This document shows, piece after piece, positions 1-64,000 of a stretch of DNA of 64,000 bases. The notes under the pieces are model-generated. The model was given only the letters and a program-made list of their open reading frames with translations. It searched no databases and was not told the DNA's origin. Made by a program: the position numbers and the translations under genes. Position 1 is the first letter of the stretch. Each line of letters begins with the position of its first letter. The DNA comes from an uncultured delta proteobacterium (lineage in GTDB: Bacteria > Desulfobacterota > Binatia > UBA9968), in assembly GCA_963804165.1 (NCBI GenBank), contig CAWDPO010000010.1:192001-256000 (forward strand), given 5' to 3'.

Positions 1-168
1 CCGCTCCACTTTACGCCATTCGCGATAACAGGAAACGATCTCCTCTAGCTCGGAACGTTCCTTGGCAAGCTTCGAGTACTCGCGCTGATGGCCGAGCAGC
101 TGGGGATCCGACATCATCCCTTCCAGCTCGAGGTAGCGTTTTTCGACTTCAGCGAGTTTATCAAGCAT
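1..168 (-). CDS. prfA: Peptide chain release factor 1, N-terminal 56 codons (runs off the window edge)
   Basis: Manual translation from ATG at 168: MLDKLAEVEKRYLELEGMMSDPQLLGHQREYSKLAKERSELEEIV..., the typical RF1 N-terminus; lies downstream of rpmE as is common. Not in the ORF track. Confidence 0.9.
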   Translation of the reverse strand, partial: MLDKLAEVEKRYLELEGMMSDPQLLGHQREYSKLAKERSELEEIVSCYREWRKVER

Positions 169-200
169 GGCAGCTCACAATTGGGCAACGATGAGGCAGA

Positions 201-243
201 AATAAAAAAGGGCAAAGGGATCATATGCCACCCTTTGCCCTTT
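201..243 (-). terminator. Intrinsic terminator after rpmE
   Basis: Minus strand AAAGGGCAAAGGG-TGGCATATGAT-CCCTTTGCCCTTT followed by TTTATTT. Confidence 0.8.
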
Positions 244-279
244 CACGTTCCGTCAATACCTATTAAATTAAATTCAGCC

Positions 280-501
280 TCATGTCTCCGCTGAATCTAA
301 TTTTTTTAGCCCGTATTTCTTTCTATACTTTTCCACGCGACCGGCCGAGTCGAGGAATTTTTGTTTGCCGGTAAAAAAAGGGTGGCAGTTCGAGCAAATT
401 TCCACGTGGATATTCCCCGCCGTAGAGCGTGTCTCGACCACGTAACCACACGCGCAGGTAATCGTCGCGGCCTTATATTCTGGATGGATAGCTGCTTTCA
501 T
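280..501 (-). CDS. rpmE: 50S ribosomal protein L31, Zn-binding type
   Basis: MKAAIHPEY...CACG...[24 protein letters not shown]; CxC and CxxC ligands present. Confidence 0.97.
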
Positions 502-746
502 AAGTTTCCTTTAACGGAAGTGTTTATAGCATAAGGACTAGCACGCTTCAATCGCCAACGGAGTTACCACACCGCCGACGAGGGGTACTCGAAGAATCCA
601 GGCGTTCACGCAGGCTGCTGAAGCATATTAGATTGCCAAAAACCGCATTACCCCCTAAAATGTACCGAATCGGGAATAGGTATGTTTTTTTGCCTGACAA
701 CGTCGCAGGTCGTTAGCGTCCACTGACCTGGCAAAATAATGGAGGT

Positions 747-2042
747 TTGAAATCACTTATGAGTAAGCCGGAGCCTGCCGTTTCGTCGACTCGAGTCGCT
801 GTACCGCCGATCCCCTTGAACGTTGAAAGCACGCAACTTGATTTCGGCTTCCTTGCCGATCTTGCTTTGAAAACCGTATACGCAGATGCCAACTGCACCA
901 CCGAACGGGCAGCCGAAAAGTTAAAGTTATCGATGCCCGTAACCGAAGACTTATTGCAGCACCTCTATCGGGAAAAATTTATTGAAATCCGAGGGCTTAT
1001 CAGTTACGGCAACAATCGTTACGGCATGCTGGATCGAGGCTGGCAACGAGCCCAACAGCTACTCGACATGAACGGCTATATTGGCCCCGCGCCGGTTTCT
1101 CTGTCTGCCTATACAGAAATGACGCTCCGCGAAAGCGCGGCACGAGACGCCATACAGCCCCAGGCGGTGAGCTCGGCTATGTCGGGGCTGGTCCTGCCGG
1201 AAAGTACAGTGCAGACACTGGGACTCGTCGCGAACTCCCGCCGCAGCTTATTTATGACGGGTCCTTCGGGTAACGGAAAAACCACCATCGCCACGGCTCT
1301 ACATAACGCTCATCATGGCGAGATCTGGATCCCGTATGCCATTGAGGTTGACGGCCAAATCATCAAAGTCTTCGATTTATACAATCACCAGCCGGTTCCG
1401 GTGCCCGAAGGCAACCGCCATGACGAACGCTGGATCAGAATCAAACGGCCCATTGTCATCGTCGGTGGTGAAATGACCATCGAAACCATGGATTTGATCT
1501 ACAGCACGACTGTGAGGTTCTACGAAGCGCCGTTTCAAATGAAATCGAACGGCGGCACTCTGGTCATCGACGACTTCGGCCGGCAGCGGGTCGATCCCCA
1601 TGACCTGCTAAATCGATGGATCGTCCCGCTTGAAGGGCGCATCGATTATCTTACGTTGCACACCGGCAAGAAAATCGAAGTGCCGTTCGAGCAGCTGCTA
1701 ATTTTTGCCACCAATCTCGATCCCAGCGATTTGGTCGACGACGCTTTTCTCCGGCGCATGGGATACCGTCTCTATGTCAATGCGCCGGATAAAGAAATGT
1801 ACAGCGCAATTTTTGAGAGATTCGTGCAAGCGAGCGGCTTCGACTATGATCGAAAATTTCTCGATTATGTTTTTCGCCTCTACGATGCCGACAAGCGCGC
1901 TCTTAGAGGTTGCGAGCCACGCGACTTGATCCAGCGCTGTGTCGATCTCTGCAAGTACGAGAATCGGCCGATGGCGCTCTCAAATGAGTTGCTGCACCTG
2001 GCGTGGAGAAATTACTTCGGTACAGCGCCCGCCGTACAATAG
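747..2042 (+). CDS. Uncharacterised AAA+ family ATPase with an N-terminal winged-helix-like region
   Basis: Walker A GPSGNGKT, Walker B LVIDD, sensor-1 FATN, DDAFLRR Arg-finger region; start may be the ATG at 759. Confidence 0.8.
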   Translation: MKSLMSKPEPAVSSTRVAVPPIPLNVESTQLDFGFLADLALKTVYADANCTTERAAEKLKLSMPVTEDLLQHLYREKFIEIRGLISYGNNRYGMLDRGWQRAQQLLDMNGYIGPAPVSLSAYTEMTLRESAARDAIQPQAVSSAMSGLVLPESTVQTLGLVANSRRSLFMTGPSGNGKTTIATALHNAHHGEIWIPYAIEVDGQIIKVFDLYNHQPVPVPEGNRHDERWIRIKRPIVIVGGEMTIETMDLIYSTTVRFYEAPFQMKSNGGTLVIDDFGRQRVDPHDLLNRWIVPLEGRIDYLTLHTGKKIEVPFEQLLIFATNLDPSDLVDDAFLRRMGYRLYVNAPDKEMYSAIFERFVQASGFDYDRKFLDYVFRLYDADKRALRGCEPRDLIQRCVDLCKYENRPMALSNELLHLAWRNYFGTAPAVQ

Positions 2043-2190
2043 CCGAACGATGTCAGCCCGCGTTGGCGGGCCCACCGGGGCGCGAGCGTGTTTACCGACC
2101 TATCGTTGATTGCGCGCTCGCGCCATTAGTGGGTTTATGCGGCTTCGCACGTGCGTCCGGTACTTCGCTGTGAAAACTCTATTTTGGAAT

Positions 2191-2266
<76 letters not shown>

Positions 2267-2276
2267 ACGTGAGATA

Positions 2277-2407
2277 AGGACTGAGTTAAGGAGTCCTGAG
2301 TGCTGAGTCGAAATTAGGAAACCAGGCTGAAAAAGTCAACCGGCGTCAATTTGCCAGCGAGAACAATCGTCTAAGGTCGGTCCTCAGCACTCTTTACTCA
2401 GCACTGA
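2277..2407. repeat. Short-unit (CTGAGTG/CTCAGCA-like) repeats in inverted arrangement
   Basis: ggactgagttaaggagtcctgagtgctgagt ... tcctcagcactctttactcagcactga. Confidence 0.6.
2311..2339 (-). promoter_or_regulatory. Sigma70-type promoter for tRNA-Ala
   Basis: TTGACT-N17-TAATTT on the minus strand, about 45 nt upstream of the tRNA. Confidence 0.6.
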
Positions 2408-4102
2408 TTACTTCCCCCGAACCATCTCCTCGGCATGGCGGCGCGCCTGCTCGGTAATTTTGACGCCGCCGAGCATACGAGCCAATTCGTCGATGCGGTC
2501 TTGCTCGCTCAGCTGTTTAACGCGCGTGAAGGTCCGCCCTTTTTCGACCTCCTTTTCGACGATGAAATGAGCGTCGGCGAGGGCGGCCACTTGCGGCAGA
2601 TGCGTCACGCTAATGACTTGATGATGGGCGGCTACTTGTTTGAGTTTTTTACCGACGATTTCCGCCACCCGGCCGCCGATGCCCGCGTCCACCTCGTCAA
2701 ACAACAGAGTTGAAAGAACGCCCGGCGTTATTACTAACGACTTGAGCGCGAGCATCAAGCGTGAAAGCTCGCCGCCTGAAGCAATTTTCGCCAGCGGCTT
2801 CGCCGGTTCACCCGGGTTGGGCGAAAAATAAAATTCCACTTGATCCATGCCTCGTTCGGTAAGTTTTTTGCCGGCGATGAAGAAGGGCGGTGCATCGGCC
2901 TTTTCCTCCTGGGTGACAAAACGCACTTCAAACGTCGTTTCCGGCATGCCGAGACCCTTGACCTCTTTTTCCATTTCACGCTTTAGTTTTTTCGCTGCGC
3001 GCTGTCGGCCAAGGGAAATTTTCTCCGCGGTTTCCCAAGCCGACTTGCGCGCCTCCGCGAAAGACTTTTCCATAGCGGAGATCTGTTCTTCGCCGTGTTC
3101 CAAGCCGTCGAGCGATGTCTTGATTTCCTCATGCATACGCAAGATCTCCTCTACGCTCCCATTGTACTTGCGCTTGAGTCGCTGAATTTCAGCCAAGCGG
3201 TCTTCGACTTGCTCAAGTGCGCCCGGATCAAAGTGTGCGCGTTCCGCGTAGCGCCGCAGTTGCGCGGCCGACTCCTGCAGTTGCGCCAAAGAGGATTCCA
3301 GCAGATCGACCGTCGGTTGCAGATGCTGATCGATCATCGACAGCTCGCGCAGCCGCATGGCGTATTTGCTCAGCCGGCCGACCAACGCGGCTTCGCCTTC
3401 ATAAAGAACTTCGTCGCCCTCGCGGCACCCTTGGTAGAGTTTCTCGCTGTGCGCCAGTATGTTCTTTGCGGCCCGAAGTTCTTCCTCTTCCCCCGGCTTG
3501 AGCCGTGACTGGGCAAGCTCCTCTCCTTGGGCTTCGAGCAGGCTTTTTTCCCGGCGCCGCTGCTCCAGCGACTCCCGCGCTTCGTTGAGATCCCTCCACG
3601 CCACGGTCAAAACGTCGTAATTTTCTTTCATCGACTTTACCAATGGCGCGTCGTCCGCGAACGCATCGAGCAAACTTAAATGGGTTTCAGGTTGCAACAG
3701 CGTGTGGTGCTCATGCTGGCCATAGATGTGCACCAGCGCGCTCCCCACCTCCGCGAGGAAGCCGAGCGGACAGAGACTGCCATTTAAGTAGATACGGTTT
3801 TTCCCCGAACGATTGACGATCCGTTTAATCACCAGCTCGCCGTCAGTTTCGAATCCGCCGTCGCTGAGCTTGCTTTCGATATCGGATGGCAAGCCTTCGA
3901 ACAGCGCTTCTACGGTCGCTTCGTCTTCCTTGTTGCGAATGACGTCCGAGCTGCCGCGCTCGCCGGCGATCAAGCCGAGAGCGTTGAGGATGATGGATTT
4001 ACCCGCCCCGGTTTCGCCGGTGATGATGTTCAGCCCGGAATTAAGGTCGAGTCCGACCTCATCGATGACCGCAAAGTTCTTGATGCGCAGTTCGCGCAGC
4101 AT
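2408..4102 (-). CDS. recN: DNA repair protein RecN
   Basis: ITGETGAGKS Walker A, coiled coil, ASGGELSR signature, FDEVDAGIGG, THLPQVA. Confidence 0.97.
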   Translation of the reverse strand: MLRELRIKNFAVIDEVGLDLNSGLNIITGETGAGKSIILNALGLIAGERGSSDVIRNKEDEATVEALFEGLPSDIESKLSDGGFETDGELVIKRIVNRSGKNRIYLNGSLCPLGFLAEVGSALVHIYGQHEHHTLLQPETHLSLLDAFADDAPLVKSMKENYDVLTVAWRDLNEARESLEQRRREKSLLEAQGEELAQSRLKPGEEEELRAAKNILAHSEKLYQGCREGDEVLYEGEAALVGRLSKYAMRLRELSMIDQHLQPTVDLLESSLAQLQESAAQLRRYAERAHFDPGALEQVEDRLAEIQRLKRKYNGSVEEILRMHEEIKTSLDGLEHGEEQISAMEKSFAEARKSAWETAEKISLGRQRAAKKLKREMEKEVKGLGMPETTFEVRFVTQEEKADAPPFFIAGKKLTERGMDQVEFYFSPNPGEPAKPLAKIASGGELSRLMLALKSLVITPGVLSTLLFDEVDAGIGGRVAEIVGKKLKQVAAHHQVISVTHLPQVAALADAHFIVEKEVEKGRTFTRVKQLSEQDRIDELARMLGGVKITEQARRHAEEMVRGK

Positions 4103-4114
4103 AAGACAAAGCGC

Positions 4115-4966
4115 CTAGCGTTCTCCCCATTTCAATTTCTCGCGCAGAATCTCGTAGTAGCTGCGCGACGGAAGTTTGATCAAAGACACCGGCAAACCGT
4201 AATCGCGTGCCTCCACGCGATCCCCGTTATTGAGCCGCACGCCCTGCTGCCCGTCGGGAATCAAAATGACGGTGTCGCCGAACGAGCGCAAAGTCACGCG
4301 AACAGCCGCGTTGCTCGGCACGACGATAGGGCGATTGGTCAGCGTATGGGGACAAATGGGTGCTAACACGATGGCACCGAGCGTCGGCTCGAGAATCGGA
4401 CCCGCCGCAGCGAGGGAATAAGCTGTCGATCCCGTCGGCGTGGAAATAATCAAGCCGTCGGCGCGATAAGTGCATAGGTAATCGTCGCCGACGTAGGTTT
4501 CCAGATCGATGATCCGGCTGCGCGCACCCTTGGCGATGACGACGTCGTTCAGCACGCGAAACTTGCGCGGCCGCTTATTCTTTCCCAAAACCCGGACTTC
4601 GAGGGTCATGCGCTTTTCGACTTCGAAATCGCCCTCGAGGGTCTTGCTCAGCACGGCTTCCAACTCATCCACCGCAACTTCGGTAATAAACCCCAAGCCG
4701 CCGAGGTTGACCCCGAGAATCGGCACCTCCGGTCGATCCACCAAAGGCGCAATGTTGAGCAATGTGCCATCGCCGCCCAGGGAAATAATCAGATCGGCTT
4801 TGGCCGCCATCTGTTTTTTGCTGCAGGATTGCGCCCCGTTGCGCGCCAGGCCGTTTTCCACGCAAACTTTCTTGCCGCGCTTCTTGAGCCACGGAATTAG
4901 CCAGCGAACCATCTGCGCAGCTTTGGGCTCCTGGTACTTAGCGACAAGACCGACGGTACGAATCAT
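4115..4966 (-). CDS. nadK: NAD(+) kinase
   Basis: GGDGT, GxLGF, LNDVV, DGLIISTPTGSTAYSLAA motifs; upstream of recN. Confidence 0.97.
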   Translation of the reverse strand: MIRTVGLVAKYQEPKAAQMVRWLIPWLKKRGKKVCVENGLARNGAQSCSKKQMAAKADLIISLGGDGTLLNIAPLVDRPEVPILGVNLGGLGFITEVAVDELEAVLSKTLEGDFEVEKRMTLEVRVLGKNKRPRKFRVLNDVVIAKGARSRIIDLETYVGDDYLCTYRADGLIISTPTGSTAYSLAAAGPILEPTLGAIVLAPICPHTLTNRPIVVPSNAAVRVTLRSFGDTVILIPDGQQGVRLNNGDRVEARDYGLPVSLIKLPSRSYYEILREKLKWGER

Positions 4967-5094
4967 CGATGAAGCTCCTGCGCGAGATTATCACACGGCA
5001 GAAAAAAATGTCCAAGACGGCACAAGCCCTAGCACCGAAACGATCGCTTCCGTTAGCCCATTACTGCGCACAATTCTTTCGAATCGGATCTTTC

Positions 5095-5175
5095 ATCGCG
5101 CTAAGCCGCCGAGGACGCAAAGAAAAATAATTTTCTATTTCTCCGAACGTGGCACGCTTTGCGTCTTTGCGCGAG
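5095..5175. repeat. Intergenic palindromic REP/MITE-like element
   Basis: cgcgctaagccgccgaggacgcaaag ... ctttgcgtctttgcgcg; imperfect inverted repeat of about 9-nt units. Confidence 0.5.
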
Positions 5176-5201
5176 CTTCTTCTACTCCGATTGAATACCC
5201 G

Positions 5202-6170
5202 CTAGACGACCATAGCGCGTAATCGCGAGCTGAGATGATCCACTAACATAACGAGCGCGATCAGCACCAGGACGATGGCCGCCGCTTCTTGGTATTGGAA
5301 AGTGCGAAAACTCGTGTTCATGAGATAGCCGATACCGCCGGCGCCGATCAGGCCGAGCACCGATGCAGCGCGGATATTGGTTTCCAGGCGGTACAACGTA
5401 AAGGAAATAAGATCGGGCAAAATTTGCGGCAATACCGCAAAAGATAGCATCTGCGAATATCCCGCGCCGGTGGCGTGGATCGCCTCGACAACGCCCTCGT
5501 CGATATTTTCCACCGACTCAGAGAGCAATTTCGCAAGTACGGTGGCGGTATGGATCGCCAATGCCAAGGTCCCTGCGAAAGCACCGAGACCGACCGCCGC
5601 GACAAACAGCAAACCAAGCGCAAGGTCGGGGATAGTGCGCACGAGATTCAAAGCTGAGCGCACACCGTAATACACGAACCGATGCGGCGTCGTGTTGCGC
5701 GCGGCGAGAAAGCCGAGTGGAAACGCCACCAGCAACGCCAGAAATGTCCCTGCCAGCGCCATCTGCAGGGTCTCCAGTGTTGCGCCGATGACGGTCTGAG
5801 GAAAAGTGTTGTCCCACCACCGCTGGCGCATCCGGGCACGATCGTCGTCGAGCGGTATGGGCAAAAGGAGTTCGGTGAATGACAAGTGCTCCGGCAAGAA
5901 ATAATTCTTCGGGTCGGCGAATTTGGAAAAATCAGGCGGCAGCATGCGGCTAAGCGTAACAAAAACCTGCGGGATGCCGTCAAACAGTTCCCCTGGGCGG
6001 ATCTTAGCGCCGTGAAACGACCAGCCGAGAATGAGGGCGCCGAGCGCCACGGCAAGAAAAAGACTCTTGCCGCGCTTTGGTCGCGGCGGTGCGTCGAAGA
6101 GAACATCATGCCCGTTTAATCTGACATTCGATTGCGCCAATTTGCTTCCTCCCGAATTGCTTGAATCCAC
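5202..6170 (-). CDS. phnE: Phosphonate/phosphite-type ABC transporter permease
   Basis: ETLQMALAGT, RTIPDL, EAIHATGA, YRLETNIRAASVLGLIGAGGIG. Confidence 0.9.
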   Translation of the reverse strand: MDSSNSGGSKLAQSNVRLNGHDVLFDAPPRPKRGKSLFLAVALGALILGWSFHGAKIRPGELFDGIPQVFVTLSRMLPPDFSKFADPKNYFLPEHLSFTELLLPIPLDDDRARMRQRWWDNTFPQTVIGATLETLQMALAGTFLALLVAFPLGFLAARNTTPHRFVYYGVRSALNLVRTIPDLALGLLFVAAVGLGAFAGTLALAIHTATVLAKLLSESVENIDEGVVEAIHATGAGYSQMLSFAVLPQILPDLISFTLYRLETNIRAASVLGLIGAGGIGYLMNTSFRTFQYQEAAAIVLVLIALVMLVDHLSSRLRAMVV

Positions 6171-6504
6171 AGATTAATCACCAGCAGCCCGTTAGCTTAC
6201 GGACTCACCTTAGCTCAGAACTCAACATCACGACAAGTTATCGGCATCGTCCGCATACGTCCGTTCAGCTAGTTCCCAGACCAAAGATCACCGATCACGG
6301 GCTGCCCAAGCACAAGCTTCCGCCGCAACCCTGACGAATTCGTTTTCCCGTTGCGCTTGACACCAATGGAGGGTTTCGGATAGTTCTCCGCGTCGAGCTC
6401 AGCAGCAGGGCGAAAAGCGAACCCTAGCGCAAAGCTATAAAGACGGATTTTTTGAATGGCGCAAATTGCCGGAATCGCTGAATCGTAAGTCGGATCATTG
6501 ATCG

Positions 6505-8340
6505 ATGGCTTCGCCGAGTATACTTTCATACCTTTGCTGCGCGCCACTTTTTCAAGCCATCGACCAGGCGGTTTTAGTGGACCTTATGCCGCACTTGGAG
6601 TCGGTATTTCTCAGCGGCGGCGAAACCTTGTTTCGCATGGGCGATCTGGACGACTCCATGTACATCGTTCTTTCCGGACGACTGCGGGTGTATCTAGAGC
6701 ACAGCAACGGCTTGGTCGAGGCGATTCGCGAAATCGCGCGCGGCGAAAGCGTCGGCGAATTGGCGCTACTTACCGGTAAGCCGCGCTCGGCTACCGTGCG
6801 CGCCATTCGGGACAGCGAGTTAGCGAAACTGTCGCGTGCTGCTTTTGAGAACACTTTAAGACGTTACCCGCAACTGGTTGGCCCCGTAACGACGCAAATT
6901 GCCAACCGCCAAAGCCAAGGCATCGACGAGACTTTGTCAAAGCGCACAGTCCGAACGATCGCCGTTCTGCCTGTGGGTCGAAGCGTGGCGCTGGCGGATT
7001 TCGCCGTGCGTCTGGCTGACGCACTAAAGATCATCGGCCCGACGCTTCTTCTGAACACGCATTCAGTTGATGTAAGCTGCGGAACAACCTCCATTGCGAT
7101 TATCGAGGACGGCCAAGTTACGGCTCGGCTGAGCGAACTCGAAAGCGATCACCGGTTCATCGTCTATGAAGCGGACGCTGTTTTTTCACCTTGGACTGAG
7201 CGGTGTATCCGCCAGGCGGACCTCATTTTAATCGCTGCCGACACGAGCTCGGTGCCGGCGCTTTCAAGCCTCGAGGTGCTAAGAGCATATTTTTCCGCTA
7301 GCCAGATTACCGCGGACCTCGAACTCGTCCTGCTTCACAACCGAAATCACGACGCGGAAATTAAGACCGACAAGTGGCTATCGGTTTTGCCTGTGAGCAA
7401 TCATCATCATGTGATCACGACCTCGATTGCTGACTTGAACAAACTGGTTCGCCTCCTGACCGGCACCGCCGTCGGCTTGGTTTTAAGCGGCGGCGGCGCG
7501 CGCGGTTTCGCGCACATCGGCGTGATTCGCGCCTTGTACGAGAGCGGTATTCCGATCGACGCCATCGGCGGCACGAGCATGGGCGCGGTCATCGCCGCTC
7601 AACATGCGCTTGGCTGGGATTGGCAAACCATGGCGCGAGTCAATCAGTGTGAATGGCCGCGTTGCGAACCGCAGAAGAACTACACGTTCCCGTTGGTCGC
7701 GTTGAATTCGGGTAAGCGCATGGATCAGATGCTTAGAAGAATGTTCGAGGGCGTGGAAATCGAAAATTTAAAGACTAAATATTTTTGCGTGTCCACGAAT
7801 CTTACCCGTGCCGACGCGATGATTCACCACCGGGGAATTTTGTGGAAAGCGGTGCGCGCCAGCGTATCGATTCCTGGCGTCGGACCGCCGGCCATTGAAA
7901 ACGGCGAGATCTTGGTCGACGGCGGTCTGATCAACAACTTACCGGTCGACGTCATGAAAAAACTTTGCCAGGGTCTCGCTCTCGCCGTCGACGTCAGCGA
8001 GCAGTTGGAGTTCAAGAGCAAATTGACTGAAAGCTATACGCTCTCCGGCTGGAAGTTGCTCTGGCAGCGGCTCAACCCGTTTAGCGAAGAACCGGACATT
8101 CCCAACATCCTCAACATTCTTTACCGCACCACAACCGTCGGCAGCATTCGATGCATCGAATCGGCTAAAAACGAAGCCGACCTCTATCTGAATCCTCCCG
8201 TGAGCAAATTCGGCGTTTTTGATTGGCGCAGCATCGACAAGATCATCGATGCCGGTTACCAAAACACGCTTCGCCGGCTGGAACAATGCGACACCGCCGC
8301 ATTTCCGCGCCATGTGAATCCACAAGTGACCATCGACTGA
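6505..8340 (+). CDS. Cyclic-nucleotide-binding + patatin-like phospholipase (NTE/RssA-like)
   Basis: cNMP domain (LFRMGD...GELALL..PRSATVRA); patatin motifs GGGARG, GTSMG, DGG. Confidence 0.9.
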   Translation: MASPSILSYLCCAPLFQAIDQAVLVDLMPHLESVFLSGGETLFRMGDLDDSMYIVLSGRLRVYLEHSNGLVEAIREIARGESVGELALLTGKPRSATVRAIRDSELAKLSRAAFENTLRRYPQLVGPVTTQIANRQSQGIDETLSKRTVRTIAVLPVGRSVALADFAVRLADALKIIGPTLLLNTHSVDVSCGTTSIAIIEDGQVTARLSELESDHRFIVYEADAVFSPWTERCIRQADLILIAADTSSVPALSSLEVLRAYFSASQITADLELVLLHNRNHDAEIKTDKWLSVLPVSNHHHVITTSIADLNKLVRLLTGTAVGLVLSGGGARGFAHIGVIRALYESGIPIDAIGGTSMGAVIAAQHALGWDWQTMARVNQCEWPRCEPQKNYTFPLVALNSGKRMDQMLRRMFEGVEIENLKTKYFCVSTNLTRADAMIHHRGILWKAVRASVSIPGVGPPAIENGEILVDGGLINNLPVDVMKKLCQGLALAVDVSEQLEFKSKLTESYTLSGWKLLWQRLNPFSEEPDIPNILNILYRTTTVGSIRCIESAKNEADLYLNPPVSKFGVFDWRSIDKIIDAGYQNTLRRLEQCDTAAFPRHVNPQVTID

Positions 8341-8350
8341 ACTCAGCGAT

Positions 8351-9130
8351 TTACGCTTGATGATGGTAAATCGCGTCAACAACGGGATCCGTGAGCTCCA
8401 CGGTCGGACCGTCGAACACAATCTGGCCTTGTCTTAAACCGATTACCCGATCGACATATTCCCGGGTCAGCTCGAGAGTGTGCAGGCTCATCAGGGTGGT
8501 AATCCCGTCTTCCCAGCAGATCCGTTTAAGAATATCGAGCACGATGCGCGACAGTTTAGGGTCGAGGCTGGAAACCGGTTCATCGGCGAGAATGATCGCC
8601 GGCTGCTGCATCAAGGCGCGAGCAATCGCGACGCGCTGCTGTTCGCCGCCGCTGAGCTCGTCAGCGCGCTTGTAAGCGTGCTCTAACAGGCCTACGCGCT
8701 TGAGATTGGTCAGCGCATGATGTCTCTCTTCCCCGGCAAAAATTCTTAGCGTGCTGCGCAACACCGGTTGATACCCAAGTCCGCCCGAGAGTACGTTTTC
8801 AATCACCGACAAGCGCTTGGCGAGATTGAACTGCTGAAAGATCATGCCGATCTTGCAGCGCAAACGGCGCAAATCGGTGGCATCAAGCTTTAGAACGTCA
8901 ATCTGTGCACCGTTCAAATCACCGGTTAGGAGCCCGTGGGGAACCCGAATCTCCCCGGAACGGGCCTCGACCAGCCGGTTGATGCATCGCAGCAACGTCG
9001 ACTTTCCGGATCCGCTCAGTCCGATCACGCCGACAAATTCGCCGTGCTCAATCCGCAGACTAACGTCGCGCAGCACCGGCGCGGCGGCATCGTACGACTG
9101 ACAGAGATCCTTGATCTCGAGAATGGTCAC
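8351..9130 (-). CDS. phnC: Phosphonate-type ABC transporter ATP-binding protein
   Basis: [41 protein letters not shown]. Confidence 0.92.
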   Translation of the reverse strand: MTILEIKDLCQSYDAAAPVLRDVSLRIEHGEFVGVIGLSGSGKSTLLRCINRLVEARSGEIRVPHGLLTGDLNGAQIDVLKLDATDLRRLRCKIGMIFQQFNLAKRLSVIENVLSGGLGYQPVLRSTLRIFAGEERHHALTNLKRVGLLEHAYKRADELSGGEQQRVAIARALMQQPAIILADEPVSSLDPKLSRIVLDILKRICWEDGITTLMSLHTLELTREYVDRVIGLRQGQIVFDGPTVELTDPVVDAIYHHQA

Positions 9131-10050
9131 GGGCGTTGTTTCTGAAGAGTTTCTTTGATGGGAATACCGGCCTCGATGAAAGCCTGGCGCACCGGATCGT
9201 AATCCTTGTCGGTAGCGGGAACAAAGCCGTCGATTTGATAGAGCTCGCGCAGCATTTGTTTTCCCTTGGCGTCGCGGCTGAGATCGACAAAAATCTCTTC
9301 GATTTTTTTAACAATACGCGGATCGAGGCTACCGCTAACAACCAGATTATCGGCAGGAATCGGTTCCGAATACGCGATGGCGCGAATTTTTTTCACGTCT
9401 TCTGGATTTTTCAGATAGCGCATCCAGGCCGTGTCCTTGCTGTCCGGCGAGTTGGCATACGTCGCGCCGGCATCGACTTTGCCATTGAGCACCGCGAGAA
9501 CGGTGGCGTCGTGCCCGCCAGAATGGAGAATCTGTTTAAAATCCCGCACCGGGTCAATGCCGCGCTCCTTGAGCATTTTGCGCGGGAAAACATGTCCGGT
9601 GGTTGACAGCGAATCGCCGAACGCGAATGTCTTGCCACGCAGATCGTCGAGATTTTTGATCGTGCTGTCGGCGCGCGTGATGATCGCGGCGTAATAGAAG
9701 GGAATCCCTTTGCGCTCGGATTTGAGAATCACTTTGATATCCGCCTCGTTTTTCGCGAGCACGTAGGATGCGGGCGCCAGAAAAGCGACATCGAGCTTGT
9801 TGACCCGCAAGGCTTCGACCACGCCGGTGTAATCCGTGGCGACGAATGGCTGAATCTCCATGCCCAACTCTTTGCGCAGGATTTCCACGATTGGTTGAGC
9901 ATTCTGCATCACCTGTTGAGCATCCTCGGCGGGGACAAACCCCACACGAAGTGTTTTGGCCGTACCACCGGAATCACCGCACGCGTGAATGATCCCCGCA
10001 ACAAAAAATATAAAGCCAATTTCAATGAAAGATTTGGCCATCGACAGCAC
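9127..10050 (-). CDS. phnD: Phosphate/phosphite/phosphonate ABC substrate-binding lipoprotein
   Basis: Lipobox IHAC; DYTGVVEAL, FGDSLSTTG, GGHDA motifs. Confidence 0.9.
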   Translation of the reverse strand: MLSMAKSFIEIGFIFFVAGIIHACGDSGGTAKTLRVGFVPAEDAQQVMQNAQPIVEILRKELGMEIQPFVATDYTGVVEALRVNKLDVAFLAPASYVLAKNEADIKVILKSERKGIPFYYAAIITRADSTIKNLDDLRGKTFAFGDSLSTTGHVFPRKMLKERGIDPVRDFKQILHSGGHDATVLAVLNGKVDAGATYANSPDSKDTAWMRYLKNPEDVKKIRAIAYSEPIPADNLVVSGSLDPRIVKKIEEIFVDLSRDAKGKQMLRELYQIDGFVPATDKDYDPVRQAFIEAGIPIKETLQKQRP

Positions 10051-10212
10051 TCATTGATAGATACTGAAAGCGTGTTGAGGGTGCAAACGGCTTGATTTTG
10101 GACGTAAATGGATCAGCCCGTTCAAGCGCCGATTTGGTGGCGGTGTTCCGGTCGATTAATTGGGTGGTTCGGTCAAGGCCTTCTCGCAAGAAACAGCGCA
10201 GGGCGGGTAGAG

Positions 10213-11064
10213 TCAGTTATCCTTTATCTCTTCAAGAAGTTGCGCAGCCTTTTCTTTATGCTTAGCGTCGTCGGAGAACTGGATCGGCAACTCCGGAATC
10301 GACTTCAGCAGAGCACGCGCCTGTGGCCATTGTTCGATGGTGATGTAACTGCGCGCCAGCTCCAAACGCGAAACGATTATGGCGGGATTGAGCCCGACCG
10401 CCTTTTTAAGATATTCGATCGACTTATCCAAACTCCCGGTTGGCACCGAACGGCCGTACAGCACGTTGGCAAACATGCGGCTGGTGCCGCCGATCTCGGC
10501 GAGCTTACGATGCCATACCCCGTAAATGTGGTAAGCCGAACCGTTCTTAGGGTCCAACGCGATCGCTTTTTCGATCTCGTCGCGAATTTCGCCAGCGAGA
10601 TCAAGTTGTTTTGAAACCGGCGATACCATCGCAATATTGCCGATCGCCGCGGCGACCCAAAAATGTCCCCAGGTGGAGTTGGCATCGACTCGCACCGCTT
10701 TACGGGCATAGTCTTCGGCAATGGAATATTCCTTGAGCTTGCGCTCTTTCCAGCCGGCGCCGTTTTCCGCGATCTGATCGCCGATATCGATTTGAGCGCG
10801 CGCCATTTTGACCAGCGCCTCGAAATTCTTGCCATCGATCTGGAGGATTTTCTGCAACTCCCCGATCGCTTCGCGCGGTTTGAACTGGCCATAGAGCCGA
10901 TCAGCGCTTTTATGCCACCGCATGATGTCCGCGCCGTCGTCCCGACAGCAGCCACGTTTGGAATCTTCGACCTTTGGCGCATCTGCCGCGCCGGCCGTAA
11001 CGGCGACGGCGACGAGGATTGTGACGGCTCGCAGTATGTGTAGAAATTTTTGCAGCAACGTCAT
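10213..11064 (-). CDS. Exported TPR-repeat protein
   Basis: N-terminal signal peptide; TPR-like repeats (KAVRVDAN, KAIALDPKN, KAVGLNP). Confidence 0.8.
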   Translation of the reverse strand: MTLLQKFLHILRAVTILVAVAVTAGAADAPKVEDSKRGCCRDDGADIMRWHKSADRLYGQFKPREAIGELQKILQIDGKNFEALVKMARAQIDIGDQIAENGAGWKERKLKEYSIAEDYARKAVRVDANSTWGHFWVAAAIGNIAMVSPVSKQLDLAGEIRDEIEKAIALDPKNGSAYHIYGVWHRKLAEIGGTSRMFANVLYGRSVPTGSLDKSIEYLKKAVGLNPAIIVSRLELARSYITIEQWPQARALLKSIPELPIQFSDDAKHKEKAAQLLEEIKDN

Positions 11065-11436
11065 TTACTTTAACGCTATCGGCTTCCCCGCTTCATCGAC
11101 GGCGACATAGATCACCTCGGCCTCGGTGACCTTGACCCGATTCCGGGGAGCCTTGGCGCGTTCGGCTTCGACGCCGACCTTGACGGTGATCGAAGTCGTT
11201 CCTTGGCGTAGCACTGACGTATAGAAGCTCACCACGTCGCCGACATACACCGGCGCGATAAACTCGACTTCGCGTATCGCCCGAGTGACAAAGTTTCGCA
11301 CCGCGTGGCGCGACGCTGCGATGCCGCCCGCTAAGTCGATGTGGCTAAGAATCACACCGCCGAATATCGTACCGTGCGCATTGGTATCGCGCGGCAGCAT
11401 AGTGATACGCAGGGTGGCGTCAAGCCGCTCTGTCAT
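11065..11436 (-). CDS. Acyl-CoA thioesterase (hotdog fold, YciA-like)
   Basis: [41 protein letters not shown]. Confidence 0.93.
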
Positions 11437-11502
11437 TATTTAGTATTAATCGATGCGCGGCGGCGGATCAACTATCGCGGCGGGAGATTTTGGCCGATCA
11501 GA

Positions 11503-12420
11503 TCAGACGTAGGCCAACCAGTTTTTATACTTGGGATTCTTACCTTTGATAACATCGAAGAATGTGTTTTGAATATCTTCGGTCACCGGGCCGCGTCGGC
11601 CGGCGCCGATTTGGCGGTCATCCACTTCGCGGATCGGCGTCAGCTCGGCCGCCGTGCCGGTAAAAAACGCCTCATCAGCGACATAAAGCTCGTCCCTGGT
11701 AAAACGTTCCTCCACCAGTTCGTAACCCTTATCTTTGGCGAGCGTGATGATCGAATCGCGCGTGATGCCGGGAAGAATCGACGTGAGCGGCGTGGTTTTG
11801 ATCTTGCGATCACGGACGATGAATATGTTTTCGCCGCTGGCTTCCGACACGTAGCCCTCGGCATCGAGCATGATCGCCTCGTCATAGCCGGCTTTTTTCA
11901 CCTCATGCTTGGCTAAAACCGAGTTGATATAGTTCCCAGTCGTCTTGCTCTTGGTCATCATCACGTTAACGTGATGGCGCGTAAACGACGACACTTTGGC
12001 GCGGATACCGTTCATCAGACCTTCATCACCGAGATAAGCGCCCCAGGGCCAAACCGCGATGCAAACGTTTATCGGATTATTCGGCGCATAGAGACCTAAC
12101 TCACCGAGACCGACGAAAGCCAAGGGACGGATATAGCACTCCTTGAGTTTGTTGGCGCGAATGAGTTCGATGGTCGCCTGATTCAATTGCTCTTCCGTGT
12201 AGGGCAACGGGAAACCCAGGATTTTTCCGGAGTCGGCGAGCCGGCGCGTGTGTTCCTTTAAACGAAATACCGCCGACCGTCCATCCGCGAGATGATAACA
12301 CCGGATCCCTTCGAAATACGCCGTGCCGTAGTGCAGCGCATGAGCCAACACATGCACCTTGGCGTCTTCCCATCGGATCAATTCTCCGTCGAGCCAAATC
12401 AGTTCAGTTTTAATCGACAT
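11503..12420 (-). CDS. ilvE: Branched-chain amino acid aminotransferase
   Basis: HALHYGTAYFEGIR, YIRP, KTTGNY (PLP lysine), EASGENIF, ILPGITR, TGTAAE. Confidence 0.97.
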   Translation of the reverse strand: MSIKTELIWLDGELIRWEDAKVHVLAHALHYGTAYFEGIRCYHLADGRSAVFRLKEHTRRLADSGKILGFPLPYTEEQLNQATIELIRANKLKECYIRPLAFVGLGELGLYAPNNPINVCIAVWPWGAYLGDEGLMNGIRAKVSSFTRHHVNVMMTKSKTTGNYINSVLAKHEVKKAGYDEAIMLDAEGYVSEASGENIFIVRDRKIKTTPLTSILPGITRDSIITLAKDKGYELVEERFTRDELYVADEAFFTGTAAELTPIREVDDRQIGAGRRGPVTEDIQNTFFDVIKGKNPKYKNWLAYV

Positions 12421-12480
12421 AATTCTTCTCTGCCGGTGTGAAACATTTTACGCACTCGGGGCGCGGCCATCAAGCCGGAT

Positions 12481-12513
12481 AAAAAAAGGCCACCCGGTTG
12501 TCCGCGGTGGCCT
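12481..12513 (-). terminator. Intrinsic terminator after hup
   Basis: AGGCCACCG-CGGACAAC-CGGGTGGCC-TTTTTTT on the minus strand. Confidence 0.8.
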
Positions 12514-12531
12514 GCGCGAATGACCGGAAAT

Positions 12532-12801
12532 TCACAGTGCCTTTTTTAGTACCGGAGCCGGTTTGAATCCTACCGAGCGGCTCGCTTTGATGTTTATGAC
12601 TGCGCCGGTCTGCGGATTTCTGCCCTTGCGCGCCTTGCGCGAACGCACGGTGAATGTCCCAAAACCGGGGACTTGAAACCGCTTGGCCTTCTTGATCGCT
12701 TTGCCGATGTTGTCGAACGTCGCGTCCACAGCCACGCCGGCGGCAATTTTGCTGATATTTGCACTCTTCGCGACGGCGTCGACTAATTCTGCCTTGGTCA
12801 T
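12532..12801 (-). CDS. hup: HU family DNA-binding protein
   Basis: MTKAELV, GFGTF, RKARKGRNPQTG, FKP. Confidence 0.95.
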   Translation of the reverse strand: MTKAELVDAVAKSANISKIAAGVAVDATFDNIGKAIKKAKRFQVPGFGTFTVRSRKARKGRNPQTGAVINIKASRSVGFKPAPVLKKAL

Positions 12802-12903
12802 TGGCGGTCACCTCCCACTGGCACTAAGTACCCTTCGATCTAACTTGCCTCGTTGCACAAAACGAAAGGCAGATCATTTCCAATTCGCGCGGAAATGTCA
12901 ACC

Positions 12904-13842
12904 CTAATAGCGCGCTTTTGCCGCCTTATGGAGTAGCCCGTAACGCACGCCCTGATCGCTGACGATGACCCCATCAGCATGATAGAAAATCATAATCCGT
13001 TCGATCAGGCACGCCCCCGCAAAAATCACGTCGGCTCGTTTCGCTTCGAGGCCGACGATACGTTTTCGCTCCTCGATGGTTTTCCCCTCAAGCCTGTGAA
13101 CTTGGCGGCGCACCTGTTGAAGGGTAAGCGAACTCCCGTGAACTTCGGCGTGGGAATAGCGGGCCAATTGTTTTTCCATAGCCGCCAAAGTCGTGAAGGT
13201 GCCGGCGATACCGACGAGCGAAAGTGGTCCGTCCGCGTCGATTCCCCGCGACGGCAATAGGTCCAATTCCTGGTCGATCGCAGCGATCATCCGTTGCGCC
13301 TCATCGGCATTTACCGGATCGGCGTGAAGGTAGCGCTCGGTCAACCGCACTGAACCGATATCGACGCTCACCGCGCGAGCAAATCCCGACTCATTACCGC
13401 GGATAAATTCGCTGCTACCGCCGCCGATATCAATGACCAGCAATTCACGGCCCGCGAGCGCGAGCCCGCGCTCGACCGCGAGGAACGAATAAGCTGCTTC
13501 TTCGGTGCCGGAAATGACCCGTACGTCGATGCCGAGGCGGTCATGAAAACGAGCGCGCACCTGCTCGCTGTTTTTCGCATCGCGCAAAGCGCTCGTGCCG
13601 ACGGCGATAATTTCTTCGACGCCGAGATTTTTGCACTGATCGAGGTAACGCTCGATGACCGCAAGGCTTCGCTGTTCGCCTTCCGCCGAGATCAATCCGG
13701 TCTGATCGACTCCTTTGCCCAAACCGGCAATCTCCGCGAGATCGTTCAAGACTCTGAATCGCCCAGTATCTCTGATCTCGGCAATCAGGCAGAGAATCGT
13801 GTTAGTGCCGACGTCGATAAACGCGCTGCGTCTTGGGCTCAT
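12904..13842 (-). CDS. ppx: Ppx/GppA family phosphatase (short form)
   Basis: IDVGTN, TSALRDAKN, EEA, DIGGGSSE, RADVIFAG, GVRYG. Confidence 0.9.
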   Translation of the reverse strand: MSPRRSAFIDVGTNTILCLIAEIRDTGRFRVLNDLAEIAGLGKGVDQTGLISAEGEQRSLAVIERYLDQCKNLGVEEIIAVGTSALRDAKNSEQVRARFHDRLGIDVRVISGTEEAAYSFLAVERGLALAGRELLVIDIGGGSSEFIRGNESGFARAVSVDIGSVRLTERYLHADPVNADEAQRMIAAIDQELDLLPSRGIDADGPLSLVGIAGTFTTLAAMEKQLARYSHAEVHGSSLTLQQVRRQVHRLEGKTIEERKRIVGLEAKRADVIFAGACLIERIMIFYHADGVIVSDQGVRYGLLHKAAKARY

Positions 13843-15206
13843 GACTGCGCAAGTGTTTCCACAGCCGCGAGTTCATCATGCTGCATCGGAGATGCCGCCA
13901 CCTCGCACTCTTGCAGCCAATAGTTCATATCGGCGAGCGCCCGGCGTGACATCATTTCCTTTTTCGCTTTGCCGCGCAGACGCGCGTTAAGCGGCGGAAT
14001 CAAGCCGAAATTCACATTCATCGGCTGAAAGCGCTTGCGCTCGGGATCGGTAATATAGCGCAAGAGCGCGCCGAGCGCCGTAGTGACCGGCGGCGTGACC
14101 GTCGGCTCGCCCGCGAGCAACTTGGCAGCGTTGATTCCCGCCAGCAATCCGGTCGCGGCGGATTCGATGTAGCCTTCAACCCCGGTCATCTGGCCGGCGA
14201 AAAATAACGTCTCACGCCGGTGCCATTGCAACGTCGGCGTGAGATGTAAAGGGGCGTTGATGAAAGTATTGCGGTGCAAGCTCCCCAAGCGCACGAACTC
14301 GGCCCCAGCCAAGCCCGGAATCAACGCGAACACGCGGCGCTGCGCGCCATAGGTCATTTTGGTTTGAAACCCGACCAGATTGTAGAGCGTTTTGTCGCGG
14401 TTTTCCTGGCGCAACTGAACCACCGCGTAGGGCCGTTTGCCGGTGCGCGGATCGCGCAAGCCGACGGCACGCATGGGCCCGAATGCCAGCGTGTCCTTGC
14501 CGCGGTCGGCCATTTCTTCGATGGGCATGCAGCCCTCGAAGGGCACGAAGCGCTCGAAGCTATGCGTGGGCACTCGTTCGGCAGCGACTAGCGCATCGAC
14601 GAAAGCGTAGTATTCTTCGCGCGACAACGGCAGGTTCAGGTAATCATCGCCGCCCTTGTCGTAACGGGAAGCGCGAAACGCCACGCCCACATCGATAGAT
14701 TCCGCGGTGACAATCGGCGAAATCGCATCGTAAAAATAGAGATGCTCCTCGCCTAATTGTGCCACGAGTTCCGCGGAGAAAGCCGGTGAAGTCAGTGGAC
14801 CCGTGGCAATGATGACAACACCGTCTTCTGGAATAGCGCGAACTTCCTCGCGACGAACCCGCACTCCCGCCAATTGTTCGACGGTTTCGGTCAAGGCGCG
14901 GCTAAAATTTTGGCGATCTACAGCGAGCGCCGAGCCGGCGGGCACTCGGTGCGCGTCGGCGCAGCGAATGATAAGGGAATCGACGCGGCGCATTTCCGCC
15001 TTGAGCAATCCGGCGGGCGCCGACAGGAGATCGGAACGGAGCGAATTGCTGCAGACGAGTTCGCCGAGATCGCGGCCGGCATGGGCTTCGGTCATGCGCA
15101 GCGGGCGCATCTCGAAGAGTTCCGCGGCGACCCCGCGCCGGGCGAGTTGCCAAGCCGCTTCCGTCCCGGCCAACCCGCCGCCGATAATGCGAACGACATT
15201 TTTCAT
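13839..15206 (-). CDS. trmFO: Folate/FAD-dependent tRNA m5U54 methyltransferase
   Basis: IIGGGLAGTEAA, ELVCSNS, FYDAISPI, FEGCMPIE, AGQMTGVEGY, FQPMNVNFG. Confidence 0.97.
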   Translation of the reverse strand: MKNVVRIIGGGLAGTEAAWQLARRGVAAELFEMRPLRMTEAHAGRDLGELVCSNSLRSDLLSAPAGLLKAEMRRVDSLIIRCADAHRVPAGSALAVDRQNFSRALTETVEQLAGVRVRREEVRAIPEDGVVIIATGPLTSPAFSAELVAQLGEEHLYFYDAISPIVTAESIDVGVAFRASRYDKGGDDYLNLPLSREEYYAFVDALVAAERVPTHSFERFVPFEGCMPIEEMADRGKDTLAFGPMRAVGLRDPRTGKRPYAVVQLRQENRDKTLYNLVGFQTKMTYGAQRRVFALIPGLAGAEFVRLGSLHRNTFINAPLHLTPTLQWHRRETLFFAGQMTGVEGYIESAATGLLAGINAAKLLAGEPTVTPPVTTALGALLRYITDPERKRFQPMNVNFGLIPPLNARLRGKAKKEMMSRRALADMNYWLQECEVAASPMQHDELAAVETLAQS

Positions 15207-15289
15207 GAAGATTTCGGCGCTGAAAATAGAGTTCGCTTGGCTGAACTCGCCGCGACTGGAAATTACCGCACGAATTAAAAAATCGCCAG

Positions 15290-17653
<2,364 letters not shown>

Positions 17654-17697
17654 GAATTAAACTCGATTCTGAATGCTCCAAATCGTGAAGTCTAGAT

Positions 17698-18809
17698 TTA
17701 TCTTTCCGCCCGATAAATTTTTCCTGGCGACTGTCGAACCAACCCTTGCAATTCCAAATCTAAGAGAGTTTCCAATACCTGCGCGGCCGACATACCGGTT
17801 CTTTCAATCACTTGATCTACTTGTAGGTTATTCTCTTGCAGTAACGCAAAAATCTTCCGCGCGGCATCGCTGGCATTTTGCGGCAACACGCGCGGCGCGC
17901 GTGGTATCGCGCCGCCGGAGCGATGCAATAGTTGCGGCGCGATCTCTTCGATAATATCGTCGACGCTCTCGACAAGCTTCGCGCCCTGGCGGATCAAGCG
18001 GTGTGCGCCCCGGCTTCGGCTCGAACCCACTTCGCCGGGCACGGCAAACACTTCCCGGCCTTGCTCCACTGCCATAGTTGCGGTAATCAGCGATCCGCTC
18101 TTCTCCGTCGCTTCGACAACGACGACACCCAACGACAAACCGCTGATCAGACGGTTGCGCGCGGGAAAATTGAACGCCAACGGCCGCGTGCCGATGGGCA
18201 ACTCGGAAATCACCGCCCCGTTTTCACCGATGCGCCGATAAAGATTGTCATGTTCAGGTGGATAGGCACGTTCAACGCCGGAACCCAAAACCGCGATCGT
18301 GCGCCCGCCGGCCTGGAGCGCGCTATCATGCGCCGTGCCATCGATGCCGCGCGCCATGCCGCTTACGACCGTAAATCCCAAAGATGCCAAGCCGCGTGCA
18401 AGATCGCGCGCGACGCGGCGCCCGTAATCGCTTGCGCTGCGCGATCCGACGATTGCGACCGCTTTGTCATCGTCGGCAAGAAAATATCCCTTAACATAGA
18501 GAAACGGCGGCGGGTCGGCGATCATCCGCAGCCGCGCCGGATAATTCGGGTTCGTAAAAGGGACAATCGCAATTCCAGCTTCGCGCGCGAGCTCGATTTC
18601 ATCGTCGATCTCCGCCCAATCGGAAAAATGCAACAAGCCCGTCGATCGCGTCGCGATGCAAACCTTCGACTTGTTCCAGTTCGGCCGGCGAAGCAAAAAA
18701 TGCCGCCGTCGGATCAGCGAATCGTGCCGTGAGTTTTTTAAAGCTCACGCGGTCCGAGATCCTTTGACCCGGCCGAGCGCAAGCCACGGCGCATCACATC
18801 GTCACGCAC
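17698..18809 (-). CDS. dprA: DNA-processing protein DprA; the 5' part has apparent frameshifts
   Basis: AIVGSR, VVSGMARGID, FPARNRLISGL, SGSLITA. The N-terminal ...PWLALGRVKG..VSFKKL...LEQVEGL is split over frames at 18640-18800. Confidence 0.9.
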
Positions 18810-19010
18810 GATGCGGACAACGGAAGTCCTTTCGCGAAAGATAAGGATGCCTGAACCATATTCGTTCAAGCTTTGTCAAACTGGAGCGCGTAGCATTCGT
18901 TCTAGGCGTGGCCAGGGGAACGAAATAGAAATGATAAGGCAATTTCCCATTGAAGGCTAGAAGGGGATGTCTGACTAAGTTTAAATCGGGAGCTCTCAAC
19001 TGATGCGAAG

Positions 19011-19466
19011 TTACTGATTTTGCAAAAGATTGTCCAGGCTTAATAATTTTTTTTACATGGGGTCGAACACGAAGCCGCTCACCGTAGCCACACTGGTCCG
19101 GGACAACCCGATGGCAAGGAATGATGATCGGGATAGGGATGCGCGCTAGGGCGTTGGCGACCGCCGGATTGCTTTGCGGCTTGCCCAATTTGCGCCACCC
19201 ATGGGTAGCTTCTAACCTGGCCGTAGGAATCTGCGCCGCGAGTCTCAACACCGCTCGGGTGAACGGCGATACTGCGCTGAGATCGCGCGGCGCGGCAAAG
19301 ACGGTGAGTCGACGGCCAAGGAATCGCGCAACTCTGCGGGCGAGCGCGCGCCAACGCGCCGTGCGCGGATTGACGGGCGCCACAAAATTTTCTTGACCGG
19401 TTTACACGATTTAATGCCGTGATGCCGCGTTGATTGGCGAAGATTTGCAATGCCGGAATTCATCAT
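19011..19466 (-). CDS. ogt: Methylated-DNA--protein-cysteine methyltransferase; apparent frameshifts
   Basis: SPFTRAVL, IP.GQVRSY (other frame), AVANALA, IPIIIPCHRVV active site; boundaries approximate. Confidence 0.75.
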
Positions 19467-20864
19467 CGTTTGACCCGTTTTTCTTCGCGCCGCGCCCGAA
19501 GAATCAGATCGAATCGGCGCGTGTTCAAGCCGAGATGCTCCGCAATTGGTGGGTCAGATACTTCTGATAACTTTCCGAACCGCCCTGGGCAGATTAACAA
19601 ACAGCGTAAAAGTCGGCGGCCGCGTACCGGTCTGAGTTCCGTAATAGAATTTCACGGATCGGCCCTGTGACAACGGCGCGGAGTGTGCCCGGACGATTTT
19701 CTGAAGCGCTTGGTTAACCGACGAAGTCGAAACTTTACGCCGATAATTTTGACCACGCGAACCCAGTCTCCAATAATTTGCGCACGCCGTAACCCGTCGC
19801 CGCCGAAATAAACACGACCGGCACAAAATCCAGGAACGAAAGCCGGTACTTGACTTCGTCCCGATATTTTCCACTTCGCCGTCGTTTTTGGATACGACAT
19901 CCCATTTGTTCACCGCAAGAGCAGCGCTTTGCCGCGTTGAACTCCATAGCTGAGTATCTGAGCGTCTTGATCGGTGACTCCTTCCGGTCCGTCGATAATG
20001 TGCATGAACAAGTCGCCGCGCTCCACCACGCGCAGCGCGCGACTGACGCTGAAGCGTTCAATGCGGTCTTCGATGCGCGCTTTACGGCGAATGCCGGCGG
20101 TGTCGACCAAAATACATGCCTCACCCAGCAATTCGAATGGCGTGTCCAATGAATCTCGCGTTGTGCCCGGTCGTCGAATCGACCACGGATCGCTCGAAAC
20201 CGAGAAACGATTGATCAGCGTCGACTTGCCGACATTGGGGCGGCCGACCACGGCGACACGCAGGGGTTCGATGGTTTTTTGTCCGTCTTGCGTCCTCGTT
20301 TTCGCTGTCCGCCGCATTCTCGGCCACCCGCCGGACGACATCGTCCAACAGATCAGGGATGCCGAGCCCGTGTTCGGCGGAAATTGAGTAAAGACGATCG
20401 ATGCCGAGAGCGAAGAATTCATACAAATTGTCGGCACGTTGGCGGGAGTCGAGCTTGTTTACTGCGAAAAACACTGGCTTGTTCGCCTTGCGCAAGCGTC
20501 ACCCACGGTCGCGGTCCAGGGGATTGAGACCTCTTTTGCCGTCGAAAAGAAAAATTACGACATCGGCCTCGGCTACCGCCAAGCGGCTTTGCGCTTGCAC
20601 ATTTTCATCCAGATTGCTGCCGCTGCCAGATTCGAGTACCGCCGGTGTCGACGAGTCGATATCTGCATCCAGCCCATTCGGCCTCGGCGTAATTTCGATC
20701 ACGCGTCACGCCGGGCATATCGTCGACGATCGCCCTTCGTCACCGACGAGACGATTGAACAGCGTCGACTTGCCAACATTCGGCCGCCCGACGACGGCCA
20801 CGATTGGCAGGCGCCTCGGCGGAGGTTGCGCTGCGACGATCGGCGGTAACACTGCTTTCGGCAT
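19463..20864 (-). CDS. der: Ribosome biogenesis GTPase Der/EngA; several apparent frameshifts
   Basis: Two G-domains across frames: [59 protein letters not shown], and KH-like [13 protein letters not shown]. Confidence 0.92.
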
Positions 20865-21789
20865 TTACAATCCCATTTCCGCCAACAGATTCGGATTCTG
20901 CGTCCAGCCGGCGTCGACCCGGACAAAAAGTTCGAGAAAAAGGCGGCAACCCAGTAAACCTTCCAATTCTTCGGCGCGCCTGCGGCCGATTTCTTTGAGC
21001 ATGGCGCCGCGCTTGCCGATCAAAATGCCCTTGTGCGAATCGCGTTCGGTGTGAATCGTTGCCGATATCACAATCAGATTCTTTTCCGGCTTTCTCGGTG
21101 AATTCATCGATCGTGACCGCAACCCCGTAGGGAATTTCTTCCCGGGTTAATAGAAAGACTTTCTCGCGCACGATTTCCGAAGCCAGGAAACGCTCCGACT
21201 GGTCGGTGTACTCGCCATCGGTAAAATAGCGCGGCCCTTCCGCCAGCCAATTTTCGACGATGTTCAAAACAGTGTCCAAACCCTCACCCTTGAGCGCGCT
21301 CACCGGCACGATTTCTTTACCGGGTAGAAACTCGGAGCAGCGCTCCATCAGCGGCAGCAATTTGCCTTTGGAAACCATATCGATTTTGTTGATCAGGATC
21401 AACACCGGCGTTTCGACGCCGCGCAGGGTCTCAGCGATCATTTCTTCTTCCTGCTTGATTTTTTCGTGGGCATCGAGCAGCCAGAGCACCCCGTCCACTT
21501 CGTCCAACGTCTGCAGAGCGGTATCGACCATGCGCCGGTTCATTAAAGAGTGGCCCTGGTGAATGCCCGGCGTGTCGAGAAAAATAATCTGGCACGACTC
21601 CGTGGTGCGAATGCCGGTAATTCGATTACGCGTCGTCTGCGGTTTGGGCGAAACGATGGCGACTTTTTCGCCGAGTATTTGGTTCAGCAACGTCGACTTG
21701 CCGACATTGGCCCGCCCGATGATGGCAACGTAGCCTGAGCGAAACGCCGCCGTCGCTTTTTCCTTGTCCTTGTTATTAGCGTCTGCCAT
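20865..21789 (-). CDS. era: GTPase Era; one apparent frameshift near 21085
   Basis: SGYVAIIGRANVGKSTLLN, PQTTRN, DTPG, NKID, REEIPY; KH part ERDSHKGILIGKRG in the next frame; ATG at 21789. Confidence 0.95.
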
Positions 21790-21869
21790 AACTCTTGATA
21801 GAAGCGAGGCGAGTATTATGACACTCTCGATCTGCCGTTCAAGGTTACCTGGCGGTGAGTAACTCAATC

Positions 21870-22449
21870 ATGCCGATCAGATTGACGCCGCTCATGAAAC
21901 AGCGCCTCACCCGGCGCGCCTATGAAATGATCGAGCGCTCGCTGCGATATTTTCCGGAATTGAAGGACAACGACCATCACCGTCGGGTACACGCGCAAAC
22001 ATCTGGGCAGCGCCACTGTCGTTTATCGCAATGGTAGCATCTTGCGGCTGATCATTCGGCTCAAAGTGCGCAAATTGACGTACCAGACCATCGGCCACGA
22101 GTTGACCCACCTGATTCAGGGTTTGGCCCACGGCGATCGTTTTGGCAGGCGCTCGCTGGCTCCGGCGAAGATCCCGTCAGGCGAGAAACAATGCGATATT
22201 TGGACTCTCGCGCGTAATCCGCTTTTTTGCGACGATGCGCCGACGTATATCAAGATGCCGCGCATCATGCGCGCGCGCTGGCCGGAGTATGCCGAGTCGG
22301 TCCGCGAGTTATGTATCGCCGCCATCGACAAACGTCACACTCACCGTCAATATATTCGATGGTTGGAAGAGGAAATACGTAAGCTGGCGCATACACCGCG
22401 GGCGCAAGGTGTCGCGCAGGCACAGTTGATTTTGCCTTTTGCGATCTAA
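21870..22449 (+). CDS. Hypothetical protein with HExxH zincin-like motif; apparent frameshift near 21970
   Basis: Joining frames gives MPIRLT...YFPELKD.TITVGYTRKHLGSA...YQTIGHELTHLIQ...SGEKQCDIWTLAR. Confidence 0.65.
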
Positions 22450-22463
22450 CCGGGCAGCGCGGG

Positions 22464-22504
22464 TACTTCCTGACTTCGTGAAATTCGTGTGCTTCGTGGT
22501 TCGG
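22464..22504. repeat. Short tandem repeat (TTCGTG-containing, about 9-nt units)
   Basis: tacttcctgacttcgtgaaattcgtgtgcttcgtggttcg between convergent genes. Confidence 0.45.
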
Positions 22505-22573
22505 TCTCAGAACAATCCAATCGAATTCCGCCAGCGCAGGGGACGGCCGCAACAGGTCTCTGGGTTGGCGCCT

Positions 22574-23512
22574 CTAGCCTTTTAAAATCCCATCGAGATC
22601 CTTGACATCGTCGGCCATGAGATTCCAATCGGCCGCTTTGACGTTGCTCGCCAATTGTTCGGGATTTTTCGCTCCCGTGATCACCGAGCAAACTTGCGGC
22701 TGTGCCAGAAGCCAAGCCTGCGCCAACTCATTCACCCCCCGGCCATGATCCTTCGCCCAGGTAGTTAATCGGTTGACCGTGTGATAATTGCGTTCGGTCA
22801 TCAGCTCTTGCACATTTCTGACCGACTCACCGCGCGACCCCGGCGGCGCTGGTTTGCCCATCTCGTATTTGCCAGTGAGAAATCCTCCAGCCAACGGATA
22901 GTAGGGCACGAACCCAACACTGTGCGCTCGGCAATATGGCAGGACTTCGCGCTCGACGCCGCGGCTTAGCATGTTGTACTCGGACTGCAGCACGACAAAT
23001 CGTGTCCAGCCTTTGAATTCCGCTAGCACATTGGCGTGGGCTAATTGCCACGAGGCGTATGCCGAGGCACCGATGTAACAAATTTTCCCCATACGAATGA
23101 GGTCGTCCAGGCCACGCAACGTCTCTTCGATCGGCGTGGTATCGTCCCAACGATGACAGTAATAGAGATCGATATGGTCGGTCTGGAGACGGCGCAAACT
23201 TCTCTCGATGGCCTGCATCATTTGATAACGCGATGCACCCCAGCTATTGGCGCTGGTTTTCCTGGGAAAATTGAACTTGGTCGCCATGACGACCTTCTCC
23301 ATACGTCCTTTAATCGCACTACCCAGGGTTTCTTCGGAGCGTCCGTCGTTGTAGCCATTGGCGGTGTCGATAAAGTTGACGCCGGCATCGAGCGCAGCGT
23401 TGATGATTTTGTCGACTACCGCCTGTGGCACATCCGCCGATCCGAAACGATTGGCGCCCAAGCCCACGACCGATACGCGCACGCCGGCATTTCCTAGTTG
23501 TCGATATTCCAT
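22574..23512 (-). CDS. Aldo/keto reductase
   Basis: NFIDTANGY, SEETLG, ATK, SLRRLQTDHIDLY, PLAGGFLTGKY. Confidence 0.95.
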   Translation of the reverse strand: MEYRQLGNAGVRVSVVGLGANRFGSADVPQAVVDKIINAALDAGVNFIDTANGYNDGRSEETLGSAIKGRMEKVVMATKFNFPRKTSANSWGASRYQMMQAIERSLRRLQTDHIDLYYCHRWDDTTPIEETLRGLDDLIRMGKICYIGASAYASWQLAHANVLAEFKGWTRFVVLQSEYNMLSRGVEREVLPYCRAHSVGFVPYYPLAGGFLTGKYEMGKPAPPGSRGESVRNVQELMTERNYHTVNRLTTWAKDHGRGVNELAQAWLLAQPQVCSVITGAKNPEQLASNVKAADWNLMADDVKDLDGILKG

Positions 23513-23611
23513 GAAAACTCCTTGAGCTCGATAGTCTCTATCAACCTGTCGTTCGTACTCGCTGGCGCTAAAGAGGAGCGATCAGGAGAAAAGCATCGCT
23601 TGACCTGTGAA

Positions 23612-23977
23612 CTAGCGTTTGCGGAGGGAAGCCGAAACCAATTTGACGACGCGTTGTGGTTTCTTGCCGGAACAGTCGCGCCCGCAATTCCAACACTCGG
23701 AGAACTGACCCTCAATCGTTTCGCCGCAACCGGTACAAAGCCAGGGCTTTTTTACCGACTGCAATGGCGCCAACGTCCTTCTGAGAACCCACTTTGCCCT
23801 CGCCACTTTCTCATCGTCAATCACCCAGAGCTCCGGCCAGCATTCGATGGGCGGCAGCTCCCCTGCGGCACTTATAAGATCGAGGTTCCTCGCGACGCAC
23901 CTGATGCCAAATGTCGCCAAGACATTCTTCAGATGGCCGATCATCAGAGGATCTTTGGCGCTATGAATGCGCTTCAT
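23612..23977 (-). CDS. DUF2007-like putative signal-transducing protein with C-terminal Zn ribbon
   Basis: HLKNVLATFGI, GELPPIECWPELWV, WLCTGCGETIEGQFSECWNCG. Confidence 0.8.
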   Translation of the reverse strand: MKRIHSAKDPLMIGHLKNVLATFGIRCVARNLDLISAAGELPPIECWPELWVIDDEKVARAKWVLRRTLAPLQSVKKPWLCTGCGETIEGQFSECWNCGRDCSGKKPQRVVKLVSASLRKR

Positions 23978-23995
23978 GCGGCGATGACGACGAGC

Positions 23996-24340
23996 CTATT
24001 CACTACGCCGCAGCACTCCCTCATTCAATTTTAACTTTTCGCCGAGCCAAAGAGAGCGTATTAAATGATCTCCGTGACCGTCGCCGGTGGAGGGATGCAC
24101 GAGCACGGATAAGCCTTCGCGGTGAAGCATCAGCCACGGCACGACTTTGCCGAACTCCTCCGGTGCAAACACCGCCTGATACATCGCGTCGAGATGCGGT
24201 CCGACCGGCTCATCATGCCATCGGCCAAGCTGGACGTTGAAAGCCGTCAATCCTACGCGCACTCGCGCCGCAGCGTCCCGGGTCGTTGCCGGATTATAAT
24301 AGATATGGGCATGGTAGCCCTTAATCACGCGCTCGCTCAT
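23996..24340 (-). CDS. DOPA 4,5-dioxygenase family protein
   Basis: YHAHIYY, PVGPH, VPWLMLHREGLSVLVHP, DH...WLG. Confidence 0.9.
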   Translation of the reverse strand: MSERVIKGYHAHIYYNPATTRDAAARVRVGLTAFNVQLGRWHDEPVGPHLDAMYQAVFAPEEFGKVVPWLMLHREGLSVLVHPSTGDGHGDHLIRSLWLGEKLKLNEGVLRRSE

Positions 24341-24510
24341 AGTACACCTCTCTTGGAGGACTACCTCTTATTATCAAATCTGACTTGGGGAAGCCAAGTC
24401 AAGATAACGTTTGCGGGAAAAAAGAAAAACGAGTCACGACCGAAGCGTGGATTAAAGGCCCTTGCATCAAGAAAACTCGTGCAAGTAAACGCCAAGGAAA
24501 GATTTAACGA

Positions 24511-24705
24511 TTAAGAATTGGCGGGCTCAGCCGAGATTTCATCGGGAAAGAGATATTCGTAACCGGCCTGTCCGAAGTTGACCAAGATTAGTTGGCGCCC
24601 CATATTTTCAACCATCCTGACGAAAGTGCCTTCGCGTGGTAGCAGTACTCCCGTCTTTTGCGATCTGATGGGTTTACTGGTTTTCAATAGGTCTCCAGGG
24701 CTCAT
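24511..24705 (-). CDS. 64-aa hypothetical microprotein (SH3/KOW-like pattern)
   Basis: ATG at 24705 preceded by RBS GGAGGAG; MSPGDLLKT...EGTFVRMVENMGRQLILVNFGQAGYEYLFPDEI. Confidence 0.7.
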   Translation of the reverse strand: MSPGDLLKTSKPIRSQKTGVLLPREGTFVRMVENMGRQLILVNFGQAGYEYLFPDEISAEPANS

Positions 24706-24822
24706 TGTATCTCCTCCCCGTGGGTTTACGCGTTGCATTGCTAAAATCTCATCGGTTGAATGTCGTCTCCTGTTCTAACTATCTATGCCTCACTCTTTAG
24801 ACGTCCGGCGTCAGTAAAAGAA

Positions 24823-24839
24823 TGCAAGGGCAAGACCAA
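24823..24839 (-). promoter_or_regulatory. Sigma54 (-24/-12) promoter for the 64-aa microprotein
   Basis: Minus strand TTGGTCTTGCCCTTGCA: GG-N10-GC with TTGCA. Confidence 0.6.
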
Positions 24840-25380
24840 AGAAAAATTGTTCCAATAACAGCTCAGATTCACGACTATTACTTTTTCGGTTTCAAGCGCT
24901 CTCGGCGATGAAAACATTTTGAAAACAAAGGTGTTTTTAACTTTTCTCATTGATGCACACGGATTACTTGCGGTCTACTCAAGTCTCTCCAAAGTGCCGT
25001 TTTATTCGACTTTGCCAAAAAAGAAGGCAGCAGGAAGCGACGCTTGACGTTCGGTCAGCTGACAAAATGTCGACTTTTTCTTCTAATCTTGGACGAAAAT
25101 GTCATCCATCGAAACCATAAGTCACGGCTAGAAAACCCAACAATCCGCAGAACAAATCGAACTGCGAACTTCAGGTTCTCCTTCGTGCTGCAAAACTGGC
25201 GCATGCATGGAGAGATCACTTTCGACGGTCATTACCGACACCGAACCGACAAAGGCAACATGAAAAATCGAGTATTCGAGAGTTGGGAAAAAAGATACTT
25301 AGCGCCAGCAGACTTATTTGCGGAGTGAAGAACAACCGACGCATCAAATGCGTTATCGAGACCGGTCAACTAGCAACCAT

Positions 25381-25614
25381 TCAATTTCTGGCGCGCGTCG
25401 AAGTCGGGCTATTTTCATTCGGCGTTTTCAAACACTGCGGGCAGACCCGATCGCGGCCTTTGAACCATCCTTTAAGAAAGTGGCGTCTGCAAACGATCTT
25501 GCCACACTGAGAACACTTTCCGCCGTGGAGTTCAGAAAAATTATGGCCATATATAGCACAGGTGAAGGGAATGATGCACGAAAAAACTCGTTCATGCCGT
25601 AAAAAATTATTCAA
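25381..25614 (-). CDS. Small Cys-rich putative zinc-finger protein
   Basis: FTCAIYG...GGKCSQCGKIVCRRH...VCPQC; start uncertain. Confidence 0.45.
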   Translation of the reverse strand: MNNFLRHERVFSCIIPFTCAIYGHNFSELHGGKCSQCGKIVCRRHFLKGWFKGRDRVCPQCLKTPNENSPTSTRARN

Positions 25615-26054
25615 CGTGCAATGGAAGGTCTAGTAGAAAAGAGTCTCGCATTCGTCGATGCTGTGTTGAGCCTAGAAAATCGTCGAGAGAAAAAGACAAA
25701 ATCATCCATTCGCGATGGCTTCAACAACTTTCCCTTGCGGTTTCATGACCACGAGCCGTTTGACCGCGCGGTGAATCAATGCTCCAAGAAGAACTCTGCG
25801 CAGCCGCCGGATTCCGGCACGGCAATAGCTTGTCTTAGGTAAACGAATAATCCACGTAGAAAATTGGACTCGAAGAGGGTTGGAAACATCGACGGAACCT
25901 GTGTTCGGACAAAAACAATAGCGACACCAACAATCGCAAGAAGGATCACCCAAGTTCCGATACGCTCAAGGAGCGGCTCCGTTTTGCACCGTCATTCATA
26001 CGCTGGCCAGTATCGTTGCTTCGGGAAAGATATCTTCGGATTATATTTCAACCG

Positions 26055-27086
26055 CTATTTCCCTCCATAAACCTTCTCAAAAAACCCTTCGCTGTCGAGT
26101 TTCTTGAGCCAGCTGTTGTCGACGATCTCTTCGACTTTAACCGCCGCGGCTTTGGGATTTTGTTCGGCCACGTATTTAATGACGATTTTGAAACCTTCAA
26201 GGGATGGATAGGGTTTGCGGTCGAGCTCTTCCTGGGCTTCGAGATAAAAGTCTTCGGCAGCGTCCATGTTGGCGAGCCGCAGATTGCGCGCGAGAACTTC
26301 CTTCACCGCTTGCTTGTTTTCTTTTTTGAAGATGTATCCGTACGCCTCGATGGTCGCGCGGGTGAAGCCGTCGATGGTTTTGGGATTGGCCGCGGCGTAG
26401 TCTTTTTTGATCGTCAGACCGGTATTCTGGTAAGGAATCTTTGACTGCACCATGTTGAGCAGCGGGTAATATCCCTTGCCGACCATGACTTTCGTTGCGA
26501 CGCGCTGGAGCATGCCGGCGTCGATGGCCTTGGTTTCCAGCGCCGCCATGCGGTCCGGATCGACACCGGTCTGAATGAGAGTGATCTTATCCCGCTTTAG
26601 ATCGAGTTTAAGATGCTCAAGAGCGATCAAAGCCGAAATATGCGACGAACCGCCGAAGCGCGCTGTCCCGATACGCTTTCCCTTGAGGTCTTCGGCGCGG
26701 CGCAGGTTCGGTTGAGTGACCACGGTGAAGGGTGATGTGTTGCTCAGGCCGAGAAAAAAGCTCATCTTCTCGCCCGTGGCCGCAAGATTGACCAACGAAG
26801 CCGGCGCGTTGGCAGTCATTTGCAATTCACCGGAGGCAAACATCTGGGCGACCAGCGAGCCGCTATTGACCAGGATCAACTGCACGTCGAGCCCGTACTT
26901 TTCATAGAGTTTCTTATCCTTACCGACGTATAGCGGCGCCATGTGCGGTGTCGGTGTCGAGAGCGCCACACGGACCTGCTGCAGCTTTTGCGCCCAACTC
27001 GGCTGCGCGACGAGAAGCGCTACCAGGAAAGGCACAAAAGGAAAAATGACAATCACCTTTTTCACTAAGATAACCTCCAAAGACAT
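26055..27086 (-). CDS. ABC transporter substrate-binding protein, NitT/TauT (SsuA/THI5-like)
   Basis: Signal peptide, YEKYGLDVQLI, DLKGKRIG...GGSS; no cognate permease or ATPase nearby. Confidence 0.85.
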   Translation of the reverse strand: MSLEVILVKKVIVIFPFVPFLVALLVAQPSWAQKLQQVRVALSTPTPHMAPLYVGKDKKLYEKYGLDVQLILVNSGSLVAQMFASGELQMTANAPASLVNLAATGEKMSFFLGLSNTSPFTVVTQPNLRRAEDLKGKRIGTARFGGSSHISALIALEHLKLDLKRDKITLIQTGVDPDRMAALETKAIDAGMLQRVATKVMVGKGYYPLLNMVQSKIPYQNTGLTIKKDYAAANPKTIDGFTRATIEAYGYIFKKENKQAVKEVLARNLRLANMDAAEDFYLEAQEELDRKPYPSLEGFKIVIKYVAEQNPKAAAVKVEEIVDNSWLKKLDSEGFFEKVYGGK

Positions 27087-27156
27087 TATTCACCGGGCAA
27101 CAATTTTACGGAGTGTAACCGAAAGGAAGATATTGAGGCAACCTGGACCGGTCAGC

Positions 27157-30100
27157 TCAAGCGGCAACCTTGCGGACCGGCCATTGTCTGAGTATCAAAT
27201 CAGCCAGGAATAGAATCAGCCCAGCGCATGCCAACGGCCACCAGATGTCGCGTCCCTGGGTGGCCTTGCCGGGCGTCGGCTTATAGAGGCGTTCGAGACC
27301 ACGATCGAATTTTTCCGGATCGAGCATTTCGCCGCCGGTTTCTTCAGCGAGCCGGCTAAGCAACGCGAAATTGGGTTTGAGTTCGCGATACTCCTTTGGA
27401 TATGGCGAAATGTACGGAACCGTAGCCACGGGAATCGGCGCTTCCGCGCCGTTGCCTTCGGCAAACACCGTCACGAAGTGAATGCCGCGCACCGGCGTAA
27501 ACTTGCCTTCATATCGGCCAGGAGCGGTCTGCTGCAAGGCTTGTTCTTGGCTGGCCTGATTGGGCGTCGTGACATTGGCCTTGAGTTTAAGAAAATTTAG
27601 AAACTTGCCGTCGCGCGCAACCATGTCGGTGACGACTTTGATCGAATCGCCGTCGCTGTGAAAATCTGTGCGCACTCTGGTGTCAAGCATCTTACGCATG
27701 GTGTCGCGGGCGACTTGGCTGGCCCACTGCGGAAACCCCTGCCATGCAACCCAATCTCTACCCCACCGCCCGCTCAAGTCCGAAGTAAATGCCATGACCC
27801 GGCCAACTCCATAGCGCCAGGCCACCAGCAGAGGATCCTTCTCGACCCGCATCAACAACTCCGCGCGCGCTTTCGGATAGGTAAGGACATATCCCCGCAG
27901 TCCCGGCAGATTGTTTTGCGCCACTCCTTTAAGCGGGCCAGTAGACGCCACGATGCTCGGCACCACCGGTTTTTCGATCAGCAGATCGCGCGAAATCAGC
28001 AGCGTCTCAGTGGTGAAAATTTGCGGGATCGTTTGCGGATCGAGAGCCACATAACCACGCCCCCTGCCGTCCTTGGCGATATCGGCCATCAGCTGCACGT
28101 CGGCGTCGCTGCCGACCGATACGGTCGATACCGTGATGCCGTCGCGCGCCATGCGCGCCGCGAGCGAATGAAAGTCTGCCTTGTCCGTCAGCCCGTCGGA
28201 CAGCACGATCACGTGTTTGATCGCCGCCTGCTTGGCGGCGATGCCACGGTGCGCTTCGAGCATCGCTTTATAGAGATCCGTGCCACCGTCGGATTCCAGA
28301 GACGACAGCCGTTCGGAAATCCACTCGCCCTTGCCGACTTGCCGGAACGGCAAAGTCCAGTCCCAACTGGCGTCGAAGGCGAGAATACCGACCTGATCGG
28401 TCGGATTCATGATATCGGCGGCCGCGATCGCCGCAGCCTTGGCGAGATCGAGCTTGGTGCTGCCTTCCCCGCCGGCGCCCATACTGCCGGACTTATCAAG
28501 CACGAAAAGCAATGCCACATGGGGCATCTCCAGCCGCGCCGGTGGGCGCATGTCGACGGGAAGAATCCGCTCCAACGGCGTGCGGAAATAGCCGCCGGCA
28601 CCGTAACTCTGGGAGCCGCCGATGACGAGCAAGCCGCCGCCCAGGTCTCGGACGTATTTTTCGATCGTCTCCATCTTGGCGTGGGAGAGCTGAAACGCGG
28701 GAACGTTGTCGAGCACCAGAAGATCGTAGGCCGACAGCTCGGACAAGGTGAGCGGGTGCGCCGACGGCGAGGCTTCGACCACGGCGTAACCTTGAACTCG
28801 CAGCACCTTGGAGATCGCCTGCTGACTTTCCGCCTGGCCGGATAGCACGAGCACCCGCGGCGGTCCTTTCACGGCGATCACCCCCTGCAATAAGTTGTTC
28901 TCCGCCAGAGTATCGTCCGGCGACTCGACGAGCAGCTCGTAAGCGTGGTTGCCGCGCTCGGTGAGGCTATCGTGAAACGTCACCGGGTTGCTGCCCGCCT
29001 TTAAGCGCAACTCCCGCTGTGCATGCAGAACGCCGTCGCGCAGCAAACGAATCCGCGCCGGTGCTTCGCTCAAGCTCTCGATCGAACCGCGAATTTCATA
29101 TCCTTCAGCGCTGTCGACCTGGCGCGGCAGGGTCAGATCGCTGAGAAAAACTTCATTGCGGCCGCGCGACAGGCTCACCGGCAGCGTCCAAACCTGCACT
29201 CCCTGGGTGCGCAAGAGCGGAACGACCCGCGACGTTTCGCCGCGATTTTCATTGCCGTCCGAAATCAGCAGAATTTTCCCCTGGCGCCCCTCGCCGACCT
29301 GGGCCACGGCGGCTTGCAGCGCGGCTTGAATGTCGGTTTCGTCGCGGTCGAGGCGTGCGCTAAACTCACCCGCTGGAATCCCCTCGCGAGGCAAGGACTC
29401 CCATTCGGGCGTGCTGCCGAATGTCAGCAGTCCAGTGCGCGCGTTTGGATTCTTGGAGCGCGCGGCAGTGGCAAGGATTTCACGCGCTTTCTCACGCCCG
29501 TCTTGGCCGACACTGCGCGACAAATCGACCCCCAGGATCACGTCCAGAGCGGTCGTCGAGTTAAATACCCGCGGATTGAACAATGCGAAGGCAAAAGCTG
29601 CCAAAGCCGTGCCGCGAAAAATAATCGGATAAATCGGCAATCCCTGGCGGAACGCCAAAAATAGCTCGACTGCGAGCACGAGCAGGACCGCGACTAGAAG
29701 CATGGGCCAAAGCGGCAAGCCAGCGTCGATGGTCGCATTATCCGCTTCGCCGTTGTTCCCCGCCGCGCTGAGTTTCGCTCGCGGCATGATTTGCGACTCG
29801 TTTTCGTCGAAGAGATTGACCGCGAAACGGCCGTCGCGATGGGTGCTTTTGAAGCTGTAAAGACCGGCCTGGAAAGTATCGGCAAAAATCACCGGGCTGG
29901 CGGTGGAATTCAAAACTTCCTTCTTGCCGCCGGGCAAAGTGACTTCCAGCGCGCCATCACTATGCGGCAAACGCAACGCGATGGGAGCGCCGGCCTGTGT
30001 GGTCTGACCGGGGAATTCGAGGCGCTGAGGTTGAAACCATTCGAGCGCATTGTGAAAGAGAACGGGAAAAGCCACGCGTAGCGGCAAATCCGAGGCCATC

Positions 30101-31485
30101 AGATCAAAGCCGATAAACAGCACCCGGAGCTTACCCTTCTCCAACACGTAAAGCAGCGGGCTGTGCTCGGCGTGGGCGAGCGTGACACCTTCGCCACCCA
30201 CGCCCACACGCAAGGCTTCGTTCATCCTGAGATCTCCGAGATTCAGGCCATCGGTCAACGGATGCTTTGCCAGCGGCGCAACGATTCGCGGATTTTGAAC
30301 TTTACCCAGGAGCCGGATCGGCAAATTCGGCGCGACAGTACCAATCAAAATATAGTTGCCTGGCGGCAGCGTGGGCGGCGCTACACGATCGAAGATGACG
30401 ACGTCGAACGGCTGCCCCGACGGCGCGATGGACTCGTCCCAACGGGTCGCGGTGGTCAGTTGAACATTGGCAAAAAAGCGTAAGAGCTGGCTCAGATAAG
30501 GATTGCCCGCCCCGATATAAAGGACGCGCACCGGTGGCAAATCGCTGAGCACCAAGTAAGCTTGATTGTCGGTCGCAAAATCATCGTCCACTTCCAAACG
30601 CGCGACCAAGATTCCATTGAGGCTGCCGTCGTACGGATAGATGAGCACGCGCCGGTCATCGGCACCGACTTCGATGGTTTCCCGTTTCAGGATATTCTCC
30701 CCCGTCGTTAATACGAGCGGCACGCGCACCGCTTTCGCAGTAAAATTCCTGACGTGCACCATGATCTCAGCCGAAGCCGGCTGCTCGGGATGGCGCCGCA
30801 CCTCGAAACCGACGATGGCGATGTTGTCCGTGCCGCCGGCGACGTTAACGAAACGATAATGTGCGGCGGCCTTGATAAATTCTTCGGCGCCGTTGAAGGC
30901 GCTGTCGCTGATCACCACGACCTGATCTGAGCTGTCGCGCTTAAGGAACGCGTGGGCGAAAAGAATCGCGTCCTTGACCCGTCCCGGCGCGTCCGTGGCT
31001 TCAAGATCGCGCGCCAGTTCCCTCAATCTTCGTTTATCGCCGGTGAAGGGAACCAGCAGCCGCGGCTGCGCACCAGCGCCGATGACCATCATTTTTTGAC
31101 TCCCCCGGAGTTCGTCGACAAGAGCGAGAAACTGCCGCCGCGCGGCGTCGAAGCGCGACCCGCTCTTGCCTTTGGCCTTCATGCTGGCGCTCAAGTCCAA
31201 GACCGCGACCACGTCGCCGGACGTAGAGCCGAAATTACGCAATGAAGGATCGGCAAGGGCCACGATCAACGCCACCGCCGCAAGGATTTGCAGAATTAAG
31301 AGAAGATTGTTGCGCAAAAGCCAGCCCAGACGAGTGCCCAGCGGGCGTTCTCTCAGGACGCGCTCCCAGAGGAACATCGTCGTCGTGCCGATCTTCAGTC
31401 CTCTCGGCTTAAGGCTGTGCAAAAACAGGATGAGCGGAATCGCCCCGGCGAGCAATAACAATGCGTATGGAAGACCCCACAACAT
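27157..31485 (-). CDS. Giant membrane vWA protein: BatA-like N-terminus, vWA, Ig-like, GATase-like, TM, vWA, Ig-like, GATase-like, vWA, C-terminal TM
   Basis: LLLLAGAIPLILFLH (BatA-like); three MIDAS motifs DLSASM, DLSRSV, DKSGSM; ISDG/LSDG; YVRDLGGGLLVIGG. Confidence 0.85.
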   Translation of the reverse strand: MLWGLPYALLLLAGAIPLILFLHSLKPRGLKIGTTTMFLWERVLRERPLGTRLGWLLRNNLLLILQILAAVALIVALADPSLRNFGSTSGDVVAVLDLSASMKAKGKSGSRFDAARRQFLALVDELRGSQKMMVIGAGAQPRLLVPFTGDKRRLRELARDLEATDAPGRVKDAILFAHAFLKRDSSDQVVVISDSAFNGAEEFIKAAAHYRFVNVAGGTDNIAIVGFEVRRHPEQPASAEIMVHVRNFTAKAVRVPLVLTTGENILKRETIEVGADDRRVLIYPYDGSLNGILVARLEVDDDFATDNQAYLVLSDLPPVRVLYIGAGNPYLSQLLRFFANVQLTTATRWDESIAPSGQPFDVVIFDRVAPPTLPPGNYILIGTVAPNLPIRLLGKVQNPRIVAPLAKHPLTDGLNLGDLRMNEALRVGVGGEGVTLAHAEHSPLLYVLEKGKLRVLFIGFDLMASDLPLRVAFPVLFHNALEWFQPQRLEFPGQTTQAGAPIALRLPHSDGALEVTLPGGKKEVLNSTASPVIFADTFQAGLYSFKSTHRDGRFAVNLFDENESQIMPRAKLSAAGNNGEADNATIDAGLPLWPMLLVAVLLVLAVELFLAFRQGLPIYPIIFRGTALAAFAFALFNPRVFNSTTALDVILGVDLSRSVGQDGREKAREILATAARSKNPNARTGLLTFGSTPEWESLPREGIPAGEFSARLDRDETDIQAALQAAVAQVGEGRQGKILLISDGNENRGETSRVVPLLRTQGVQVWTLPVSLSRGRNEVFLSDLTLPRQVDSAEGYEIRGSIESLSEAPARIRLLRDGVLHAQRELRLKAGSNPVTFHDSLTERGNHAYELLVESPDDTLAENNLLQGVIAVKGPPRVLVLSGQAESQQAISKVLRVQGYAVVEASPSAHPLTLSELSAYDLLVLDNVPAFQLSHAKMETIEKYVRDLGGGLLVIGGSQSYGAGGYFRTPLERILPVDMRPPARLEMPHVALLFVLDKSGSMGAGGEGSTKLDLAKAAAIAAADIMNPTDQVGILAFDASWDWTLPFRQVGKGEWISERLSSLESDGGTDLYKAMLEAHRGIAAKQAAIKHVIVLSDGLTDKADFHSLAARMARDGITVSTVSVGSDADVQLMADIAKDGRGRGYVALDPQTIPQIFTTETLLISRDLLIEKPVVPSIVASTGPLKGVAQNNLPGLRGYVLTYPKARAELLMRVEKDPLLVAWRYGVGRVMAFTSDLSGRWGRDWVAWQGFPQWASQVARDTMRKMLDTRVRTDFHSDGDSIKVVTDMVARDGKFLNFLKLKANVTTPNQASQEQALQQTAPGRYEGKFTPVRGIHFVTVFAEGNGAEAPIPVATVPYISPYPKEYRELKPNFALLSRLAEETGGEMLDPEKFDRGLERLYKPTPGKATQGRDIWWPLACAGLILFLADLILRQWPVRKVAA

Positions 31486-31488
31486 GAC

Positions 31489-32547
31489 TCAGGCTACGCT
31501 GCTCACCTGACGAAGCGTTTGCAAGACAAATTCGTCGAACGGCACCTGCGTCGACGTGCGCAGATAATCGATCTGCCGGCTCGCGCAAACGGCTTCAATT
31601 TCCTTGCAGTAACGGTCCAATTCCGCCTGAAAGCGCCGCACTAGATCCGCGTCGAGAAAAAACTTGCGTTCGCGGCCGCCTTCGACGTCGACCAGCGCGA
31701 TGTCGCCCCACGGCTTCGGCTGGGTCTCGCGTTCCTCGACCACGTGGATGACCAGGAGTTGGTATCTTTTGGCGGACAATTCTTCCAATGCCGCGCGCCA
31801 ACCGGCGGGATCGAACAAGTCGCTGACAATGACCACGAAACCGGGATGCGGGAACAATTTTGTAAATGAATGAATCGCCGCACGCAGATTGGTCTCGCCG
31901 CTACAGGAAAGCTTGCCGAGGAAGTGGAACAAGCTGAGTACTTGCTTTCTTCCTCGCCCGAGCGTCAACGGCGCTTGCAGATGCGTCGAAAACGACGCGC
32001 CGCCGACACGATCGAGGTTTTTGAGACCGATATAGCCCAGGGCAGCGGCGACCTTTTTAGCGTAGTCGATCTTCGCCGGCGCGCCCTCGGCCATCGACCG
32101 GCTGGTGTCGATCAGCAGATAAATGTTCATTTCTTCTTCCGCCGTGAACACCTTCAAGAGCAACCGGTCCAGACGCCGGTAAATATTCCAGTCGACGTAG
32201 CGTAAATCATCGCCGTGCTGGTAGCGGCGGTAATCCGAGAACTCCAGACTAAACCCCTTGCGCGAAGCGGCATGCTCGCCCTTGGCACCCGCCCAACTCA
32301 AGCGTTTGGCGACGAGATGAAGGCGTTCGAGCTTGCGCAGGAACTCGGTGTCGAAGAAGGTCTCGGGTCTCGGGTCTCGGGTCTCGCGTTGGCTGGTCGC
32401 AAATTGTTCAGCTAAGGCTTTACTGCCCGCGGCATTGGAACGGCCCGAGTTGTCATCCCGAGCAAACCGAGGGATCTTTCCCCAAGCACTGCGCAGGATC
32501 CGTGGATATAAATCGCTGATCCACGCCGGTGTGAACCCGAAACCCAT
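31489..32547 (-). CDS. DUF58 (vWA-like MoxR partner) protein with a repeat-derived N-terminal extension
   Basis: GFSLEFSDYRRYQHGDDLRYVDWN, IDTSRSM, IVSDL; AGGAG RBS overlapping the moxR stop before the ATG at 32547. Confidence 0.92.
   Translation of the reverse strand: MGFGFTPAWISDLYPRILRSAWGKIPRFARDDNSGRSNAAGSKALAEQFATSQRETRDPRPETFFDTEFLRKLERLHLVAKRLSWAGAKGEHAASRKGFSLEFSDYRRYQHGDDLRYVDWNIYRRLDRLLLKVFTAEEEMNIYLLIDTSRSMAEGAPAKIDYAKKVAAALGYIGLKNLDRVGGASFSTHLQAPLTLGRGRKQVLSLFHFLGKLSCSGETNLRAAIHSFTKLFPHPGFVVIVSDLFDPAGWRAALEELSAKRYQLLVIHVVEERETQPKPWGDIALVDVEGGRERKFFLDADLVRRFQAELDRYCKEIEAVCASRQIDYLRTSTQVPFDEFVLQTLRQVSSVA
32359..32386. repeat. Perfect 4x heptamer tandem repeat (GGTCTCG)4 inside the DUF58 CDS
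   Basis: ggtctcg ggtctcg ggtctcg ggtctcg, encoding RETRDPRPET. Confidence 0.9.
32451..32477. repeat. REP-like palindrome inside the DUF58 CDS
   Basis: TGTCATCCCGAGCAAACCGAGGGATCT, translated on the minus strand as KIPRFARDD. Confidence 0.6.
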
Positions 32548-32555
32548 TTCCGCTC

Positions 32556-33563
32556 CTATTCGACCTCGGCAACCTGCGCGGCTACTTCGGTCAATATTTT
32601 TTCGGCGTTGACTCCTTCGGCGTCGGCTTCGAGATTGAGAATCAAGCGATGGCGCAAGCTTGGCAGCAACAGACTACGAATATCTTCGAACGAAACATTG
32701 GGTCGCCCAGCCAGAAGCGCGCGCGCTTTCGCGGCCAAAATCAAGCTCTGCAGTCCGCGCGGGCTCGAGCCATAGAGCACGAAGCGCTGCGCCAAGCCGC
32801 CCGCTCCGTTGCCCTGCCTTTGCTGAGGGTGGGTGCTCATGACCAAGCGCACGGCGTAATCTTTCACCACCTCGGCGAGCGGCACTTCTCTGACCCACTG
32901 GCGCATTTGCAAAATCCCCGTATCATCCAGGACCTCGCGCAGCGCCGACGGCGGCGCCGCCGTCGTGAGATCGGCGATCCTGCCGAGCTCGGCGCGGCTG
33001 GGAAACTGCAGCAGTAACTTGAAAAAAAACCGGTCCACCTGGGCTTCGGGCAACGGGTAGGTGCCCTCCATTTCAATGGGATTTTGTGTCGCCAACACCA
33101 TGAACGGATTATCCAAACGATGAACCTTGCCGCCCACCGTGACGCTCTGCTCCTGCATCGCTTCCAACAGCGCCGATTGTGTCTTCGGCGTCGCGCGATT
33201 GATCTCATCGGCGAGCACGATGTGGGCGAACACCGGGCCGCGTTGGAACTCGAAAACTTTGCGCCCCGAAGGATCGTCGGTGAGCATGTTCGTGCCGGTG
33301 ATATCCGCGGGCATCAGATCGGGAGTAAACTGCACTCGCGAAAAGCTCAGGTTCAGACACTCGCCGAGGCTGCGCACCATCAGCGTTTTGCCCAATCCCG
33401 GCACGCCCTCGAGCAAACAATGGCCGCCGCATACGAGGGCAATAAACACGTGTTCGATCAATTCTTCGTGGCCGACGATGACGCGAGCCATTTCGCCGCG
33501 CAGCTCATCAAAAGTGCGTCGAGCGCTGATGATGCGCTGTTCAATTTCCCCTACGGATTGCAT
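32556..33563 (-). CDS. moxR: MoxR family AAA+ ATPase
   Basis: LEGVPGLGKT, RVQFTPDLMPADITG, LADEINRATPKTQSALLEAMQE, ATQNPIEMEGTYPLPEAQVDRF; start at ATG 33563 (GGGAG RBS), not 33653. Confidence 0.96.
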   Translation of the reverse strand: MQSVGEIEQRIISARRTFDELRGEMARVIVGHEELIEHVFIALVCGGHCLLEGVPGLGKTLMVRSLGECLNLSFSRVQFTPDLMPADITGTNMLTDDPSGRKVFEFQRGPVFAHIVLADEINRATPKTQSALLEAMQEQSVTVGGKVHRLDNPFMVLATQNPIEMEGTYPLPEAQVDRFFFKLLLQFPSRAELGRIADLTTAAPPSALREVLDDTGILQMRQWVREVPLAEVVKDYAVRLVMSTHPQQRQGNGAGGLAQRFVLYGSSPRGLQSLILAAKARALLAGRPNVSFEDIRSLLLPSLRHRLILNLEADAEGVNAEKILTEVAAQVAEVE

Positions 33564-33583
33564 ATGCGACTCCCAGGACCTGA

Positions 33584-33653
33584 TTGGAGTGATGGAATGA
33601 TGGAGTGGTCGTGGAGTATTGGCGGGACCCACTCCAATACTCCAGCACTCCAA
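33584..33653. repeat. Octamer-repeat hairpin (TGGAGT.. / ..ACTCCA) upstream of moxR
   Basis: ttggagtgatggaatgatggagtggtcgtggagtattgg ... ccactccaatactccagcactccaa. Confidence 0.75.
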
Positions 33654-33668
33654 CTTTTTTCCAGTTAT

Positions 33669-35093
33669 TCACTTCTTCGCTTCCTCCAATGACAGAAAAT
33701 AATTCTTAATCGTCTCTTTGAGCCCTTCCGGCACGCGTTCGGAATTGAGATCTTGCTCCGCTTGCCGACGGTAGGACGCGACGATCTCCGCCTGCGATAA
33801 TCCGCTCTTACCCGGCGTCGGTTTGCCCTTGAGCATCAAAGCGCTGCTGTCACCCTCGCCGAGTAAGCCTTTGACTTGAGTCGATGCGCCGCCGCGAAAC
33901 TCCGGCAGCGAACGGAAATCTTCATCGCGTTTTCCCGGTTCTTTGCCCGGCAAATTGCTGTGCGTCTTTTCCCTAGCACCGTCGGTGGTCGAGTCTTGGT
34001 CGCCTTTTGCGCTGCTGCGCGCGTAATTTTCACCCTTTTCGCCCCGCCCTTGCTGCATCATCTGTTCGAGGTATTTTTGCGCATCGATGAGCGACCGCCG
34101 ATCGAGCTCGCCGCTGACTTGTTGGTCAAGCTGGTCGAGAAACGATTTGACATCGTTCTGACCCGGGCTTCGGCCGTCGCGCTGCGCTTTATCGAATTGC
34201 CGTTTGAGTTGCGGCAAGGCCGCTAACCGTTCCATCCAGCGCTGCCCCAACTCCTGTGTTCCTTTGACTCCGTCGGGGAGTTGCGCCAAGTCGCGCATCG
34301 CCTCCACCTCGGCTTTGAGATCCTTGAGGCTTTGCTCGCTTTCAGCCGTCGAGAAGTAATTCTTTTCGGAGCTTGACTTTGCCGCCGCTTCAAATTTTTT
34401 AGCGACTCCGGCCAATTCCTTCTTAAACGACTCGTCGGCGGTTTTGGTTTCGATATTCTTCTGTGCGGTTTTCTCAAGTTCCCGGCTTAACTCTAACGTG
34501 TCGCGCAATCCTTGATCCCTGGCCTTGTCCTGGAGCTCGCGGGAAAAGTCGCGAAGCTTGTGCGCCAAAGTTGGCGGCCCCAAAGGGCGCCCTTGATCAA
34601 TATTTTGCCGATCGAAATCGAGCCAGACGAGCGCAAACCAGAGAGCAAATAACGGCGCGGCGACATACGCCGGCCAGCTCCAACGTCGCGGCAACAACGC
34701 GCGCGGGTCGACGGCACGCAGTTTTTCTTGAGCTTGTTTCAAAACGAAGAGCGAGGCGGGTCCGCCTTCTCCGCGTGCGGACAACTCCCAGGCGGTGATC
34801 GCAAGCTCGTCGAGCTTAAGCGTCTTGTCCAAGCGAACCAGCGCCCGCGCGGCGTCCGCGCGGCGCCAACGCGCGCGATAGAAAAACCATGGCGCCAGTC
34901 CGGCGAGCAACACGGCGGGAGTCACCCAGCGCAGCCCCTCGCTGGGCAGATAGACGTGCAACGGTAAAAAGAGGATCGCCAGCGCGAGGGCGCAGCATAA
35001 TACCGCGACGAGAGTTTGCTCGCGCCGTTTGCGGCGCTCCCAGCCCAGCAGAGCGACAAGTTTGTTCTCGAGGATTTCCATGGCCGTGCTCAC
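33669..35093 (-). CDS. Membrane-anchored coiled-coil protein of the MoxR/vWA operon
   Basis: Two N-terminal TMs, RLDKTLKLDELAITAWE, third TM, long heptad region, Gly/Lys-rich linker, C-terminal ERVPEGLKETIKNYF. Confidence 0.8.
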   Translation of the reverse strand: MSTAMEILENKLVALLGWERRKRREQTLVAVLCCALALAILFLPLHVYLPSEGLRWVTPAVLLAGLAPWFFYRARWRRADAARALVRLDKTLKLDELAITAWELSARGEGGPASLFVLKQAQEKLRAVDPRALLPRRWSWPAYVAAPLFALWFALVWLDFDRQNIDQGRPLGPPTLAHKLRDFSRELQDKARDQGLRDTLELSRELEKTAQKNIETKTADESFKKELAGVAKKFEAAAKSSSEKNYFSTAESEQSLKDLKAEVEAMRDLAQLPDGVKGTQELGQRWMERLAALPQLKRQFDKAQRDGRSPGQNDVKSFLDQLDQQVSGELDRRSLIDAQKYLEQMMQQGRGEKGENYARSSAKGDQDSTTDGAREKTHSNLPGKEPGKRDEDFRSLPEFRGGASTQVKGLLGEGDSSALMLKGKPTPGKSGLSQAEIVASYRRQAEQDLNSERVPEGLKETIKNYFLSLEEAKK

Positions 35094-35836
35094 AGCAGCG
35101 GTTCGCGTCTAAGCGCCCAGCGGTAAAGGCTGTACCCCGTAGCGCCCAGCAGGACGTGAAAGACCAGGTGCGTAAACGTTCCCGGCAATTGCATGCCAAA
35201 TATCGTGAGCGGCTGCAACTCCTCGCGGCTCAGAAAAGCAAGCACGAACGCCACCGGGTTCAAGGGCAAATAGAACAAAGCCGAAAGAATCACCAAACAG
35301 GTAAAAAAACAGCGAATAAAAACCTGCCGGCTTTCCAGGCGCCGCTCCCACAACGCCAGGGCCGTCAGGCCCCACACACTGTAATTCACCGCGTAAAACG
35401 GCAACAGCAAAAAGATCACGGCGATACTCGATAACGGTGTGCGCGCAATCGCGCCGGCCCAAACCAAAAACGGCGCGCAAAGCAGCAGCGATAAGCCGAT
35501 GTGGGTGAACAGGAAATTGATCTGAGCGCGCCTTATGGCGGCGATCGGCAGACCGTGGTCACGCAGCCAAATTTTTAACGATTTGAAACGCCACGGGGCA
35601 AATTCTTGATTGGCTACTCGCAACGCGAAATAGACAACGAGCAGCAGCGCGGTCACCGTCGAGACTTTGAACAGGCTCGCCGAACCGCTCCATCGCTGGG
35701 CGTCCAGAGATGGAATATACAAAGAGAGAAACTCGACGGGAGCAAGAATGATCAGGAGGTAGAAGTATACCGCGAAGCCATACCCTTCGCCGAAGTACAC
35801 CTCGATGCTTTCGCGCCAAACCGGATTTTCCCTCAT
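35090..35836 (-). CDS. ABC-2-type permease-like multi-TM membrane protein
   Basis: MRENPVWRE start (ATGA overlap with the upstream stop); about six hydrophobic segments. Confidence 0.7.
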   Translation of the reverse strand: MRENPVWRESIEVYFGEGYGFAVYFYLLIILAPVEFLSLYIPSLDAQRWSGSASLFKVSTVTALLLVVYFALRVANQEFAPWRFKSLKIWLRDHGLPIAAIRRAQINFLFTHIGLSLLLCAPFLVWAGAIARTPLSSIAVIFLLLPFYAVNYSVWGLTALALWERRLESRQVFIRCFFTCLVILSALFYLPLNPVAFVLAFLSREELQPLTIFGMQLPGTFTHLVFHVLLGATGYSLYRWALRREPLL

Positions 35837-37859
35837 TCGTCCTCGCCTCCCGCCAGAGGAAAGATAACTCGGAAAAGCGCGTAGTCCTGCGCCTGAATGC
35901 GCGGATCGTCGACCCGGACGCCTGGCTCGGGGTCTTTCACCCAACCGAAAAAGACCGCCGCGCCGCCCGCCCATCGGCTATCGCCGTCGCGCGGGAACAT
36001 GGACGAGTGAAAAAGGATATCGCGGATCTTATCGGGGAAGGTGACTTCACGAAAGTTGACCGTATCGACGCGATTGAGACCGCCGTCGTCTTTCGCTCCT
36101 GACCTCGTCAGCGGGAAACTCTTGCGCCAACTGGCGCCGCGCGGAAGAGCGCCCAAGTCGAAACGTTGCCCTGGAACCAACAGCCAACAATTGGCCAGAT
36201 CCTTGGCGCTGCGGTTTTCCACTTGCATGACCAATCGATCGCCCTGGGTCTCAAACTCCGTGCGCAATGGGAAGCGATTAACCCGGCGCATGCGGAAGAG
36301 CCGGTAGTCCCACTCACGCAGGGGCAACTGATAACGGCTCGCACCGCCGCTATCCTCGGTCACCACGGCTTGCTCGGCGGCGTCCCGCGCCCGATTCGAT
36401 ACGGGTGTGAGCTCAATCCATCCGCGCTCCATCTGCAAGTCGTACCGTCGGAGCTGGGTTGAAAACAAGGCCAGATTCGCTTGCGCGTCGACGAAGCCGT
36501 CACCACTGCTTTCGAGCACGGTGGAGCTTAAGAGCACGCCGTCCGGGACATTACCGCCGCGGCTGAAATGATGGTAGCCGGCTACCGTGCCGCCCAGAAC
36601 AATTGTCACCAGACCGCTGAGCAACTTGACCGGCGCGAAGCGACGGCGTTGCCACAACCAGGCGATCACGCCAACCACTACAAGATAGCCCACCATGGCC
36701 ACGAACAACGAGGCGGAAGGCACGTAAGTCGAGATGAACGATGGGCTGGCGATGAGCTGGTTGAAAACCGCGTCGTTCCACTCGGTCCGCGGCGCCGGCT
36801 CATCGGCGCCGGTCGGTGCAATGAAACTTTGTAAAAATCGCGGCAGCCCGGCCCATTGGGATAGCGGCGGCCGGCCCACGTCGAGAGCAACGTACAGGAT
36901 CCGGCCGCGGCCACGGCTCGCTTCCACCAACCAGGGGATACCCGCGGTTTCTGCGAGCGCCTTGCCGACGACGACGGCTGACGTTTGCACCCAGACGCCG
37001 GTGATAGCCGCCGCGCGCTCGCCCTTGCCAACATTTGGCGCGAACGAGATTTGCTTGACGCCGGTGACGCGCACCGGCAAAAAGCGGCTGAGCGCCGGCT
37101 CCTGGTAGAGGGCGTAGTTAAGGCTGCCGAAGATAATCATCCTGCCGCCGGCCGTAAGCCAGTTATCGAGTGCCAGCAACTGCGCCCGCGACAGTTCGCG
37201 CAGGGATTGGTCGTAAAAAATCACATGCGAAACGCCGAGCAAAGCTCGCGAGTCGGCCGTCAATTGTTCAGGTGCAAGTGACACCAGCCGATTATGCGAT
37301 CCCGCTGCCAAGGCGAGCGGCGGCAGCGAGCTGCTTTCACTCATGAACAATAGCACCGGCGCGGGGAAAAATAGCGGCGCAAATCCAATTCCCGCGAAAC
37401 TGCAGTTTCAGCGCCGGAAAAAGTAATCTTTACCGGCCTGCTGATAAAATCCGGATCGATGGTGAGCTGAACGCTCTTGCGGGCTTGCGCAGCGAGAAAA
37501 ACCGCGCGCTGGTAATTGACCACATAAGGCGCTCCGCCTTTGGTGGCGCCGCCTTTCCACACTCGGACCTCAAGCATCCCTTCGGCGGGCCGGCCCGTGT
37601 TACTGAGTTCGATCTCCAACGGAAATGGACGCCCGAGTTGAAAAACGCCGTGAAAACCGACCCGCGGCTCGATCACGATCGTCGCCAGCACCGGTGCCGG
37701 GAGAAGAAGATAAACAAAAAGAATTAGGAAATGGATGCCGGCGGAGTTTTTGCGCCGGCGCTGTCGCAGCTTTGCGAAATAGTTAAGGAGCAGAGCCGGC
37801 GCGATACATCGCAGTGACGCGTAGCGCTCTTGAGCAGCCTCTCGGGCTGAAAAGGACAT
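35833..37859 (-). CDS. Exported/membrane protein with GATase-like domain, first gene of the MoxR operon; apparent frameshift near 37365
   Basis: ORFs 37341-37859 and 35833-37356 join as RRYFSP-APVLLFMSE if one C is restored in a C run; signal peptide; LDNWLTAGGRMIIFG; two TMs; start uncertain. Confidence 0.7.
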
Positions 37860-37901
37860 CTTTCCTTTCCAGAAAGGCCCGCCCCACCGGGTAGCAGCGA
37901 T

Positions 37902-38384
37902 CTAATCGGTATATTCCACGCTGAGAATATCGAAAGTACGAACGCCCGTGGGGGTGCGAACCTGAACTTCGTCCCCTTCGCTCTTGCCAATCAAGGCTCG
38001 GGCAATAGGAGAACTGATCGATATTTTACCGTTCTTCGGTTCCGCCTCATGATCGCCGACGATTTGGTATACCACCTTGTCGCCCGTATCACCATCGGCG
38101 AGGGATACCGTGGCGCCGAACACAACCTTGTCTCCGGAAAGCTTGGAGACCTCGATCACCTGCGCGCGCGCGACTTTGTCCTCGATCTCACGGATCTGCA
38201 GGTCGAGCAGCGATTGCCGTTCCTTAGCCGCGTGAAATTCAGCGTTTTCGGAAAGATCGCCATGCTCGCGCGCCTCTTCGATTTCGCGGACATTCTTGGG
38301 CCGCTCGACGCTCTTGAGCCGTTTTAGCTCCTCTACCAAGAACTGATAACCCTTGCTGGTCATCGGGACGCTTGCGTCTGCCAT
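37902..38384 (-). CDS. greA: Transcription elongation factor GreA
   Basis: AREHGDLSENAEFHAAKE, ISISSPIARALIG. Confidence 0.97.
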   Translation of the reverse strand: MADASVPMTSKGYQFLVEELKRLKSVERPKNVREIEEAREHGDLSENAEFHAAKERQSLLDLQIREIEDKVARAQVIEVSKLSGDKVVFGATVSLADGDTGDKVVYQIVGDHEAEPKNGKISISSPIARALIGKSEGDEVQVRTPTGVRTFDILSVEYTD

Positions 38385-38401
38385 ATCCTCGACTCCTCGA
38401 C

Positions 38402-38440
38402 AAAATAAAAACCCCTCGGAATCGCTCCCGAGAGGCTTTC
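38402..38440 (-). terminator. Intrinsic terminator in the greA 5' leader
   Basis: GAAAGCCTCTCGG-GAGCGATT-CCGAGGGG-TTTTTATTTTG ending just upstream of the greA RBS. Confidence 0.75.
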
Positions 38441-38481
38441 AGGAAATCTTCGGTATTTACGCGTTGCTAATTATTGGCGCT

Positions 38482-38509
38482 ATTCTACCAGCAGCGGCGG
38501 CTATTTCAA
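38482..38509 (-). promoter_or_regulatory. Sigma70-type promoter of greA
   Basis: TTGAAA-N16-TAGAAT with extended -10 TGG. Confidence 0.55.
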
Positions 38510-38726
38510 CTGTCCGGGGACTATTGCGAAAACGGCAACGCGACCGCAGCATGGAGAGCTGTAACCACGAGCGCACTGTCATTGAGCAGCAATTGCGGGA
38601 TGTGCACGAGAATGATAGGGCCAGGCTCCGTCGGCCGTGCGCCGATAAATGCGACGGCGCCGGGATCGCGTGGCAAAATGTCGGCAAGTCGGTGGACGGA
38701 GTTGCCGGAACACAGCGGCGCGATTC

Positions 38727-39704
38727 TTACGCCCGTTTGATCGGACCAAACACATGGCAGGCTGCGCCGTGGCCGTCGGCGTCAAAATCCAACGGCGGCT
38801 CGGTTTGACTGCAGAGGGCTTCACGGTAGGAGCAGCGCGGATGAAAGGTGCAGCCCGGCGGCGGGTTGACCGGACTCGGGACGTCGCCTTCGAGCACGAT
38901 GCGTTCTTTCTTGCGCGCGATGTCGGGCATCGGCACGGCGGACAGCAGCGCGCGTGTGTAGGGATGTTTGGCATCGCGGTAGATCGTCTCGCTATTGGCG
39001 ATCTCGACGATCTTACCCAGATACATGATCGCCACCCGGTGGCTGATATGTTCGACCACGCGCAGATCGTGGGAAATGAATAAGTAGGTGAGGTGCATTT
39101 TCTCCTGCAGCTCCTGCAGGAGGTTGATAATCTGCGCCTGGATCGAAACGTCGAGCGATGAGACCGGCTCATCGCAGACGATGAACTTGGGGCTGACCGC
39201 GAGCGCCCGGGCGATCCCGATGCGCTGGCGCTGGCCGCCGCTGAACTCATGCGGATAGCGCGGGTAATGATCTTCGCGCAAGCCGACCTGATGGAGCAGC
39301 TCCATCACCCGGTCGCGTTTGGCTTTGCCTTTGGCGAGCTTGTGGATTTCCAACCCTTCCCCCACGATATCGCCGACGCGCATGCGCGGATTGAGCGAAG
39401 CGTAGGGATCTTGGAAAATAATCTGCATCTCGCGGCGCATATCGCGCAGCTCGCGCTGCGCCATCCCCAAGAGATTCTTGTCGTGGAAGATCACTTCGCC
39501 GCTGGTCGGCTCGATGAGCCTGAGAATCGTTCGGCCCAAAGTGGATTTGCCGCAGCCCGACTCGCCGACCAAGCCTAAAGTTTCGCCTTCGTTGACGGTT
39601 AAGTTAACGCCGTCGACGGCTTTGACGCTGCCCTTGTTGCGCGAGAACAGCCCTCCGCCAACGGGAAAGTGTTTTTTTAAATCGCGGATTTCTAGCAGGC
39701 TCAT
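38727..39704 (-). CDS. oppF: Oligo/dipeptide ABC transporter ATP-binding protein (OppF/DppF)
   Basis: [45 protein letters not shown]. Confidence 0.93.
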
Positions 39705-39730
39705 ATTAAAAGGTGCAATGCCGGAATTGG

Positions 39731-39766
39731 CTTGAGAATCGAAAAACGCAATTTCCTATCCTCAAG
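39731..39766. repeat. Short palindromic element related to the one at 60661
   Basis: cttgagaatcgaaaaacgcaatttcctatcctcaag. Confidence 0.45.
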
Positions 39767-40766
39767 CTTCAACGCTCGCTTTCTCCCGGGTCTCCGTGTG
39801 CGGAAAGTGGCACGCGGCGGGATGTCCAGGCTCTTTGTCTTCCAGCGGGGGCTCGATTTGAGCGCAAAGGTCTGCGGCCCTTGGACAGCGGTCACGAAAG
39901 CGGCAGCCGGTCGGAAGATGCAACGGATTCGGCACCACGCCCGGAATGGCATCCAGCCGTTTTTTCTTTTGTCCGGTGGCGCCTGGCAGCGAGTTCAACA
40001 AACCCACCGTGTAGGGATGAAAAGGGTGGTTGAAGATCGCTCTGGTGTTCGCTCGCTCGACGATCTTGCCCGCGTACATAATCGCGACTTCGTCGGCCTG
40101 CTCGGCAACCACGCCGAGGTCATGGGTAATCAGCAACAGCGCCATACCGCCGATCTTCTGCTGCAGCTCTTTCATCAGCTCGAGAATCTGCGCTTGGATC
40201 GTCACGTCCAAAGCCGTCGTCGGCTCGTCGGCGATCAACAGACTCGGATTGCACGACAGCGCCATGGCGATCATGACGCGCTGGCGCATGCCGCCGCTCA
40301 GCTGGTGCGGATAGGCATCGACGCGCGATTCTGGATCCGCGATTTTGACCAGACGCAGCATCTCAATAGTTTTTTGCCGGGTTTCTCGTTTGCCCAATCC
40401 TTGGTGCAACTTGATCGCCTCGCCGATCTGGTTGCCGACGGTGAAGACCGGATTGAGCGAGGTCATCGGCTCTTGAAAAATCATCGAGATCTCGTTGCCG
40501 CGGATTTTGCGCATCTCTTCGTTGTTGAGCGTCAAGAGATCGCGCCCGCGGTAGAGAATTTCACCGCCGACGATTTTTCCCGGCGGCGACTGAATGAGAC
40601 GCATGATCGACAGCGAGGTCACGCTCTTGCCGCAGCCCGACTCACCGACCAAGCCGAGAGTCTTGCCTTCGCCGATCTCGAAGCTCACGCCGTCGATGGC
40701 GCGCACTTCTCCTTCCGGCGTAAAGAAAGACGTTTGAAGATTTTTGACCTGGAGTAGATCAGACAT
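39762..40766 (-). CDS. oppD: Oligo/dipeptide ABC transporter ATP-binding protein (OppD/DppD)
   Basis: [40 protein letters not shown]. Confidence 0.93.
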
Positions 40767-40792
40767 GATGGGAGCGGCGCTGCGCAATGCTC

Positions 40793-41594
40793 TTAGGGGG
40801 TTCGGCCTCCACGGACTCGGCTCAACATCCGCGGGTCGAGGATATCGCGGATAGCATCTCCCATAGCATTAAATCCGAGCACTGCCAACATGATGAGAAG
40901 ACCGGGAAAGACTGCCAGGTGCGGATGCAGGCGCCTTCGGGCCCCAATAATCCTCGAAGCGTTCTAGAATAATATGGCTGCCGGAAACCCATTCTTTGAA
41001 TTTGAACGGGCCCGTGCCGATGGGCGCGGTGCCGCCCTTGCCGAGCATGAATTTTCCCGCCACCTCCGGTGGAATGATTCCCGGCAACCCCGTATCGCCG
41101 CCGGTAAACGCCGTCACCATCATCGGTCCGGGCTCGTCGACTGTGATTTTGATTTTATAGCGGTCGAGAATTTCGACTTCTTTGATCTTGCTCATCGCCT
41201 CAAGATTGCGCATGCGCGGCCAATCCTTCGGCGCCTCTTTGCTGCGCCACTCGATATTCGTCTTGATGTCCTCGGCGGTGACCTCCCGGCCGTTGTGAAA
41301 CTTCACGCCCTTGCGCAAATGAAAGATATAAGTCGTGGGATTGGGCTGCTCCCATTTTTCCGCCAGCGCGGGGCGGATGTCGCTGAGAGTTTTGCCGAAG
41401 ACGGCTAAACTTTCGTAGACTTCGGGAAAGAGAATGAAGCGCCGGCCGGGATAACGCGCGTCGAGACGGTCCGGTTCCTCTTTAAAGCCGATCGTCAGCG
41501 TGCCGCCGCGCTTGGGCGTTTGTGCAAAGGACAATGGCAGGAACTCGGCGAGAGCCAGCACACCAATGAAAACGAAAAACCACGCTCGCTTCAT
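40793..41594 (-). pseudogene. Deletion fusion: 5' ~220 codons of a DppA/OppA-family binding protein joined out of frame to the last 46 codons of a DppC-type permease
   Basis: FHLRKGVKFHNG, PIGTGPFKF...RFEDYWGPK, then frame switch to [35 protein letters not shown]...* (40933-40793). Confidence 0.85.
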
Positions 41595-41635
41595 GGTCGC
41601 CTCCAGAACGGGAATGCTACGTCAAAAACTGGCGG

Positions 41636-41665
41636 ATATTACTTTCAGGTTGAAGTTAATGTCAA
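41636..41665 (-). promoter_or_regulatory. Sigma70-type promoter of the truncated dppA, with an imperfect palindrome in the spacer
   Basis: TTGACA-N18-TAATAT; overlapping TTAACTTCAACCTGAAAGTAA is a candidate operator. Confidence 0.5.
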
Positions 41666-41713
41666 GGTAGAGTAGACGAACGATGGCGCAGCGCGACAGA
41701 CTTTTGCTTTTCG

Positions 41714-41767
41714 TTTGGAATGGTTTGAACAATTTGAACGGCTTGAACTTTTTGCACGACTTGAACG
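41714..41767. repeat. Nonamer (TTGAAC-containing) tandem repeat, copy 1
   Basis: tttggaatggtttgaacaatttgaacggcttgaactttttgcacgacttgaacg. Confidence 0.75.
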
Positions 41768-41785
41768 AGTCCGGAGGTCGCCACC

Positions 41786-42880
41786 ATGGGCCGAGTGAAG
41801 AGTTTGGATGAGATCAAAGCGATGATTCGCGAACGCACTGGAAAACGCAACACGTTTCGTCATGCCAAACGGGAAGACGTCGAGTCCGTGCTCGCTAACC
41901 TGACGAGCAAAGACCCGGAGCTTTGGGCGAGAGAATGGTCGCGCATCGCTAAACCCTACGCAGAAGAAGGCGCGAAGTTCGAACAAGCCGGCAAGTTCAA
42001 GGAAGCGCGTGAAGCCTACGTGCAGGCTTACGCGTACTACGCCACCGGACGCTATCCGACACCACATACACCCGAAAAAATGGCCTGCTTCCGCAAGAGT
42101 CTCGAAGTCTACGAGAAGGCCGGTAAGTACTTCGAGCCGCGCTTGGAGCGCATCGAGGTTCCATTCAGCGACAAGAAAATTCCCATCTACGTGCGCGTGC
42201 CTCAGGACGGGCGGAGACATTCGATCGTGATCAATTTCGGCGGCATCGATTCATTCAAAGCGGAAAGCTACGAGTATGACGAAGGTTTGCAGCAAGCCGG
42301 CATGGCGAGCTGCGCCATGGACATGCCGGGCGTCGGCGAATGCCCCGTGAAAGCGTCGCCGACCGCGGAGTCAGTCTTTGCCGCCGTGATCGATTATCTG
42401 GAAAAGCGTTCCGACGTCGACCCCAAGCGCATCGCCATCATGGGCCGGAGCTTTGGCGGCTATTGGGCGGCAAAAATGGCCTATGTGGAAGCGAAGCGCC
42501 TGCGCGCGTCGATCGTCTGGGGCGGCGGCGTGCATTATTTCTTTCAGGAAGACTGGCTGCGCGAGTCGACCAACGCCGACAGTTATTTGATGGATCACGA
42601 CATCGCCCGCTGCCGGCTTTTCGGCGTCGAAAAGTTCGAAGATCTTTTCAAGCCCTGGTCGGAGCTTTCGTTAAAGGATCAAGGCTGGCTCGACAAACCA
42701 TCCTGCCCAATGCTCATCGTCAACGGCAAGCACGACCTGCAAACTCCGATCGACGATCTCTATATCCTATTGGAATACGGCGCGCCGAAGTCCGCGCGTG
42801 TCTTCCCCGGCGGCCATATGGGACAAACTCCGCAGACGTTCCCAACAATCTTGAATTGGCTGAAAAACGAGTTGCGATAA
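41786..42880 (+). CDS. Alpha/beta hydrolase, FrsA / 2,6-dihydroxypseudooxynicotine hydrolase-like
   Basis: GGIDSFK, DMPGVGE, nucleophile GRSFGG, GKHD, GGHMG. Confidence 0.85.
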   Translation: MGRVKSLDEIKAMIRERTGKRNTFRHAKREDVESVLANLTSKDPELWAREWSRIAKPYAEEGAKFEQAGKFKEAREAYVQAYAYYATGRYPTPHTPEKMACFRKSLEVYEKAGKYFEPRLERIEVPFSDKKIPIYVRVPQDGRRHSIVINFGGIDSFKAESYEYDEGLQQAGMASCAMDMPGVGECPVKASPTAESVFAAVIDYLEKRSDVDPKRIAIMGRSFGGYWAAKMAYVEAKRLRASIVWGGGVHYFFQEDWLRESTNADSYLMDHDIARCRLFGVEKFEDLFKPWSELSLKDQGWLDKPSCPMLIVNGKHDLQTPIDDLYILLEYGAPKSARVFPGGHMGQTPQTFPTILNWLKNELR

Positions 42881-42949
42881 GCGCAGCGCACTCCACCCGG
42901 TCTCGCAATTGCCCCCCTCATCGCGTAATCTTCTTATACGGGTCACGCG

Positions 42950-44203
42950 ATGGGATCGTTCTACAAGTTGTGCCTTCCACTGTTCTGCGTGCCCGCGCTC
43001 GCTCTCGCCGGAATAATCTATTTTGCCGTCGACACCGAGCCTGCCATCCATCGCGTCGCCGAAATCACGCCCTTGGACGTCGAGCGGGCTAAGCTCATCC
43101 TCGAGCAGAATTATCCACGTAAACTGAGACCCGGTGAGCGCCGCACGATCTCGGTACGCGAATCGGATCTCGACCTTGCGGCAAACTATTTGGCGCAGCA
43201 ATACGCGGCCGGCGGCGCTCGAGTGCAATTGCAGGGTGATACTTTGATCGTCGATACGAGTCTGAGGCTGCCGATTCTCTCCGTGCCCCTTTATTTAAAC
43301 GTGGATGCGATCCTCGCGGAAGACGGCGCGTTGCCGAGGCTCGATTCGCTGCGGATTGGGCGGCTCCCCATTCCTCCAGAACTGGCGCATCTGCTGATTC
43401 CGCGTTTGCTGGCTTTGGCCTACGGCAGCGCCGAGGTTCATTCGCTAAGCAGCGTGATCAAGGAAGTCACCATTGAGGACGACAGGATTGCGCTGACTTA
43501 TGAGTGGCAAGCCGACTTGCCCGACGCGTTGCGCACAGCGCTGGTGTCCGCCGCGGAAAAAGAAAGACTGCGCCTTTATCATGAACGCTTGACAGCCGTA
43601 AGCGAATCAATTGCAACCCGAAAAGTGTCGCTCACCAGATTGCTCGTTCCCCTTTTCGCGCTCGCCGCGGAGCGGTCGGCCGATAACGATCCCGTCGCGG
43701 AAAACCGGGCAGCGATACTGGTCCTCACTCTTTACGTCAATAACCAAAGCCTGGAAAGAATCGTAGCGGACGCGCGTAACTGGCCTCGCCCAACCCGTCA
43801 CCGCGCGCTGCTCAACGGGCGCACCGATTTTCCCAAGCATTTCATGGTCTCGGCCGCGCTGGCCGCCAAAGCCGGCGGCCCGCTGTCCGACGCCGTGGGT
43901 GTTTACAAGGAAATCGAAGACTCCCGGCACGGCAGCGGCTTTTCGTTCAACGACATCGCCGCTGACCGGGCGGGCACGCGCTTGGGCGAAGACGCCGCTG
44001 AGCCTGCGTCAGCGCGCATCCTGCAGCGACGCCTGAGCGCGGTCGTCAGCGAACAGGACATCATGCCCGTGACGGCCGATCTGCCTCAGTTCATGCCCGA
44101 GCCCGAGTTTCTCCGCCGCTTTGGCGGCGTGGACGCCCCCGAGTATAAGAAGATGATGAGAGTCATCGAGCAGCGCGTCGTGGCGCTGCCGCTTTATCGG
44201 TGA
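42950..44203 (+). CDS. Uncharacterised membrane-anchored/exported protein
   Basis: N-terminal TM; conserved-looking C-terminal HFMVSAAL...GVYKEIEDS..GSGFSFNDIAADRAG. Confidence 0.75.
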   Translation: MGSFYKLCLPLFCVPALALAGIIYFAVDTEPAIHRVAEITPLDVERAKLILEQNYPRKLRPGERRTISVRESDLDLAANYLAQQYAAGGARVQLQGDTLIVDTSLRLPILSVPLYLNVDAILAEDGALPRLDSLRIGRLPIPPELAHLLIPRLLALAYGSAEVHSLSSVIKEVTIEDDRIALTYEWQADLPDALRTALVSAAEKERLRLYHERLTAVSESIATRKVSLTRLLVPLFALAAERSADNDPVAENRAAILVLTLYVNNQSLERIVADARNWPRPTRHRALLNGRTDFPKHFMVSAALAAKAGGPLSDAVGVYKEIEDSRHGSGFSFNDIAADRAGTRLGEDAAEPASARILQRRLSAVVSEQDIMPVTADLPQFMPEPEFLRRFGGVDAPEYKKMMRVIEQRVVALPLYR

Positions 44204-44289
44204 AACCGGAAGGTTTGGCTATTTCGCGGCATCGGCTTGCAACACGCCACGCGAATCCCAATATTGCAGCAATGTTCGGCACAGTTAAT

Positions 44290-44337
44290 TTCTAAACGAT
44301 TTGAACGGCTTGAACCGTTTGAATGACTTGAACGGTT
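44290..44337. repeat. Nonamer (TTGAAC-containing) tandem repeat, copy 2
   Basis: ttctaaacgatttgaacggcttgaaccgtttgaatgacttgaacggtt. Confidence 0.75.
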
Positions 44338-44345
44338 TTTCTCCC

Positions 44346-45116
44346 CTACTTCTGAAACTGCTCCCGCGGAAAATTTGCTGTCGCCATCACGCCGCCGTCG
44401 ACGACCAACGGATGCCCGTAAATGAAATCCGAATCTTCGCTGACGAGAAAAAGCGCGGCTTTCGCTTGATCGTCCGCGGTACCGAGCCGTCCCGCGAGAT
44501 TTTGAAACGTCCGATTGCCGGCCACGTCGTCGTCGTAACCGACCGGCGACCCGGAGCGGTTCGGCACAACGCAGTTGACGCGAATTTTATATTCCGCCAG
44601 CTGGACCGCCATAGCGCGGGTCATATTGATGACCCCGGCCTTCGCCGCGGCGTAGGCAATGCCGTCGAACCGTCCGATCATGCCCGAGGTCGAGCCGAAA
44701 TTAAGGATCTTTCCGCCCCGCTCCTGCCTGCGCATTTGTTCTGCGACGTATTTTGTCATCAAATAGGGGCCCTTGAGACTCACCGCGATAACCTTGTCGA
44801 ACTCTTCCTCGGTGCTGTCGAAAATATTGGCGTGGTCCGTCAGCGCTGCGTTGTTGACGAGAATATCGATACCGCCGAACTTAGCGACAACTTTTTTGAC
44901 CAACTCCTGCACGTCCTTCGAGTTTGAAACATCGCCGAGCACCAGCATGGCTTCTTTGCCGGATTGTTTGATTTCGTCGACCACCGACTGCCCGCGTCCC
45001 TCATGCATTTCCGCCACGGCGATCTTCGCACCTTCCGAGGCGAACAGTTTCGCCATCGCCTTGCCAATGTTTCTTCCCGCCCCGGTGATGATCGCGATCT
45101 GTCCCTTTAACTTCAT
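44346..45116 (-). CDS. SDR family oxidoreductase
   Basis: TGAGRNIG, ILVNNA, YAAAK catalytic motif, IRVN. Confidence 0.93.
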   Translation of the reverse strand: MKLKGQIAIITGAGRNIGKAMAKLFASEGAKIAVAEMHEGRGQSVVDEIKQSGKEAMLVLGDVSNSKDVQELVKKVVAKFGGIDILVNNAALTDHANIFDSTEEEFDKVIAVSLKGPYLMTKYVAEQMRRQERGGKILNFGSTSGMIGRFDGIAYAAAKAGVINMTRAMAVQLAEYKIRVNCVVPNRSGSPVGYDDDVAGNRTFQNLAGRLGTADDQAKAALFLVSEDSDFIYGHPLVVDGGVMATANFPREQFQK

Positions 45117-45235
45117 TTCATAGTTTCCTTTCTCATTGTCGGTTTACGCATCTGCTGTGGCGGCACTATGTGCGCCTAGCCCGCGGTTAAGTCTAAATAT
45201 CTCCAGGGCAACGACGCGCATGATCACCGGGGAAC

Positions 45236-45784
45236 TTAAAGCCTGAGGTCGTCCGGCGGAGTGAACGTGTAGACGTCGAAAGTATTCAGCGTACAGGCCA
45301 ACATCGCATAGTAGCCGATGGTGGCGGTGAGTTCGACCATGCCTTTTTCGCCGAAGCGTCCGTAGATCGCCTGAAACGTCGCCTCGCTAACGCGGTGAGA
45401 ATGAATCATCTCGCGCACAAAGCTCACGATCTGCGCGTCCTCGGACGCAAAACTCTCCGCGCCTTTTTTCTGATAGACGGCGCGAATCGTTTCCATCGGT
45501 ATGCCGGCTTTCTGGCCGTGCATGATATGCGCCGCCCATTCGTGTTTGCACTCGAGCTCCCGCGCCGACACCAACGCTGTGAACTCGACGACTTTATGAT
45601 CTAGGCTGGATTCGAAACGGATATAACTCCCCAGATGTGCCGTGCGCGCCGCGAGCTCCGGGCTATGCAACAGGGCCAGCCACGGTCCGCCGACGACGCC
45701 GCGACTTTGCGCGATGGATTCGTAAACTTTTTGATCTGCCGCGGCCAAGTCTTCTTTTTTATCGATGGTTGCGATGCGCGCCAT
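45236..45784 (-). CDS. Carboxymuconolactone decarboxylase / AhpD-like family protein
   Basis: GPWLALLHSPEL, EWAAH, FGEKGMVELTATIGYY. Confidence 0.85.
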   Translation of the reverse strand: MARIATIDKKEDLAAADQKVYESIAQSRGVVGGPWLALLHSPELAARTAHLGSYIRFESSLDHKVVEFTALVSARELECKHEWAAHIMHGQKAGIPMETIRAVYQKKGAESFASEDAQIVSFVREMIHSHRVSEATFQAIYGRFGEKGMVELTATIGYYAMLACTLNTFDVYTFTPPDDLRL

Positions 45785-45796
45785 TTTTTCTCCGTA

Positions 45797-46924
45797 TTAC
45801 GCTAGTTTTTCTTTGAGCCACTGCGTCACGATATCCACGACCTCATCGTTCGCTTGGCCCTTCTTGCGTCCCATATGGCCGGCGCCGGGGATAATGCGCA
45901 GATCCTTCGGGCTGCCGTGCTCCGCCAGCAAGTAAAGATCGCTGATCGGATGCTGATCGTCTTCCTTGCCATTGATGCAAAGCAGCGGCGCGCAGGGTTG
46001 ATCGATCAAGCCTTGAGTCACCAACGATAACGTCGGCGCTATCTTGAGTGTCTCTTCGAGCGTCCTCACGCCAAAAATGTAAGATCGCGCATCCAGCAGG
46101 CTCGCCGGCCCCATGAGGTATTGCGACGCGGTCAATGTTAAAGCCGGGCGCAGCCATTCGTCTTGAAACGTTCGATGGACGCCGGCGCCCCAATTCACCG
46201 CGCCGCTCAACCGCTTCGGTTCGGTGTGGGCCAGCTTTGCCGCCCAGTAACCGCCGAAACTGCCGCCCATGCACGCAATGCGCTTTCCATCGACGTCGTT
46301 GCGGCCTTCGAGGTAATCCAGCGCCGAGGAAAAAGTTCGCTCGGCGCGCGGATCGCTGCCGAGGCAGGGATTTTCGCCGGCGCCCGGCATGTCGATGGTA
46401 AAGCAAGCGAGGCCCGCCTTGAGCAAGACGTCGTTGTTCGTGCGGCGGTCCTCTTTCCAGCCGTCGACGCCGCCCCAATGCATCACCACCGGGGGTCGAT
46501 GGACGCCTCGCGGAACCTGCAAATAACCGACGACTTTCTTTCCTTCAAAGGGAATCTCGATGCGCTCCAAAGGCGGGTCCATCGTTGGCGCCGCCTTTAA
46601 AAAAGTCCTGAGCGCGCCTTTGTAGCAGTTCATTTTTTCCGGGCTGCTCGGCACCGGATAGCGCCCGATGCGATAATATTCATAGGCCAGATAATAAGTC
46701 TCGCCGGCGTCCTCTTTTTTGCCCATTTTTTCCTGCTCATCGGCGAGGGCCTCGTACTTCAAACCGAATTTCCCCCACTCTCTGCCCCACAGATCGGCAT
46801 CGAGGCTCGTAAGATTCTTCACCACCTGCTCGACGTCTGCCTTTTTCACCCGCTCGAAGGGATTGATGCGACCGGCGCGATGCAAAATATCCGCCTTGAT
46901 TTCTTCGAGAGTTTTTTCCGCCAT
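45797..46924 (-). CDS. Alpha/beta hydrolase, FrsA-like (paralog of 41786-42880)
   Basis: GGVDGWKE, DMPGAGE, GGSFGGYWAAK, GKEDDQ, GHMG. Confidence 0.85.
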   Translation of the reverse strand: MAEKTLEEIKADILHRAGRINPFERVKKADVEQVVKNLTSLDADLWGREWGKFGLKYEALADEQEKMGKKEDAGETYYLAYEYYRIGRYPVPSSPEKMNCYKGALRTFLKAAPTMDPPLERIEIPFEGKKVVGYLQVPRGVHRPPVVMHWGGVDGWKEDRRTNNDVLLKAGLACFTIDMPGAGENPCLGSDPRAERTFSSALDYLEGRNDVDGKRIACMGGSFGGYWAAKLAHTEPKRLSGAVNWGAGVHRTFQDEWLRPALTLTASQYLMGPASLLDARSYIFGVRTLEETLKIAPTLSLVTQGLIDQPCAPLLCINGKEDDQHPISDLYLLAEHGSPKDLRIIPGAGHMGRKKGQANDEVVDIVTQWLKEKLA

Positions 46925-46941
46925 GACCTTTTTCTTCTCTC

Positions 46942-47922
46942 TTACGATTTCGCGCCGGATTCGCGCGCCAGGGTTTTCAACGCCGACTTGTAGAACCGGT
47001 CGTCGACAAACTGCTCCGGGTTGAACTTCGGTTTTTCTTTGAGAATGGCGAATTCCAGCTCGGCACGCTTGTAAAGCCCCTCGGCGCTCAGCCCGGGAAT
47101 GTAAGCGTCGCGCATAAGGTCGTAGAGCGACGCGGCGATTTCCCGTTCATGCATCCTGCCGGCCTTCATGATGACGTCGATGGCGCCCTCGCGGTTGGCG
47201 CGAATCCAGTAAAGCGCCTTCATCACCGCGTTGACCATCCGCTGCGTCACCTCCGGTTCCTCCTGGACCTGTTTGTTCATCGCCTGGAGAGCACTAAACG
47301 GAACGTTTTTGAATTCGTCGCCCATATAGATCAGGCGTTTGAATCCCGCTTTCATCAGCGGCCGATCCGTCGGCGGCGCAAATAACGCCGCGGCAGCTCG
47401 TCCTTGAACCAACGCCACCGCCTTGCCTTCGTTGTCGGGAATGTTTAGGTACTCGGCGAACTTCTCGTTGTAACCGTATTTGACGATCAGCGCTTGCAAC
47501 ACGCTATAGGTCGAGCCGCCGAAGGTCACGGCAATCTTCGCGCCTTTGAGATCTTCCAATCGTTTAATTTCGGGACGCGTGATCAAGCTGAACGGAATTT
47601 GATTGAAGATCTGCAACAGAACGCGAATCTGCTCGCCTTTGAACATAGCGTGCATCGACGGACCGAAAGCCGACGAATAGTGGACGCTGCCGGAGAGCAG
47701 AGCTTGCACGTTCATCGCGTTGCCGCGCAGCACAACGATGTTGACGTTGGTCAAGCCCATCTCTTCGTAAAACTTTCTATCCTTCGCCACGTAATACGCC
47801 AAGTGCTGCACGTTGCCGGGCCCGGGAAGCGACACGTAAACGGGCTTGCTGTACTGCGCCCGTGCGGCGATCGGAAGTAAGAATAGCGCTAGCGTGAAAC
47901 CGAGAATACTCAGCCGTTTCAT
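46942..47922 (-). CDS. ABC transporter substrate-binding protein, NitT/TauT family
   Basis: Signal peptide ARA-Q, YVAKDRKFYEEMGL, DLKGAKIAV..GGST. Confidence 0.85.
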   Translation of the reverse strand: MKRLSILGFTLALFLLPIAARAQYSKPVYVSLPGPGNVQHLAYYVAKDRKFYEEMGLTNVNIVVLRGNAMNVQALLSGSVHYSSAFGPSMHAMFKGEQIRVLLQIFNQIPFSLITRPEIKRLEDLKGAKIAVTFGGSTYSVLQALIVKYGYNEKFAEYLNIPDNEGKAVALVQGRAAAALFAPPTDRPLMKAGFKRLIYMGDEFKNVPFSALQAMNKQVQEEPEVTQRMVNAVMKALYWIRANREGAIDVIMKAGRMHEREIAASLYDLMRDAYIPGLSAEGLYKRAELEFAILKEKPKFNPEQFVDDRFYKSALKTLARESGAKS

Positions 47923-47984
47923 AAAAAATTCTCCCGGAGAGAATTGTGAATTAGCTTGGCACGGACTTAACAGAAAGGGCGTGA

Positions 47985-49061
47985 CTAGCGCAAGCCCCGC
48001 AAGCGCGGATCGAGCACCTCGCGCAGCCCCTCACCGACCAGATAGTAGGCGAGCACGGTAATAAAGATCGCGAAGCCGGGAAACACCGCGAGCCACCACG
48101 CAAAAGTCGTGGTGCTCGCCTCGTGCAAGATGGAACCCCAGGTAACCAGCTCGGCGGGCACGCCGATGCCGAGAAAGCTCAGACTGGATTCGACGAGAAT
48201 CGCGCCCGCAATGCCGAGGACAACGGAGACGATCACGGGTGCGAGCGCATTGGGCAGTATATGTTTGAACATCACTTTACGATTCGAAACTCCCAACGCA
48301 ATGGCGGCGGTCACATAATCCAAATTGCGAATTTGCAGGAATTCGTTGCGGGTAAACCGTGCAATTCCTACCCAGCTCGTAAGACCGATAATTGCCATCG
48401 TTAAGAAAATGCTGGGCGGCAAGAGCGCGGCTATGGTGATCAATAGAAATAACGTCGGCATGGTCATCATGATTTCAAACATTCGGGATATCAGTAAATC
48501 TTCCCACGACGCAAAGTACCCGGCGACCGCGCCGAGGATTACGCCGATGATCACTGAGATGCTGACGGCGACAAAGCCTATCGACAACGATATTCGAGCT
48601 CCATGGATAATGCCCGCCAAGACGTCACGTCCCAGTTTGTCGGTGCCGAACCAGTGCTTCGTCGAAGGGGGCTCAACGGGTTCAAATAAGTTGATGTTTG
48701 TTTGTCGATATGGGATCGGTGGGAAAACAGATTTAGCTCCGTCAAGTTTCTTGAAGTCTACGTTGAGCAATTCCGCCGGCCATTGTCCGAGTTTGGCGCC
48801 TACAATATAACTACGAAAAATCGGAAAGTAGGTCTTGCCTCGGTATACGAGATAGTACGGCTTGTCGTTGGCGATAAAATCCGCAAAAAGCGCCATGAAC
48901 GCCAGAAAGCAGACAGTATAGAGCCCGGCCAGTGCGATTGGATTGTGCTTGAATCGCCTCCATACGTCAGACCACAACCCTCCAGCAATTTCACCGGCTT
49001 CCAGCGAAACTTCTAAATCCGTTGCTTCGAGAGATGCACTATTGGTTTGGCTGGGGCTCAT
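47985..49061 (-). CDS. oppC: Peptide ABC transporter permease (OppC/DppC)
   Basis: HWFGTDKLGRD, YVTAAIALG, HILPN, GEGLREVLDPR. Confidence 0.92.
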   Translation of the reverse strand: MSPSQTNSASLEATDLEVSLEAGEIAGGLWSDVWRRFKHNPIALAGLYTVCFLAFMALFADFIANDKPYYLVYRGKTYFPIFRSYIVGAKLGQWPAELLNVDFKKLDGAKSVFPPIPYRQTNINLFEPVEPPSTKHWFGTDKLGRDVLAGIIHGARISLSIGFVAVSISVIIGVILGAVAGYFASWEDLLISRMFEIMMTMPTLFLLITIAALLPPSIFLTMAIIGLTSWVGIARFTRNEFLQIRNLDYVTAAIALGVSNRKVMFKHILPNALAPVIVSVVLGIAGAILVESSLSFLGIGVPAELVTWGSILHEASTTTFAWWLAVFPGFAIFITVLAYYLVGEGLREVLDPRLRGLR

Positions 49062-50089
49062 TGTAGTCGTCGGCCAAAAGCGATCCTCGGGTCAACCATG
49101 GAAAGAAGAATATCAGAAATCAAAATGCCCATCAGCGTGAGCACCGAGCTCACGGTCAGTAAAGCCAATACCGTAGGATAGTCCCGCGCTAATACCGATT
49201 CATAACCCAACTGTCCCAGGCCAGGGATAGAGAATATCGTTTCAATAATGATGCTTCCGCCTATGAGTCCTGGCAGGATTGACGCCAGAATCGTCACTTG
49301 AGGAATCAACGAATTGCGCAGCACATGCTTAAAAATGACCATGCTTTCTTGAAGTCCCTTGGCTCTGGCAACCTGAACATAGTCCTGGCGCAAGACTTCA
49401 AGCATGCTTGATCTCATGTACCGCGATAAGCCGGCGAAACCATCGTAAGAGAGCAAGACGACAGGCAAGAACAGATGCCAGGTGTGATCTTTAATTTTTT
49501 TCCAGATTGACCAATTCTCGGAAAATTCTAGAGACTCGATCCCGCCCGGCGGAAACAAATAATAGAAATCGCCGCCGCAAATGAACACGATCGCCATGGT
49601 CGCGGCCCAAACCAAGGGAACAGCGAAGAGAACGAAAGCGGCCAAAGTCGTAACCTGATCAGCGAAGGAATTCGGATGGGTAGCGGAATAAATCCCCAGC
49701 GGGATCGCGACCAGGTAAACCACCAAGATCGACCAGAAATTGAGTTTGACTGTCACCGGCAATCGTTCGGCGATCTTGCTCCAGACCGATTGGCTGTCTT
49801 TGAACGAATCACCAAAGTTCAATGTGAATAAATTCTTCAGCCAAACGACGTATTGCACATGCAGTGGTTTATCGAGACCATATTGCGCCCGCCACTGGGC
49901 CATCGCCTCATCGACCGCGCCACGTTTTTCGACGGAAATACCGCCGCCCGCCGCGGCGCCGAGACCACCCGCGGCGCGCAGCTCAGCCGGATCGCCGGGC
50001 GTCAACCGCATGATCAGAAAACTGATTAAGGTGATGCCGATGAACGTAGGAATCATTAGCAGTGAGCGTTGAATTAAGTAAGAAACCAT
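49058..50089 (-). CDS. oppB: Peptide ABC transporter permease (OppB/DppB)
   Basis: YGLDKPL, RSSMLEVLRQDYVQVARAKGL, HVLRNS, DPRI. Confidence 0.92.
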   Translation of the reverse strand: MVSYLIQRSLLMIPTFIGITLISFLIMRLTPGDPAELRAAGGLGAAAGGGISVEKRGAVDEAMAQWRAQYGLDKPLHVQYVVWLKNLFTLNFGDSFKDSQSVWSKIAERLPVTVKLNFWSILVVYLVAIPLGIYSATHPNSFADQVTTLAAFVLFAVPLVWAATMAIVFICGGDFYYLFPPGGIESLEFSENWSIWKKIKDHTWHLFLPVVLLSYDGFAGLSRYMRSSMLEVLRQDYVQVARAKGLQESMVIFKHVLRNSLIPQVTILASILPGLIGGSIIIETIFSIPGLGQLGYESVLARDYPTVLALLTVSSVLTLMGILISDILLSMVDPRIAFGRRLQ

Positions 50090-50100
50090 GGTCTGTCGGG

Positions 50101-51873
50101 CTATTGCGCGCTGACGGTATTAGCGAATTTTTGCTGCGCAACGGGAACCCACCAATCGATAGGCCGCAGTCCATCCGGGAAAACTTTGACGCCTTGGAAA
50201 CGGCGCTGCACCGCAGAAACCCGCTTGCTGATGTATAGAAACGTATAGGGTTGCTCTTCGCTTATGATCTCCTGGAACTCTTTGTACATTTCGATCCGTT
50301 TTTGCGGATCGAACTGGCGCCGATACTGTTCAAGGATCTCGTCCACGCGGGCGTTTTTGTAACTAATGGCATTTGAACCTTTGTTGGCCGCTTGAGACGA
50401 GTGCCATACCTGGTACGCGTCCGGTTCAGTGGTCGACATTTGCCAGCCAAGCACGACCGCGTCAAATTGATGATTCTTGACGTCGTTTAGAAAAATCGTC
50501 CAGTCCAGCTCTCGAACACTCGCGGCAATGCCGTGCTTCTTTAACTCGTCCAAGAGCACCAGCGCCACGCTTCTTCGCACAGCATTACCGGCATTCACTT
50601 TTATCTCAAATCGCAAAGGCATTTTCTTACCGTCGATTACCTTATCGAGCACGCCGTCGCCGTCTGTATCTTTCCAACCGGCCTCGTTAAGCAAAGCGAT
50701 CGCCTTCGCCGGGTCGAAGGGGTAACTTTTCAGGCTTTTGTCATATTCCGGCCGGAAAAGATAAATGTGGCTATCGACGACTTCACCGAGACCAAAGAGC
50801 ACGAATTTTACGATTTGCTTGCGATCCGTCATGTAAGTCATCGCCTTGCGCACTCGCTTATCGCGAAAGATCGGATGATCGTTGTTCCAACCGATGTAAC
50901 TATAGGTCGGAGCATAGTACTCGTATTTCTGGAATTCCTGCTTGAATCTTTCGCTGTTCGTGCCGCGGATAGTTTGGATCGGCTGCAACACCTCCATGTA
51001 ATCGAGGCTGCCGCTTTTGAGCCTAATCAACGCGGCATCCATGTTGTTGATGATGCGAAATTTGAGCCGATCCAGATGCGCTTGATCGATGCCATCCTTT
51101 CCATTTCCCCAATAATTGGTATCGCGCACCAACTCCAGTTCGCGACCGGTTTTCCAGATGCTAAATTTATACGGCCCGCTCCCCATCGGATTACGACTAT
51201 AATTTTTATTGAACTGCTCGCCGAATGTTTTTACCTCGCCCGGCAGCTTGGCGGGATCTTGGCTGAGCTGTTTGACGGAAACGCGTGCCAGAAGGTTTTT
51301 CGGATCGTAGTAGTGACGCGGCAACAAGAGGATTTGCCCGAGCACGCTTTCGTTGAGGAAATAGGGCTCCTTGGTGACGAAACGTATCGTGTATGGATCG
51401 ACAAGCTCCGCGTCGATGAGGGAATTGAAATACACCCTGAGAAAAGGCGCGTTTACAAATGGACATTTGATCGCCTTCACGCTGAAAAGAACATCCTCAC
51501 CCGTCATCGGGCGTCCGTCTTGAAAACGAACATCCTTGCGAATTTTGAATGTGTAGATCAACTTGTCTTTAGAAATTTCCGGCCGGGCCTCGGCGATCAG
51601 CGGCTTGAATTCCAGCGTTTGCGGCTCGCGCGTCAGCAGGCTTTCAAAAATGAAATTCAGTACCTCGCTGGACGAAGCGTCGTTCGACGTCAGCGGATTG
51701 AGTTGCTCAGGGTCGCTCAGGCTGTGCAGAACCAGCCAGTCTCCGGTAACCGGCTTACCGGGATCTTTGGCGCTCGCCGCCGGTTTTACGTCGGAAACTT
51801 TTACTTCGGTCTTATCGCCGCAGGCGATAAGCAACAGCAGAGCTAAAACGACTCGCCAGGTTCCCCAGAACAT
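50101..51873 (-). CDS. oppA: Peptide ABC transporter substrate-binding lipoprotein (OppA/AppA)
   Basis: Lipobox LIAC; FKIRKDVRFQDG, GSGPYKF, DKRVRKA, GWKDTDGDG. Confidence 0.9.
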   Translation of the reverse strand: MFWGTWRVVLALLLLIACGDKTEVKVSDVKPAASAKDPGKPVTGDWLVLHSLSDPEQLNPLTSNDASSSEVLNFIFESLLTREPQTLEFKPLIAEARPEISKDKLIYTFKIRKDVRFQDGRPMTGEDVLFSVKAIKCPFVNAPFLRVYFNSLIDAELVDPYTIRFVTKEPYFLNESVLGQILLLPRHYYDPKNLLARVSVKQLSQDPAKLPGEVKTFGEQFNKNYSRNPMGSGPYKFSIWKTGRELELVRDTNYWGNGKDGIDQAHLDRLKFRIINNMDAALIRLKSGSLDYMEVLQPIQTIRGTNSERFKQEFQKYEYYAPTYSYIGWNNDHPIFRDKRVRKAMTYMTDRKQIVKFVLFGLGEVVDSHIYLFRPEYDKSLKSYPFDPAKAIALLNEAGWKDTDGDGVLDKVIDGKKMPLRFEIKVNAGNAVRRSVALVLLDELKKHGIAASVRELDWTIFLNDVKNHQFDAVVLGWQMSTTEPDAYQVWHSSQAANKGSNAISYKNARVDEILEQYRRQFDPQKRIEMYKEFQEIISEEQPYTFLYISKRVSAVQRRFQGVKVFPDGLRPIDWWVPVAQQKFANTVSAQ

Positions 51874-51876
51874 CGC

Positions 51877-52694
51877 TCAACTGCCGATCGCCTCGATCGG
51901 CACTTCCTGGACGTTGGCGGGTTTTTGCTGCGAGAAAAGTTCGCTAGGTAGGGCAGCGTTGAGCTCCGGCTGTTGGTAACGGATCTCGAGCTTCTTTTTT
52001 TGCAGAACGGCCTCGAAGACGATGCGCAGCGGAAACAGCCCGGCGGGCGTAGAAACGTAATCGCTGAAACGGGCGGTCAATTCGACTTTCTCGTCAGCAG
52101 TGAATCGTTCCCATTTGGTCGGCACCGGCTGGGACGACTCGAAGGTCAACACGTCGCGCTTGCGCCCGTTGGGAGAAAAAACCAGCGTGTTGCCTTCTTG
52201 CTTCGACGGCGCACTGACGTCGACTGGCGGCAGGCCGATCAGCAACGTAGTAATTTCTTCCAGCTCGAGGGGAATCTGCGTGTAGCGCCGTAGATTATCT
52301 TTGGTGCGCCCGCCGCGCACAAAGACCCCTTCGCGCGGATGATAGCCGACGATCTCTTTGCTATTCGCCGTGACGATGAGAATCGCGCCCAAGAACGTCA
52401 GCGTCTCCAAACGCAGGCGATCGGGCCGTTGCACTAAAACCGCTTCTTGAAAGCCATGCTTGCCTTCCGGTCCGGCGTAGTCAACCTGTGCGAGCGCGCG
52501 CATGGAGCGCAGCTGCTTGTCTCGTTGCGTGACCGATTCGATCAGTTTGCCCGCTTCCCACTGCGGCGCGGGCAGCTTGGGCTCGAGCGGCGGCGCAACC
52601 GTCGCGCAGCCGAACAGTCCGAGGGCGACCGTAGCCAAAAATAGACGTGTCAGGGAATGAACTAGGGCAACGACGGCGCGCCGCTCAACCAAGA

Positions 52695-52698
<4 letters not shown>
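51877..52698 (-). CDS. LolA/LolB-like (DUF4292-type) lipoprotein
   Basis: Lipobox LFGC; RPDRLRLE; beta-rich; follows the TPR lipoprotein as lolB-like genes do. Confidence 0.65.
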
Positions 52699-56596
<3,898 letters not shown>

Positions 56597-56602
56597 TTAA
56601 TA

Positions 56603-56923
56603 CTAATAACGATCGCGGCGCGGCGGCCGGCCACCGCCAGCGCCGAAACCGCCGCCGGAGCGCGAGTCGCGGGGTGCCTGCGGCCGCGCTTCGCTGACGA
56701 CGATATTGCGCCCCTCGAAGTCGGTGCCGTTCAACGCGTTGGTCGCCTTTTCAGCTTCTTGATCCGAGCTCATTTCGACGAAGCCGAAACCCTTCGAACG
56801 GCCGCTGAACTTGTCGGTAATGATCCGCGCGCTGACCACTGAGCCATGTTGCGCGAAGTGTTGCTGGAGCCTTTCCTCTGTCACGTTATAGGAAAGGTTC
56901 CCAACGTATAACTTTGCTCCCAT
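56603..56923 (-). CDS. RRM RNA-binding protein with Gly/Arg-rich tail
   Basis: KLYVGNL (RNP2), KGFGFVEM (RNP1); ATG at 56923 with AAGGAGG RBS. Confidence 0.95.
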   Translation of the reverse strand: MGAKLYVGNLSYNVTEERLQQHFAQHGSVVSARIITDKFSGRSKGFGFVEMSSDQEAEKATNALNGTDFEGRNIVVSEARPQAPRDSRSGGGFGAGGGRPPRRDRY

Positions 56924-57092
56924 CTTGGCCCTCCTTGTTGGATCAACGAACAATCATTTGACGGACCCACTTAACCAAAGCGCAAGGCCTCAGACGGGTT
57001 TCATCAGCGGGACCATTCGCTCGGCGCGCTCTTCGGTAACCGGACCCTCGGGAAACGGCGTCAGCCTACAAAAGTCAAACCGCGATTGTCAA
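56924..57092 (-). promoter_or_regulatory. Sigma70 promoter plus ~130-nt structured 5' leader of the RRM gene
   Basis: TTGACA-N18-TAGGCT (57092-57063); leader can pair ACCGAAGAGCGC with GCGCTTTGGT around two small hairpins. Confidence 0.5.
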
Positions 57093-57168
57093 ATCTTTTC
57101 CGCCAGCGGTATCGGCTTCAAAATACCTTGCCGGAGCGGGGCGCTTAAGCTAGATCAATGGAGGATTA

Positions 57169-57465
57169 ATGGAAATGGACAATTCTTCCGAACCAGCCCG
57201 AGTCCATTTTAAAGTTCGCGGTCGCGTGCAAGGAGTCTATTTTCGCGCGTCAACTGTGCAGCAGGCACAGGAACTCGGATTGACCGGCTGGGTTAGGAAC
57301 TGTGACGATGGTTCGGTGGAGGGCATCGCAGAAGGTCCACGAAGCCGGCTTGAAACACTGATTTCCTGGTGTCGGCAAGGACCGCCGGGCGCCAAAGTCG
57401 CCAACGTCGAAGTCCAATGGCACATGGCCCAAAATGCTTTTCAAAGTTTTTTGATTAAGCGGTGA
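57169..57465 (+). CDS. acyP: Acylphosphatase
   Basis: VRGRVQGVYFR, GWVRN..DGSVE, GPPGAKV. Confidence 0.95.
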   Translation: MEMDNSSEPARVHFKVRGRVQGVYFRASTVQQAQELGLTGWVRNCDDGSVEGIAEGPRSRLETLISWCRQGPPGAKVANVEVQWHMAQNAFQSFLIKR

Positions 57466-57488
57466 CTGATAAATATTTGAACGCGCGG

Positions 57489-57524
57489 TCACTGGTGGGA
57501 GGCGGACTTTCCCCCCACCAGTGA
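57489..57524. terminator. Stem-loop between convergent acyP and the peptide gene
   Basis: TCACTGGTGGG ... CCCACCAGTGA, 11-bp perfect arms, weak U-tract. Confidence 0.6.
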
Positions 57525-57552
57525 AGCGGCGTGTGTGGCTAGGTTACGCGAT

Positions 57553-57687
57553 CTAGTCGCCTGGTTTTTCCGGCTTGGGCTTGGGGGGCGGTTCTTCCTG
57601 CGCGCTCACGGGCGCCGACAGATTGATGATCGAACCGACCAGATTGAGACCGAGAACGATTGCCAATGCCATCATGATTTTCTTCAT
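57553..57687 (-). CDS. 44-aa secreted peptide precursor (signal peptide + QEEPPPKPKPEKPGD)
   Basis: ATG at 57687 with GAGGAGGTG RBS; MKK n-region, hydrophobic h-region, V-S-A cleavage site. Confidence 0.75.
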   Translation of the reverse strand: MKKIMMALAIVLGLNLVGSIINLSAPVSAQEEPPPKPKPEKPGD

Positions 57688-57742
57688 ATGCGTTTCACCT
57701 CCTCTCGCGCAAAAACTTTTCGGCTCTGTTTGACGTGGAGAG

Positions 57743-57759
57743 CGCAAGCCAAATGCCAA
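57743..57759 (-). promoter_or_regulatory. Sigma54 promoter of the peptide gene
   Basis: Minus strand TTGGCATTTGGCTTGCG = TGGCA-N6-TTGC, GG-N10-GC. Confidence 0.75.
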
Positions 57760-58079
57760 AACTTCGATGATGACAGGAGCAAAAATAGGCGATAGAAAAT
57801 GAATACATGGCGGATTGGCGCGGAATCGGTGGAATAATGCTGTTGCAAGTCACCACAACCAAAAACCAAACGAGTTGTTGGCGCGGCTCCAAGCCAATGA
57901 TTTGCAACGATAAACATCAGATTTAGAAATTCCCTACAGTACCGCGGCAAGTTGCAACAGGTAACGTGACTATCATTCGGGCAGATTATGGAAATGTCGC
58001 CAACAGCCGAAGGTTTTCTCTCCCATTCGGAGATTGAACAATTAGGAATAATATTTGCTGTGTTGCATCGGCACCCCTT

Positions 58080-59621
58080 GTGAAGCTCGGAACAAAAATT
58101 ATCCTCCTTGTTGTGCTCACGGTTGCAATGACGATGGCCATCCACGGCTATCTGAGCATTCAGCAAGATCAAGAAAACATTGAGCGCGGCGTGCGCCTTG
58201 GCATGCGCGGTTTCGCGCAAGCCGTGCGGGCGGCCCTCAGAGACCTCTACGCCGATAACGAAAATATCGAAGCGACGCGGGAGTTCGCGATAGCGGTCGC
58301 GCCCCGGGGTAATATTCACGGATTAATTATCTACGACATTAATGCGCAGCCCGTGGCGATTTCACCATCGCTCAACTACCCGGGCGACTTTCCCGAACTG
58401 AATCCCGCACCGATCCTGCGCCTGGATCCGCGTCCGGCGTTGCGCGAAAAGAAGGAAAGCGAAGGATACCTTCGAGACCAGAACGTTTTTATCTATTATC
58501 GTATCGAGCCGATCTATAGCTCTGGGGGTCGCATGACAGGCGCCTTTGTTCTGGCCCGCCACGGCACGGCACTGATTTCCTCGATCGCCGACAGACGCAA
58601 TCGAATAATGATCACAACGTCAGCGCTAATCCTCTTGCTCTCGTTGTTTGTGTGGATCATCGTGCAGCGCAGCGTCGCCCGGCCAATCCATCGCCTCATC
58701 GAGCGCATTCGCGCAGTCGGACGCGGTCATTGGGAGCAGCGTATCGATATTAGCGGTGACGACGAAATCGCCTCCCTGGCGCGCGAATTCAATCTAATGT
58801 CCGAAGAGCTGCAGAATATGTATTCCCGTTTGACGGCGGAGCAACTTGAGAAGCTCAAATTGGAGCAGGACCTGCGCCGCTCGGAACGTTTGGCTTCCGT
58901 CGGGCAGCTCGCCGCGGGGCTCGCTCATGAACTCGGCACGCCGCTCAACATCATCTCCGGACGAGCCGAGCACCTGTTGCGCCGGGCGCGCAGCGTCGAT
59001 GAAATGAGAGACAACTTGCAAATTATCACCTCCCAGAGCGAACGTATCACTGCTATTGTCCGCCAGCTGCTCGATTTTTCCCGGCGCCGGGACCCGCTAT
59101 TTCGTACCGTTGACATCGGCGTATTGTTGAAGAAGGTGACTGACTTACTGGCCCATCAGCTGGAAAAGAAATTGATAAGGGTCGACTTGTCATGCCCCAC
59201 ACCGGCGCCGCAACTTCGCGCCGACGCGGAATTGTTGCAGCAGGTTTTCATGAACCTTTGCGCGAACGCGATCTACGCGCTCGATATCGGCGGCGTGATC
59301 AAAATCCGGGTTGAACCTATGGGGACCAGCCAAGCCGCCGGCAATGCGAACGGCGCGTCCCATGGAGTGCGCGTTATTTTCGAAGACAACGGCGCCGGCA
59401 TCGCCGGTGAGAATCTCGGTCGTATCTTCGATCCTTTTTTCACCACGAAGGATATTGGCGAAGGCAGCGGTCTCGGCCTGTCCGTCGCCTTCGGCATCAT
59501 CAAGGATCACGCGGGAGAGATTCGGGTTGAAAGCGAACAGGGGAAATACACGCGCTTCGTGATCGATCTGCCAGACGCCGCTGCGAAACCGAAAACCGCA
59601 TCGCAACAGATTGCGTCATAA
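58080..59621 (+). CDS. Membrane sensor histidine kinase (TM, periplasmic sensor, TM, HAMP, HisKA, HATPase; NtrB/ZraS-like)
   Basis: RLASVGQLAAGLAHELGTPL, QVFMNLCANA, DNGAGI, IFDPFFTTK, GSGLGL. Confidence 0.93.
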   Translation: MKLGTKIILLVVLTVAMTMAIHGYLSIQQDQENIERGVRLGMRGFAQAVRAALRDLYADNENIEATREFAIAVAPRGNIHGLIIYDINAQPVAISPSLNYPGDFPELNPAPILRLDPRPALREKKESEGYLRDQNVFIYYRIEPIYSSGGRMTGAFVLARHGTALISSIADRRNRIMITTSALILLLSLFVWIIVQRSVARPIHRLIERIRAVGRGHWEQRIDISGDDEIASLAREFNLMSEELQNMYSRLTAEQLEKLKLEQDLRRSERLASVGQLAAGLAHELGTPLNIISGRAEHLLRRARSVDEMRDNLQIITSQSERITAIVRQLLDFSRRRDPLFRTVDIGVLLKKVTDLLAHQLEKKLIRVDLSCPTPAPQLRADAELLQQVFMNLCANAIYALDIGGVIKIRVEPMGTSQAAGNANGASHGVRVIFEDNGAGIAGENLGRIFDPFFTTKDIGEGSGLGLSVAFGIIKDHAGEIRVESEQGKYTRFVIDLPDAAAKPKTASQQIAS

Positions 59622-59798
59622 ATCCTGGATCGGAAGCTCTGGTTATTCATACCCTGCGGGCCGATCGTCGAACCCGCGGGGGGAGCCTCGCGAAGTCTAT
59701 CACTGAATGGCGTTGCGATCGTCCACCCTACTTTGCGTCGCGTCAGTTTTTCCGCATTCATCAGCCTGCACTTTGGCGCCACCGGCACACGCGGCCGG

Positions 59799-60638
59799 TT
59801 AACAATTGTTCTTTTTGCCCTGTGCCAGTGTCAGCCGATAAATGGCTTTCTTGGAGTAGCCATACTGTTCGCTCAAAACTTCAGCGATGGCTTTAACGTG
59901 CAGTCCGTCGCGCCGTAGCCGGAGAATATCGGCTTCCAGAGTTGCCTCCGAGATCGGCGCCTCAGCGGAGAAACCTTGAACTACCAGCGTGATTTCACCG
60001 CGAATCTCCCGGTTTTCGAGTCGAAGCTGCACTTCGCTCACCGGGCCGCGGCAAAATTCCTCGTGGACCTTGGTCATCTCGCGAGCGATAACGATCTGGC
60101 GATCGCCTATGAGCTCGCGCATGTCCGACAAGCTATCTTTAAGCCGGTGCGGCGCCTCATAGAAGACAAGAGTTCGCGTCTCATTCCGCAGCGCCGACAG
60201 CCTTCTGCGCCTTTCTTGTTTTTTCCCAGGCAAAAAACCCTCGAAGATGAAACGGCCCGATGGCAGGCCACTGCTACTCATGACCGCGGCGAGCGCCGAT
60301 GCGCCGGGAATCGGCGTTACTTTAATGCCCGCGGCGATTGCGCCGAGAACAAGACGGTAACCGGGATCCGAGATCGCCGGTGTGCCCGCGTCCGAGACCA
60401 GAGCGATACTCTCGCCGCGCAATAGACGCTCGACCAGGGACTGGGCTTTACTCTGCTCGTTGTGCTCGTGATAACTGGTCAGCGGCGTTTTAATGCCGTA
60501 ATAATTGAGCAGGTTGAGGGTATGACGAGTGTCCTCGGCGGCGATCAGATCTGCTTCTTTCAGAACGCGCAGCGCTCGAAGCGTGATATCTTCGAGGTTG
60601 CCGATCGGAGTAGCGACGATGTAGAGCAACCCGGGCAT
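59799..60638 (-). CDS. rsmI: 16S rRNA C1402 2'-O-methyltransferase
   Basis: LYIVATPIGNLEDIT, AEDTR, VSDAGTPAISDPG, YEAPHR, REMTKVHEE. Confidence 0.97.
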   Translation of the reverse strand: MPGLLYIVATPIGNLEDITLRALRVLKEADLIAAEDTRHTLNLLNYYGIKTPLTSYHEHNEQSKAQSLVERLLRGESIALVSDAGTPAISDPGYRLVLGAIAAGIKVTPIPGASALAAVMSSSGLPSGRFIFEGFLPGKKQERRRRLSALRNETRTLVFYEAPHRLKDSLSDMRELIGDRQIVIAREMTKVHEEFCRGPVSEVQLRLENREIRGEITLVVQGFSAEAPISEATLEADILRLRRDGLHVKAIAEVLSEQYGYSKKAIYRLTLAQGKKNNC

Positions 60639-60660
60639 TCGCAGCGCTCCTGCTACGCGG

Positions 60661-60714
60661 ATTGAGAATCGAGGATCGAGGGACGCGATCTTCTATCTTC
60701 GATCATCGACTCTC
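60661..60714. repeat. Heptamer-repeat (ATCGAGG-like) hairpin
   Basis: ttgagaatcgaggatcgagggacgcgatcttctatcttcgatcatcgactc. Confidence 0.55.
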
Positions 60715-60719
60715 CTGTC

Positions 60720-61541
60720 TCACTTGCCCCAATCCCGCGAATAGCGAAAATCACGGTCGATGGTTCGATGCGACACTTTGGCAATCACCGGCAGGCGTCG
60801 CTTAAATTGTGTAGTCATGATCTGGAGAGCAACTCTATCGATAAACGTTTCAGTAAATCCTAAAGTCATTAGCTCCGGCTTGGTGCAACGCTGATCGACC
60901 ATCATATAGAGAAGCTTGTCCACTTCCCGGTAAGTGAATCCCAACTCTCCCTCGTCGGTTTGACCTACCCAGAGATCGGCTGAGGGCTCCTTTGCGACTA
61001 TCACCGATGGCACGCCGATCGCTTCGGCCAACGCCCAGACCTGCGTCTTGTAAAGATCGCCGAGCGGATTTATCGCCGAAGCCATATCCCCGTACAGCGT
61101 CCCATAGCCGAGCAATAATTCGGTTTTGTTGCTCGTGCCGATCACCAAGCCGTTCCAGTGGGCCGAATGATCGTAGAGTATCGTCATGCGCTCGCGCGCC
61201 ATCTTGTTGCCGCGCCGCCGCGCATCGGCGTCCGGGAAGCGCTCGAAGTAGGCATCGATTTGCGGCGTAATATCGACGACCAGCGATTGGAGGCCGATTT
61301 TCTGTACGACCACCTCGGCATGCGCCAGGCTATCGGGATTGGAACTTTTGTAGGGCATCAAAATAGCGAGCACGTTTTTCGCGCCGAGCGCTTCGGCCGC
61401 CAGCATGGCGCTGAGCGCCGAATCGACGCCGCCGGATAGTCCCACGACGGCTTTGCCCAAGCCGGTCTTGTGCACTTCATTGCGGATAAATCCGGTGAGG
61501 ATTTCGCGCAACAGCGGCGCGTTGGAAGGAATTTGAATCAT
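60720..61541 (-). CDS. nadE: NAD+ synthetase (synthetase subunit)
   Basis: [38 protein letters not shown]. Confidence 0.96.
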
Positions 61542-61566
61542 GACTGCTACGACAGGGAGCCGGAGA

Positions 61567-62487
61567 CTAGCGCTTTCGCTTTTTTGACGCTTTGAAGCGT
61601 TGAACTTTCGAACCTTTGAGCTTTTGCGCGAAATACGCCGCTGGCCGCTCGCGAATCCGCATCAACTCGTTGATCGTAAGATCGATGTCCTCATCGCGCA
61701 GCAAGGGCGACATCGTGCGTTTACGCCGAACTGATTCTAAAGCGACTTCCGCGACGATAAAATCTTCCTCATAGTACTTGGCTTTGGCGATACATTGACC
61801 GAAGGGATCGACGACTTCCGAGCCGCCCCAAAACCCCACGCCGTCCTCGAAACCGCAGCGATTACCGTAAATCATGAACAGACTGTAAGTCTCTGCGTAG
61901 GTACGATTGATCATCTCCCAGTAGCGCGCGTTGTCGTCCCGAGCTTGCCCGTCGACGATACCGCGCAGCGGACTCGCCGATGGGCAGAGAACCGCAAGCG
62001 CGCCGTCCAAAGCAGCCAGATAAATCGTCGACGGGTGCCACAGGTCCTCACAGATCAGCAGCGCCAAACGGCCGAATTTCGAATTGAAGACGCGAATCCG
62101 GTCACCTGCGGCGAAATAGCGCTGCTCGTCGAACATGCCGTAGGTCGGCAAGTAGACCTTGCGGTGCGTGTGGCGAATTTCGCCGTCCTCAAAATATACC
62201 GCAGAATTGAAAAACCGATGGTCGGCGCTTTCTTCGACGAGACCGGCGACGAACGGTAACTTGCCGCTTAGCTTCTTCAGCGTTTTCATTTCCGCGGCAT
62301 TCATCGTCAGCGCGACGCTGGGAACCGTGTCGCGAAGATAGTAACCCGTGAGACTCAACTCGGGAAAAAGCAGGAGATCAGCCGCCTCTTTCTCCGCCCG
62401 GCGAATAGTTTGCTCATAAAGACCCATGTTGGCCCCGAGGTCGCCGAGTTTCGGATTTATTTGCGCAATCGCGATGCGAATCGACAC
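61567..62487 (-). CDS. Nitrilase-family (carbon-nitrogen hydrolase) protein; probable glutaminase subunit for NadE
   Basis: GTG at 62487 with GGAGA RBS; [32 protein letters not shown] (E-K-C triad). Confidence 0.9.
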
Positions 62488-62631
62488 AGCTGAGTCTCCA
62501 TTATAGAAACGCCGCAATAAATTCTTAAGAAAGTAACATAGGGGTGAGCTCACTTGCAATTTAGCCGCTGCGCGCCTATTTTTGAGATGAATTCTATTGA
62601 CCAAGGAACTTTGCCGGGTTGTCCAACGTCC

Positions 62632-62856
62632 ATGGATGAAAAAGTTCTTATCTTCGGAAAAGATCTCTGACCGTACACTGCCGGTGCCCGGGAGGCATTC
62701 ACGCGCCGTAAAATTCCTCACGAATATGTCAACGTACTTGAAGACGACCAAGGCCTGGCGCGCATGCTCAAGGTTACCAACGGCCGGCGCCAAGTACCCG
62801 TCATTGTCGAAGCTGGCAAAGTCACCATCGGTTTCGGCGGGTCGTGAGAAGTCTAG
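62632..62856 (+). CDS. Uxx-star-type glutaredoxin-like selenoprotein with two Sec (U13, U72)
   Basis: MDEKVLIFGKDL-U-PYTAGAREAF...GRRQVPVIVEAGKVTIGFGGS-U-EV-stop; TGA at 62668 and 62845, TAG at 62854; hairpins after both TGAs. Confidence 0.85.
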
Positions 62857-62859
62857 CGC

Positions 62860-62874
62860 GCCGGCGGTGTCGGC
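62860..62874 (+). promoter_or_regulatory. Candidate bacterial SECIS element for the C-terminal UGA
   Basis: GCCGGC-GGT-GTCGGC hairpin starting 13 nt after the UGA, with G-G-U apical loop. Confidence 0.55.
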
Positions 62875-62923
62875 CCGATTTGCCAGTCGCCCATCCGCGT
62901 AATCGAACGGTGTAAGGCCGAGC

Positions 62924-64000
62924 GTGACCGAGCCCATCAAGCAGCGAATCACCGATAAGATCAAAGCGGTCTACGGCGCTCATGCGACGTTGACCTCGCT
63001 CGTGCCGCTCGCCGGCGATGCGTCGAGCCGACGTTATTACCGGGCGCATGTGAGCGGCCCCGGCATGCCGTCATCCATTATCGTCATGGAGCTTCCGGCG
63101 GGGAGTTCACTACCGCTATCCAGCGAAGAGCTGGCGATATTCAAGGAAAGTCCCAAGGAACTGCCCTTCTTGAACATGCATCGTTTTCTAAGCCGGACCG
63201 GCGTCAACGTCCCGCAACTCTATGGTCAATGGGAAGAGGAAGGCATTCTATTGCTCGAAGACCTCGGCGATACCGCGCTTTGGGACCGGGTCCAGGGGCT
63301 GTCGGAGAGTGCTGTCCTTGGGTGGTATCAAAAGGCCATCGACGAGCTATTGAATTTACAAATCCGCGGTACGCAGAATCGCGACGTCTCTTGCATCGCT
63401 TTCCAGCAGCGCTTCGATTTTAAGCTCTACATGTGGGAGTTCGCGCATTTCATCGAATGGGGTCTGGAAAAACGTCCGGGCTCGGCCATCAGCAGCGCCG
63501 CGGTCGATCAGTTGCGCAAATCGTTCGCCGTGATCGCCGAACTTCTGGATCGTCAAACGCCCTGTTTGAGCCATCGCGATTACCATAGTTGGAACTTGAT
63601 GATTTGTAACGAAGCGGTCAGGATCATCGATTTTCAAGATGCCTTGATGGCGCCGCCACACTACGATCTCGCTTCCCTCCTCAACGACCGGATCACGGAC
63701 AGCGTCGTTCGGCCGCCGCTCGAAGAGCGGCTTGTTCGTTATTATATCGACCGGAGCCGCGAGCTGAACGGAGGCCTCAACCCGGCCGATGAATTTTTCG
63801 AGATTTACCGTCTGTCGACGATTCAAAGGGACCTGAAAGTCGTCGGCCGTTTCTATTATCTCGATCTCGTGAAGGGCAAGCCGGGCTACATGAAATTCGT
63901 CCCATCGACGGTGCGGCGCCTTAAACGCAATCTCGCCAGCGTCCCGCAAACACAAGCGATACTGAATTTACTGCTCGACAATTTCGAGGCGATGCAATGA
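62924..64000 (+). CDS. amgK: Aminoglycoside-phosphotransferase-fold kinase; probable anomeric MurNAc/GlcNAc kinase
   Basis: LAGDASSRRYYR, LLEDLGD, HRDYHSWNLM, IDFQDA, YDLASLL, QRDLKVVGRF. Confidence 0.75.
   Translation: MTEPIKQRITDKIKAVYGAHATLTSLVPLAGDASSRRYYRAHVSGPGMPSSIIVMELPAGSSLPLSSEELAIFKESPKELPFLNMHRFLSRTGVNVPQLYGQWEEEGILLLEDLGDTALWDRVQGLSESAVLGWYQKAIDELLNLQIRGTQNRDVSCIAFQQRFDFKLYMWEFAHFIEWGLEKRPGSAISSAAVDQLRKSFAVIAELLDRQTPCLSHRDYHSWNLMICNEAVRIIDFQDALMAPPHYDLASLLNDRITDSVVRPPLEERLVRYYIDRSRELNGGLNPADEFFEIYRLSTIQRDLKVVGRFYYLDLVKGKPGYMKFVPSTVRRLKRNLASVPQTQAILNLLLDNFEAMQ

Follow-up and report, generated by a model that had tools for sequence, protein, structure and literature searches.

The locus lies within a window of 64,000 nucleotides, the whole stretch of DNA that was analysed, on contig C10 of a MAG (G000; 81% complete, 5% contamination). 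A micro-ORF on the minus strand is preceded by a sigma54 promoter with palindromic activator sites upstream of it and followed by a stem-loop, and a sensor histidine kinase gene is transcribed divergently (Table 1). The neighbouring genes are ligA, a gene for an RRM protein, an acylphosphatase gene, rsmI, and nadE; neither an exporter nor a processing gene was found among these neighbours of the micro-ORF.

Table 1. Features of the micro-ORF and kinase locus, in window positions
Feature	Position	Strand	Basis or remarks
Short transcript, apparent extent (stretch covered by metatranscriptome contigs)	57466..57721	minus, strand inferred	4/4 runs
3' stem-loop, 14-bp stem	57489..57524	minus	-36.2 kcal/mol, z -4.67
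Micro-ORF (P-type micro-protein), 44 codons + stop	57553..57687	minus	direct reading, conservation, dN/dS
Start and stop of micro-ORF	ATG 57687; stop 57553-57555	minus	sequence reading
Codons of mature 15-mer	57556-57600	minus
Codons of signal peptide	57601-57687	minus
Shine-Dalgarno sequence GGAGGTG	57696..57702	minus	8 nt before micro-ORF ATG
Sigma54 -24/-12 promoter TGGCATTTGGCTTGC	57744..57758	minus	predicted start near 57732
Proximal activator site	57841..57857		13/16 matches to TGTTGCAA-N-TTGCAACA; ~90 bp upstream of promoter
Middle activator site, degenerate	57922..57938		10/16 matches; direct reading
Distal activator site	57943..57959		13/16 matches; ~190 bp upstream of promoter
Sensor histidine kinase, 513 aa	58080..59621	plus	HAMP, HisKA, HATPase_c profile matches
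178-nt gap, kinase stop to rsmI	59622..59798		deletion scar; ~1.4 kb response-regulator gene here in relatives

The micro-ORF is a real gene, conserved and expressed. Its product begins with MKK, continues with approximately 20 hydrophobic residues and P-V-S-A, ends with the predicted mature part QEEPPPKPKPEKPGD, and by direct reading has the basic n-region, the h-region, and the c-region with small residues at -3/-1 of a Sec/SPase I signal peptide. A frame with a strong ribosome-binding site, occupied almost entirely by a signal peptide and leaving a predicted 15-residue mature part, had been put forward in the preliminary description, and these features were confirmed in the sequence. The predicted cleavage site showed an invariant Ala at -1 and a nearly invariant Gln at +1 in an alignment of 19 sequences, and Gln was the first mature residue in 103/116 homologs. 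Sequence and conservation suggest that the signal peptide is cleaved normally, because the -3/-1 motif is canonical and the Ala at -1 does not vary. The hydrophobic segment (AIVLGLN...SAPVS), mid-helix Asn included, is unusually conserved, being kept across genera, and could remain in the membrane. Pro, Glu, and Lys made up 33%, 24%, and 13% of the mature tails, respectively, and the last residue was acidic in 86/116 homologs; the tail of the P-type micro-protein, which has no cysteines, is also conserved (QEEPxPEPKPEKP).

The ribosome-binding site is conserved, with AGGAGGTG or GGGGGTG also found 5' of orthologous micro-ORFs, and the median dN/dS of the micro-ORF was 0.21 (171 pairs, of which 97 were usable; synonymous sites were saturated), in agreement with the coding function proposed earlier. 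The profile of the micro-ORF family matched 266 database clusters, every one named hypothetical. Searches of the 44-aa product against Pfam and NCBIfam profiles, those of ZraP/CpxP/Spy and MgrB included, gave zero matches, and a search of the ESM Atlas gave zero feature-based matches. Identity as a pilin was rejected by direct reading, as the prepilin motif is absent, and identity as a RiPP precursor was rejected with no modifying enzyme gene nearby.

Transcription of the micro-ORF was visible in four of four rhizosphere metatranscriptomes from two studies, each run yielding one contig of 172 to 195 nt, 100% identical, with ends at 57539, 57539, 57502, and 57466. The contigs extended to 57721 at most, compared to the start predicted near 57732, and contigs of this kind cannot map a 5' end. 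The flanking sequence on both sides of 57466-57721 had zero coverage in the metatranscriptome contigs of the four runs. The micro-ORF transcript was abundant relative to these silent neighbours in the RNA libraries, with the limits that the strand of the RNA cannot be read from Logan contigs and that these may reflect DNA carry-over. The 3' stem-loop, noticed already from the sequence, is present between the convergent micro-ORF and acylphosphatase gene and is not followed by a U-tract. An Rfam scan of positions 57300-58200 gave zero matches, a scan for sigma70 promoters and terminators returned nothing specific to the micro-ORF, and the length of the 5' leader ranged from +39 to +104 nt among loci.

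The promoter carries the canonically spaced GG (-24) and GC (-12) elements, set within TGGCA-N6-TTGC. It was the sole match to TGGCA-N6-TTGC in the window, which alone is not significant (0.72 matches expected per window; at least one match in 46 of 100 shuffles), and a stricter pattern ending in W had zero matches, since the base after TTGC is G. The 9-mer CTGTTGCAA, located at 57840(+) and 57952(-), is not significant alone either, with 15 matches in the window versus 12.65 expected. While these window-only statistics are not significant, the promoter and the upstream motifs are considered real because they are conserved. The promoter, described earlier as near consensus, was kept in 16/16 loci of the genus and in most family loci, with CGGCAC variants in genus g280, and the two inverted upstream motifs of the same description correspond to conserved enhancer sites. 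Scored out of 16 positions of the palindromic consensus TGTTGCAA-N-TTGCAACA, activator sites averaged 2.4 per locus, compared to 0.09 in shuffles, at fixed distances (32 loci). The degenerate middle site sits where relatives have their second distal site, and the promoter with three palindromic sites was kept across one family labelled Candidatus Binatia.

The G000 genome encodes rpoN on C38 and has 34 matches to the sigma54-activator domain PF00158. Palindromes with at least 13/16 matches numbered only nine in the genome, three of them upstream of two micro-gene promoters, that of the window and that of a second micro-gene on contig C3. Within 7.5 Mb, only the micro-gene promoters were sigma54-like promoters with a site of at least 13/16 located 50-330 nt upstream, in a scan that was crude and may have missed other targets. 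Regulation of the peptide gene by the two-component system of the adjoining kinase is well supported at the level of sequence, because no other sigma54 promoters with strong sites were found. Relaxed thresholds in G000 gave extra candidates in approximately chance numbers. Palindromes with up to three mismatches numbered 7 to 22 in five other genomes compared to 10 to 17 with a reversed-pattern control, and because these counts are equal, single palindromic sites are uninformative. Among candidates of the crude scan, C16:115782 was rejected as an apparent kdp-like operon with other repeats, by reading of the sequence, and C23:43205 for absent gene context; the best extra palindromes, G460:C4, G014:C24, G014:C3, and G015:C5, had neither a convincing sigma54 promoter nor a micro-ORF beside them.

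The kinase consists, in order, of TM1, a periplasmic PDC/sCache-like domain (approximately residues 30-165), TM2, HAMP, HisKA, and HATPase_c, and is thus the divergent, periplasm-sensing HAMP/HisKA kinase reported previously. In a Foldseek search with its AF2 model (pLDDT 84.9), the sensor domains of WalK, DcuS, and CitA were matched. The sensor domain represents a lineage-specific family, carried by 3 of the 401 genomes sampled from the phylum. For the kinase core and the activator, ZraS and ZraR were among the best NCBIfam matches, beside AtoS and AtoC, all of them below the family cut-offs. A complex prediction with two copies of kinase residues 1-200 and the 44-aa precursor scored 0.01 and gave no answer.

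In relatives, a gene for an NtrC-type REC-AAA+-HTH protein of approximately 460 aa is located 3' of the kinase gene; in G015, the regulator open frame overlaps the kinase. The pairing of kinase and regulator in an NtrC-type two-component operon is thus found in relatives and not in the window. The earlier observation that no response regulator lies beside the kinase holds for the window, with its gap behind the kinase gene, and fails for the relatives and for the genome as a whole, where a single regulator ortholog, with 61-75% identity to the regulators of relatives, is encoded at C3:277164-278546 (next-best G000 match, 44% identity). The regulator gene behind the kinase was deleted at the C10 locus, and the C3 regulator has no adjoining kinase, the kinase gene having been deleted there. 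The kinase is therefore half of a split system and not the true orphan for which it had been taken.

Divergent from the C3 regulator are a sigma54 promoter and the second micro-gene, encoding a very small lipoprotein whose mature part is approximately 20 residues long. Its activator site is near-identical to the proximal site in the window, sharing 16/17 bases of the 17-mer given in the preliminary description. A lipobox of the type L-[AS]-[GA]-C, as LAGC or MAGC followed by invariant PE, was present in 12/12 sequences of the C3 paralog and the L-type micro-proteins. From clade to clade, the H-box region of the kinase and the REC alpha-1 region hardly change, and this near-identity is the one observation suggesting that the C10 kinase may transfer phosphate to the C3 regulator. 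A chimeric bin was rejected despite the GC content of C10, the highest among G000 contigs (0.581 versus 0.558 overall): single-copy genes were not duplicated, ligA, rsmI, and nadE each occurring once in the bin, and neither the genes of C10 nor those of C3 were closer to one clade of the genus than to the other.

Kinase orthologs were present in 44/90 genomes of the family. The micro-ORF adjoined the kinase in 35/35 orthologous loci whose upstream DNA measured 572 nt or more, a linkage on which the preliminary description had made its proposal depend. A P-type or L-type micro-ORF was found in 40/44 kinase-positive genomes; G460, also kinase-positive, carried a third, different lipoprotein form, and in the remaining three the kinase was at a contig edge. 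Both types were absent from all 46 kinase-negative genomes of the family. In many genomes, lipid-anchored micro-proteins replace or accompany the Pro-rich form under the same promoter and sites, and three unrelated tail types fill the same slot. The lipoprotein forms have ordinary, different signal peptides without the mid-helix Asn. Loci L004, L005, and L036, although from different genera, encode one and the same mature peptide. Thirteen columns of the sensor domain separate lipoprotein-only from Pro-type kinases; the sensor domain does not covary with the peptide type, because L037, an independent lipoprotein-only kinase, has the Pro-type residue at 13/13 of these columns. The module as a whole is conserved through this one family of uncultured soil bacteria.

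Our preferred reading, tentative as it is, is of a three-gene module, split in G000, whose micro-proteins would be an induced product at the periplasmic face of the membrane and would probably feed back on the kinase too. The kinase would detect a periplasmic cue and phosphorylate the NtrC-type activator, which would bind the three palindromic sites, located upstream of the promoter at distances of approximately 70-90, 150, and 170-190 bp. The bound activator would open the -24/-12 promoter for the synthesis of a monocistronic mRNA approximately 250 nt long. Sec would export the product, and cleavage behind the conserved (S/V)-x-A would leave an acidic Pro/Glu/Lys peptide, 13-27 residues long, free in the periplasm. 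The micro-proteins would be the main sigma54 output of this system and possibly its sole one. They most likely work on the periplasmic side of the membrane and, by analogy with CpxP, ZraP, MgrB, and DbfQ, probably feed back on the kinase; any such action would depend on a general acidic, unstructured character rather than a specific sequence. As the sole output, with a pure feedback role, they would leave the system functionless, so they must also be effectors, or other targets have been missed.

The layout is one resembling known envelope-stress modules, and the closest analogues are zraP-zraSR, cpxP-cpxRA, glmY-glrKR, and MgrB-PhoQ. In Enterobacteria, the gene for the small periplasmic protein ZraP is divergent from the operon of a kinase and an NtrC-type activator and is sigma54-driven by that activator. 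The comparison with zraP-zraSR, drawn already in the preliminary description, is apt, as a divergent gene for a small exported product, a sigma54 promoter, and a kinase with an NtrC-type activator recur here. ZraP, however, is a folded protein of approximately 140 aa from the CpxP/Spy family, whereas the product here is a short unstructured tail without a family match, and the sensor domain, unlike that of zraSR, comes from the lineage-specific family. The cpxP gene is divergent from cpxRA, and the exported CpxP is a regulon member that modulates the kinase. MgrB, as far as the cited accounts go, inhibits PhoQ (PMC8404706, PMC10576120), is retained in the membrane, and needs periplasmic cysteines, which the P-type micro-protein lacks. 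A very small exported or membrane protein in a two-component regulon is the feature shared with cpxP-cpxRA and MgrB-PhoQ, with feedback here suggested by analogy; sigma70 and OmpR-type regulators operate in cpxP-cpxRA and MgrB-PhoQ/PhoP, in contrast to sigma54 here. DbfQ of Vibrio cholerae is described as a small Sec-exported periplasmic protein that attaches to the sensor domain of DbfS and determines the output of this kinase (PMC12714742). Its gene, like the micro-ORF with its predicted export, is beside a two-component system, but according to that account DbfQ is a 135-aa PepSY-domain protein with a folded binding surface, encoded in the same operon as the system. With such two-component-controlled small periplasmic or membrane modulators known (CpxP, ZraP, MgrB, and DbfQ), the earlier claim of an undescribed kind of system was too strong.

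Several other readings were weighed against the preferred one. It is possible, though on the unlikely side, that the micro-peptide and the micro-lipoprotein are purely the physiological output without action on the kinase, in which case their role might be the buffering or sequestration of cations or cationic toxins, or a change in the surface properties of the envelope. The restriction of strong activator sites, among the sigma54 promoters of G000, to those of the two micro-genes, the abundance of the transcript, the composition and acidic end of the tails, the occupation of one slot by three unrelated tail types, and the lack of covariation between peptide type and sensor domain all argue for such an effector; free periplasmic peptides of this size and composition, however, have no known function, a partner gene is absent nearby, and known small proteins beside their controlling two-component system usually modulate it. 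It is improbable that the 15-mer, once cleaved, is a diffusible autoinducer that builds up after leaving the cell and switches on its own promoter through binding to the PDC domain, and the same applies to the peptide quorum or confinement sensing in a diderm that this would amount to. We likewise give little credence to the formulation in which the 15-mer, exported by Sec and probably pyroglutamyl, is a signal of the cell's own making whose periplasmic or extracellular level is read by the PDC kinase, with feedback via the sigma54 activator; if true, a diderm would have a circuit for autoinduction or confinement sensing by means of a linear peptide, with the micro-lipoprotein paralog as a cell-bound counterpart. 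The autoinduction loop of the preliminary description survives as circuit topology, a kinase-activator pair driving the peptide gene, and the conserved signal-peptidase site with its Gln, the strong expression in situ, and the ability of Pro-rich peptides to withstand proteases are consistent with it. Its likening to a Gram-positive pheromone does not survive as well: lipid-anchored forms under the same control cannot diffuse, a mature peptide identical across genera allows no privacy and no pherotypes, and the dedicated export or processing gene beside the precursor, as in Agr, Com, and Phr, is absent among the neighbours named above. Both the replacement of the Pro-rich form by lipoproteins in many genomes and the lack of covariation between sensor domain and peptide type weaken the quorum-sensing reading.

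A function of the hydrophobic N-terminal segment itself is similarly doubtful, either as an uncleaved anchor touching the TM helices of the kinase, likened to MgrB-PhoQ or PilA-PilS, or as a released signal-peptide fragment, likened to enterococcal and Listeria lipoprotein-derived pheromones. It would suit a gene that is nearly all signal peptide and a segment conserved across genera with its mid-helix Asn; PilS senses PilA within the membrane, under control of sigma54 and PilR (PMC6058289), and a lipoprotein is the source of a Listeria pheromone (PMC4379056). PilA shares with the micro-protein a sigma54/NtrC-type-activated gene and a small size with a hydrophobic N-terminus, and it feeds back on its kinase; PilS, in the cited description, differs in having six membrane segments and no periplasmic domain, and PilA is a pilin with a prepilin leader, whereas the product here has no pilin motif. 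The conservation of the tail, the canonical cleavage motif with invariant Ala, which favours normal cleavage, and the ordinary, Asn-free signal peptides of the lipoprotein forms weigh against this reading. Very unlikely is a transcript that is chiefly a small regulatory RNA with secondary coding capacity, on the model of glmY, a short sigma54 transcript with three TGT-N-ACA-type sites more than 100 bp upstream, beside glrK-yfhG-glrR (PMC3045617). As far as that source describes it, the layout recurs here in a short sigma54 transcript with three upstream sites, adjoining kinase-regulator genes and apparently their main target, and the 3' stem-loop is strong. Unlike glmY, which is non-coding and in the same orientation in that account, the transcript here is divergent and codes for a peptide under selection, with sites of the form TGTTGCAA-N-TTGCAACA rather than of the TGT-N-ACA type. 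An RNA of the glmY kind conserves structure rather than frame, whereas here the low dN/dS indicates purifying selection on the peptide, the strong ribosome-binding site is conserved, the 5' leader is variable, and Rfam matches are absent.

Small proteins tuning sensor kinases are an active field in which nearly all examples are enterobacterial and were found by experiment. The module described here, under the preferred reading, is a compact and complete circuit of sensor, sigma54 activator, DNA sites, and apparent target, defined by comparative genomics alone in an uncultured soil lineage. With its predicted export and its RNA visible in the rhizosphere, the peptide ranks with the shortest secreted products so far linked to a two-component system of their own. 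The circuit has a small number of well-delimited parts, namely, one kinase, one activator, a promoter region of approximately 300 bp, and one synthesizable peptide, so it could be rebuilt in a laboratory host. In G000, the kinase and the regulator were retained at separate loci, each with its own micro-gene, and the split represents a natural experiment on the reshuffling of two-component partners.

The 44-codon micro-ORF, its strong ribosome-binding site and the 3' stem-loop of the preliminary description were all present (coordinates below). The product consists of a basic MKK start, a hydrophobic stretch of ~20 residues and a P-V-S-A motif followed by QEEPPPKPKPEKPGD, and profile searches returned no Pfam or NCBIfam match. 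A profile built from 19 such Pro-rich secreted (P-type) sequences matched 266 protein clusters in public data; among the matches listed, the named ones were all hypothetical, save one labelled YceK by JGI, and the organism labels, where given, were mostly Candidatus Binatia or "Deltaproteobacteria" MAGs. The mature part was readable in 116 of the 120 matches listed, with a median length of 15 residues (range 13-27), a composition of 33% Pro, 24% Glu and 13% Lys, Gln first in 103/116 and Asp or Glu last in 86/116. The dN/dS analysis proposed earlier gave a P-type median of 0.21 (97 usable pairs of 171, a further 74 being saturated at synonymous sites; pooled pS = 0.71, pN = 0.30), which at the codon level indicates purifying selection. 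Tiny lipoprotein (L-type) micro-genes, with a lipobox and then an invariant C-P-E, had a median of 0.32 (16 usable pairs of 36) and are less constrained.

Features of the window and of related loci
Feature	Position	Strand	Remark
Micro-ORF, 44 codons	ATG at 57687, end 57553	minus	direct reading
GGAGGTG (ribosome-binding site)	8 nt 5' of micro-ORF ATG	minus	direct reading
Stem-loop, 14-bp stem	57489-57524		-36.2 kcal/mol, z -4.67
Sigma54 promoter TGGCATTTGGCTTGC	57744-57758	minus	sole match within window
Proximal activator site	57841-57857		
Middle activator site	57922-57938		degenerate in window
Distal activator site	57943-57959		
HAMP-HisKA-HATPase_c kinase	58080-59621	plus	divergent from micro-ORF; domain search
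RRM-domain protein, 116 aa	56603-56953	minus	
Open frame, 465 aa	61567-62964	minus	
NAD synthase gene	60720-61541	minus	
Regulator ortholog	C3:277164-278546		outside window
L-type micro-gene and regulator	C3:276660-278546 (L064:6660-8546)		outside window
Sigma54-like promoter and tiny ORFs	C16:113338-116100		outside window
Tandem micro-genes	L060 (G014:C14), ~465000-467700		relative's genome

The proposed linkage of micro-ORF and kinase held under conservation and synteny analysis. Of 39 distinct kinase loci, 35 had 572 nt or more of DNA upstream, and every one of these 35 had a micro-ORF, divergent from the kinase and preceded by a strong ribosome-binding site (34 scored by script, plus L008): 25 P-type only, 9 L-type only and one, L038, both. 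Whole-genome profile searches of 90 family genomes found P-type in 29 and L-type in 17, together covering 40/44 kinase-positive and 0/46 kinase-negative genomes. One further kinase-positive genome, G460, had a third lipoprotein form adjoining a sigma54 promoter, and in the remaining three the kinase lay at a contig edge. These counts take in the unpublished genomes G005, G462 and G459, and no conclusion rests on these alone. In G018, P-type and L-type apparently share one promoter. At L060, two identical sigma54 promoters 1.1 kb apart, with activator sites at each, precede a long P-type micro-ORF and an L-type micro-lipoprotein, respectively.

The promoter and site signals were weak in the single window and are made strong by conservation. 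For the sigma54 promoter of the preliminary description, 0.72 matches were expected by chance and at least one occurred in 46/100 shuffles, but TGGCA-N6-TTGC was found 5' of the micro-ORF at 16/16 genus loci and most family loci; promoters of genus g280 had CGGCAC variants or did not match the search pattern. The 9-mer first noted was likewise unenriched in the window (15 matches versus 12.65 expected). The two inverted motifs reported earlier correspond to the proximal and distal sites of an activator palindrome, TGTTGCAA-N-TTGCAACA, located between promoter and kinase start, with centres ~70-90, 150 and 170-190 bp from the former; the 32 loci scored had on average 2.4 sites with at least 11/16 matches, versus 0.09 in shuffles. 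The window's own genome, G000, encodes sigma54 and has 34 sigma54-activator domain matches. Only 9 sites in its 7.5 Mb reached at least 13/16, and 3 of these sit 5' of two promoters, those of the window's micro-ORF and of a micro-gene on contig C3. No further sigma54-like promoter in G000 had a palindrome of at least 13/16 at 50-330 nt upstream, and looser site thresholds added candidates at chance level only. Contig C16 of G000 has what would be a further micro-ORF under sigma54 control: two tiny hydrophobic ORFs there are preceded by a sigma54-like promoter that has TTGCAA-rich repeats and is itself located 3' of an NtrC-type regulator. The promoter also precedes what, on direct reading, resembles an operon for kdp potassium transport.

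Word matches to 57300-58300 were present in seven RNA runs, of which four were compared with the window. Each of these rhizosphere metatranscriptome runs (two studies) held one contig of 172-195 nt, 100% identical to the window. The contigs were confined to 57466-57721, carried no strand information and may stem from DNA; none covered the kinase or acylphosphatase genes in the four runs. Upstream they came within 11 nt of the start predicted near 57732, and their downstream ends fell around the stem-loop. Such cover, limited in all four runs to the region of the predicted transcript, matches the expectation for an abundant mRNA of short length.

The AlphaFold2 model of kinase residues 1-250 (mean pLDDT 84.9) comprised TM1, a long helix, an alpha/beta PDC-type domain, TM2 and HAMP, with WalK (E 2e-11), the WalK/YycG extracellular domain, DcuS and CitA as closest structural matches. 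The sensor region (residues 1-200) was present in 3/401 genomes sampled phylum-wide and, in the window's family, in 44/90 genomes and 14/23 genera. The kinase had been called an orphan and is not one. In the window no regulator lies beside it, the gap to rsmI being only 178 nt; in other genera and the rest of the genus, however, a REC-AAA+-HTH gene of ~460 aa overlaps the kinase 3' end. The ancestral order is ligA, RRM protein, acylphosphatase, the module of micro-ORF, kinase and regulator, and rsmI, and alignment to the relative G015 showed a clean ~1.4-kb loss behind the window's kinase. The RNA-binding RRM protein, with a Gly/Arg-rich tail, is the best-conserved neighbour of the module (83-91% identity family-wide). 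On the other side, a separate 465-aa open frame precedes the NAD synthase gene; relatives align to its last ~320 residues only, so its N-terminal part is probably non-coding.

The one regulator ortholog in G000 lies on C3, with 61-75% identity to relatives' regulators (next-best G000 match, 44%). Divergent from it are a sigma54 promoter, TGGCATCGCAATTGCG, an activator site equal to the window's 17-mer at 16/17 positions and an L-type micro-gene for a 41-aa lipoprotein precursor, and no kinase gene occurs at this locus. Its kinase gene having been deleted, this locus and that of the window are complementary halves. By synteny, the C3 locus corresponds to the site at which a second clade of the genus has its entire module; in that clade the acylphosphatase-rsmI junction is empty. 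In the clade nearest the window's kinase, it is the C3-type locus that is empty. In G000, therefore, the old locus has kept the kinase and the new one the regulator, each together with its own micro-gene. Near-identity of the H-box and of the REC alpha-1 region across clades makes pairing of the window's kinase with the C3 regulator plausible. One concern is that the bin may be chimeric, the MAG being 81% complete with 5% contamination and the window's contig, C10, having the highest GC of its contigs; against this, ligA, rsmI and nadE are single-copy in the bin, and similarity to the two clades is about equal for one gene from C10 and likewise for one from C3. In G013, kinase (L005 on C161) and regulator (L079 on C27) lie at ends of separate contigs, with ~680 nt plus 213 nt of unmatched sequence in the interval, which suggests an assembly broken by an insertion or repeat.

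The layout equals that of zraP-zraSR, as proposed earlier, and resembles that of glmY-glrKR, for which PMC3045617 describes three TGTC-N10-GACA sites >100 bp 5' of a sigma54 promoter beside the kinase-regulator genes. The micro-ORF product falls in none of the known accessory families, and among the literature matches listed none described this family of peptides or any sigma54 system from Binatia. Of the autoinduction loop put forward in the preliminary description, the regulatory half is well supported, with promoter, sites and linkage conserved, and the ligand half found no support. The secreted peptide could be read as a diffusible pheromone, but lipid-anchored forms replace or accompany it under the same control, one and the same mature peptide is shared between different genera, the adjacent genes include no exporter, and at 13/13 of the sensor columns by which lipoprotein-only and Pro-type kinases differ, an independent lipoprotein-only kinase carries the Pro-type residue. 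A pure effector ranks second in our assessment, though we consider it rather unlikely. The leading candidate, held tentatively and by analogy with CpxP, ZraP, MgrB and DbfQ, is a periplasmic product that may also feed back on the kinase.
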